Of a stretch of 64,000 nucleotides of DNA, positions 1 to 64,000 are shown piece by piece (position 1 is the first letter of the stretch; each line of letters opens with the position of its first letter). The notes beneath the pieces were generated by a model. The model did not search any database. It was not told the origin of the DNA and worked only from the letters and a program-made list of their open reading frames with translations. The position numbers and the translations under genes were made by a program. The stretch comes from Setoptus koraiensis. Lineage: Eukaryota > Animalia > Arthropoda. The DNA lies in the NCBI GenBank assembly GCA_048013815.1, contig CM106586.1, positions 1,426,001 through 1,490,000 on the forward strand. Direction: 5' to 3'.

Positions 1-752
1 CGGTTTTGATAATTATACTTGGTTGCTGCTGACCCTTCGGTGGGAGAATCTCTTCCATGAACAAATTTGTTTGATTTCATGTTGAATTTATTTGAATGAA
101 GTTGAGATGAATTGTTGTGTCGAATGTCAGCCGTATTAGAGGCTGGATTATCTAAACTTTTCTCTCTGAGATACATCAGTTTAGGAAGAGACAATTGATT
201 GATATCGTCGTTTGCGAATGACCATGCCTGATATCCTTTTCGATGTGAATGATATGAGGAAAAACTTTCCTGCGGCTGATCAATGTCTACCAATTGTCTT
301 TCTCGTCGATATACACTGGTTTTGTTGTGAATTGTTAATCTTGTTGATCTGGTCTCTTTGGCGCTTCGCTTTCGCTTGTTTATTGTACTCACTTGATTGA
401 CCCCAACATGATTGAACATGTCCAGATAAGCCTGATTGATATCTTTTGGTCTCATAGACCAAATATATAAGGCATGGCGCAATGGTGAAATGACTTCGTA
501 TCTTGACGATCCCATAATAATCATGGCTAGTGAAGAGGAGAGACATAATGGACAAAATACAATGACTTTGTCGCGAGGTTCTATTTTGTCAAGGGATCTT
601 AGAACGTCCAAGCCGAAATGATTGGTCGATATGGCTAGTCTTCTCAATCCATGGGATACAACTTGGCAGTCTGCTGAACGACAGCGTTCTGCAAACCAAA
701 GTGATACAGTTAGTAGTATAAGATGCTTTCTCGTTGAGTTGGCTATGAACAT
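1..752 (-). CDS. Serpin family protein, 5' part (open reading frame runs off the left window edge)
   Basis: Manual translation from ATG at 752: signal-like MFIANSTRKHLILLTVSLWFAERCRSA, then the serpin N-terminal pattern STNHFGLDVLRSLDKIEPRDKVIVFCPLCLSSSLAMIIMGSS...LRHAL. No stop before base 1, so it is absent from the ORF track. A possible donor CAA|GTGAGT lies near 395. Confidence 0.75.
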   Translation of the reverse strand, partial: MFIANSTRKHLILLTVSLWFAERCRSADCQVVSHGLRRLAISTNHFGLDVLRSLDKIEPRDKVIVFCPLCLSSSLAMIIMGSSRYEVISPLRHALYIWSMRPKDINQAYLDMFNHVGVNQVSTINKRKRSAKETRSTRLTIHNKTSVYRRERQLVDIDQPQESFSSYHSHRKGYQAWSFANDDINQLSLPKLMYLREKSLDNPASNTADIRHNNSSQLHSNKFNMKSNKFVHGRDSPTEGSAATKYNYQN

Positions 753-885
753 TTTTGCATCAACACTATTTTATATGATTAGTTTATGAAATCAAAATTT
801 GTTGATATTCAAGAACTGATAATCGAGCGTAGTTCAGATTGAAGTAAATATTATCAACTAATTCGCTACCAAAAGAGAAGAGAAA

Positions 886-910
886 GAGGGAGAGAGAGAG
901 AGAGAGAGAA
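886..910. repeat. (GA)n microsatellite
   Basis: gagagagagag run. Confidence 0.9.
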
Positions 911-1319
911 ATAAGAATGTTGTTATGCCACTTTCAAGCTCTTTTAAGGCCCACCCTCTGCGACATGCCGAGAAAAAGAAAAATCTTGAGGCCTATTCAG
1001 ATGTCACATGAAGAAAACTATCAATCTTGAGAACGCTATTATATCGTCAGCATTTCATTGACAATTTCAGGTGACACCCTTCTGTATGCAAGAGCGGTCA
1101 GATATGTTCCCGTCCAGCCAGCATTGGTAACAATCAACTGGTTTTTACGGCGATTCATCTACGTTAAATGACAACAATGAGTCGACCAAGACAGAATCGA
1201 CTATGCATTCTGTAATAGGACACCAAATAAGCAAGGCTCAAGAAAGACATCTAAATACTTGAGAATAGTGTTGTAAGCAAAACAAATTTTTATTTGATGT
1301 GTGTGTATGTGTGATTGAT

Positions 1320-1673
1320 CTAACTGCTGTACCTAGATTTTATACGTCGGCGTCTCCTGGATCGGACTTTTTTAAGGTAGTCCACAGTTCGAAATATTTG
1401 ATTGATTTGTTGATCTTGTTGATGAGGGGATGACTTTAGTTTCAGATAATTCAGTTCCGACACCAGGTCGACGAATTTCTCCAGTTCCTCTTGACTCAAC
1501 TCTCTCCTAAGTTCTATACTTATAGGCCGGTTGTGATTAGATGACATAAAAGATAATGATTTTCTGGTTCTACTCCTGGGCGATAATGTGATCCTATAAT
1601 CCCTAAGTTTCTTACGCTCCTCCTCGGATGGTGGTGGAATGATTGGCTGCTTTGTATTGCTGTCGGTAGACAT
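1320..1673 (-). CDS. Orphan small basic protein (117 aa), Arg-rich C-terminus
   Basis: ATG-initiated, uninterrupted ORF that is not low-complexity DNA; ends VRSRRRRRIKSRYSS; no recognisable family. Confidence 0.45.
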   Translation of the reverse strand: MSTDSNTKQPIIPPPSEEERKKLRDYRITLSPRSRTRKSLSFMSSNHNRPISIELRRELSQEELEKFVDLVSELNYLKLKSSPHQQDQQINQIFRTVDYLKKVRSRRRRRIKSRYSS

Positions 1674-2344
1674 TGTTCTTGTTCAACTTTAATTTACCAT
1701 CCCAATAATGAATTTTGATTCGATTGAGTAATGACAAATGACGAGGACGAAATTCCATATCTATGATAACAACTCTAAGGTGGGTCCATAGTATAAAGGC
1801 TTATTTCACGATTTTGTTAGTCTATCATTTTTTGCTTTACTACACGCTGCACGCCTTCTTGGGTTCATTTTCAGGACAATAAGTATAATATAAGTATCGT
1901 TCGTATGCTTATTTCTAGAATATATCTGAAGAGGGCGTTAATAAAACATTCGATAACAACATGCATTTTATTGTTGTGCAAAATGATTTGTCATTTTCTT
2001 TGCACAAACACATTTCTTTCATTTGTAATTACGAGTTGTGCGAAGCTATAACAAACACTGCTTAAAAACGGTAGACCGGGGTCTGTAGTAGAGTATAGTG
2101 TTTCAGGGCACAAGGAATCATAGTTGCACATTGTGTGCTAATGTGCGGCACAATTTCAAATTGAATCAATCTGTAGCTCTCTGCATTGAACAAAAGCGAC
2201 CCCACACGGAATCTTAACATACTGATCATTACGCCATATTAGAATATAATTAAACAAATATTCAAGATATTTATTCCATTCCTTTGATTCAAGTAGTGTA
2301 GCCAAAGGTATTCTTAGTTATAGTCCACACTAATATATACATTC

Positions 2345-3031
2345 ATGATGGGCCTCTTTGGTCGCAGCACAGATCGATCACCTAAGGACCAGTGCAGGGA
2401 ATGGACGTCCAAATTGAGGAAACAGGGATACGTCTTAGATAGGCAAGTGAGGGCATTGGAGAATGCTGAATTTAATATCAAGCAAGAATGTAAGAAGGCC
2501 GCCAAGAAAGGTGATAAAGACGTGTGCCTGATTATGGCGAAAGAATTGGTTAGGTCTAGGAAGGCTAAGAATCGACTGCATGCCGCCAAGGCACAACTCA
2601 ATTCTATATCTATGGTGATCAAAGAACAAATGGCAACAGTAAAAATGGCTGGATCGCTACAAAGAAGCACAGAGGTAATGAGAAACATGCAAAATCTAGT
2701 CAAAGTAACCGACATAGCCTCGACTATGCAGGAACTATCACAAGAAATGATGAAAACAGGAATAATAGGCGAGATGATGGACGAGGCCATCGAGGAGGCT
2801 ATCGATGAAGAAGAGATCGATGAAGAGGCTCAACAAGAAGTTGACAAGATTTTGTCAGAATTGAAGGTTGACAAATTAAGTAATGCAACAGCCAGTAAGA
2901 CGAAGGCACCTGTCTCAGAACCAGTCCAACAAGGTGCAGTTTCGTCCAAAGCTAAGGATCCAACCCCCGAAAATGATGTCGATGACGACATGCAAAAAAT
3001 GCAGAAGCGTTTAGAGATGCTTAGGAGTTGA
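2345..3031 (+). CDS. CHMP3: Charged multivesicular body protein 3 (ESCRT-III Vps24), intronless
   Basis: MGLFG N-terminus, Snf7 core (MAKELVRSRKAKNRLHAAKAQLNSI...MATVKMAGSLQRSTEVM), C-terminal MIM1-like MQKRLEMLRS. Confidence 0.95.
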   Translation: MMGLFGRSTDRSPKDQCREWTSKLRKQGYVLDRQVRALENAEFNIKQECKKAAKKGDKDVCLIMAKELVRSRKAKNRLHAAKAQLNSISMVIKEQMATVKMAGSLQRSTEVMRNMQNLVKVTDIASTMQELSQEMMKTGIIGEMMDEAIEEAIDEEEIDEEAQQEVDKILSELKVDKLSNATASKTKAPVSEPVQQGAVSSKAKDPTPENDVDDDMQKMQKRLEMLRS

Positions 3032-3047
3032 GGTCTAGTTTATTAGC

Positions 3048-6000
3048 TTATTGACAACAATATATGGACACAAAACCGGCGTTGCATCCTGCTGCGAGGT
3101 CCGTCTGCTTATTAAGAATGAAAATAAAAATATTCAGGTTAGACTCAAATGACTGTACAATGATCATATAAAAATAATTATCTATTAAAAATAACTCTTA
3201 CCTTGAGCGGGTGGAAAGATAAGCAATTTATCTTGCTCATTTTCTGACTGCTTGCAAAGAAAAGGTTTTCGTGAGATCTGATGACGCAGCCCGCCTTTGA
3301 GGTACCATCGAGATTATATAGTTTAATTTCTTGAGAGCTCAGCCCACAAGCAAATATATCGGCGTTCGGATGTACCGACATAGCGGACATTTTGTTTGCC
3401 CCAGTTTCTAATTTTTTCACACTGCTAGGTGCTCTTTTGTCCCAGAATCTCACTTCTCCGCTAATGTCGCCGCTTATCAAATTTATGTGTTTTTCTTGCT
3501 GAGGCCCAAACAAGTGACATGTCAATATGGAGCTCGTGTGTTTCCTGAATGTAAATGCTCGACTATCTGCTCCTCGTATTCTCACGTCATATATTCTTAT
3601 ACTTCCATCCTGAAAACCGGCAGCCAGGGAGTGTTCACCATCAGAGGAAAGGCATGTTATACCATAATCAGCACCGGTGGGTATGTCAGAACGATGTCGC
3701 ATTTCTGAATGTGAATCCCAAATCTTTATACAATTTCCATGCTCACCTGAAGCTATAAATTGGCAGTATTGCTGTTCCCATAGTAGAACCATACCTTGGC
3801 CTTTCCTCTGCATTGGTAGATCAGGTAACATGTAGAAGGCAGATATGAGCTGAGGGGAGGTTTCGGTAGGTCCAGATTCAGAGCACCCATAACACTTCGA
3901 ATAGATCCTGACACAACCATCATTTGAACCGGTTGCCACTAAGGTATTTTCGTGAGCATTAATCAATTGTAATGATGTTATCCTACTAGATATACCACTA
4001 CCACTGGCATTAGTACTATTTATGAGTTGTGTACACAAAACACGATGACTGGCGGCAGCGGCGGGAGATGACTGTCTCTTGATGACACTGAATTGATCTC
4101 TGCCAGCAATGATCATTATTGGATCGTATGGATGAAATTGTACGAGATTAGGAACATAGTGGCACTTCTGTATCATTACTTGTGATTGGTCAAATCGAGA
4201 AGGATCAACAAGTTGGAGATTTTGGAGGCTCAAGTTTTTCAAGGCGATATTCTTAAGGATTCTCCATTCAGTTTGCTCGTGGTTATCCGTTCGTAATGGT
4301 TGTCTACAACAAAATGACCTTGCCGACCAATCGACGAAATCAGTAGTAATCAGGGGTCGGTTGGATTGATTGCTTCTCCTTTCACTCTGCTCCGCTTCAG
4401 ACTTGGAATTTCGTGACATGATGACAGATACAGATTTAGTTATATAGGACGTGTGTGTGGAAGAGGAGCGTTCGCTAATAGTGAAGTTGGCACCATGGTC
4501 ACCCGAGGCGCCTTGAGGCGAGGACGGTTCGGACATGGACGGATCGGACTTAGGTGAGCACACTTCTTTTAGCGATTCGTTGGAGACAGCTAGATGATTT
4601 GAGAGAAAGCGCGATTTGATGTCATCTATAATAGCAGTAGCTGCTAAGGCTATCTTAGGATGAGGATCACTGGCCAATGTATACATTGCCTTCCATATTA
4701 TCTGGTAGACATTGCTCACTATTTTAAATTGTCCAACGCTGCTAGGAAGATTCCCCGCTAAAGCGTTCAAGCTGTTGACTCTAGGAATATTGTTGATAGG
4801 CATCAAGTTGACAACTCCATTGTAAGATGTCCTACTACTGCTACTAGGTGATAGAAAGTGATTCTTACTCAATAGGGATGGCGGAGTGCAACCACTTATA
4901 CCCAAGTCATCTTCTTTACGAGTCTTATTGAGAGTTGCAGTTTCTTGCTCCAGACAGGCTGAGCATTCGAGGTTAATAAAGTTACTTTCAAAAGCCATAA
5001 CAAGATATTGCAAAGCCACAACAAGTTCGTGTCGAACTAACACACTCGAATCGTAGAGTGACGTTGATACTAGTTTTAGACCGATACTATGATCTATAGT
5101 ATTAGCATGGTCACTTCTCTCACTACTGCTATTAATGAAAGTTTCCAAGGCATAGATAGCGGCAGCTCTTACTTCTGGAACGGAATCCGTTAATAATGTA
5201 AATAGTTTCTCGTGGGCGCTATCCCTGACACCACACCACCTAGCATCCTCATAATTATCCCAGGAGCATCCAAGGCATATGGCAAGCCATCTACGTAGCA
5301 TAGGATCAGGGTCATTAATCTGTTCCAAGCAAATAGCTATCAGATTGGATTGAAAAGCGCATTCTTGGCCTTGGCGAAAGTCGCGTACAACGCAGCTCAT
5401 GACGAAAGCTGTCTGAATTCGGTAATGTGAGTCATAAACCAAATCCGAAAGGATAGATAAGAAATATTTGTGATACCCTTCCCTGACTAAATCTATCTGG
5501 CACCTTCGGTCGATTGCTAGTATCTTGCACCATATTGAAACCAAGAAGGGTCTAACTTCTCTGGCACTACTTTGCAACAACTTAAGAACATAGGGGAATA
5601 TGCCAACGGACAATGCGGAATTGACTGCCCACACACCGAGATTGAGGAACCTCGCGAGCAAGTCTAGAGCACGCAGCCTATGCACTGGACTTAGCAGAAC
5701 CTGGAGCACTATTGGTAATTGTCCAGGGTGACTCTTTGATGAATGATCCAAATCGAGCCAAACTTCGAATGCGGTCAATTGCTCAGCAAAGAACGTGCTA
5801 CTCCTGAATGTGGCCCTTTCTTCCAGTATATCACTTAGTTGTGAAAGGCAAAGGTCCACAACCATGTCCCAAGCTCTCCACATAGGATGATGATGAGTTG
5901 AGGGTATTTTAGGATGCGAGATGGGAGTACAATTGTAAGTTCTCATGATCCTTTCGGCAAGTAAAAAATTTCTGAATAGGCTGGCGACCAATAAATCTTG

Positions 6001-7002
6001 TCGAAACAAACGCTGAAATAACTCTCGAGGTAGTACATCCCAGGCGATAGTATCAGTGATTGCTGTGAATATCCAATTCAACTCGCCGACCATGGTCCTT
6101 CTATCGTGTAAGGATCCAGGTATTTTGTCTAACATATCTAGTGTAACACGAGAGAGGAGTTTATCGTGACTTTGTTGTATGAACCATCTTAATGCCATTT
6201 TGAGGGGAGTTGTCAAGCAGGACGTAAAAAGATCCGCTGGTAAGTCAGGATTCATAGGTAATATTTGATCCTTGCTACAGGAAGCTAGTTGTATGCAGCC
6301 ACCAAATTTGGAACTTCTAGGTGCACCTAGTGGATTATTATTAGTCTGATTTGTCGTAGGAATCATCAAGCCATTTGATGAGTCAACCATCTGGAATGAG
6401 TCCACAATCAAACCGGCGCAGGAACAATCGAAAACATATATGGAAGGTGTTCCCATCCATTGTTGTAGGTCGTAGATTGCAAGGGGTATATACTGGGTAT
6501 AGTTTTTGTTAAAAACCCAAATCTCACCATTTGTTGTAGGTTTTGGCACACCATGGCCGTTGTAATGAAACAGCACACGATCTTCCTTAGCGTTCCTCCT
6601 TAAAGACATACATAACTTTTTGACTTCTTCCACAGTTGGGTCGAGACATTTTTTGTATCTAGCTTTCGATTGCCACCTCTCATATTGCTTCTCCAAGTTG
6701 ATGCCTATGTTCTCTATTGCTTTTTGTGGTGTGACAGACGAAGGGTCGAACCAACATTCTAATTTGGCACATGGTTGCGTTTTAACAATATCGGGTGGAT
6801 CAACACCAACATTGAGACATAAAACAAGCGCAACCGACACAGTTTTCATGCGCTCCTTCAAGCGCCAAGATTCCTCAGGTGTTTGTAAGCCGGTGATTGG
6901 TTCTATATGCCTGGGTTCGGTAAAGGCAAGCTTCATTTGCCACTCGGATTGCTTTGCAACCTCTTCGTATATATCAATTGTCGAGGCGAGCAAGGCGTCC
7001 AT
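3048..7002 (-). CDS. RPTOR: Regulatory-associated protein of mTOR; exons 7002-3202 and 3104-3048
   Basis: RNC domain (WRLKERMKTVSVALVLCLNVGVDPPD; VLFHYNGHGVP), HEAT repeats and WD40 repeats. Intron 3201-3105 (AAG|GTAAGA...AAGCAG|ACG) restores the C-terminus HPLKTDLAAGCNAGFVSIYCCQ*. Confidence 0.97.
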
Positions 7003-7078
7003 TATTTATATAGTAATTAAATTATAATCTCTATAATCATATAAATATGTATATATATTTATATACATATACAAACAT

Positions 7079-7080
<2 letters not shown>

Positions 7081-7122
<42 letters not shown>
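7081..7122. repeat. (TA)n microsatellite within an AT-rich low-complexity tract upstream of Raptor
   Basis: atatatatat run. Confidence 0.9.
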
Positions 7123-7127
<5 letters not shown>

Positions 7128-8533
7128 GATATATAAATGTGGACAATAATTTTAACCACAATATGTAGAAATCTAATGATCAACTATTTTCGTTAATTAT
7201 ATATATTTTCCTTCAAAGTAGTATGACCAATAATAGATGATGCATGAGTTCATGTACAATAGTAGTAGTGATGATAGTATTGATGGTGATAATAATGATA
7301 GTAGGAAATATATAATTATTGTTGAGGATCGGTATATATCTATATATCTAACATATGTACATCTAGCAATACATATATATATATACCTAAAGATATATAT
7401 ATATATATGTTTGCATACATATATAAATGTACAAATATATCTCTCTAAATATACATATATTCTGATAGATGTCTATTCAAGTGTATAATTATAAAATAAT
7501 TAATTTTGAGATGATTATCATTTTATCTTTTTTTTCCTTCTTTTCGTTGCTAATAACATTGCTTCATGAATATTGGTCTGTATACTTGAAGTTACAATAA
7601 TAATTTTCTGATTGGAAATTGGTTATTATATTACGAATGCTGCTAATATTGATATGATGATATTGATAATATTATTATCAATGAAAGTATTAATATTGGT
7701 ATTAATAATAAAAATAGCGATGATGTATTAATAATAATAAAGCATTGCTTTCAATCTTTGCATTTGTTGTCGCCGCGTTGTGGTTTGTTATTGTTGTTGT
7801 TTTGGTTATTGTGTTATTAGCCCGAGAGCACGACGAGTAAGGCTTTTATGGTTATCCATATTGTCTTCCCCCTTCACTGTGCACCATCCACATTGCAAGG
7901 AGGGGATGACATGCTGGCTTATTCCTTCTGGGCAATTTATATTGTTTTCCCCATATGTGTGTAAGAACTATCCGATAGAGATGGGGGGATGGAAAGCGCT
8001 AGACAATTCTCACTCGCGTGGTTTGTTTACTAACAAAGTACTCATACGCACGCACAAGCCAATGCACAGATCAAAAAAGAACAGCAATACATTTTATATC
8101 TGTGCCTGTATATAAAAATCGCGCGCATGCGCTAGTTCATTCCGGTATGGTATTTCTATTATTGTGTACCATGCTGTACTCAAGTTCGATGAACGGTATA
8201 CTTTTAACCGCCAAAGATGTGTTGAATTTCGGGTCTATTTTGAAATTTTTTTGGCATGGCTATGATGCAGGGTCCCTGCAGCAGGGATGAGTTTTTTTAT
8301 CCGTGTCTTTCTTCCGGTTCATGCCCCGTCACGCCCATTTTTTAAAATTTTAGATTTCTTTTTTTTTTCATTGCGTTACGAAGAAATTGATTTTGAGATG
8401 CTTATTTGTTTGTTATTTGTGTTGTTATAAGATCACAGAGAGATTGGAGGAAAAGCCTATCAATTGAACCTGTGGCAGCCTGCTACAGTTGGGTTCAAAT
8501 CAAACAAATCTCTCAACTATTCGTCGATTCCGA

Positions 8534-9506
8534 TCATATCCGTTCGCCAGTAGCGTCTACAGACAGTTTTGGCTTTCTACAAGATTGTCTTGAGGCCATC
8601 TTCTTGAATCCAGTAAATACGGCATCCTCCTTGTCCCAGTTACTGTCGGACACAAATACTGTCCCTCTGGGTAGAAAATGGGATAGCAGATGCACCCCGG
8701 TCATGCTGAATTCGTTACATTCGTAAAGTTTCAAAGAATCAACTAAAAGCTCGCTCCAAGACGACAATTTTAGCGCATCTTGACAAGTTCATAAAATCAC
8801 CTCACATTCATCATCATAGTGGAGGAAAATCCTTCTTGCGGCCGGCATGCCCAGTCGCAATTCAACTTCCAGATCTCTGATGCACAGTACCTCTTCCAAA
8901 TCACATATCTCTTTTCGGCAGATAATCTTTTCAGGTTTTTCCGCACGAGTAGTGTTTTCTTCTTAATCTAATTTAGCCGCTTGTTCGCCGCAAATAATTG
9001 TTTGCAAGTAATCATCATCTGGCTCTATCGGATATCAGAGAGAATATTCGTCAATAGAAGTACCCATCTCTTGTCTTTCAATGCCAACGCTAAACTGTCC
9101 AATCGCTCATGGACATGCCCATAGAAAATATACTGCATCGTAGCATTTCAGTCAATCTTCGCCGAAATCAAAATCACCAACAATGATGATATTCCTCCCG
9201 ATATCTAGGGGTCACAGCATGTACTGTCATCATGGTTACGATTATATGCTCTCATTATGCTGAGATACGATAGGTGGTACTAAAGCATCCGGAATAATTG
9301 GTTAAGCTCATACAGGTCTAGCTACATCTAGCTCGACATGATCCAGTGTCAGGTGTTCTAACGCGTATCCTATCGGATCGAGCTCTGTGGCTGTAAAGGA
9401 TACATTTCTCAAATGTGGTTGAAAGGCTGCAATTGTCCGTCAGGTAGCAATGATAGCTCAGTCCAAATCTTTCGATTGCATTGCTCAGGTCAAGCCGTTT
9501 CATCAA
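8534..9506 (-). pseudogene. Degenerate endonuclease/exonuclease/phosphatase (APE-like) fragment, possibly a non-LTR retrotransposon ORF2 relic
   Basis: Minus-strand translation near 9200-9130 gives GRNIIIVGDFDF, then after a frame change KID*N, resembling the APE GDFN...IDW motif. Multiple stops and frameshifts; no RT motif seen. Confidence 0.35.
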
Positions 9507-9530
9507 AAGTGATACTAAAACACAGATTTC

Positions 9531-11221
9531 CTAAATAAAATAATGATTATCAGATTTATTCCCCATATACGAACGAAAATTTTTGTATTCAATTACTTCA
9601 TAGTTATCTATCTTAGGCTTTTTGCTATTTGGATCATCACTTACGCTAAAATGGTGCTCAGGGAGGTATTTATCATTATCAATATAGTTGGAGATATTTA
9701 TCTCACATAAGTTCAAGTTTTCCTGATTTATACCAATTTCATTAAACTTGATCTCTGGAATTTTTACTTTGAGTAACTCTCCATATCCATCTATGTTACA
9801 CATATGCAACGGCGAAACATACGGCTAAACATCATCTATTTCAGAGTAGACTAACTTGTCAATTTGTGGTAAAAGCTTATCTCCATCAGTAAACAAACAT
9901 AAGACAGATCTTAGAATAATATCTCTTTTGTTTTCCATGTAAAAAACAGTACAAACGCAGAGGCTCCATATTTCGTTATAGACTCTTTGACTTGAGCACC
10001 AGTCGCAGATTCTAAAACCATAATTGATAATGTCAATGCGGACGATGAAGCCAATCTATGAGATAAAGAGAAAAGATTCCTCTTATCAGCCAGAAAGACT
10101 TGCCTATGGTTTTGAAAATCTTCGCTTCTCCATAAGAAGGTGAAAAAATCAATATACAAATCAAGTAAACTGTGTGGAAGGGATTGAATTGCCTTCTTAC
10201 AACTATAGATAAAAGAGTCGTATTCATCATGAGAAATATTAGATAGACCCAAGACACCAATCACTTGTTTTGCAGCTGAATACAAAAAATTATCAACCAT
10301 CAAGTGTATAACCCTTAAACTTCCGTGTACCTCACGATCCTTTTCTATAAAGCTTCTATAAGCATTGGGTTGTAGGTGTTTAAGAACAAACTTTATAACA
10401 TTCATATTCCTTTCTTTGTGATAATATGTTTTCATTCCGCTATCGTATAACCCACGCAAATAAGTATAGACCCCTATGTCAATTAATTGCTTATCTCTTT
10501 CTTCCCTATATTCATTCTCTAATTTACTCCAAAAGAAATATTACGCTTCTTCGCACCCTTCTTGTTTTGCACATTCAAAGCCACATTTCCATATGTCACT
10601 CATATTGTCTATACTCTAGTTTTTATCACACGAAAATAATAACTTTTTAAAGCTCTCTATTATGGAAGAATTAGGAGATTCGATACTCACAACATTTATG
10701 TAGTGTGACCAAAATTTCATCAAATTTTCTTCAATATGAGCAGTCCAATTAAAAGATTCACATACGAAGGATTCTAAATCTATATCAAGCGAGTAAAATA
10801 TTGCTCTAATATCTTCTTCTGAGCATACAAGACAGGCAATCTCATACAAGCTATAACCTTGATGAAAGGGAACTTTATCCCTTTTACTCAACAAATACTT
10901 TAAAAACATAGAGGTATTTAATGTATTGTTATTACTTCAAAATCTTCCTTCTTGAAGAGAAGACGATAAAAATGCCACAATCTCATCTTGTTTCTTACCA
11001 GAAATTATCTTGTTACCGTATATTTTATACCAATTCGTGATCTCTATATGTTTTAGACAATAGCTTGAATCATTCTTGAGGATGGCTTCTAGAAGAAGCT
11101 GCAATCTGTCATTCATATTCGTTCTATAATTCAAAAAATCCATGCTAACGATATTATAGCTAATTTTCAAAGAAGAATCATTCAAGCACTTAATTTTGAT
11201 GTCTAATATACTGTGGAAATA
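9531..11221 (-). pseudogene. Disrupted long intronless ORF (~560 codons) resembling endosymbiont (Wolbachia/Rickettsiales-type) hypothetical proteins
   Basis: ORFs 10937-11185, 10616-10909 and 9911-10459 share one frame, separated only by single stops (TGA 10937, TAG 10616, TAA 10541). One frameshift at the A6 run 9941-9946 plus a TAG at 9825 joins ORF 9531-9809. The family resemblance is from memory. Confidence 0.6.
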
Positions 11222-12811
11222 TTACTAAATATAGTTTTTCCTTTATTTGCTTTGAGTCTCTCTCTTTCTCACAAGGTAAACCCCCTCGGGTGGACACTCA
11301 GAATAAACCCGCTATAGCCTTTCTGAACTCTCCAGTGTACCGAGAACAAGAATACGCTAGTCTCGTTCCCAACTTCGGCCAAAAAGAATCTAGATTTTTC
11401 TTCGTATTTTTGTCAGTTATATGGACTTTAAAACCAATTGCGTTTGCTCCGGCGGGAGAGTTTCCGATTGGCAAATAATTCGCTCATCACTATGTTTCAC
11501 TTGACCCGGAAGACTTGCCATCCATTGTATACAAATACACTCGTTCATAATTCATCAAACTGTAATCAAAAAAATTCTCGATAGATCGTAATATTCGTAT
11601 TAATAATAGGCGATGTTATTCACTTGTGAGCCGTCTCTCTTCACCTAGTATCAGGGGATATTTCACTATGATATTTTTGTAGCTTGATTTCTAATCTATA
11701 TTTGTAGACCCAAAAGTCGTCTTTCAACAAAGTGAGTGACACTCACAATCAAGCTCTAACAGTACTATACGCATCATAAATTGTGCAGAATTTGGTACAA
11801 ATAGCATGGCTGCCGGAGGCGTTTGGTCGAGACTGGCGAAGAGCCCAATCTAAGCATTTTTCATCTGGAATAATTGGACTGAGTTACAATTGTCCATCGC
11901 TGAACTCTTTATGGGAAGTACAAATGAAGGTAAACGCATTCCGAGTTATTCTATCATACCCACGAGGGCCTATGTAGCAGGAGGTGGGAGCAGCTCCCAC
12001 AGGGGGACGGCCTCTCCGTCTCCCACGATCACGAGGGCTGGATTCGGCCGGTTTCGGAATCCTCTGCAGGCCCCTATACCGACCATTCTTTTGCAGGCAA
12101 TCTTTTGTTGGGGCAAAAATCACTTATTTTTGAGCTCATTTTTGTCTCTTTTATTCAGATGGTCAAATCGACGCACCCAATCAGCAGAGCGAAGGTTGCT
12201 ATCTAATTGCGGTAGGAAGCCTTGAATGACTAGACATGCATGATGATGGAAAATCATTGAAAGAAATTCGATAATATATATTAGTTTTATCATTAGTGTC
12301 CTTGAGGAAAGACATTATTTTCATATTTGAAAGAAGTTAAAGGAAAAAATCTAGATGATTTTCTATTGTGCGATGAAAGACAATAGCATGTCTAGTTAGT
12401 ACAAGCGAGATGAGCTAATTTAAGAAGTTTGATCGAAAACAAGTTGTTCAGAGGAACGCCAACCTTGAATAGAATAGATGATTGGTTGGTAACTGTTTCT
12501 TTTTAGTACAATATGTGTTATAGTGTGTGTATGTGTGTAGTCTGAAATTTTTGTTTACTCTCACTTGTTCTCTTGACTTGATTCTTGATGTTTTACAACC
12601 AGAGTTGTTATGATTTTCTTTACGTCAGGAATATTTACATCATACAAACATTGTGCGTGAAGCCAAATCTTGGAAATATTTTTTCACTTCAGATTCTTTC
12701 TCAGATACATCATTTTGAAGCAATCGTTAGTATTAGTTTTACCTCAAATAATACCTGACACTTTTTCTTGTCTATCTAATATATGAAATAAGTGAAATCG
12801 ACAATAGAATC

Positions 12812-14841
12812 ATGATGACTTTAAAGAAACTGTCGAGAGACATTTACCGTTGCAAGATAAAGTTAATTATGTTCTTTTGCGATTTTCTTTATGATTTAAT
12901 AGGATGGCAACAAGATTTTCAAAATCGATATCGTGCCTCAAAGCAAGCGAAGAAAGTATCTCGACCATTTCACACAGAATTACATGATGTAAAAACTCAC
13001 AGTTCGAAGCTCCATGTTCTCGAAACTCCAGCTCGGGTACTAAGTGAAAGAATAAAAAACAATCTGGTAAGTTTCATTGGTAACATATAACGGATTTTTA
13101 TACTTATTAATGATCTCTAATTTCCAAAATGTGTAACATTGTAACTTTTCGGGGTCGTAGATAACTTGCGAAGAATTGACTCGACTGATGATTGAGCGCT
13201 GTAAACAAGTCCAACCTATAATCACTGCCTTGGCTGTAGATAAATTCAACGATGCGATTGAAGATGCAAAAAAATTAGATGATAGATTACGAGAGGCCAA
13301 AAGATTGGCCAACAATTTCGGCGATACAACTAAATTAGATGAGATACTTTATACGATGCCACTATTCGGTATACCAGTCACTGTAAAAGAAAGTATAGCA
13401 GTAAAAGGTTTACCACAGACACTGGGATTGGTGAGAAGGAAGCATGCGACGTCCAAGGCAAATGCTCGTGTGGTGGATTTATTGAACAATAATGGACTGA
13501 TAGTTTTGGCGACAACTAACATACCAGAGCTAACTCTATGGTGGGCAGATTGTCAGGTGAGCATGATTAACTTAGGAGTGAAAAATAAGAGCTGATCAGA
13601 GTTTTTATAGCAGAGAATTTATCCATTTGTTGCTTGTACTTTTCTTATTTTGTATCTCAGAACAATGTATACGGTCGCACACTTAATCCCTATGATTTCG
13701 ACCGAGTTCCAGGTGGTTCATCAGGAGGAGAAGGGGCTCTTATTGGTTCTGGAGCTTCACTTGTTGGTATCGGCACAGACATAGGTGGTTCTCTGCGTCT
13801 GCCTGCTCACTTCTGTGGAATATTCGCCCACAAAACTAGTCCCAACATAATCAATAATCATGGTGTTCTACCTTTGTTGTCCAAGTCACAAGAAAATATG
13901 TTCAGCGTTGGACCAATGTGTAGATATGCCGAGGACCTTAAGCCAATGCTCATATCTATGACAACCGGTGCAGAACATGAAAAGTTGCGATTACACGCAG
14001 ACCATGGAGAAGTCATAGATAGCATAGACTGCATTTATTACTCTGATAAGATGGAAAATTTAGTTGTTCCTAAAGTTAGCTTGGAGTATGCGGCGGAAAT
14101 TATGCGAGTGGTTGACTATTTATCAATTAGGTTTAACAAACCTAAGCAAAGACTAGATTTACATGACTTTCGGAACAGTCTTGCTTTGTGGAGTTGTTCA
14201 ATCAAAAATAATCAATTGCGTCCATTGGAGGAAGAATTCTTTGGTAGAGTATTCAAAGAGCAGGTGGATATTACAGCTAAATTATTTAGCGAATTAATTA
14301 AATGGTTTAGGGGTAGATCGAAATATACAATTTTTGGACTGATGGTACTGTATTTATATAGTTTATTTCCGTCGAAGAAACAAGAGAAACAATTCCAATA
14401 TTACATTGCAATGTCGGAACGGCTCGAAAAGCAGTTCAACAATGCTATCGGCACGAAGGGTATTTTTATCTATCCTTCGCATCCAACCACTGCCCCCAAA
14501 CACTATCAAGGTTTGACAAGAACCTCAAGCGCCTCATACGTTTCGATATTCAACGTTTTACAGGCACCTGTTACACAAGTGCCGCTAGGTTTAGATAAGG
14601 ATGGTTTGCCTTACGGAGTTCAAGTTGTGAGTATATCATCACCAACTACATGTATCTCCTTAACCTTGAAAATCAGTTGGTATCTTACATCCAACTTACA
14701 AATGATTTGTTGTGTCCATTTCAAACAAAGGTATCCGCGAAAAACAACGATATCCTCACAATGTCCGTGGCCGAAGAGCTAGCTAAGAAGTTTGGTGGAT
14801 GGATACCTCCTGACAATGAATTGTGCATAAAAGTTGATTGA
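12812..14841 (+). CDS. FAAH2: Fatty-acid amide hydrolase 2-like amidase; exons 12812-13066, 13161-13556, 13661-14626, 14731-14841
   Basis: Amidase signature: GIPVTVKES (Lys), GGSSGGEGA, GTDIGGSLRLPA; C-terminal AEELAKKFGGWIPP. All three introns are GT-AG, phase 0. Confidence 0.9.
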
Positions 14842-15389
14842 TTGGAAGATCCAATGGAAGAATTGAGTAGGAAATATTGTATTAGGAATCTCTGCAACAA
14901 TTGTAACGACAACTATAGATTTAGTATTGATATTTGAGCAATAAACTGCAAGCTTACTCCTTCAGATGGATTAATAGACCAAACTCACGGATGTTGGGTC
15001 CTACTCACAGATAACTCGAGATACTCTACCTTTGTGCACTGTATAAAGTCTACGTGTGCTCCTCGATGGGAGACTCCCAATGACCGGCTCCATTGGGGAG
15101 TGCGTCCCGCAGCGTGCGTAAAAAAACTTGAAATTGGCGCCGCGCTGCGCAGTAGATATTTAATTTGTCGGCACATAGCATAACTTCCGTCGTAATGTGC
15201 GTTTACATTTGTCGTTCGAATATCATCCCGCATGTGCATCGATAAATTCTATTTTCTTCGAGTCATTTGATTTTCAATAGGACACTGGAAACAGTTTCTA
15301 ATAAAAATATAGCTATTAAAATCTTATTGCTACCATAATCACCATATCATTAATAATTTATCCCCAAAGCTAACTCGACATCTACTATC

Positions 15390-15761
15390 ATGGCCAAGTT
15401 GAAAATCAAGGATCTCCGATCAAAACCCAAGGGTGACCTAACCAAACAATTGGATGATTTAAAGCAGGAATTAGCCAATTTGAGAGTGGCAAAGGTGACC
15501 GGCGGTACGGCATCTAAATTGTCAAAGATCAGCATACTACGTAAAGACATTGCTAGAATTTTGACTGTGATGTCACAAAACCAGAGGCAGAATCTGAGGA
15601 AATTCTATAAAGAGAAGAAATTCAAACCTAGAGATTTGCGACCCAAGTTGACCCGTGCTAAGAGGAAGGAGTTGACTCCTCATGAGAAGTCCTTGAAGAC
15701 ACGAAAGCAAAGAAGGAAGGATACATTCTATCCAATGCGTAAATTCGCTGTCAAAGCTTGA
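15390..15761 (+). CDS. RPL35: 60S ribosomal protein L35 (uL29), intronless CDS
   Basis: [10 protein letters not shown]...[19 protein letters not shown]...KLSKI...[11 protein letters not shown]...[10 protein letters not shown]. Confidence 0.98.
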
Positions 15762-15972
15762 TCTTCTATTTGTACTATCTAAATAAATAATTTCAGCTTG
15801 AGTTTCGACATGAATTTAATATTTGTCTGATATACAACTACTGGGTGATTTGTGCCTTAATTTCTTCATAGATTTCTTCAATTTCCTACATTATATACAA
15901 AACTCAATCCTAATGCAATCTGCTAACTTTAGTAAGTAACAAATGTGGTAGTTCTCGAGACTTTCCGCTAGA

Positions 15973-16825
15973 CTAATTCAAGTCGATATAGTGGGACGAA
16001 TCCGACGGCTTGAGATAACCAGTTGCCACCAGGATAGAATCCACCAAGGTCCAAACACCGAATCCTCCGAAACTAAACAACTTGCCGATGCCTTCTTGCC
16101 AATGCCCCAAGTAGAATCTGTCCAAACCCAAGCCACCAAAGAGTACACTAAAAGGTTTTTTCGTAAAAGCAGACAATTTTTCATGTTAGAGCAAACAGAT
16201 TCTTATAGACATCAAAGTCGACTTTTTTATGCGCTAATCGATACTATACCTTAGAACGACAGCGGTCGACCATTTGTAACCAGACACAAAATTGCATTTC
16301 TTGTATCGAGAGAAACTCCTTCTACCAAGACAATAAGTAGAGGGTTTAGCGATGCATCGGGCCAGATATCGTGTATTCATATGGCATGTCGTATTAGTGG
16401 TGCAGGTATATTTATCCTCTGGTGTTTGCCAACAATACAAGCACGGAAATGTTACATCGAAAGACCTATCGCCCTGTTATTTGTTTTTCATGTGATGAGA
16501 ATAAATTATTGGCATAAGTTTGGATACAGATTAGTTTGTTAAAGTGGGGGATGCATGAAATCTAGTCAACACTAACCTTGCATGGAGTGTTCTCATCTAT
16601 ATGACATCTGACGGTGGTTGGTTGTCCATAAACGCACGAGGTGTTAAAGTCACATTTGGTGTAGTCTGAGCTCAGATCACTGCACCTGATCTGATCAATA
16701 TATTCGCCATTTGCTGGGTTAGACGATGACAAGTCCATAGTCTGAGTTGGCCGCACATCTTGGGAACAATGGTGCGTTGCAATGAAGGCACTGTATAATG
16801 TGGTTGCAATAAAAATCTTTGACAT
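15973..16825 (-). CDS. TM2D3: TM2 domain-containing protein 3 (almondex-like); exons 16825-16577, 16473-16250, 16147-15973
   Basis: Cys-rich ectodomain (CSDLSSDYTKCDFNTSCVYGQP); spliced SGYKWSTAVVLSVLFGGLGLDRFYLGHWQEGIGKLFSFGGFGVWTLVD; canonical GT-AG junctions keep the frame. Confidence 0.92.
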
Positions 16826-17054
16826 TGTCTATCATGAGCCAAAGATAAATCCCAAAGTTCTATCCTTTTGATAGATGGACGCAAGCAAGAATTTTCCGAA
16901 ATTTTTCTCAGAATAAATCAAAATTCATAAATCGCATTACAGGCGATTTGTTTATCAACGTCCAGGTGTAAAGTAAAATAGAGCATGCGCAGATCAAAGT
17001 TATGCGTTTTGAAAACTTTTTATAATGATATAAACATTATTATTTTTTAATGTG

Positions 17055-18631
17055 TCACAATTCGTCTCTTAACAGGGTATATCTGTTTGCTGATGGAGCT
17101 AACTTCTGGAAAGCAGATTCCGGTGGACTGGTTGGACTCTAGAAATGTATGGAAACGATAAACGGTAAAGTTGAAAAGAGAAGAAAACTTTAGTTACCGT
17201 GAGACATCAGAGGAGGTTGTTTTGCAAATCTTTAGAAAATTCATCACTACGCATGTCCAAGATGAAACAATGCAATGCCCTGAGACAGGCGATGATGAAT
17301 TGTTTTAGAATTCATCACCTCTGGTGTTGGTATCTTAGCGCTTCCTATTATACTTACCGATTTAGGCGTAGGATCGGGGCCGAAATGAAATTCTCTATCC
17401 AATTTACCAGTATGTAAGTCTTGGATGAATTGTTTTAATTTTCCTGGATTGCTAATCGTTGAGATGTGTTCCTTGTATAAGAAAAGATGCTTGAAACTGT
17501 CTATAGCCAACAGGGGCAGGTCCTGGGTAGTTTTGCCCAGATGTTTCAGAGGATGTGAAAATACAACTCCGTCGGCATACAAGAATGTTACTGAGGACAC
17601 TTCAGATCTGAGTTCGTCTTGAACTACTTTTTTGTAGATTTCTATATATGACTTGTCATTGGGATGAAAAAAAAGTATCACAAAAGGGAGACCCTCCTCC
17701 GTCATCTCTTCGGCATTTTCGAATGTAATCTCTCTTACTATAGGAACGCAGAGATCTTTTGACCAGCGAGTCAATTGGTCCAAATCAACCATGTTCATTG
17801 GGTACCTCAGCGTGTTGCCTGCGCTCAATTTCATTTGCTGTGGCTTAAATTCTACAGAGTGTGTCTCCGAATTGGATACTTTGCCGACAGCCAATGGGCC
17901 CGAAACATGGAAAAACTGACATTCTTCGCGTAATTGTTGTGCGACACGACGAAAAACAATCAGTTCACGACTTTGTGATGAAGCAGGAAGATGCTCGTCT
18001 TGACGTGTTGAGTAAATCAAGATTGCGCCTTTGCTTTCTCCAATTTTATCATTTAATTGTGCTTCACTGTTGACATATATTATGGGATCAGATAGAAATT
18101 TTTTGATATATTCCTTGAAGGCTTCAGCTGTTCTCGCTCCTCTGTATTCCTTTTTGTTTGCTTTGCCTGCAATGGTCAGTTTAGTTGTTGGAAATTTTGT
18201 GATCCTGAAACGTTGGGCAATTTGCGTTTCGATCTCACAATTTATCTGCCCAAAGATGATCTCGTCTATGTTACTGTTTTGAGAGGTTTCGTTGTAGATT
18301 TGTTTGGCTGTTTCCTGGAAGACAGGCTTCCATCTAGCACTGAATGGGCACCAGTCGGCATAAAAATTCAAGACGACAATCTGATATTTTTCTATTGATG
18401 AATGTAAAAATTGAGATGCTCAATCATTGGTGGAATGGGTTAAAACTTAACACATGCTTAAGAGAAATTCAATATGGTTCTTGATATCGCTAACATACCT
18501 GTTTCCCTATCATAATTAGCGGATGTCAGTTCCAACACTTGTGTTGGCTTCACATTTTGGGTGCAATCATATGTTGTTATAAACTCAATTAATATTACGG
18601 TTATGCTAAATACCGAAATGGTTCTCATCAT
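17055..18631 (-). CDS. ERP44: ER resident protein 44 (thioredoxin family); exons 18631-18499, 18391-17319, 17138-17055
   Basis: Signal peptide exon, NFYADWCPFS active-site variant, C-terminal PPESAFQKLAPSANRYTLLRDEL with ER retention signal. Confidence 0.95.
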
Positions 18632-20120
18632 CTTAAAATATAAGTTTCTTGTAAAATCTTACTCCTATGGTTTAGTCCTAAAGTTAGCTCTCAGAGTATC
18701 TAAGGATGCGTAGGGAAAAAGCTGCAAATAGATAAGTATCTACAGTCTATAGATGCAAACAATAATTATATCTAATGTTGACTGATCCATTGAAGATGAA
18801 TCTTATTTATTTAATCATGTGCCGAGCAAACGGAGCGACTTGCATATCAAGTCAACTGTGCTTGAACAGTCCAGTAGATAAATGTAGTGTACAGATGTAG
18901 AAGTCCGAAACTGACGCAAAGCGTTTCAAAGCTTATTATTTCTACACCTCTGGTCTCCTGTGCGCTTTACAAATATAGTGCACAGCTTGTGCTAATTCTA
19001 AATAACATGGGTGCGGAAAATGTCCGCGAGAGGCGCGAGCGAAGTCTCAAAATGTAGGCACAAACCAAGTGTTTCGATAGAAGTTTCTTTTTTTTTTTTG
19101 GTTGATTCGTATATGTATGCACTAGAACGAACGGGCGCCTAACATTTGCTTGGCTTGCTTACACTGCACAAACAGACCATAACTTGGTGTTACTGGCGCC
19201 GCACGACGAAAGCTAGGAGCGCCGCCTTCGCGCATTCTTTATGCACTCTTTTCTAACGCCCCCTGCTTTGAGAGCGCATGACAAAGTACAGAGTTTGTTT
19301 CAATCTTCCAGCAAAAATGAGTATGAATAGTTCAGATGAATACCCGGTCCGACATTATTGTAGAAAGATATTCACATGAATCTCCACCGGTAAATTCACA
19401 TGAATGATTACCTAAAGTATGAACCTTAATACCTTTATAGTAACCTTTATGTATCCTTACTTATGGGGGTATCAACCAACCAAATAAAGTCAAAATCCGA
19501 CATGGGGCGACAATAATAGTTGCGTTTTGTGAAACTTACCCGAGGATACGATTCAATCGAACAATTAGACACATGGACACTTGTATTGTCGATAGATTCG
19601 ACCCTCTATACTTCTGATTAATTGATACTCTCCCTTGCCGAAACTGTTGAAGATTTAGTTTATTAAATCATAACTAGAAAAGTCACTGAATACAGAGTTT
19701 ATTTGCTCATGTCGACATTCAATTGTGACTCACAATTTGTGAGTACTGAACTCTCGAATGGGAAAGGAAATGGCTACGAAATGTATGAATATTCACTTAG
19801 ATATGTTCAATGTATGTGGATACTGAGTGTTGCCGTGTGAACTATTCACTTATGTGTTCATGTAGGTGAATCTCTCTTCACTGTTGTGCTTGTGAATGTG
19901 TGTGCTCGATAGCTTGGAAGTGCTATCCTACATTAGTGAGAGAATAGCACTCTATGTTATACATGTATATGCTTAACATCAAGCACGTGGATCTGATATC
20001 ATATCATATTGTCTTCTATCACTTTGTAATATACTATTTATCATTAATATTATCGTTGATTTGATACCTCTCTGACAGCCGTTTCATTGGAATTGTTCGT
20101 AATAATTGGCCGTCAATAAA

Positions 20121-21099
20121 ATGGACAGGAAGGATAAAAACCTCAAGAATGAAGAGATCGAGGCCTTCAAAGACTCTATCAGGAAAACAGCTGAGGATTT
20201 AGTATTCATAAATTTTCCAAAGAGGATCATTCAATTGGATAAGATGCTTGTATCAGGCAAATTGACAAGGAAATTGTCATCAGTTGATCAAGCACTGAAC
20301 ATACCGGTTCCCGAGGAACCAGTATGTTCAACAAATGATTCAGGCGCATCCACCAAAAAACGTAAATACGGGGAATGTCCCGCACATCCCGAGAGCCTTG
20401 TTGGTACTAAAGTTCTTGTACTCCCAAATGGTGTGGTACCTTCCAACAAATTCATCATAGAATTAATAGATGAAATCAAACCCTTAATCCAAGAGCTGGT
20501 TGAAGACGCCAATATGGTGAGTATGCTGTGGATTCATAACTGAGCTAACATAACAATGATAACTTGCCTAAAAAAGCTATCTCACTTCTCCCACTAACAC
20601 TGATTTAAATTTATAATCTAATATACAGCTCAAGATGTGGTTATTGTTTCTCATACCTAGAATTGAAGACGGAAACAATTTCGGTGTGTCTATACAGGAA
20701 GATGTTTTAGTGGAGATTAGAGCGAGCGAAGGCGAAGCGGCCGCATACTTTGATCAAATTTCTCGCTACTTTCTCTCTCGTGGCAAAACCGTTACTAAAG
20801 TGGCAAAATATCCACATATAGATGACTTTAGAAGGACAATCAAAGAAATTGATGAGAAGGAATTCTTGAGTTTGCGTCTAATTGTTGCTGAAATACGCAA
20901 TCATTATGCGACGCTCCATGATATCATCTCTAAGAATTTGGATAAGATTCGTAAACCGAGGTATTTATAAGTTATTTACTTTAAAATTTGATTTTCATTT
21001 CACCACTTTGATTGACATTAGATACCAACCATCAATCCCTATTTTTCTCAATTTTGAAATAATCACAATAGGTCATCAAACGCCGAGCATATGTTCTAG
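20121..21099 (+). CDS. PSME3: Proteasome activator PA28-gamma/REG; exons 20121-20516, 20629-20960, 21072-21099
   Basis: LKMWLLFLIPRIEDGNNFGVSIQE, YFLSRGKTVTKVAKYPH, spliced C-terminus KIRKPRSSNAEHMF*; AATAAA at 21112. Confidence 0.95.
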
Positions 21100-21500
21100 T
21101 TGAAGAAGAACAATAAATTGGACTATGGGCCTCCATCGTGATGAGTCTTTTTCCTCTTGACCCTTCTGATACTTGTGTCCCGAAGTAGACGTATTTTAGT
21201 CGGAGTTCTTAATTGCGTACCCAGATTCTTGTTTGCTCTTTTGGTTTCACCATTCTTCGTGTGAGCGTGAGCTTGGTCTCCAATAGTAGATTTGGTTGTT
21301 ACAGGTGATTGTAGAAGTTGCTTGATTTGTTGAAATTCATCCTTGATACTTGCATGCTTCCTGGGTGATATCCTAATAATTTTTTTACGATACCGTAGCC
21401 TGATAATTTGTTCATCTGGTGACACTGAGGTAGGCGATGGTGGGCTCATTCTTATGTTGCCATTTTGTTTGTTTAGTTACTTTCCATAGCAACAAGCGTT
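20947..21500. repeat. ~550-bp local duplication, copy A (PSME3 last intron, last exon and the antisense orphan ORF)
   Basis: Near-identical direct copy at 35861-36410. Confidence 0.95.
21123..21449 (-). CDS. Orphan basic protein, copy A (108 aa)
   Basis: ATG ORF kept open in both duplicated copies; K/R-rich with SP/TP motifs; no family recognised. Confidence 0.5.
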   Translation of the reverse strand: MSPPSPTSVSPDEQIIRLRYRKKIIRISPRKHASIKDEFQQIKQLLQSPVTTKSTIGDQAHAHTKNGETKRANKNLGTQLRTPTKIRLLRDTSIRRVKRKKTHHDGGP

Positions 21501-22881
21501 CAGTGTTCAACTCAGAAGGTAAACCTTTGTGATTGAGAATGACCGAACTTCAGCTTTTCTGAGCTGATCGAGAGGAACAAGAAATGACCATTCACTTTTT
21601 GCCAGAAAAGAAGCGCTATCTTGAATCTCAATTCAACGCCCTTTTTTCGCTAATGCAAATTTTGATGATTCGCAGTAGCAACCTGACACTTCCTAGCGAG
21701 ATTATATCATTGTCATACTAATTATACATCTAAATACATAAATTGTCAAGGCACAACGACAAAAATGAAGGTTCATGATCAGTCTGCCCGGGGAGATGTC
21801 ACTATTTACACTGTAATTAAGATTCATCAGATTCTACGTGACCATTGCAAAACTATCAAACAAGTCGATTTCTCGCAAGTGTTCAGCTCAATCTGAAGAG
21901 TTAGTTTTAGCTGTGATTCGAGTCATTGCGAAAAAGAACTTTGCTTTGTCAGTAGTGTTCATTCGTTCTTTGACAAAAAAAAACATCATGAACATCATGG
22001 TGTCGTAATTACGCAATAATGACAATAGTAACTAACCATCCCGCAACTGCTAATCGATTTGGATTAATATCACTCATATATCATGTATCACCAGTTGATG
22101 GTATTTGAGTTCAGACGTGAAACGTGATGATATAATAGACTGCTGTATAATTCATATGACCACAACCTATAAACCGAAATAAACGATGTTCGGAAGAGAA
22201 GAATTAAAGATGACATAAAGTCAAACAATTATGAGAGTGATGCTGTTGTGACCAAGCCTCAATAGATTGGATTGTTATTAATTCAATTAATAATAATATT
22301 AATAGTAGTAGTGTGTGTAATAGTAATAATAATAATGATAATAATAATTAGAATTTTATAATAATTTCAATATATGTGAGAAAGTGAATCAAATGGCACA
22401 AGGTGCTATTATCATCGTCGTCGTCGTCGTCGTTGTTTTTATCGATCAGGCATAATCATTTTGTAAAGACTGGTTTTATGCAATCTCGTTGTTTTGTTGT
22501 TGTTTTTTCGTTTTATCTCATCATAATTAAGACCACGAACCATGGTTGTATTGTTTGGCAAATGACAATTCAGTAATTGTGTTATCTAGATCCATTTATC
22601 TGTGTTTGTATGTATGCTGTTTAAGTCCGAATGTATCGATCAATTAACAATCACTTTCAGATAACAGAAGCTTTTCTCTGTTCGGGTCTTGTCGAAGTTG
22701 ATGATCTTGTCCGTATTGTTGGCCTACTCACAATAGAGTGGTCCGTTGGAAACAGAGGCCATATACCGTGATAGTTTTTCGATACACAATTGAATAATTT
22801 TGTGACAAAAGAATCATTATTTGCGACGCAAATAGCGACACAAATTAGTGCGCTGGTCAACCAATTCCGTCTACTTCAATT

Positions 22882-24864
22882 CTATTTCTTCTTCTTGTAA
22901 GCAAAATAATCGCCGGTTGGGTCCTCTAGCCATGGGTAGTTTTGTGGACATTCGGCGCACGTATGCAATCTAATGGTCTCTCCGGGCAATTCTCTTGTGG
23001 TTAGGGCACATTGATTAGGAGCATTGCAAATATGACTCAATCTAACGTCACATTTCTCTTTCCATGGGGCGAATTTTGTGATGTCGGCCAGTTTTGTTGG
23101 CGACTGCATCCACTGTAACACTTGTGTCATGGTGACAAAATAAACATCCTGTCTTTGAAGGACCTCGTCCATCCACTGAATGAGCGCATCAAGAAACTCG
23201 GGGTTTAATTGTAGCCACGATGCATGAAAGAACAAGCCCAATGGAGCCCTGTTGGTCTTATAATGTCTCTCTAGATTGTGATTGAGAAAATTATAAAATT
23301 GATCGCCTGTCATAATGTTGGCGCAAGCGTCCACCATGGCACAACCCGATTGTGTATCATCGACTGATGGATCGTCGCGACGATCCAATTCATTCATGAC
23401 CATCTCCCAAACCGGATGTGAGCGCGACGGACAACTTTGGCCGTTACCGTGACACCTGTGTGGCATTCTAAAGAACAAGGTGTACGGCCACAAAGGTGGA
23501 TTGCTCAATGGTGCGGTTATTGTTGAATCATACAAGAAAGCCTGTTCTTCCATCATAAAGAATTGATTGTTGCCACCTACACGTAAATAAGGCGCGCGTA
23601 CGCCCACTATAGAGGTGTCAGTAATATTGGCAAAACGTTCTGTTATTAATCTCACTCCGGCCATCTCTTTGGCCCATGTCTCTTGACTGGCGTCTGTCCA
23701 ATACTTTTCATTGTCTTTGTGAGTTATGGAATGAGCTGCAATTTCGTGACCTCGCCTGTGTAATTCCTGAACGGCTGAATAATTTGTATATTTGTGCGAT
23801 ATGAAATAGGTGGCTTTTGTGCTACAATTATTTGGATTGTTTCTGCCCTCCTTGAATAGACGTTCGTATATTTCAATATTATTATTGTTGACCGCATCAT
23901 CGAAACTAATCATCACCATCTGTGGCACAGTGGAAGGCTCCAATTTGCCTGGTATCTGTGTTCCGTCCGGCGAACAAAAACAATCTGGCAAGACGCACTG
24001 TTTCTGGTCACAGGGTGGCGCCCTGTTGGGGTCCTTATCCACCGAACAATCAGTCTCGTCTGATCCGTCCTGACAATCTTGATTTCCGTTACAAAACAAT
24101 GTCTTGTCGATACATTCGGAATTTCCGCAAGCCAGCTTGCCCACTTCGCAAATGGGCTCGTCTGTCGCTAATAGGGGCTTGGCCAATCTCGGCTCTACAT
24201 GGATTGTTGATTGTTAAAGATTGATTGTTGTTTAGTGGCGTTGAACAAAGCGAATGAATTGTTAGGCTTAAACGGTATACTTATTGACTAGTTTACTATT
24301 GTATTGAAATTAAATGTAGATCAACATTCGAACCAATCACTATTGGCTGGTATACTCACTCTCGACCTGTTGACAATTTTTCACATTGTTCCTCCAATCA
24401 CAGGTTTGTTTATCTACATCAAAGGCCAGACCAGATGGACATCGCAATGCCAATAGGCCCTGAACGGAACATCTGACCACATCACGACAATCATCGTCTG
24501 TGGCCAATCGAAAGTATTCACTAGGTGACCGACCCCTGCATAGTTCCTGTTCTTGTTCGTTGACCTCAGTCTGTCTTTTCACTAATCTTGGTGGAGTAGT
24601 TGCTTGTCCGACTATTCATTACGTAAATATTCACGTATCCAAAATGAGTCCGTCCAGTCATTCGGGTTAATTTGGTTGATTTGTTGGGTAAAGAGAAAAT
24701 TGTTAGGACGAATAATTGATATTTTTGATTAATAATAATTACTACTAATATACTTAATATTTTCATATCGAGACCAGTTCACCGAAAGCTCCAAATAAAG
24801 TCAAACTGTAGCATAGCGAGGTCAAGTAAAGTTTAACTTCTCTTTCTTTCAAGTCAGTGTGCAT
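22882..24864 (-). CDS. verm: Group I chitin deacetylase (ChtBD2-LDLa-CDA), vermiform/CDA2-like; exons 24864-24783, 24611-24360, 24194-22882
   Basis: ChtBD2 CPSGLAFDVDKQTCDWRNNVKNC, LDLa CIDKTLFCNGNQDCQDGSDE, catalytic ISFDDAVN, HEIAAHSITH, RAPYLRVGG. An in-frame upstream ATG at 24981 is an alternative start. Confidence 0.9.
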
Positions 24865-26546
24865 GCAATACTTTTGTATATACCTTTGGTATATATAAAT
24901 ATATGTGCAGCATATGTATCTATATATACAAACGTAAGTCACTTGCCGCTGTTGACAAAAACTTGTTTTGCAACTGACCATCGTAAAGCATCGTTATACA
25001 ACTTTTATGAGTATTTGAGATAATTGCAAGTGCAAGTAACGCAATCTTGAGATAAGACTAAAAATACAATTTTTTTTAGTGTTTGTAATGGTTCGGTCAA
25101 GGATGATTGTATGATGCATTTGATTTCAATATCGCTCAATAGTTACTAATCGACTACAGTCAATATATCATAATTGTCGACAAATATTCTAATAATCCGA
25201 GCCATGGACAACTCATCTATCTGATCTATCTTGAGATACTGTTCTGAATATAACAAAGTTAACTATCGTCTATTCTAATTGAGTCCAGTCAGTGGTTCTA
25301 ATTGTCTTATATAAACAAACGCGTAACTTTTGATTCGACAGCAATCGAACAGTTCGACGAAATTATTATCATTTCAGCAATCTATTATACGCAATTATCT
25401 ATCTTCTATAAGGTGATCTAATTATTCAGCTCTAGCTCCCCGAGATTGGATGTTCGCATTTATGGGGTACAATAAGACAGAATAGTGATGACGCTTAATA
25501 GCAATAGATCTGCTACTCACTAATAGTTCTCGCGGAGAAATGTGTGCATATTTGTTTGCAATCTAAGAATAACAATGATTACCCCGTGAGCACTATTAAT
25601 CACGGATCTCATTATAAGTTGGACTAGCTAGTTATTTTGATGATTGAAGGATTCTATTCAAATAAGTGTGCAAATAAATATGCGTCATTGTCGAGCTTCA
25701 GACTAGTGTCTCTGCGTAATTTATAACTTGAGTTGTTGCGAGAATCGAGGTCAACTGTTGGAGTCTGATAATGAATGGATTGTCGAATGGACAGACATGA
25801 CTTATTTTAACATATTATCATGTTATATGATGCAGTGTATACTAACCTTTTGAGTAAGCGATAAACACAGCTAGAGATATTGGCACTATGAATAAAATCC
25901 ATTTTTGAGCACTTGTTTTCATCTTGATCTGTCGTAACAATTGCGCGCAATATACGTATTGTGTTGAATTTTCAATAATTAGTTTATATGATATAGTTAC
26001 TTAAAATGCATTGCATCATAGAATGATTGTTGAATGGTTAGAATTCAAAGAATTGTCATCAAAATTAAAGAACCAACCTTTGAGATGGTGAGATGAATAT
26101 GTGAGTTGAGTGATCTGAGGCCACTGTGTGCCTATTATTGATTATATTTAGCCAATCTATTATCTAATTAATATCTGGTCTACTGTTTGTTGGGCACAAG
26201 TGAATCGGTAAATTGATGTCAGTAAAGATGAGCTATCCCTACTATACTCTATCTTGTGTGTGTTGTAACTGGACTACCTCTCTGAGAAATATTGGTACCG
26301 ATTAAGCTCGAAATAATATTGATTTACTTTTAAATTGTTGTTTGTTAGTTCGTTTATTGTAGGTACCAACTGAAACTAACCTGATCTCGTAAGCTGCTAC
26401 TGCCAACAACAACTACAACAGATGGTATTTTTAGATGATAATGATTTAGCATTTGTCTGTGTGCACTGCTGCCGTTGATGGCGATGATGTTCAAGGACTT
26501 GACGTTTTAGACTGGACTATTATTATTATCACCTATATTGCATCAT

Positions 26547-26548
<2 letters not shown>

Positions 26549-26596
<48 letters not shown>

Positions 26597-26614
26597 GTGT
26601 GTGCGTGTGTGTGT
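26549..26614. repeat. (GT)n microsatellite
   Basis: gtgtgt run with two gc interruptions. Confidence 0.95.
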
Positions 26615-26925
26615 AGACTAGACTTGCATTAGCCATTGGCTAAATGAACCAAGTGTTAGCTTGGCAAGAGAGAAAGAGGGAGAGAGATGGCTCAAGTGGA
26701 AGGTCGTCGTCAGCGTCAGTTGTATGTGTTGTAGAAACTCATCTCCTCACTTACTCTACTGAAAGAACTTCCAGATAAAACTTTCATATATGATAAAAAG
26801 ATGCGCCTAAGAATCGCCAGTCGCTAGTCATTCAGTTAGCTAGCCAGCGAGAGAGAATTGACTATTTGCAAAACACTTGCACCAGTTTCGCTTTTCCATC
26901 GCCATCATCATCACAATAACGCAGC

Positions 26926-26928
<3 letters not shown>

Positions 26929-26966
<38 letters not shown>
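26929..26966. repeat. (TC)n microsatellite
   Basis: tctctc run. Confidence 0.95.
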
Positions 26967-26968
<2 letters not shown>

Positions 26969-27645
26969 CCTCTCGGCGGATAGCAACAGTGGGCGGCTCC
27001 CCCACTTCTATTCGGCTCCGAACAAATAGAACTCGGCAGATTCGAATTTCAATCGTCATTCTTCTTGCTGCAGATCTGTTACATTACCTGTGAGTCTAGG
27101 TAGTGGCAAGCATCATGGGCAGCCCTTCAATTTGTTGCTCGCTGCAGCTTTACTGCAGCCAAAGCAGCCACTTGTATTCAAACTAAAATGATCAATATAT
27201 TGAGAATATATCCAATATTCTCAATGGGCGACAACGCACCTGCCAACTTCTCAAGCGAGAGTGCTAGCCTCACCTGGACCATTTCGGCCACTCCAGCAAA
27301 CTTACTATCAGAGACTGACACTTACACTACTAGCCCACACTTATTATTTAACACTATGATAACACTAGCATGCAAGGGTATGCTTAATGTTTGACTTAAC
27401 TCGATAGAAGCCTCTTCTTTTCGCTAACTCAGCGCCGCTTGCTGCGTCTTGCCGTTTCTTTGGCAAGCTAGCTGGCGAGAATAACGTCACACACACTTGC
27501 CCGCTCTGTCTATCTTGTTTACTCTCCCTGTTGCTGTTGCTCATTACAGCAACAACAACAACAGACGCTGCTAACAAGGGTACACGCTCGCTTGTTACAT
27601 AATGTTGATATTCATTGCGACTTCAACAGGTCTCTAATGACGAAC

Positions 27646-27761
<116 letters not shown>

Positions 27762-29178
27762 CTATGCTTCTTGAAGTTACTGCACTGTTGACCTGATTAT
27801 ATCATCATCATCTTCTTCTTCTTCGCCTTAATGTTACTCTCGCCACTCTCGCTCGCTCACTTGCTTGTTTGCTCACTCTCTCGCCTTTCATAAACTTCTT
27901 CCAAGTTATATTATCACTGTTTTCAGCTTTAGTCAAATCTAGTTAACTAAAGAGAGATCTCAATCTTGAAACTTGGTCTCTCTTCGTTCGTTATCACAAG
28001 CTAACTAATAGTGACCTGGTTACACAACAACAACAGCAGCAACAACAACAATATAATCTGAGCTCATTCTACATGGACTCGCAATCGACAGACTCCTTGA
28101 AACACTAGCCAACTTGTGTTATATAATTCTTTGTCCAAGACACAAAGTGCCAGCAGTAGAAGTGGTTACTTTTGTTGCCGTTGTTGTTGCTGCGTCAAGC
28201 CAGAAGAAGTAAAGTGGCTGCAACAAAGAACGTACCTGTCCAATGTTTATCAACCAAAAATCGTTTGTTATGTAACTTACTAACTATGCACACATAATTT
28301 AACGCTTCAATAACGTGGGAATCTCTAATATATTTCCTATTTCGTAGATTACCTACCGTGGTATTTGTTACAGTCGCTGCTGCGGTATTTAATTGGTCAG
28401 TAATTGGTTTCCTAACACTAAAGACATAACAACAGGTTGTCTCGTAACTATCAATATCAACTGACTTGACAATGCTTATGCACTCGACTGACCACGCTCA
28501 ATTGAGATAAGATTTGTTGTTTTCATGTCGCGACAGTTTCCACTCAAGTATCTCTAAAATCACTAGCTTCATTTCGCCTCCGGTTCATGGCCGATTGCGA
28601 CTAGTTTAGTCTGATGCAGAGATAAGAGTTTTTCCGTCAATTGTGAGGCGTTCGATTCTTGACTTCACTACACAAGTAGAGATGAACAACTGCTAGGTAA
28701 ACGACAACTTCTGACTGAAGTTGCCAAAATGATAATCATACATGATACTTGAGCTAGATATTTGTGTTTCGCTGAACTAAAATAAACACCTCTGTCGATC
28801 ACTCTATTATTGACCTTGTCTCGTGTCATCACTCTATATTTTGTAATCATATTCCCGGAATATATACGATTTGCCAATTCAATATCATAGCCTACGACTC
28901 AATGTGCCACCATGTGAAATACATAAGAATGGAACAAACTATCTTGATGACAATTTTGAAAAAAAAAAAAAAATGAAGCACAAATTAACATCTAACATTC
29001 TAAGTGTTGTCAATGGCTCATTGACTCGCCACCTTTTTGCTTGCGCACAAATCTAGATAGAGTCTAAAATGGTAGCCAAGCTCGAATTTGGCTGGATAAT
29101 TAGAAAAATCCAATATAGAATTTTATCCATCTTTTTATTATTACGAGAAACCTGTTTTATCTGGCTCATTAACATTAT

Positions 29179-31501
29179 TCAGTGCACAGTCATGTATAGT
29201 TTTTCTTTTCCTTTTGATCTTCTATTGTTATTTCGAAACAAATAGTTGAATTGAGGAGAATTCTTTCTATCTTCGATACTCAATGATCCAGCTTTGATTG
29301 TCATATGTGACAATATCCAATCTATCTTGGTGGATACTCTAGAATACAAAGTGGCCGTGTATCGCACCCCACAATAACCGCCAGCAAAATTTGTATCAGA
29401 ACCGGAACTAGTCAACCCATGAACCGTCCATCTAGTGTCGTGTTTATTAGATATTTGCGCTCCACTAGGCACAGTCAAATCCATATTATTTGCTGACATC
29501 TCGGTTATACCCTTAAGACCCGATTTGTCGATCGGTGCTACAAATTGGTAATCGTCATCATAGTCATCGTCTGATTCATCATAAGTCATGCTGTGCACCG
29601 AGTTGGTGCTATGAGCTGAGGTATTACCGCTTGCAAGTTGGTTAACATTGATGATTATTTCACCATTTTCGGTAAATCTACTGGCCGGGGGACCGTTGTG
29701 TTTACTATCGGCAGTAGATTGATGATTGGCTTGGCAGTTAGTATCTTGAGCGTGCATTGAATTGATTGTATCATCTTGGTCAACTGAATCTTGGCAATAC
29801 AAGGGACCGCCACTATCACCATGGCAAACACCTTCAAGGTTGCGGCTTTTCACGCAAATCTGACTATGATCGTTGATAGAAATATCTGAGAATTCACTCT
29901 TGCATTCATCCTCATGAGTGATTTTTTGTTCCACTTGCTTCAACAAAAAACTGGCCCCACTTCCTCTGGTTATCCCCCATCCAGATGCAAAGCAAAGTCG
30001 GCCAGACTTGAGAGGTTCGTCCATGTTAGGTAGACAGGCTGGCCAAACGTTTTTAGTTAGCTGTACAGGAGCATTGAGCCTAACCAGGGCTATATCATTC
30101 GTTATCTCATATCCTCTGTGTCCGAACAATCGAGTATTTTGGACATCTATATCACCGGGAAAAATGTCTATAGATGACGCATAACGAGTTTGTATGTGAC
30201 TGGAGCCGTCTATCAACTTGTCTCTACTCGGATTCAATAGATCATGAGCACCAAAGTGAAATTTGAAAAAATTCAAAGTCCATGGCGACGAGAAACAATG
30301 GGCCGCGGATAAAACATACAGAGGATGTATCAGGATGCCTCCGCAAATATGTGACAATGGTTCTATATGTAAATGTTGAATGTCAACCTGAGACGGCCAA
30401 GACCATTTGATCGCACTTTCGCCGCCAACAATTCGCGAGCTCAATCCATCGCTATTTATGGGCTCAAAATAACTCAAACCACATTTGTAATCCGTTCTAT
30501 ATGGTATCGAGGGTAAGTTTGGGCACTCAGCTGAGCTGTCTTCATCGGAGCCATCGTTGCAATCATCCGCATGATTACAAACTAGACGACTGTCTATACA
30601 TCGCCTGTTTCTACACCGGTACTCGTTATCTCGGCAACCGCTGATGGAAGTTGAATTGGCTTGTAAAAATTCAAATTTTATTTTGAATCCTCGTTGTCCG
30701 AGACTCAGGTCATCAGTGTAAAAATGTAACCGTAAGCGGCTGACACGAGCTAGGATGGGTTGAGGTATTGTGGCGCCACAAACGCCGTAGAACTTTGCGT
30801 AAGCTAGACTCTTCCCCTCATCGGTACCATTCTGGTCGAGTTCTCTCCGGGGGTTAAGGGTGTTGAAAATCGATTTACGGACTTCATCTGCAGATAACGT
30901 TGTTGCAGATCTCACTAAATCCGAAACATGAAAATCATCATATAGACGACCTCTAGGTGAAACTTTTATACCATTCTCTTTACTGGTAGCTACATCTTGT
31001 TCGTGTTCCTTCTCCTCCTTAGGTAGATCTATTATTTGTTCCAAGTCAAGACCGTCTTGCTCGCATGCGTTGCTTAGCTCTATGTCCAGATCAAGGAACT
31101 GAATTTTGATCGAAGTTATCTGTTGTATAGTTAAAGAAATGATTTTGTTTTTATCAATATAACATACTGTATGTATTTCAAATGTTTATTATTTTTTTTT
31201 TCACTAATTAATTGATGCGGATTTGTGTGAATACCTGAGGATTGTCTGATTCTATAGATAGAAAACTATCAATTCCCTCTGGGTAGGGATCTGGATAATT
31301 CGGTGATGTTACAATGCCAGATTGTACACAAGAATCATAACGAATTGTAGTAGATTGTTGATTCATTTGCCATTCTTGCAATTTCTCACTTTTGTAACAA
31401 CCTGTTACTTGTTGTGAATTGTCTTTTGCTGACACTGATCCGCAGATAACAAAATCAACCAGGTTGGCTGCGAAAAGACAAAGACACAACACACCAATCA
31501 T
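29179..31501 (-). CDS. Secreted CUB-LDLa-trypsin-fold serine protease; exons 31501-31235 and 31119-29179
   Basis: Signal peptide MIGVLCLCLFAA, CUB (SGIVTSPNYPDPYP...RLHFYTD), LDLa (CIDSRLVCNHADDCNDGSDE), activation site R|IVGG, triad LSAAHC / NDIAL / GDSGGP. Confidence 0.92.
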
Positions 31502-32701
31502 AGTGATTTTATCTACGGAGACACAATATGATCGCAGTAAAATAGACACCTTCTTTTGGCCTCTTATCACGAATGACCATGTTTGACATAAAAATATCAA
31601 GTCTAGACAGACAGATATATTGTGATGATTTGCAACGCTGCTGTGTCACTTCCATTGACGTTCTTAACAGGTCCAACGATTGTCATGCTCAATCTAATAT
31701 AATTTTGTTATTTCGTCAACTATTGCGCTAGCTAATGCTAGTTAAATGAAAGGCACCAAGCAAAGAATATTCACGTTGTTGCAATGACATGATAACATTT
31801 TCAAACAAATCAATGACAGCAATCAACAGACTCACACCAAGTCGACTAGAATGCCGTAATGCCATTTATTGATGCCGCTGATCTGTTCGAAAAATTACCA
31901 CAACATTGTTAACATTTGTTACTCTATATTAGACGGAATCCTCATGTGACATTTGTCTTAAATTGTATAGCGTAATGTTTCGCGTTCACTGATAAAAGGA
32001 GGATTCTCTGTATTAGATCCTGATCATGTCCGGTATCTTATTGATTATTAGTTGTTGTCTACGTAAATTCTCCTCTGTTTTAAAAATAGTGCAACCAGTG
32101 TAACGGCTTTTTCTCTCTCTTCGAAGCATCCTTGTGCCAGTTTTCACACCATCTATCGCAACCACCAACAGATTGATTGTAATTGCATCTGTTGTATCTC
32201 ATCGATTCATGGTCGTGGTTGGAACGCGACAAGTGTGAGGGTGAAATAGTCCTTTGTTCAATCTTCAGTCGATAAATCAAGGAATAAAATGAAGTCTATC
32301 ACATGTATAATAGAACATCCACTACAATACATTTCTATAAAGTAGATTGTTGATTGATTAGATCATTCCTATCAGATAATAGTGAGATAATAATCACTAG
32401 GAGTCTATCTGATTAATGGCACGCATACAATACAACCCCCAAAAGTTACCACGATATCAATAGTATCTTTATCAAAATAATTAATATTTTTGGTGGTACC
32501 CTCCTTGTTTGTTAAAACCTCCGTTACTTAGGTGCAAAAATTCAATGATCACCATTGTTATAATAATTGATACTAATTCATATATGTACATAATAATAAG
32601 CTCTTTCGTAGACAAAATTCTGAGCTAAATCCGCTAGATAAAAACGAATGATCAAATATTTGACATAGTTCATGGTTTCCATTTTATTGATGTCACTACA
32701 A

Positions 32702-34715
32702 CTAAAGCCAAACCATAATACCTAACAGTATGCTAATGATTGTCCAAATGAACTCTGATGGACACAATAGTGTAACTTCCGCTACTGGGTAATCCCACAT
32801 AAATGATGAAAATGTTAACGCCGCGATTAATAGAGAAACACCTTTCAACGATAAGTCAACCATCCTGGCTCTAATTATGAAAGACACAAATTAAAAAGTT
32901 GTTGTTAAGTAACCACAAAATGTAATCTGATCGAACTAATTCGATGAAATCGAACGTAAGAATGTGACGTAATACTCACTTTGCAACGAGTTTTCGATCG
33001 GATTGCAATCCTTTGAGGTCTTTCTTGAGAAGGAAACGCCTGGAGCTAAATGAGAAATCATACCAAGATGATTGCCAGTGCATCTTACTCAGATCCATAG
33101 ATCGCAATTGTCGTTTGTCTGTATCATTAAGTGACTTGTACAAATCTTCCATATTGTCTGTCTTAAATTGCCACTGATTGCAGGTGAAATGAGCTAAGAC
33201 ATTTACAGATTCATCTAATCTTTTATAGTTTCTGGCGAATATTTTCTTTTGACCCAAGACTGCTGAGACTAGATCCAATAGAAGCGCAACAAGCGTATGC
33301 GAGAAAAATCTGATAACTCTTACATAGTTACTGTTGCTGCAATAAATTGTTCTTGGATACCTAAGAAGCCTTCCAGATTGCAAAGTCGAAGAGCATGTTG
33401 TGAACATATTGTCCGCGGCATCTCGCCATAAAAGTTTGTTGTGTCTACCCGAGGTACAATGATAAACTTTGTGATGACGGCCTTCGACTGGTTCATTTGT
33501 ACTAGTATTTTCACTATCTTCCAACGTTTTATTGTTTGTTACATCTAGCCAACGGCTGACGTTTGTTGCTTCCGGTTTCTGATTGGTTTTTGTTGTCGCT
33601 TCAAAAAAATTAGACAAGCTTATTGAGTCATGGTCCATTTTTGACGATTTATTTGTAACCTGATGCCAAACAGCACTGATCATAGTGCTGATACACGAAT
33701 CCACTGGAACCAAATCAACTTGTTTCGTTTTGTCCAGCTGCATTATGCGAAGCATACCTGTCGCTTGAGCGAGCGCAACTCCAGTCACACCATAATAATT
33801 GTCCACCCAACCTCTTATTGGTTCGCGCCATGACGGCATCACAATCGAGGGCCTGACGATAACAATAGGTAAATCACAACCATCTACTGCTAATAGCTTC
33901 TCTGCTAGTGATTTTGTGTAGGTATAGGTATTTGGTTTTCCCTTCAGATAATGCGACTCCAACAATTTTGCGTCAGCGTCATCGATGCAATCCACCAATG
34001 TCAGCATCTTTTCAGGGTCTTCTTCCACCGGATACAGTCGCTCTTCGATTAACTGGTGTCCATCGATAATATCCGCATTCACATAGGCGGTGGAAACGTG
34101 ACACAAACATTCGAGATTCTTCAGGTTTCGTGCCAATCTTATGACACTCTTAACGCCGCCAACATTCATTTGAATGGCCCTCCTCAGAGGCTCATTGAAT
34201 TTAACCGTCGCAGCTAAATGAAATATAATTGTTAAACTTTCATCTCTAATTAGTGTTTGCCAGTCTGTGTCGTTGATGCCCAGTCGTGGCAATGATACAT
34301 CGCCCGCTATACACTTGATTTTGTCGGTAAGCAACTTCTCGAGTAGATGCTGAGCGTCATTGTCCTGATTGGCCAATTTCGATTTCAACCTGTCAAATAT
34401 GGGCGATGTGACTATCTGCTCTTTGAATCTTTGCTCCACCGATCTATCCCTCTTCGCTCTGATGAGTATATAAATATGTCTGATGTCGTCATATTGCCAC
34501 AACAGTTTCTCAAGCAATGCTTTGCCAAGAAAACCTGTAGCTCCTGTTATAAATACACTCTTATTAGCATAAAATTCACAGATGGAGGGCATTTTTCTCA
34601 ATGGTGATCTAACTATGCATAACTCCTTGCTATGTGTTGATACAGTTTTCATATATTGAGCTTCGGGGCACTTTGTTTCATAGCTGTTAATAGATTGAAT
34701 CTTGAACGAGGTCAT
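32702..34715 (-). CDS. Fatty acyl-CoA reductase; exons 34715-32980 and 32870-32702
   Basis: Rossmann motif ITGATGFLGK, IFHLAATVKF, YTYTKSLAE (YxxxK), IVRPSIV; intron AA|GTGAGT...TAATTAG|A adds a hydrophobic C-terminal exon. Confidence 0.93.
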
Positions 34716-35860
34716 TGTGTTGGTTTTCTCTTGATTGAAGTTTTAGTTAAGTTCCTTGAGGTACGCCGCATATCATCGAGCACCCCTTAGCATCGCACAA
34801 ATGAAGGTTGTACTCATTCGTCCGTCTGATTATATAATATATCTGGAAGTTTATGGTGCTCATCAGTGGACCCTTATACCAATGAACTGAACAAGATGCA
34901 ATAATAAGTGACGATGTAGATCAAGCTAAGAAGTTCTGTGAATCACTTTCTTCTGAGTATCAACTCGAATCTCTCATGGCTAGTGTCTGCTGAGACCTGT
35001 TTTTATCACAGATTAAACATCAGAAGGAAGACTTGTCTCTTTTGTCTATATTTAGTCGGACTTGAAACTGTTCTCATAGAGTATAGTCAGCGAATAAAAG
35101 AATTTAAAGAGTGAATTAAGAGCATGCGGTTGCAAATTTATTTATTTTAAGTAGCGATAACAGTATTTATTCTTAGCAAAATTCATTCGTTTGATATTGA
35201 AATATTTATTGGATTATCTGAACATGTACGAGAGTAGCCACTTTCTAGTTGAATTGCGGACAAACAACAAGCTCTTGTCTGCCCGCCTTTTTGACGCTCA
35301 GCTCAAAACGGTACCTTGAAAGAGAAGAAATATCAACTTTTCATGGCCTTTTACTTGTTTCGAAAGTCAGTATTACTGCTCACAAACCATCCCGCTATAC
35401 TTTCTCAATGCCGGTCAGATAAACTCTAATTTAGAACGTGCCAGCACTATCACGGAAAACCAGAAGGACAATAAAATGCTATTCATTCTTCCTCCTTCTG
35501 TCTTGATCGTTTTTCATGCGGACTCTTTGTTACGCAATTGAAAAATAATAAATTATTCAGAGATTTGCTTGAGCATAAAAGGATCAGATAATCTAATCGC
35601 TTGGCCGTCAGACTTTTTTTCGCAATCCCGTCAATCAAGTTGAATCCGACATTGGAATGATGGGTAACGTTAGGCGGTTATATTTATGGATAATTAAGCC
35701 GGAGATTAGGTTTGATACCATCGAAAGCAACGGTGAACGACAATCGCAATATGTGAATACAAAGAGTCATTATTAGAAATGTTTATCACCATCATTGTAA
35801 GAGGCGGTTGTTTGGATGTAAGTCGGGACGCGCTGAAATCGGCGATTAATTGTGTGAATA

Positions 35861-36410
35861 ATTCGTAAATTGAGGTATTTATAAGTTATTTACTTTAAAA
35901 TTTGATTTTCATTTCACCACTATGATTGACATTTGATCTCAACCATCTATTCTTAGTTTTCTAAATTTTAAAATAATCACAATAGGTCGTCAAACGCCGA
36001 GCATATGTTCTAGTGATAGAAGAACAATAAATTGGACTATGGACCTCCATCGTGATGAGTCTTTTTCCTCTTGACCCTTCTGATACTTGTGTCCCGACGT
36101 AGACGTATTTTAGTCGGAGTTCTTAATAGCGTACCCAGATTCTTGTTTGCTCTTTTGGTTTCACCATTCTTCGTGTGAGCGTGAGCTTGGTCTCCAATAG
36201 TAGATTTGGTTGTTACAGGTGATTGTAGAAGTTGCTTGATTTGTTGAAATTCATCCTTGATACTTGCATGCTTCCTGGGTGATGTCCTAATAATTTTTTT
36301 GCGGCCCCGTAGCCTGATAATTTGTTCATCTGGTGACACTGAGGTAGGCGATGATGGGCTCATTCTTATGTTGTCATTTTGTTGGTTGTCACTTTCCATG
36401 GCAAAAAGTG
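35861..36410. repeat. ~550-bp local duplication, copy B
   Basis: Matches 20947-21500, including an orphaned copy of the PSME3 last intron and exon (GTCGTCAAACGCCGAGCATATGTTCTAG). Confidence 0.95.
36037..36399 (-). CDS. Orphan basic protein, copy B (120 aa from ATG 36399, MESDNQQ...)
   Basis: Paralog of 21123-21449; the ORF-track start at 36528 is a GTG. Confidence 0.5.
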   Translation of the reverse strand: MESDNQQNDNIRMSPSSPTSVSPDEQIIRLRGRKKIIRTSPRKHASIKDEFQQIKQLLQSPVTTKSTIGDQAHAHTKNGETKRANKNLGTLLRTPTKIRLRRDTSIRRVKRKKTHHDGGP

Positions 36411-37138
36411 TTGAAAATTTGCATACAATAAAACATCCAAGAGTTACTAAAATGTCAGTGATGTCCTTAGTAAAATAAGATCTACAATAAATATCCACGA
36501 TCTCAACAAGAGATATTTTTGGTTTCACCTTCGTTCAACTAGACTTTTTCGGGGTCAAGCAATTCATTGTTGATGATGAAAATAAAACCTTTGTTTTCAC
36601 TATCGCCATCTACCCTCGGAGCGGTCAAAATGTACAATAGTATGTCACTTTTGCTTATCTTCTATTGTTGGAGCGAAACGTGCCACAGGATCTGTACCAC
36701 AGATGGCAATCGCAGATGAAATCACTGGAAAATAAGCGGGATTGCAAGATTTTTTGTTTGGACCAACAAGCGCGAGAATCGAAAATGATCAACTGTTTTT
36801 TCTTTCACCAATCTTTTTATTATTATTGATTATTATTGTCTTACATGTCTTGTTAGGTAATATTTGGTTGTTATATAGTGAATATACAACCTGAAGAGGT
36901 ATTGTAGTGGTTGCAAGAAGAATCGTGTCTGATATAACCAGGACTAGTTTCGAGGCATTTGACCATGCAGTTGGGTTGTGTCTTTCGGCCTGCCTTTGAA
37001 AACACACTCTCGCATTATGTAATCACTTTTAAAGCAAGGTGCTTACCACCATCTTCAGATGAACAGTGCATACCAATATTGACGAGACCATGAAACGGTC
37101 AACATAAACCACAGAACATCAAAATTGGACATGACATT

Positions 37139-37929
37139 ATGCCTGATAACATTGAGAGAATTTTTTACTTTCAACATTGTGATAGTCGAAAGAACATTTT
37201 TTCTTTTGAGCCTTCATCTAAGTGCCAAATATGTAATGAATCTCCAGAAACATATATAGTTGCTCCATATTGCCTGCCATATCCATTCAGCAATCCTCAA
37301 GAAAATCCTTGTTGCATTGTTATGCGACCAAGTCATGGTGATTTCCTCAAGTAAGTATAATATAGTATCACTCCACCTACTTGTACTCTAGTAGTTCAAC
37401 TGCAATAATCAATACAATAACTTGATGAAACCCAAAAATCTACAGCAACTATCAAAACTCTACTGGTTTACATTTAGGACTCACAGATCTTAATGGTAAG
37501 GTTCACGAATTTGACAACAGCGGGTTATCTTGTGACCTCAACCCTGAATCGTGGCATAATTGTCTCATAGTTGATATAGTGACTACTGTAATAGAAGATC
37601 TCGGTGGTGCTTCGGATAGCTTGACTAAAAACAAACTAGGACTCACCAAGGACATCATAAGTCATAATTGGCATATTCGTCTGTCATCCTCTAGCCTTCG
37701 TAATAAATGGACGGCTAGTAGTTATCATGATGAAAACAACAACTGCTATAATTTTGTATTGAGTTTCCTCAAGTTATTAGATTTCTCCCAGCTTTGCCAA
37801 TCATTAGACGATAAAACTAAATTTTGCCAAGATTTTCTCGTGCCTAGGACGCGTCTCGCAGCTAGATATATAAGTTTGTACCGAAAGATGAAGAAAAATC
37901 ATGGTGTGTTCGTTTGTGAAACCAGCTGA
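37139..37929 (+). CDS. MKRN2OS: MKRN2 opposite strand protein-like (DUF4796); exons 37139-37350 and 37446-37929
   Basis: FQHC...C..C; spliced RPSHGDFLNNYQNSTGLHLGLTDLNGKVHEFD; YHDENNNCYNFV; FLVPRTRLAARYISLYR. Confidence 0.85.
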
Positions 37930-38019
37930 GTTTCATAATTGCTACGTCAAACCGTTTTATTTGATTGTATCGACTAAACTACTAATCCATGATCCAAGTC
38001 ATGGGAATATATGAAATGT

Positions 38020-39552
38020 TCAATTTTGAACATTATCAAAAAAATCTATACATATGCCCATGAGCATATTTGTCTTTTTTTCTTCCTTAATAGTCTCTTT
38101 TAGGTATTCCATTTTTTCCTTTATAGAATCATTAGTGGTGAAACTTATCTTACGTTTCGGTGGTACATAATTATCTAATTCAGTTACGGTCTTTCTTTTT
38201 TGAGGAACGTTGATATTTTTGTTGCTTTTGTTGGTTGCAGGATTGGTTGCCAAATACTTTTTTGGACCAACAGGAAATGAATCTAGACATAGTTGATATT
38301 TTTTCTTGGCTTTCAACCTCTTCGTTTCACTATACCATTTCACTAAATACTTGGACATCAACTTAAGTTCTCTGCGTCTTTTGATTTGTTTGTATACATC
38401 AGCCGCAGTGAGTGCATCATTGTATACTTGAGTGCATATCTTGTTGACCTCCGAAATGGTGAATGCAGATAGATAGTTTGCAGTGATTCTATGGGCAGAT
38501 TGTTCTAAACATAATGTTGTGTGGGCAGTGTCTATAATGAGTTGATCGACCATGGAATTAAAAATCTCGCCACTCTTCGTGATGATATGCTTATTGAATT
38601 GTGAATCTAAAGTGTCCCGGCAGGCATCTCTAGTCAATTCTTTCAAAAGTCGATTATAAATAACATTTGCACATTCATATTGAACAACAGATCTGACTTC
38701 TATTTCAATCAGGTACTCAAGGAATTGACTACTCATGGAGTCGATCAAATGTTGCCGGTCTTTTTCGCCCAAGTTCGGCTCCTCACGTTCATTCGTTTCT
38801 TGTGTGATGGGTTGCAGGCTTCTAAGGATTGCTGGATTATGTTTTTGTATGAATTCGAAGCATTCGTTTTCATCGCTGAAGGCCAACTCCTCGGTTGTGA
38901 ATTTGAGAGATACATTTGGTCTGTAGGATTTAAAAATAATCTTCAATGCTTGCTTGCGCTCACGCTCAATAAACCAATCAATTAATCTTGCTGACATCGC
39001 TGGTGATTGTGTATAGAGAAAAAATAATTTATGATAGTTACATAATGACCAGGCGCGTCTTACTTGCAGCGCGTGGGCAACCACTGGATGCTGTCGAGAT
39101 GATGGTGGTAATTTTGAGAGGGTCATTTGTAGATCTGTAGTATTCTCAGTGAATACATAATATAAGATAAGGTATCCAAGGAATTCACATTCATTATCAC
39201 TATGTATGGACTCGTATAATGTTTTCAATTGACTTTGGCATTGATTGAATTCTTCGTGATCTCCTATTTCAAGCGCAATCCTAGCGTGAGTCTCATAGAC
39301 TTGAACAGTGAATTCGTTTCTGATGAATTGTACAGTTAAGTCCTGTCTAATTGATTTCAATTGATCACAAGCATAACGGTAATCGTGCTGCTCATTATTC
39401 CGCCAATACTCAACAACCATCTCTAGTGACTTATGCAAGACGTTTAGAGGTCGCACAGTGGATGGATCTGGGGCTGAAGTCAAGCGGAGATATTGTTTTT
39501 CCAATTCTTGGCATGTCCCAACAATGGCCGTGTTCAAGTCGAAATCAGCCAT
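38020..39552 (-). CDS. LENG8: LENG8/Thp3-type SAC3-GANP (PCI) protein with a long helical C-terminal extension, intronless
   Basis: IVGTC...[15 protein letters not shown]...[10 protein letters not shown]...[29 protein letters not shown] is diagnostic of LENG8; residues ~245-510 are extra (see findings). Confidence 0.9.
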
Positions 39553-39815
39553 GGTTTAAACATGTATAGATAATACTGACTGAATAATACTCTCCAATCT
39601 CGTCTGAGAGATGATCTTATTCGAACAAAGGACAAGTACGATAATAATGATAATAATACAATAAAATATATTAGTAAAATAATAATATATGAGCTTCTCA
39701 TGTCATGGAGGAAGTGTTGCATTTCGTTATTTTTATTATCCTCTACAGACATGTGCTTTTTGTTTTCTATTATTATTTGTAGAAAAGGCGCGTTTTTTGA
39801 AGAGTGGTCAGGGGA

Positions 39816-40501
39816 TAGTGATCGGGGGAGCAACTGAAATTTTGCTCCCCGTTTTGCTCCCCGCTCCCGCCCGGGAGCCAGCTCCCCCTCCCGCCCGGGA
39901 GGAGGGAGGCTCCCTCCTCCCCCTAGCTCCCCATGCTCCCCCTGCTCCCCCTAGCTCCCCTTCTGCTCCCCCTAGCTCCCGCTTGCTCCCCGTTACAGAG
40001 TGTACATAGAATATTGACAAATAAAGTACCCACTTTATATTGAATCTTATTTCATTGAAGTGACACCATGGATATCGATGATATCAAATAGGAATGAGTT
40101 GAGTGTCAATTCATCGATTTGAGATTTTAGATTGAATTTTGTTTCAATTGACACCCTGAATTTCAGACCAAGATTGACTTGCTGTATTCGAAAATTTTTC
40201 TACTCAAATCGATGAATTGACACTCAACTCATTCCTATTTGATATCATCGATATCCATGGTGTCACTTCAATGAAACAAGATTCAATATAAAGTGGGTAC
40301 TTTATTTGTCAATATTCTATGTACACTCTGTAACGGGGAGCAAGCGGGAGCTAGGGGGAGCAGAAGGGGAGCTAGGGGGAGCAGGGGGAGCATGGGGAGC
40401 TAGGGGGAGGAGGGAGCCTCCCTCCTCCCGGGCGGGAGGAGGGAGCTGGCTGACCTCGCTCCCGCTCCCCGTCGGGGAGGGGGAGGCTCCCCCGATCACT
40501 A
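39816..40501. mobile_element. Non-autonomous hAT-like fold-back MITE (686 bp) with 8-bp TSD TCAGGGGA
   Basis: TIR TAGTGATCGGGGGAG...CTCCCCCGATCACTA; identical 8-mer at 39808-39815 and 40502-40509; near-perfect internal inverted repeat (about 39880-40130 vs 40203-40450); many subterminal GGGAGC/GCTCCC motifs; no transposase. Confidence 0.93.
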
Positions 40502-40732
40502 TCAGGGGAGACCTGTTTCGCGCTACCCCCACAAGCTCACACTGTCGACAAGTGCATTTTTTTTTTCTTCTTTGATAAAATATTATCTTTGATGAAGAAT
40601 AGATGCGGAATACGAAGACAAAACACTCAAAAATTTGTTTTTTTTTTCAATAGAGAAAAATCTAATCCATCCTGTTGCCGTTGTGAGATGACATACAGAA
40701 ATAGATTGGATGAAACCGGCAAAAAGTGGATT

Positions 40733-40804
40733 GGGGCCAGCCGGGATTTGAACCCGGGACCTCGCGCACCCGAAGCGCGAATCATACCCCTAGACCACTG
40801 GCCC
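40733..40804 (-). tRNA. tRNA-Pro(CGG)
   Basis: GGGCCAG TG GTCT AGGGGT ATGA TT CGCGC TTCGGGT GCGCG AGGTC CCGGG TTCAAAT CCCGG CTGGCCC C; A and B boxes; T5 terminator at 40725-40721. Confidence 0.96.
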
Positions 40805-43377
40805 TCTACCACCAGGCAAAGGTGCTCAGATTCGTTGCAATCTCTGTAGGTCTAATGGGGCCGTCTTTATGAATGAAAATCAGTTTCATTCTAGGTCAAT
40901 TAATAAATGATCATTAGCTAGAATTTTATTCGTCCAACCTTACTGAATGTATCTTCGATCATCAAGAACCCTTGCCGAAGATCGGTAACGCGAACTGTCG
41001 ATGTACATGTATAACGAATATGCTTGGTCTTCTTGCTTGGATCGCTGCTAAGATTATCTAGTAGTATCTAACTATTTTGAATCGCACTTAATCGACACTC
41101 CATCATCACATGTCGCCTCATTCAATGTCGCTTCTATCGCTTACTCATCGCATATTTTTCGTTTCAATATTTTCATCCAATGTGAATAAGTTCATAAAGA
41201 CTAATTGAGTATAGTTAGTAAGTAGCAAAAAGTTGTGCACTTATTCAGTTACTCATTTGCATTCAAAGAAATGCAAATGAGCATATTTCCGAGCTAGAAA
41301 TGGCATAGAAACAAGAAGAGAGGTGAGACTAGTGAGAATAATAATAATATATTTCAATTGGGCCTTACGTGTGCTACGAGCTCGATAGAGATGGAAAGAG
41401 AGCTTGGAGTAACTCAGACAAATATATTCAGTAGAAGAAAAAATGCCATGCTCAATGTATTGCCGCCATCGCACCAATAGTGTAGTGTTGACTCAAAAAT
41501 GACTCCGAGAAAGATGTCACCACATTTGGGCAAAAGCCTCCATTCCGCTAGGCTTATGGGTGGGCCTCAATTCTGTATCGCAAGCATCGACTACTGCACA
41601 CAAATTGGGGGAAAACTTTTTCTTCTTCGAAAGCTTCTTTGCTTATTACTATTATTAGTGCAAGTATTTTTCATGTTCGCTATCATTTTCGCAAGCTGGC
41701 AACTCGAGCAATATAATAATATACATGTTGCAGTTTTATATCTATCCACAAGAGCACATATACCCACTAGGCCTACAATATAGTTGTCGCCTAGCATGCT
41801 TCGTTGCCTCTTGTTGCATTGTTGTTCAATCTAAATAATATGCACAACAACAACAATATATTATTTATTCATAAGTGTTATGTACCTCTTCCTAGTCTAC
41901 ATGTACTAGCCATAGTTCTTTATGGCTAGGGTGTGTTTATGCTATGTTCTATCTAGATCACCGATGAGCTCTTTTTCGTTTCCGAATGTAGCTCTGAATA
42001 CACTATGAGTCATATTGAGCATATCTGTATGCCGAGATAGTTTCAAAAGAAAAGCTTCAATGTTGTTGTCTTCTGTTTGAAGCTGGTTTAAAACTCTGAA
42101 CTTTCTCTCTTCGATTAGTCTCAAAGCCATATCTATTCATTTGACTCTGACTTACTTCAGGGTTTCTTAATAATATGTGACCCATAGTGCATCTTTGAGG
42201 GGCAAGAGGAGAGGTTCACATTGAGGTTGCAACTATTTGTCGCAGCGTTGTCATGACATACGACAACGCTACTTGATTCATGGTCTATATGTTCTGCTGT
42301 AAGCTTTTTCCAATTGTAATTGATAAGCCTTTGAATCAAGCAATAGACGTGGCTTCGTTATAAACTTTGAATTTACAAGGGCCACTATAGACTATAGCTG
42401 ATAATTCAAATTTGTATCTGTATGTGAGCTTTAATATACACTCCATTGGTGTGTGAAAGTTAATGTCGAGACCCATTGGCACACTGAGACACAAATGTTT
42501 TCATGACAGTTGCCTACTATGATTGACTACAAAAGGCATGAATGACAAGCAAAATTACTAGCGCTGTGCATCTATGAGATTCGCAAAGTTTGTCATCCGT
42601 TTTGACTTACCAATTGGGAGGATCCCTAATTTTTGTTGTTTCATTTGTATGGTGAACACAACTTTGCATCCCTCTGATGAAACCTCTCTCATCTAGCTTT
42701 CGATTTTCACTAAAGGGGGCGCCAATGGATTGTGTTTCGTGTCTTGACAAATAAACCATAACAACAGCGCGGACGAGTCTCGGTGTGATATTATCACTAC
42801 TACCGGGGTGATATATACTGCTGATAGTATATGCTATATTGATATGGGACATTTTCATGACAGAAGAAGTTGAAAATCAAGAGATAGAACCAATCAAGTC
42901 TATGTGAGAATTCAAGTCAAAAAACTAATACCGATGCTAATGGAGCCTAACTACAGCTACTTTTAGCCTATTAGCGCGCCACAATTGCTTGGGCCTTAAT
43001 AGAGATTATAATACAAATATATATAGTAACCGCAACAACAGCATTTGCAACGGCAACAACAACAACGACATCAGCAATATCGTTCAAGTCTTGTCGTTGA
43101 TGTATTACTGTGCCTAGCCTTTGTGAGGTCCTGCAACAGTGACGCCAACATTGATGTTGCAGCTTATGTATGATGCTGTAACTGACTGTTCGGTTGATGG
43201 TTCTCTTGATGAGAATAATTATACTTAGACTAATAATAATAATAAAAACAACAGAGGATAAGAAGAAGAGAACAAGCAACGTCAGTAGACAGCAGTTGAG
43301 AAGCAGTAGAGGCAGCAACAACAAAAAGAAAGAAGAGTGTAATCACACTGCTGGTAGTGAAGAAGCTAGTTAAGGAA

Positions 43378-46300
43378 ATGTCGATATATACGTTAACATT
43401 GCAAAGAGAGGACGACTTTGACGAAGAGGACGATGATGGCCTCGAAGATCAAATAGCGTCAACAGCAACTGATACTGAGGATGAAGCTAATTTTCAACAG
43501 GCAAACAAAAGTAGTTTTATTAGTAGTGATACTGATGATAATGGCCGATCGATTGGACAGCAGCAACGCGATTATAAACAACAAGATGGTAGTATTAATA
43601 GACAGCAAGACAACAATAACGCTATATCAGAGTCAACTAATAGCAGAATAAATTTAAGAAAAAAGAAAAAACAACGTATTGAGCATTCAGTATCAGTGAC
43701 ATTAGAGGTAGCAGCTCAATTGAAGTCTCCATCTCATATTTTGTGGTGCAAAGACGGCAAACCAATTAGTGAATTAGGTGTGCCACTTGAGACACACAGT
43801 CCATTACCTCTAGACCACCCAAACTATCCGCATTATCATCAGCCTACTACTCCAACACCGACATCGTTTGCATCAGTTAGTAGCCCTACGCCATTTTCAT
43901 TTAGTGGCGCCTATAGTCCAACACCATCAACTAGACCAACAACTCCAGGTGGTGCCTTAGTGAAATATCGACAAGAGTTTAATGAATACGGTTGTAAGTT
44001 AACTATAAACGATATACAAGACGAAGATTATGGCCAATATGCTTGCAAGATTGTAAACGATGACGGCCAAATAAATGTCACCACTCAATTGAAACCACAA
44101 GAGAAACAACAACAACTTAAACAGCAGCAACATTTTAATTCAAGAATCAAGTCCAGCACCTATTTGCACAATATGGCTGAGGTGATTGAAGTGAAAGAGG
44201 GAGATAAAAATATTGAGTTGGGCATACAGATATTGCCCGAAGTTGGCGATGATCAAGATGATATGACACAGGAAGAAAGAGATGATTTCATCAAGAATAC
44301 AACAATTGTTTGGATGAAAGATGATAAAGAGATTGATCTAAACAATAAAATCAACCAAGATCTCTATGAAATACAATATGATCAACAGGAGGGCTTCCAT
44401 AAGCTTATTGTAAAGAAGGCCAATCAAAAAACTGCCGGCACTTACACCTGTCTGGTGACCAACGAAAGTGGGACTAGTCAATGTTCGACACAATTAATTG
44501 TAAACTCTGGCAAGCCAAGATTAACTTCAAGATTGGAGGATGTTGAAGTGCATGCTGGCCAATGTCTTGAGTTTAGAATTAAATCTACAGGTGTACCAAT
44601 TGTTGATTCGTGTCAATGGACAAAAGATGACGTAATTATAGATGTCAATGCTAAAGATCAACGTTTTACGATTACACGCGAGGAAGAAGAATATGATGAC
44701 GAACAACGTGTTGTAATATTTAAACTGAGCATTGACGATATGCGTCTAGAGGATTCTGGAGTCTATAAGTGTCGCGTAATCAATGAATTTGGTTACGATG
44801 AGTCATCATGTTATGTTAAGGTCTTACAAGAGGTCATTGAAGAGCATGAAGAAATTGAAGAGACCATAGAGGAAACAATGCACGTAACAGGTGAGACAAC
44901 TATCGAAGAGACTGATTATGTCGATGACCAAAGACGTGAGACTAATAGAACTAGGCGACAAGAACAAGAAGACACTGAAGAGGAATCGCTTATCAAGAGA
45001 AGAAAACAGGAAGATTCAGAACGTGGAGGACCTAAATTTGCTCAAACATTACATGATTTAGTAGCTAATGAAGGCGACTGTGATATTGAATTAGTTGTTA
45101 AAACTGAACGCACAAGTGGTCGAAGACAATCTAGACCATCAATAAAATGGTACATTGGCGACATGGAAATAGTTGAGGAGACTAGCCATGAGCAATATGA
45201 AATCATCAATGAGGAAGACGAAGACACTTACAAGCTCATTATAAAATCGGCCAATCGTGACACTATGGGCCAATATAAATGTCAAGCATTAAATAGTGTT
45301 GGCAAATCTGAAACAAGCGCAAGCTTCAAGGTAATAACTAAGCCTAAATTTACCAAACTGATGGAGGACGTTGAGGCATCAGTGGGTGAAACAGTTAAAT
45401 TGAGCGTTGCCATCGAGGGCGAGTGCAATTCAGAGGACATAAAATTCTATCAGGGCAGAAAACTAATCAGCGAGGAACAATCTACTGAAACAAACGTCAA
45501 GATATACAAACTGGTGAAGGACAGTGTCGATCGTTTTGATCGAAGAATAAAGGGCAAAGTTGTTGAATTAGTAATTGAGAATATTCACATTGATAACATG
45601 GGCACTTATGAATGTGTTGCTTCCAATAATGCGGGCTCATCAACCTGCCAAGCAGAAATTGAGGTATTTGCCGAGCCACGTATTACACGCAATTTAGATG
45701 AATCGTTGCGCGTAAACAAATCCGACGATATTAGACTGACAATTGAGGCTTGTGGGAGCCCCAGACCAGTGTATAGTTGGTTCAGGAATGGCGTGGGCAT
45801 TGCCGAAGAAGAGGACAGAGTGTATACAGAAAGTATTATAACGACAACTGTAACAACAACTACAACCACTACAACAACCACCTCAAGTAGAAGAAAATCA
45901 ACCACAAGCGCTGATCAGATGGATAATGTCTGCGGTGAGACATTGGTTATAAGACGTTCCACGCCCGATGATGCGGGCGTTTATTCTTGCAAGGTTGAAA
46001 ATCGTCTTGGTAGAGTGAAATCAAATGATTGCAAGATTATAGTTATAGGTTATGGAGATGATTTAAATAGTGAACCGAAAATCATAAAAGATTTTCAATC
46101 CAATCAAACCTATACATTGGAGGAGGGTGAAAATTTAACATTGAAACTATTGGTAGACGGACATCCACGTCCCGAACAATACTGGTACAAAGATGAAGAG
46201 CTCATCATAAAGCGGACCTCAAGGTTTGAGACAGAGTCCGATGACCAAGAGTACAAATTGAAGATAATGCACAGTGAAGTGAATGATTCAGGCAAATATA

Positions 46301-49300
46301 AATGTGTGTTTAAAAATAAATTTGGTCAAACAGAATCAAAACAAGTGACTGTTAAAGTGACACGAGTGACACGAGAATCACAAAAGAGACGTCAACCTAG
46401 CTCGCCAAAGATCACACTTGATGCCAAAGATTTGGTTGTCGGTCTTGGTAGCAATGTCTCGTTTGATGTTCGCGTGACTGGTCATCCAAAACCTTTTATA
46501 ACCTGGTATAAGAATGGACGTCGGCTCACTGAGACAAGTGACGGACGTATTACGTTCATAGAGGAAGAGACGACTGTCACCGAAACAGAGGAGGGTAGTA
46601 TTATCCATAAGCTTGTGATAAGGGATGTTCGTCAAAGCGACGATGCCATCTATAGTCTCAAAGCCGAAAATGATCATGGATCTGTCAAGTCGTCTCTCGT
46701 TAGCTTGACGGTTGATAGAAGAAAGACAGCCACTGATGAGATATCAACCACGAGTACAACTGTGAGCACTACAACAGAAACAACTGTGACAACAACAACT
46801 GAAGAACAAGAAGAACAGCAACAACAAAGTGTTAAGCAAGTGTCAGACAAGCAAAGAATAATTGAAGAAGAAGAGGAGAGAATGGTGGTCACTACTGTTG
46901 ATGAAGATGTTATAATGGACGAAGAGGAAGAAGATGAAGAAGAAATAAATAAAGTAAAGAGGAAAATTATAACAACTAAAAAGACAACTACCACTACAAC
47001 CACTGAGACGACTGAAGTTGGCGAAGACGAAGAAGAGGATGAAGAAAAGAAAAAATTGACTAAACGACAGCGTCGCCAGCAACAAATTCAACGAGAAGAA
47101 GAAGAAGAGACAGTTACCAAGCGGGATACTGTTGTTGACATGGAAGTAGACACAGACGAATGTAGCGAAACATCGAGGCGCGATTCGAGATCTACGAAAG
47201 ACAGCAGAAAGTATGTTAGTGAGGACCAATCGACAGAGTCTGAGATAGAGCGTGTCAAATCGGGCAAACGTTCTCAGGCCGAAATAAAAGAGAGACAAGA
47301 AGAAGTAGAGAGGACAGAAAAACGAAGAGACAGCAGAACAAGGCAAGATGACAAAGAGACCGTTAATGAACTGTCTAGTCCAGCTACAAAAAGACGCCCA
47401 TTGGGTGTCAAGCAAGAGATTGGTCTCGACAGTGATGACACTGGTCCAAAGATTAAAAAAACAATCACAACCAGAAGAACTAGAGAGGACGAGGAAGAGG
47501 TCATTATTGACGAAGATGATAAGGAAAACAAGAAGAAAGAAAAGCCTACTCCGGTGAGTGTTGACAAGCAATAATTGAACGCCGATCATTCTGCTTGCTG
47601 TAATCTGTAGAATGTCAGATTATTAGTCCATGAGTATGTTGATAGCGTTGATTTCCTGGCGAAAGTAGTGAGACGGCTGGATTGATTGCACGGAACAAAT
47701 CACCAATTGTTGCATGAATGCAGAATTCTGAATTCATGGATATTCATCGGAAGCGTGCGCTTGCTGTAAATATCCAAACGGCATCCGGTGCTTACAATCG
47801 AACAATGAATATTAAGATTATATTCATTGCTAGCAGTAACAGATCCAACAATGAATATCCATAGATATGGATTCTGGGTTTGCACATGTTTTTTTGAGCG
47901 TCTTTTATTTCGTGCAAATTCAATGGAATCAGTGAGAAAAAATACGAACGCGACAATTATTCAACCGTTTTTTTATGCGCAGTCGATCAATTGCAGCTAA
48001 CGCGCCTCAAGATGGGGATCAAGTGGGGGCTTCATCGTCCTATTTGATTTTGCTGTATTATAGGTACGGCATTATCGGTTATTGTGCATGCGTAGCTTTG
48101 TTTTGATAATAATATACGTTGTGAACATAACTGCCGCCAATTAGCTGATTTTTAATTTAAAAATAATTATAAACAACAATAAAGAAATATATATTTTAAT
48201 TAGAGATGTTGGACAAAGGATTCGCATGAACATAATCCAATTTAAGCTTAGCTAACAAGGAAAGACTTTAATATATCGATAGATATTAACAGTTTCTGTC
48301 CAATCTTGGTGTGATACATAATCTGATAGCGTGGTCGGCATGAACCAGAAATTCTGAGCATACCGGATGAAGTGGTTGCGGGAGTGGGAAGCTCACCGGC
48401 TCTCGTAGTTGATGTCAGCGCCAAACCGAGGCCAAATGTAAGCTGGTACAAGGATGGACTCAAGATCACAGAGAGGATGTGTGATAATGGAAGAATTGAA
48501 ATCAAACAGATCGAATCCGGAGATGGGCAGACAACAAAAGAGATACTGGTGATAAAAAACTTGAAACCATCGGATGTAGCAATCTACCATATCNNNNNNN
48601 NNNNNNNNNNNNNNNNNNNNNNNNNNNNNNNNNNNNNNNNNNNNNNNNNNNNNNNNNNNNNNNNNNNNNNNNNNNNNNNNNNNNNNNNNNNNNAGATCGC
48701 AAAATGTCTGCAGCGGATCAACCCGTGGTCACAGGAATTGAAGAAACACCTGTTACATCGGATACCGTGAGGGGAGCTGCACCGAGTGAGACTGGTCCCA
48801 TCGCCCCGGTGGTCCGAAGTGCTCCCAAAGAGATTCTCACACCCAAGGGTGGTAAACCAATCCTTGAAGTCGCATTCGAGGCCAATCCTAAACCAGAGAT
48901 AGTCTGGTACAAAGACGGACGCAAAGTTGTCGAGCCCACTGATGGCCGACTGGCCATCATTGAAGAAGTTAAGCCGAATAACTTAACAATAACGAAACTT
49001 GTTATTGACAATGCGCGCTTACTTGATGTTGGCGAGTATGTTGTGAAGGCTAACAACGACCAGGGATCTGCCGAAACTAAACCTATAAAGCTGAAATTGG
49101 ATAGAAATCTCCCGCAAGAGGTAGAGCCAGTTACTAAAGGCGAACAGGTTCCAAAGGATGGTTCGGGTCCAGAGCGAGCTCCACTTGTCATAGAGGATCT
49201 GCCGGATGAGAAACAGACAATTCCTGAGGGCGAAGAACTGGACCTGAAAGTCAAAGTCGATGGTAATCCTATGCCAAAGGCAGAATGGTTCAAAGATGAT

Positions 49301-52300
49301 AAGCCCATCAAAGCTGATGATCGTGTTGTTCCAACTGTTAATGACGATGGTGTATGCGAGTTGAAAGTCGCAGACGTAAAGCCTAGCGATTCTGGTGAAT
49401 ACAAATGCGTCTTGGAGAATGATACTGGCACTGTTGAATCGACACCACAAAAAATTGACGTAGTACCGTCGAGCACTCAGGACCTAGATAGACCAGAAGT
49501 GGCCACTAAGAAGCCATCGATCCTTGAAGATTTGCCTGCTGGACCCCTAAAATTTGTGGAGGGTAGACCTGGCGAACTTGCTTTAGTTGTCTCTGGAAAT
49601 CCCATTCCAGTTTGGACGAAAGATGGAAAACCAATCAAGGAATCTCCTAGTGTTCACACTGTTGTTGATGGTCCAGTGGTGAAGCTGCAAATCGATGAGT
49701 GCAAGCCATCTGATGCGGGTCAGTATAAATGCTTGTTGAAAAATGACCGTGGACAGATAGAATCGTCTCCGGCTAGGGTTGTCGTTGAATCTAGACCAGA
49801 TGAAGATGTTGAGATGGTCGATCAGACAAAATTGACACCAATGGCACCGACTATCATCAGCACACCAGAAGAAGTTGTTGCTGGTCCTGGTAGTTCACCA
49901 GTGCTAGAAGTGAAGGTTCAAGCGAACCCTAAACCCGAGATTACTTGGTACAAAGACGGTCAAGAATTAACTGAGAGACTTTGTGACAGAGGAAGGGTGG
50001 AGATAAGCGAAGTAGTGATGCCGGATGGTTTGACGACGAAGCAGCTGCTCAAGATAAATAACTTGAAACCTTCTGATGTGGCGATCTATCATATAAAAGC
50101 TGAAAACAGTGAGGGTGAGTGCGAATCAGAGCCAATTAATGTTCGCATAGATCGCAAAATGTCTGCAGCGGATAAACCCGTGGTCACAGGAATTGAAGAA
50201 ACACCTGTTACATCGGATACCGTGAGGGGAGCTGCACCGAGTGAGACTGGTCCCATCGCCCCGGTGGTCCGAAGTGCTCCCAAAGAGATTCTCACACCCA
50301 AGGGTGGTAAACCAATTCTTGAAGTCGCATTCGAGGCCAATCCTAAACCAGAGATAGTCTGGTACAAAGACGGACGCAAAGTTGTCGAGCCCACTGATGG
50401 CCGACTGGCCATCATTGAAGAAGTTAAGCCGAATAACTTAACAATAACGAAACTTGTTATTGACAATGCTCGTCTTGTTGATGTTGGCGAGTATGTCGCG
50501 AAGGCTAAAAACGATCAAGGATCTGCAGAAACTAAACCAATCAAGCTGAAGTTAGATAGAAATCTACCCCAAGAGGAGGTGCCAGTTGCTGAAGGCGAAC
50601 AGGTTCCAAAGGATGGTTCGGGTCCAGAGCGAGCTCCACTTGTCATAGAAGATCTGCCGGATGAGAAACAGACAATTCCTGAGGGCGAAGAACTGGACCT
50701 GAAAGTCAAAGTCGATGGTAATCCTATGCCAAAGGCAGAATGGTTCAAAGATGATAAGCCCATCAAAGCTGATGATCGTGTTGTTCCAACTGTTAATGAC
50801 GATGGTGTATGCGAGTTGAAAGTCGCAGACGTAAAGCCTAGCGATTCTGGTGAATACAAATGCGTCTTGGAGAATGATACTGGCACTGTTGAATCGACAC
50901 CACAAAAAATTGACGTAGTACCGTCGAGCACTCAGGACCTAGATAGACCAGATGTGGCCACTAAGAAGCCATCGATCCTTGAAGATTTGCCTGCTGGACC
51001 CCTAAAATTTGTGGAGGGTAGACCTGGCGAACTTGCTTTAGTTGTCTCTGGAAATCCCGTTCCAGTTTGGACAAAAGATGGAAAACAAATCAAGGAATCT
51101 CCCGGCGTTCGCACTGTTGTTGATGGTCCAGTGGTGAAGCTGCAAATCGATGAGTGCAAGCCATCTGATGCGGGTCAGTATAACTGCTTGTTGAAGAATG
51201 ATTTTGGACAAGTTCAATCGGCCCCCACCAAGGTGCTGGTTCAATCAAAACCGGAGCTACAGTCTGGTGATGATGTCGAGATGGTTGACGCCGATCAAGT
51301 ACTTCTGGCTCCAACCATCATCAGTATACCTGAAGAAGTGGTTACTGGTCTTGGTAGTACACCCACGATGGAAGTGAGTGTTCGAGCAAACCCCAAGCCG
51401 GATATCACCTGGTACAAAGACGGTCAAGAATTAACCGAGCGACTTTGTGACAGAGGAAGGGTAGAGACAAGCGAGGTAGTGATGCCGGATGGTTTGACGA
51501 CGAAGCAGCTGCTCAAGATAAATAACTTGAAACCTTCTGATGTGGCGATCTACCATATAAAAGCTGAAAACAGTGAGGGTGAGTGCGAATCAGAGCCAAT
51601 TAATGTCCGCATTGATCGTAAAATGTCCACTAAAGACAAACCTGTTGTCACTGAGCGTGATCTCTCAGAAGATCTGACCCCACAGTCTGATGGAAGGGAG
51701 CTGTCCGGACCTCGAGCACCCAAGATCCTGCGCAATCCTGACAATGTCACTGTGCCCTCTGGCAATACAGCTGTCTTTACAGCCCAGGTCTCTGGGACGC
51801 CTGTTCCCGTTATTACTTGGTACAAGAGCGGCCGAGTTCTTGATGGGACTACTGATGCGCGATTCATTTTCGAACAAGATGATGATGGTGTTCATAAGCT
51901 GATAATCGATAATGTTGATTCAAGTGATGAGGCTATCTACTCGATGAAAGCCAAGAATGACTTCGGTAGTGCAAAGACTTCGTTAGTCACTCTCACTGTA
52001 GATCAGTCTTCTGACAGTAAGCCTCGTTCAGCTCCTAAAATCACATTAAAACCAAAGAATGTAGTTGGTCGAGAGGGTCATGAGGCGACTATTGAGGTCG
52101 GTATTTCGGGAGTACCAAAGCCCGAAATCATCTGGTTCAGAAATGGACGCCGATTATCCGAATCGCAGTTCGTGGATAAAGCTGGTGATAAAAAGCCAAA
52201 GTTCACGATGGAAACATCGCCAGACGGCACTCTACAGAGGCTTATAATTGCAGATCTGACACCTGAAGACGAAGGAGCCTACAATGTGAAGGCCGAAAAT

Positions 52301-55300
52301 GAATTGGGCTCGGTGGAATCCACTCCGGCTCAGTTGACCGTTCAAAAATCTGGCCAGCTCCAAGATGATGATGGCAAGAAATCACGACCAAAAATTGTTT
52401 TGAAGCAACGAAACATTGTTGCTGGTCCCGGCAGTCGAGTTGCAATGGAGGTCACCGTTACTGGCTCACCCAAACCAAAGATTGTTTGGTATAAGAATGG
52501 TCGCAAAATTGAAAACTCAGCAGATGGTCGCATCAAAATCGAAACCTCCGATAATGGAACGACTCACCAGTTAGTCATTGATAATTTGGAACAAGATGAC
52601 GAGGCGATCTACACAATTACAGCAGAAAATCCTCTTGGAATCGAAAAATCAGAGCCTATCACCTTGAAGATTGATAATTCTTTGCCCGCTAAAGATTTAA
52701 CCAGCGCTAAGTTGACTGATGACGAGAAAGCTAATCGCAGGAAACCTAAATTCACTATCAAACCCAAGAACACCTCAGGCAAGCGTGGTGGTACTGCTGC
52801 TTTTGAGGTTAAAGTTACCGGCGAGCCCAAGCCAATAATTAAATGGTATAAGAATGAAAAGTTGATTATTGTCAATGAAGCTAAAGGGCGCATTCGTCTT
52901 GAGCAAACACCAGATGGAATAACAAAATTGATAATAGAGGATCTATGCGATGATGATGAAGACATTTATCATGTGGTTGCTGAAAATGATATGGGCCGCA
53001 CCGAGAGTTCACCCGTAACTCTAACAATTGAGGAAAGTGAAACGATAGTTGAAGAGGAGACCGTTGGCGACGGACCCTTTGCACCTCGTGTTGTGCAAGA
53101 TTTGCTAGATTTAGAGACTGTGCCTGGGGGAGACGTGACGCTTCGGGTAATAACAAAATCTAAACCTTTAGCTAATAATATTTGCTGGTTTAAAGATAAT
53201 CAACCCATTTTCGAGAACGAGCGCATCATAGCCAACAGTGACGGCGAGACACACACTTTAACTATGAAAGAGACACGAGCAGGGGACTCAGGTAGATATT
53301 CATGCCAGATCTCCAATGTCATAGGCCAGACAACGTCGCGCAACGCTAGTGTAAGAATTCAGCGTCCACTAGATGATCAAACCTACAGACTGGATATTGT
53401 TCAGGACTTGTTTGACATAGATTGTGTTGAAGAAGAGCGTGTTGTTCTTCAAGTTGTCGTTGACGCTTTCCCGAAGCCTACTATTGAATGGTTTAGAGAC
53501 GGTGTTGAGCTAGTAGAAAGTAGAAAATTTTCAATAGACAACGCCCAAGAAGATGGAAGATTGTACACACTGAGCATTGATCAGATAGGACCAATGGATG
53601 CCGGCGTGTATCACTGTAAATTGACCAACGAATTCGGAACTGAAACGTCTCAATTCGCGCGTATAACCGTGACTAGTTTTGACGATCTGACAGCAGCAAC
53701 GCCGGACATCAGCAAGCCTATGACTAGCGCTTTAAGTCCTAAGAAACCTGACAGCGATTCGCAAGGATGTGCGCCCAAGATAACCACCGATTTAAGCGAT
53801 GTCAAAGCCTCCATTGGGGATCGTGTGAAGCTATTTGTTGTATTCGAGGCTTCGCCAAACGCGCAAGTTGAATGGTTCCAAGATGGCGACAGATTGGAGC
53901 CAGGTCGAAATGTTCACATGGTCAACGATGGAACCAAGGCATCATTGACCATTGACTTACTTGATCTACCAGAGGCTGGAGTTTACTATTGCAAGTTGAC
54001 AAACGATCTTGGTACATGCAAATCAGCCAACGCTGTTGTGCAAATCGATGTTGGCTCGCTGAGGCGCCGCTCCACACTGAGCTCCATTCAATCAGGATCC
54101 GGACCAGCAACGCAAACTGGAGCAGCGTTAGACAAGCAGCCCAATCAGCAAACTGGAAAGAAACTCCTCGGAGACAGACCGCGTAGATCCATGGGCGAGG
54201 CAGCTACGACAGATCAGCCAGCCTCTGGTATGGGCTTAGATAAGCAGCCCGTGACAGATAGTATGTTCGCAAAACCACTTGAAGACATAACGGCCAGTGT
54301 CGACGACAAAAATCTCAAATTAATTGTGAGATTTAGTCCAAATCTAGAGGATAAACTAGATACATTGACTATTAAATGGCTACACAATGGCAAACCCGTC
54401 AGCACAAGATCCGGTCTCGATATGATGGCAACCACTGACTCAATCAACAACACAACGTTTGTCAATATACCCTGCGTATCATTGGAATCGGGTGGCACAT
54501 TCGAGTTAGTAGTAACTGACAATAGCTCAGGTGTACAGGAATCAACGCAATGCCAACTAACAGTTAAAGATTGTGCACGCTTCGTGAAAGGTCTTCGTGA
54601 TGGCGGTGCCATCGAGGGTGAACTACTAAAACTACAAGTCTTAGTGGCTGGTCAACCGGAACCAGAAGTACAATGGTTTAAGGACGGTCAGCGTATTGCT
54701 GATGCAAGCGATAATAGTCCAACAAATGACAAATACACTTCATTTAAGAGTGATGATGGAAATCATTATCTTATTATTGACAAGTTCACAAGAGAGGATG
54801 TGGGCGATTATCGCTGCGTGGCCAAAAACAAATCAGGCATGGCCGAAACGCACGGTTTAATAGAATTGGCTGGAAAACCGGCCTTTGCTACCGGTTTGTA
54901 CGATCGATTTGCAGTAGATGGAGATCGAAACATTGAATTGGTCGTCAAGACAGACAAACAACCATGGCAACCAAAAGTTGAATGGTATCACAATGGCATC
55001 AAGATTACGCCGTCTAATCTTAATTTTGTAACAAAGTTGCCCATAGACGACAGCGGACAGCACACTCTAGTGATTAAACAGATCACTGATGCAAATGTGG
55101 GTCAATTTTCATGTGTCGCCTCGAATCAATACGGCGAAGCTCGAACGGAGGCACAAGTGAAAATAATCAAGCCACCTCAAATAGTGAAAGGTTTGGAGGA
55201 TTATGAAGCCGCCGAAGGTGAAGCTGTGCTAATGGTGGTGAAAATACGCACCACAGATACTACAAGTTGTCATGTAAAGTTTTACAAGGACAATGTTGAC

Positions 55301-58300
55301 CTGAGTGACTCTACTGAAGCTCCAGTCAAGATAACTAAAACATCTGATGGTAGATTAGATACCTATAGAATAGAGATTGACAACATTTCGACCGGCATGC
55401 AAGGACACTATAAATGTGTGGCCAAAAACGATGCTGGTCAAGCTATCACACAGTGCTTCTTGAAGGTTAAATCTAAGCCCGCCATCACAAAAGATATCTT
55501 CAACCAGGAGGTGAACCAAAGTGAGACAGTTACATTTGAAGTGGTTTACACGGCCGACCCGAAGCCCAATGTTATCTGGATGAAGGATGGCATTAGATTG
55601 ACCTCGTTTGATCGTATACACATTGACACTGTCGAAGATGCTGGTGTCAGCTATTTAGTTATAAAGGATGTGCAACCGGACGACGCTGGTGTCTACAGTT
55701 GTCGCGTTGCAAACTTTATCGGCACCGTAACATCCTCTCCAGCCCAGTTGAATGTTATCAAGCGAATAGTACAAAAATCAATCACTGGTGATGGCACAGA
55801 TGTAATTTCGCCTAACTCTGATAGAGGTACCTCAACAACATTGGCTAGACCTCAGGAGGGTGTGGAAATATTACCAGATTACAAGTTGCCCCGTTTCACT
55901 AAAAAACTTCAAGACGAAGTTGTTACAACAAGCGAGAAAGTTACTTTCGAGGCTCAAGTCGAGGGTAATCCCAGGCCAGACGTATTTTGGTACAAAGATG
56001 GTAAGCGTATCGAGACGGGATCACGTTATACGATTACTCAAAAAGAAGAGAAAACTGCCACAAATAGTCAGACACTGACCACACATTATTTGACAATTGA
56101 GAGTGTCACTAGAAGAGACGAGGGAAGCTACTCTATATTGGCTAAGAATGTATTGGGTGAAACTAAGAACACGGTCATGCTGATTACACAGGAGCCACAA
56201 GCCCCAATAATATTGCGCCTGCAAGATCAGGAAGCTTTGCCCGGAAGTACCATCAAATTGGAAGCGGAAGTTATTGGACGACCGAAACCGGCTGTCAAAT
56301 GGCTGAAAGATGGCGATGAGATTGAGTTGAACATCTTGAACACTCATCCTGATTCTAATATACATTCGTTGACGCTGAAAAATTTAAATGATCTATATGA
56401 GGGTAAATACACTTTAGAGGCGACGAATATTGCTGGAACAACTCGTAAAGACTCTAATGTGAAACTGTTGGATTTGAGCAAGAAAGAGGTCCGCAGCAAA
56501 GACGATCAAATATTCCAAGAGAAACCTTTTATTAGGCGCGGATTGAAATTTAGCCAAGTGAATCAGGGCAGATCAATAAAGTTCGAAGTGCAAATAGACG
56601 GTCAGTATGACGATTTAATTTGGATGAAGGACGGTGAACAGATCAACTTGAAAAAGATGGATGACGATGGTAATTATATTGTGATAGATGACGTGCCAGC
56701 TAGTGGAGACCTGCAAGAGCCATTGCATGAAGACGATGAGCCGGATTCAGTAGACAGTAGAAAACGTGCACCAAGAATCTTACTAAGACCAAGGAATATC
56801 GTTGCTGGACGCGGTAGTAAAATTGCATTTGAAGTGAAAGTTAGTGGCGAGCCTAGACCCACAATTAAATGGTTCAAGAATGACAAGCTTGTTGAAGTTA
56901 GCGTTGAAGGAAATAAGATTGTTATTGAGGAATACATAGACAAGATCACTGGTTGTGTCACACAATATCTTGTTATAGACGATATTCAAGATTCTGATGT
57001 GGCTCACTACCATGTTGTGGTGGAAAATGAATTGGGCTCAGAAATCAGTCCCGAGGTGCGATTAGAGATAGACGATGAAATGGATGCTTCTGATGACACC
57101 AACGGTGGCACATTGACCTCTGGGCCCGACGTTAAGTCCGACGGTCCTCTCGACGATGGCAAGCGCCGTCCACCAAGAGTGCTATTGAGGCCTAAGAATA
57201 TAAAGGCCACACCGGGCAGCGATGTTCAGTTAGAATGTTTGGTAAGTGGTCATTCTAAGCCAGAGATCAAATGGTATAGGAATGGACGTCGTATAACAAC
57301 TACAGCGGATGGTCGTGTGAGTATTGAAGAGTTTAGCGAATACAAAGGCTATCAAAGATTGGTGATAAAACAATTGGAAGAATCTGATCAAGGCGAATAC
57401 ACAGTGACAGCAGAAAATGATTTCGGTCTAACAACATCGAATGGAGTTGAAATTGCTCTAGACGAAACAACAACCACAACTACAACAACAACAGTAACTG
57501 AAACGATCACCACAACATCACAATTCTTTGAGGAATTTGTTGATGACGGCAGCCAAGAGACCGATGACGGACCAACTAAGAAGAGAAAACCGAACTTCAC
57601 TTTGAGACCTCGCAACAAAACCGCTCCGATTGGTGGTAGTGTTGCCTTCGAAGTCAAGGTGTCAGGTGTACCAAAGCCCGACGTTATTTGGTTCAAGAAT
57701 GGACGCCGTATTCATTTGAGCGCCGATGGCCGGGTCAGAGTGGAAGAATTCTCTGACGGTGGATCCAAGCTGGTCATAGATGATGTCGAAGAAACAGATC
57801 ACGGTGTCTACAGTGCCCAGGCCACCAATCAATGGGGCAGCGAAAGGACTCGCGATGTTCAATTGCGCGTGACCAAACGATCGGAGGAAACCAGCAAGAC
57901 AACAACAAGTTCAACGGAAACAACCAAAACAACCACCAAGACAAAAGTGACAAGGGAGCATTATGTGTTTAGTGAGGAACGCAATGGTTATGTAACCCTC
58001 ACTATAAACGATGCACAATTAGATCATGATGGCGACTACAAACTCATTGTGCGCAATAAATTTGGCGAAGCTTACACTCAAGCACCATTAGTTGTCATAC
58101 CCAAGGTGGAGCCTAGATCAACGCTGAGCGAGGCCCCCAGCGGCCGCGACAGTAGCAGACGTAGCGAGAGTCGTGATCCTCGGGGCAGGACTCCATTCGA
58201 TGATCTAGAAGATTACAATCACGAGCTAGACAGGAATGTTGGAAATTTTGGCTCTGAATCGCGCTATCAATCTGGCGAGGACACATACTTGTTACAATTG

Positions 58301-60364
58301 CGCGACACTGAGTTCCCGTTACGTCTGAGACGTTACCTGAGATTTGGCGCTCGCCAAAGTCCAAGTCTGCGCTCCAATCTAATGGACGCCCATTGGGGAG
58401 CGGGCGCAAGAGTCACCGTGCGCGAGCGTAGAAAATTCACTGAGGTAATGGACGAAGAGATAGATGACGAAAAGAAGGGACTGGACTACAGATTGACACC
58501 GATGCGTTTACAAAAAGAGGTGGGCACTTGCGGTTATGCTGCCGCCCAATTGGAACAATTGCGTGTTGAGGCCGCAGAGAAGGTGAGCAAAAAGAAGGCA
58601 AGTGCAGGTGATGACGATGTTATCGCAAGAATGCCACCATTCTTCAGAGAGAAACTCAAGGATGCCGTGGTGAAAGAGGCCGGCGACGGCCAGCAAGAGA
58701 CTGTGTTCAGTTGCCTGGCCATTGGAGATCCCAAGCCTGAATATACCTGGTTCAGGAATGACATTATTATAACAGGTGAAGATAGCCGTATGCTCATCAA
58801 GGAGGGACCAGCGGGTCAGTCTCAGTTGCACATACGCGACCCTAGGGTATTTGATGCTGGCTGCTTCAAGTGTGTCGCCCGAAACATGCATGGTAGCGTA
58901 ACAACTAGAGCCCGCCTTCGTGTTGCCCAACGACCCAGCCGACCGGAACCGGTTGATATTGTCCAGGTGACCAGCCGCGAGGTGTTCCTGCAATGGAAAC
59001 CGCCCAGAGATGATCAGGGTGCCGATATAATAGGCTACAGGCTTGAGATGAGCCAATCGACGTTAGGTGGCCAAGACAATTGGACTGTTATTGCGGACAA
59101 CATTGGACACGAATTTTATGTTGTCGACGATCTGACACCAGGAACTAGTTACACATTTAGATTGAGTGCTCGTAACAAATTTGGTTGGTCCGACACAAGT
59201 TACTCCAGTTACTTAACAACGCGTCTGGATACCGACTCAAGTGGTGCTCGTTTACAAGTGCCACACGAATTGAAGAGTCGCCAATATGTGCAGGATATGG
59301 GTGACACAGCGGGACTGGGCAATTGCGAGGACCCGTTAGAGCCACGGTTAGATTACAATGTTGAACAGAGTCCCGTCAAGTTGAACGGAGAGAGTGGCCA
59401 AGAAAGCTGGCGAGACGCCTATTTGTTGCAATCGGAGATAGCGCGTGGCCGATTCTCATTGGTAGCCAAAGCGTTTACCAAAGCAGGAACTCCAAGACCC
59501 AGCGAAGATAGCGAATTAGAGCATCAAAGCGAGCAGGTTGTCATCAAGGCAATATTAACGGAAGATTCGCAAGCAGCACAAACAAAGAACGAATTTGATA
59601 TATTGAGATCGTTACGTCATGAGAAAGTTGTCAAGTTATACATGGCTTACAGAGATGACGATATGTTTGTGTTTGTCATGGAGAAATTATCTGGCATTGA
59701 TGTGCTATCATATTTGGCTGGCAAAAGTTATTATAATGAAGATTGTGTAAGCAAAATAATTACACAAGTTATGGACGCATTAGAATATTTACACTTCAGA
59801 GGTATGTGTGTATTAGAGCTACAACCTGACAATGTTGTCATGACTGACGGTAGATCTACATCTATCAAATTGGTTGATTTCTCTAGTGCAAGATTTGTAC
59901 CCAAGAGTGGTGCTAGAGTTCCACGAAGCCAAACACAAAACATTGAATATTGTCCACCCGAGGTGATAGCCGGTCACGAAGTGTCAACGGCTAGCGATAT
60001 TTGGTGCGTCGGTGTTATTACCTATGTGCTATTGAGTGGTTTCAGCCCATTCCAGGGTGCCACGGAAGAGGAGACAATAGAAAATGTTAAACTGGGTAGA
60101 TATAAATATGATCATCTTTATGGTAATTGTACGCCAGAGGTGACAAGATTCCTTATTAATGTTTTCAAGAAACATTCTTCTAAGAGGCCAACAATTGAGC
60201 AGTTATATGAAAACAAATGGCTCATACCAAACGAATTCATGATAAGAAAGAAACAATTGGCAACATTCAGATCAGAGAAGATAGCCATCTTTGCTGAACA
60301 ATTCCATAAAAATAAACGAGCCGGATGCTCAGAGAAATTGCTAAATCTACTCGGATACTCATGA
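43378..60364 (+). CDS. Unc-89: Giant muscle protein, Unc-89/obscurin-like (many Ig domains, FN3, C-terminal kinase-like domain); exons 43378-47553 and 48330-60364 (with assembly gap)
   Basis: Repeated Ig motifs (W.KDG...D.G.Y.C). Linker DTYLLQLRD...VRERRKFTEVMDEEIDDE and PPFFREK-Ig-FN3 are followed by a kinase SEIARGRFS...LRHEK...VMEKLSG...QPDNVVM resembling arthropod Unc-89 kinase 2. Intron CCG|GTGAGT (47554) to GATAG|CGT (48329), phase 0. Confidence 0.85.
48594..48693. other. Assembly gap (100 N placeholder) inside the obscurin exon
   Basis: Exactly 100 N; the frames on either side are offset, so the true length is not 100. Confidence 0.99.
48694..51612 (+). repeat. Two tandem near-identical coding super-repeats (1455 and 1464 bp, four Ig domains each)
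   Basis: AGATCGCAAAATGTCTGCAGCGGA at 48694 and 50149; the third unit start (TGATCGTAAAATGTCC) at 51613 diverges immediately afterwards. Confidence 0.95.
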
Positions 60365-61810
60365 ATGAGATTATAGAACAGCCCAAACAAACCATCAAAT
60401 CAACAATCAAGCACTCAATTAAGCTCAAACATGACAAACACTACAGAAGTTGATGACTAAATAGATCAACTCACTTTTGCTGATTGATGTTGTCGAAGCC
60501 CACATAGGCAACAACAATTGACAATGAGTGACGCGACCAGTCATACCTTTCGAAGAAACCAATTATGTTGTGTATAGTCAGTTATTATGAAATAACGAGG
60601 ATTTCCCTCTTACTTGAAATGGTAATATTAATGGTAATGGAGTGGTACATGTTAGATTTTGTTTGTCTCTTCTTTGAAGAGAAAATACATGCCTCTGTCC
60701 CCCTGTGTTGATATATATATATTTTGTTTGTTGTTATTAGATTATTCATGTTATCATTGGTGATTATTCAATGACGGATTTCCTCCTCCAGATTTACTGT
60801 TATTGAAATTGTAATGCTAGTGTTCATGTAAACACGTAACAACAAGGGAAGGAGAAAGTGTTTTTATACTCATATCTCACCCATTTAATATTATAACAAA
60901 ATGACAAGAAAAAATGCGCTTGATCAATTGATTGAACATTGTAAACTAACAGTTAGTGTCCGTTAGCGGGCAGGTCAACGTCCTCCTCGCCACCCTAGAT
61001 GCCCGGGGTGATGAACCTTATGAAGGATGATGAATAAATATCAATGTACTTGTCATGATACACTTTTGCTTGGTCACATTCTCTTACTCTTTGACCCTCT
61101 TAATACCCTCAAAGCCCAAATAGCGCCAGCATATCCGATCAATTCTTTGATTATACATTTGCATATAGACTTAACAATTGCCGTTGTTTTATTTGCTCCG
61201 CCGACTGTTTGCTTTCATGGTAATCACTTGTTGACTGTTTTTGTTAAACCAACCGGCTTGACGATAGTCGAGGTAAGACTTGTAAAAAAGAGAAAAGCAC
61301 ATGTCGTAATAAATGAAGTCAGACTTACTTACTGTAAGCGTTGATTAATGTTAAAAGAGTAGCTTAAAAATTTATTATTATTACTATGCAATCTTATATT
61401 TTGGGGCTCGTTTTTGGGTCCCATTCTATTTTTTTTAACTAGTTTATCGAATAATCAGGTTTCCCGTTTTGGTGTGTTTTTGTTTAAGCGTCATAGATTT
61501 TTCTCCTCTGGAGATTTGAAAAGCTCACGACAACTGGTATGGCACAATAAAACGGGACTAAAAAATGGGCTTATCCCCCTATATTCAATCCACTGCACTT
61601 CAATCCTCAATCTTATCTTACTGTTATCAACTAATACTAACGAACGTATCATCTGCAAGCACCCCTTTTTTGTCTCCGTGTAGTTGCTTGAGAAGTAACA
61701 GGTACAATTACTACACTCAAGCTACTACGATTGCGTGGTTATATGAGTTCTTGCAGGTTGGTTCGGGTGTATCGAGCCGGCGGTTTGATTTTTTTGGTTT
61801 GTGGTGGAGT

Positions 61811-62716
61811 CTAGACAACATTATAGTCTACTTGGCGCTTGACAAAACTGGCCAATTCGCTGATACCGTAAAAGTGGACTAATGTAGCGGCCGATACAAA
61901 CACATGAAATATCTGATGACTGTGCCACCATATATCACATTTGCCAGGTAAATAACGTTCGGGAATTCGAAAGGCGTAGAGCATTGTACCAGTAAGATAT
62001 AATGCACCCATTGTTAATAACCGATAGAATGAGTGCCGTAGTGCAACCTCTAGAAAGAAGGCATCGTGATTTAATGTTAACCAATGCAGACCGGGTATAA
62101 GACCACTAACGCCAAATAATATAAATACAGATACCCTAATCCAGCGATATTGTTTTAAACTAAATTTGTCTTGCATGAGAATGTTGATGCCAATTAAACC
62201 AAATGTAACGACGCTAAACAAATAGAACGCCTTCAACGTGGGATGCTGATAAAAGCCATAATGAATCCAGGGGACAAATGAGAATGTTATCAATGATATA
62301 ATACCACAATAATCCATTCTGCTGCATATTTTAGAGACATTCTCCGAATGGCAATTGAACGTGTGATATAATGTGGACATTATGTGACAAACAGTGGCAC
62401 TTAATAAAAACAATCCTATAACCCATCTGTCTAATGGTGGCAATATTGAATGATATAATTGAAAGCACAAGTTGGCAAAGTAGAGGCCACCAATTAAATG
62501 TGTCCATATATTTACAGTTTCGTTGTGTAGTTGAAATATAGATCTAGTGCATATTAGAAATGAATAAGTTGGTCTTCTATGGCCACAATGTAGAAATTTA
62601 TTGTCACCTAACCATTCCGGTTGTTCCTTGAATTCGGTAGTTGAGCATTCTGCTTTGGCAAATTCCTTTATTAACTGAAACGCGGTGTGTTTGGTCTTGA
62701 AGGCCAGGCTGTGCAT
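61811..62716 (-). CDS. AdipoR: Adiponectin receptor-like PAQR (7TM), intronless
   Basis: PEWLGDNKFL..GHR, SIFQLHNETVNIWTH, STLYHTFNCHS, MDYCGI, RIPERYLPGKCDIWWHSHQIFH; first ATG at 62716. Confidence 0.92.
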   Translation of the reverse strand: MHSLAFKTKHTAFQLIKEFAKAECSTTEFKEQPEWLGDNKFLHCGHRRPTYSFLICTRSIFQLHNETVNIWTHLIGGLYFANLCFQLYHSILPPLDRWVIGLFLLSATVCHIMSTLYHTFNCHSENVSKICSRMDYCGIISLITFSFVPWIHYGFYQHPTLKAFYLFSVVTFGLIGINILMQDKFSLKQYRWIRVSVFILFGVSGLIPGLHWLTLNHDAFFLEVALRHSFYRLLTMGALYLTGTMLYAFRIPERYLPGKCDIWWHSHQIFHVFVSAATLVHFYGISELASFVKRQVDYNVV

Positions 62717-63314
62717 GTCGACGCCTCTCAATTGGGTTGGTTAGATAAGTTTCTATAGTTATTAGGCTGAGGTCGGTTGTTAAAATTGGTTTAGATCGGT
62801 TTTTGGCTGTTTGTATGTGATCTAATTGGTTTATAACGGTTACTCGTTTGTTTGTATTTGTGTGTTTAAGTCGGCCTGATTTATCTACTATTAATATTAA
62901 TACTCTATGATAATATAGAATTAATTGTTTCAGAAATAATTGTGTCAGTTGATGTGTGAGTGTGTGTGTGTTTGTGGCACAACATCAAGAGTAACAAGTG
63001 CTGGCAAGAAGTTGATGAAGATAATGATAACACGGCGACGATCCGTGCATTTGGCGTGCTCGAATCTAAATGGCAAACAGAAACATTGTGCACGGTGTTA
63101 TATAATGTTAATTTGGTGTTTTTGTGGTTATTATTATTAGTGTCGTCGTCGTCGTTGTCGTAGTTGCTGTTGCTGTTGCTGTTGTTATTGTTGCCTCTAT
63201 GGTTGAATGTAAACTAAATTAATATTATTAATGCTGCTGGTCTTATGGCATATGCTATAGTGACTGTGGCGGGATCTATGGCATTTAACGCAGCTACTCG
63301 ACGGCTTGTTACAT

Positions 63315-63365
63315 TACACACACACACACACACACACGCTCACACACACACAGACTCACACACAG
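63315..63365. repeat. Imperfect (CA)n microsatellite
   Basis: cacaca run with interruptions. Confidence 0.85.
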
Positions 63366-64000
63366 AGCTACTTTACATGCGATGTGTAACTACTATACAT
63401 TAGATCTCTGTTTTTAATCGCATTTCATCGTCTCTCTGTAGCTGGCGTTGTTGTTGTGTTGTTGTCGTCATCGACAATGTTTTGTTGTTGTTATACAAAC
63501 ATAAAGTAAATGATGAAAGAATCGTTGCTGTTATTCTTCATACATCTATTTATCTGGCAACTATACGTTAAAACTTGAACACAAATATAGCATGGAATTT
63601 ATCTATTAACTAGTATGAGAGAGTGTATTTACCTACTAAATGTTTAAGCAAGTCTCGAGACAGCACCGAGTGCCGCCGGCCACAGATCGTCGTGAAGAAG
63701 AACAAGAATTAGAGAGGAAGGTGATGACGGCCATTGCTCACTCAAGCTCACGAACAAACGAACATATTGTTGACATTGCCTAATGCCAACATCAAGTGCT
63801 CACCAATCTAAAAAAAGCCACACGTTCAACTACTTGTTAATGAGCCAATAAGCTGATAATATTAATAATAACAATAATATCACGATCACATAGACATCAA
63901 CGAGTGCCATTTAGATATTTACACAGCAACTTTGTTGTCAGAAACGCTCACTTGAGGAAGCTACTTGGTTTCGTTTTGCCGGCATCAGGCCAATCGGCAA

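Follow-up and report, generated by a model that had tools for sequence, protein, structure and literature searches.

A LENG8-type SAC3/PCI protein without an N-terminal arm and with a 270-residue C-terminal tail in two sister mite species

LENG8, GANP and SAC3D1 are mutually exclusive scaffolds that steer the same PCID2-DSS1-DDX39B core towards retention/decay, export or a cytoplasmic role, and the fate of the RNA is set by the part of the scaffold that lies outside the SAC3 domain. SAC3D1 (SHD1) is a short SAC3-domain protein that starts near the domain edge and carries a helical C-terminal extension. Human LENG8, an RNA-surveillance protein, and yeast Thp3 are the scaffolds of the LENG8-PCID2-DSS1 complex (TREX-2.1) and of the Thp3-Csn12-Sem1 complex, respectively. 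In human LENG8, the N-terminal region recruits U1 snRNP and PAXT/exosome (PMC12363940), and binding of PCID2 by GANP, LENG8 and SAC3D1 has been found to be mutually exclusive (PMC13105079). The CID of GANP/Sac3/Xmas-2 is the TREX-2 helix to which ENY2/Sus1 and centrin/Cdc31 bind; in yeast Sac3 it corresponds to residues 723-805. In GANP, the CID comprises residues 1162-1256 (PMC3378895). Over-expression of the SAC3 domain of LENG8 or GANP alone leads to nuclear retention of mRNA in human cells, and an engineered LENG8-SAC3::GANP(990-1350) chimera, which recruits ENY2 and CETN3, relieves this dominant-negative effect of the SAC3-only protein on export (PMC12363940).

In the gene described here, exactly the part outside the SAC3 domain has been exchanged. 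The gene lies in a 64,000-nt stretch of DNA of the plant-feeding eriophyoid mite Setoptus koraiensis, referred to as the window, and a preliminary description of the sequence had presented it as one uninterrupted 510-aa ORF that starts right at the edge of a LENG8/Thp3-type SAC3 domain. The list of ORFs confirms a single open frame with an ATG start, and the gene with its conserved domain can be laid out as follows.

38020..39552, minus strand: complete intronless coding sequence, 510 aa plus a TGA stop codon at 38020-38022 (ORF list)
37956..37961, minus strand: AATAAA poly(A) signal, 58 nt past the stop codon (read from the sequence)
39553..39811, minus strand: 5' flank that aligns with the sister species, probably the 5'UTR and promoter; in-frame stops precede the ATG
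38833..39531, minus strand: LENG8/Thp3-type SAC3/PCI domain, aa 8-240 (PDB matches, Pfam, AlphaFold2, dN/dS, tree)

The start at the domain edge holds in both species in which the gene was found, since the domain match begins at aa 8 and an in-frame stop precedes the ATG by two codons in the window and by ten codons in the sister species. Over aa 8-236, the protein matches the PCI domain of human LENG8 (9dlr_A) with an E value of 2.8e-78, about 60% identity and one 2-residue gap; among PDB sequences, the same domain matches yeast Thp3 with E 9.4e-41, GANP with E 1e-6 and Sac3 with E 6e-4. The Pfam family SAC3_GANP spans aa 20-239 (E 1.5e-26), AlphaFold2 models aa 30-240 with pLDDT values of 76-92, and dN/dS over the SAC3/PCI domain is 0.04 relative to the sister species. 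In a tree of PCI domains, the query falls within the acariform LENG8 clade (SH-aLRT 100). This tree and the gap between the LENG8 and GANP scores bear out the earlier assignment of the domain as LENG8-type and not GANP-type, and thus as a PCI domain of the same type as that in the LENG8/Thp3 scaffolds.

Other single-ORF genes of the window encode Raptor (1274 aa), a fatty-acyl reductase, a chitin deacetylase and a 3886-aa Ig/kinase protein; with such neighbours in an intron-poor genome, an intronless gene is normal here and not a sign of retroposition. GC and GC3 are equal in both halves of the ORF, are the same as in the neighbouring genes and run uniformly over the junction between domain and tail. 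When the stretch was sought in sequencing runs by means of sampled 31-mers, no RNA run holding it was found. Downstream, a 116-aa ORF on the plus strand (37579-37929) with a DUF4796_C domain (E 8e-21) is convergent with the LENG8-like gene and ends about 90 nt from its stop codon, such that the two 3' ends almost meet. Upstream of the gene, the segment 39840-40600 is GC-rich, with gggcgggag-type motifs, amid AT-rich surroundings, and its plus strand contains proline/alanine-rich ORFs. The plus strand also harbors two giant uninterrupted Ig/I-set ORFs of 1405 aa (43357-47574) and 3886 aa (48704-60364), the latter ending in FN3 and protein kinase domains in an obscurin/titin-like manner; its ortholog adjoins the adiponectin receptor (AdipoR) gene on contig L008, so that synteny is kept.

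It is on either side of the PCI domain that the protein departs from all other LENG8s compared. A word-indexed search returned a single full-length relative (P0001; 510 aa, 85% identity, 100% coverage), together with many LENG8s that match the PCI half only. In alignments, the closest LENG8s all have the N-terminal motif NWEDWP..LRKFAC.., an RS-rich stretch of 150-330 aa and a short C-terminal end. We compared 69 homologues from mites, insects, molluscs, vertebrates and a coral: all 69 have an N-terminal extension, which is absent only from the query and P0001, and in all 69 the chain continues for no more than 72 aa after the PCI domain, usually for about 20 aa, as opposed to 270 aa here. The statement that LENG8 normally ends soon after the PCI domain is therefore true of the 69 homologues. 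Likewise, the report that nothing of the long LENG8 N-terminus is left is sustained by the upstream in-frame stops and by tblastn searches for an N-terminal exon, in which the N-terminal regions of seven canonical eriophyoid LENG8s had no match in the window or in the sister-species contig. The NWEDWP motif and the RS-rich stretch, present in 33 other eriophyoid LENG8s, are missing here, and so is the whole of the region that binds U1 snRNP and PAXT in human LENG8 (PMC12363940). The tail appears peculiar to this gene, as had been suspected: the other chelicerate, mite and eriophyoid LENG8s that were compared do not carry it, and no second copy was found elsewhere within the window. Judged from these sequence comparisons, the combination of a LENG8-type domain lacking the N-terminal arm with a 270-aa tail is new and known in two sister species only.

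The full-length relative is encoded on an independently assembled 8.9-kb contig (L001) of the sister species, obtained from SRR33593474. The two ORFs are of equal length and 85% identical at the amino acid level with zero indels, and their flanks are syntenic (blastn of L001 2246-5175 against window 39811-36919, about 80%). Between the window and L001, dN/dS amounts to 0.07 for the whole ORF and to 0.11 for the tail. Within the tail, conservation varies considerably along the chain: aa 361-420 are 100% identical in both species, aa 262-322 (helix 1 and the start of helix 2) are 74% identical, and the loosest stretches of the protein are found at aa 421-480, with 67% identity, including aa 446-480 with a dN/dS of 0.45, before conservation rises again to 90% identity and a dN/dS of 0.06 at aa 481-510. 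In a sequencing run from another study, 0.98 of the sampled 31-mers of the stretch are present. A mis-join at the junction had been named earlier as a caveat; the same ORF in the independent L001 assembly and the 0.98 word share in the other study's run speak for a genuine junction. By the comparison of the two species, the gene is real and strongly conserved, with both of its halves under purifying selection.

The tail itself can be divided into the following elements, the boundaries of which are predictions.

38767..38832, minus strand: acidic linker that follows the PCI domain, aa 241-262; unstructured by prediction (AlphaFold2); canonical LENG8s end about here
38617..38766, minus strand: tail helix 1, aa 263-312 (AlphaFold2, low confidence)
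38464..38604, minus strand: tail helix 2, aa 317-363 (AlphaFold2, low confidence)
38281..38457, minus strand: tail helix 3, aa 366-424, with a basic second half containing 15 K/R residues (AlphaFold2, low confidence; composition)
38251..38550, minus strand: block under the tightest constraint of the whole chain, aa 335-434, with 98% amino acid identity and pN 0.008 versus pS 0.47
38335..38361, minus strand: LMSKYLVKW, aa 398-406, with the tail's single Trp; its spacing conforms to that of Sfi1/Sac3-type centrin sites, L[LM]xxx[FL]xxW
38149..38199, minus strand: bipartite NLS-like KRK-x11-KRK, aa 452-468, in the poorly conserved aa 425-474 (pattern search)
38026..38130, minus strand: C-terminal amphipathic helix, aa 475-509 (AlphaFold2)

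AlphaFold2 assigns the tail a pLDDT of 39, with all tail helices below 50 and aa 425-474 unstructured; at values below 50, the helix boundaries and any fold are uncertain. Internal repeats were sought among the tail helices and none were found. In the sister species, both KRK clusters persist amid varying neighbouring residues.

The reading that we regard as the probable one is that of a functional, lineage-restricted LENG8 derivative of an early-branching eriophyoid mite whose PCI core is docked to a different nuclear partner or site by the new C-terminal module. With about 60% identity to human LENG8 and a dN/dS of 0.04, the LENG8-type domain has most likely kept the ability to assemble with PCID2 and SEM1/DSS1 and to engage DDX39B/UAP56, in the manner of the human LENG8 and yeast Thp3 complexes. 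In place of the disordered N-terminal arm, the protein would present a C-terminal module in which three long helices, the third of them basic and near-invariant, are followed by an NLS-like linker and, at the very end, an amphipathic helix. Through aa 335-434, the module probably brings the PCI core to its different partner or site, and the invariant, basic, Trp-anchored helix (aa 388-420) is a candidate site for RNA or for an EF-hand protein of the centrin or calmodulin type. Import into the nucleus would run via the KRK-x11-KRK motif. In its layout, the protein resembles SAC3D1, the third mutually exclusive PCID2 partner (PMC13105079), which has a similarly short, edge-starting architecture with a helical C-terminal extension; however, the domain is LENG8-type by sequence and tree, and an exhaustive phmmer search gave no SAC3D1 match for the tail. 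The order of parts is also the same as in the engineered LENG8-SAC3::GANP(990-1350), namely a LENG8 SAC3 domain with a helical module on its C-terminal side. In the engineered protein, however, the tail is authentic GANP and recruits ENY2 and CETN3 (PMC12363940), whereas the natural tail has no demonstrable GANP ancestry.

The latter point bears on the best-surviving alternative, according to which the tail is a true CID-like platform: a single helix would be wrapped by copies of ENY2, with centrin bound at W406, and would anchor the LENG8-PCID2-SEM1 core at the nuclear pore basket; the result would be a TREX-2.1/TREX-2 hybrid that may offset a lost GANP. We consider this unlikely, even though several features are in line with it. 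As in Sac3 and GANP, the tail is located C-terminal to the SAC3 domain and is predicted to be helical; the invariant block of about 100 residues (aa 335-434) is of roughly the same length as the CID (GANP 1162-1256; PMC3378895), and it ends just past the Trp motif, as expected if every helix face were buried by partners. That the engineered LENG8-SAC3::GANP(990-1350) recruits ENY2 and CETN3 (PMC12363940) indicates that an architecture of this kind is viable. The preliminary description had further pointed out Sfi1-type centrin-site spacing in the tail, and this stands, as LMSKYLVKW fits L[LM]xxx[FL]xxW; the 36-residue string quoted there ([36 protein letters not shown]) is found at aa 395-430. 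The pattern of a basic helix with a Trp anchor and hydrophobic residues at -3 and -7/-8, as in centrin sites, likewise fits LMSKYLVKW, which is invariant in the sister species; with so few positions, p comes to about 0.05. The query contains L[LM]xxx[FL]xxW a single time, and background ORFs totalling 12,161 residues gave one match as well, a suggestive count for a motif that is, however, short and defined after the fact.

The only true CID sequence compared was that of yeast Sac3 (residues 765-805, from PDB 4mbe, 3fwb and 3fwc), the best local alignment of which falls on aa 385-406 of the tail. Here, LKKKFFEKW of the Cdc31 site (Sac3 794-802) pairs with LMSKYLVKW, aligning Sac3 L794-W802 with the motif at four identities and two conservative exchanges in nine positions. 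Yet the alignment scores lie within the shuffle distribution, with p values of 0.11 for the 41-aa segment and 0.055 for the Cdc31 site, and the resemblance to a true CID, at p 0.05-0.11 no better than chance, therefore does not carry the homology that had been proposed. A putative 27-aa human GANP peptide given in the preliminary description matched no PDB chain, with the proviso that the PDB chains may not cover GANP 1236-1256. As opposed to the single helix of about 90 aa in the CID, which binds two copies of ENY2/Sus1 upstream of the centrin site, AlphaFold2 predicts two helices (aa 317-363 and 366-424) with a break at aa 364-365, albeit at pLDDT below 50, and no internal repeat hints at a pair of ENY2 sites.

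Above all, no search gave significant similarity between the tail and a CID. Matches at E<=10 were absent from a phmmer search of aa 241-510 against PDB sequences, a Pfam search of the tail returned nothing relevant at E<=10, a word search with aa 360-450 at E<=10 recovered the sister-species ortholog only, and the ESM Atlas held no usable match. Run exhaustively against 1.84 billion protein representatives, phmmer recovered for the tail only that ortholog and P0121. A tail profile made from the two available sequences is too shallow for the detection of remote homology. The stems leading to Eriophyoidea are long (2.99 changes per site for AdipoR and 0.59 for LENG8), and such accelerated protein evolution makes a remote homology of the tail harder to detect. 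The claim that the tail is homologous to the CID of GANP/Sac3/Xmas-2 thus found no backing in phmmer, Pfam, PDB, word or Atlas searches, and in the databases covered the tail is without demonstrable homology to known proteins, the GANP/Sac3 CID included. The likeness to GANP/Sac3/Xmas-2 comes down to a helical region C-terminal to the SAC3 domain, a constrained block of about CID length and a basic Trp motif with centrin-site spacing, whereas supported sequence similarity is lacking, as are a GANP-type SAC3 domain, FG repeats, an RRM and the MCM3AP region. We accordingly assign a rather low probability to the tail being a highly diverged or convergent CID-like platform in which aa 335-434 would recruit ENY2 and centrin, making the protein a natural LENG8-SAC3::CID hybrid that possibly replaces GANP.

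Several matches met along the way were discarded. P0121, a cuticle-like protein of 630 aa with tandem repeats, aligns with the KRK-rich linker in 10 stretches and was dismissed as spurious; spurious, too, is the LRR protein 4u09, the sole PDB match of aa 367-448 (E 0.012, summed over repeats). The Pfam match to SecA_DEAD (E 0.012, below the family's cutoff) and an Atlas match to eIF3m_C_helix (0.77) are at chance level.

A further alternative sees the protein as a dominant-negative or regulatory SAC3-only molecule that, devoid of both the recruiting arm of LENG8 and a pore tether, would titrate PCID2-SEM1-DDX39B away from canonical LENG8 or GANP complexes, with the tail serving import, stability or self-association only. 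This would be in keeping with the nuclear retention of mRNA by over-expressed bare LENG8 or GANP SAC3 domains (PMC12363940), with the mutually exclusive binding of PCID2 by GANP, LENG8 and SAC3D1 (PMC13105079) and with the presence of an NLS-like motif. We nevertheless deem it quite improbable, because a tail that served import or stability alone should not hold 100 residues at 98% identity when synonymous sites have changed at 47%, and because titration presumes a canonical LENG8 coexisting in the genome. An artefact in the form of a mis-join, a pseudogene or a chance extension of an ORF past a LENG8 fragment is extremely improbable in view of the same indel-free ORF in the independent assembly of another species, with a tail dN/dS of 0.11, the 0.98 share of sampled 31-mers in the run from another study, the uniform composition over the junction and the syntenic, alignable flanks.

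To return to the favored reading of a LENG8 derivative with a new docking module, its interest lies in the loss of the arm that recruits U1 snRNP and PAXT, together with the gain of an extremely constrained helical module, in a mite lineage with massive intron loss. Knowledge of the tail's partner would reveal by what means the decision between retention and export may be rewired, and the gene would offer a natural test of the dominant-negative model of LENG8. Should this partner be ENY2 plus centrin, the protein would represent the first natural hybrid of both complexes; otherwise, it would be a lineage-specific curiosity of modest general interest. If the CID-like interpretation were true, an RNA-retention scaffold would have been turned into a pore-tethered export scaffold, as a natural counterpart of the chimera engineered in human LENG8 work (PMC12363940).

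As to the origin of the gene, the PCI-domain tree places the query and its sister-species ortholog as sister to 33 canonical LENG8s, the joint, long-stemmed clade (SH-aLRT 100) being nested inside the acariform mites. The AdipoR gene of the window matches that of Fragariocoptes setiger at 71% and those of the nearest non-eriophyoid mites at 39-51%, which marks the group as Eriophyoidea; in the AdipoR tree, the window sequence and its syntenic ortholog on contig L008 (SRR33593474, dS 0.58) fall outside the main eriophyoid clade. The two trees thus concur, and the 510-aa gene may have arisen when an early-branching eriophyoid lineage remodelled its LENG8 ortholog; equally allowed is an old paralog that has been retained only in this early-branching lineage. 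The loci of canonical eriophyoid LENG8s show several contexts, often beside a convergent WD40 gene, and none like that of the window. Of seven canonical LENG8s checked by sample, none (0/7) came from SRR33593474, the sample of the sister ortholog.

Some further observations concern these comparison sequences. A WD40 gene of about 350-385 aa stands tail-to-tail with canonical LENG8 in L004 (11248-12375), L005 (3607-4734), L007 (2426-3481) and L011 (1958-3112). The WD40/LENG8 pair, sometimes overlapping by a few bases, thus recurs in several main-clade eriophyoids and is absent at the window locus. One canonical eriophyoid LENG8 fragment, P0031, is filed in NCBI as a protein of Olea europaea, most likely owing to mite contamination of the olive assembly. 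Finally, SRR33593474 contains two adiponectin receptor genes, one at L008 552-1460 (window-syntenic, 97% identical at the amino acid level) and the other at L009 6566-7459 (78%), the latter in a different context (UCH, VPS11), which points to a lineage-specific duplicate or to a second mite species in the sample.
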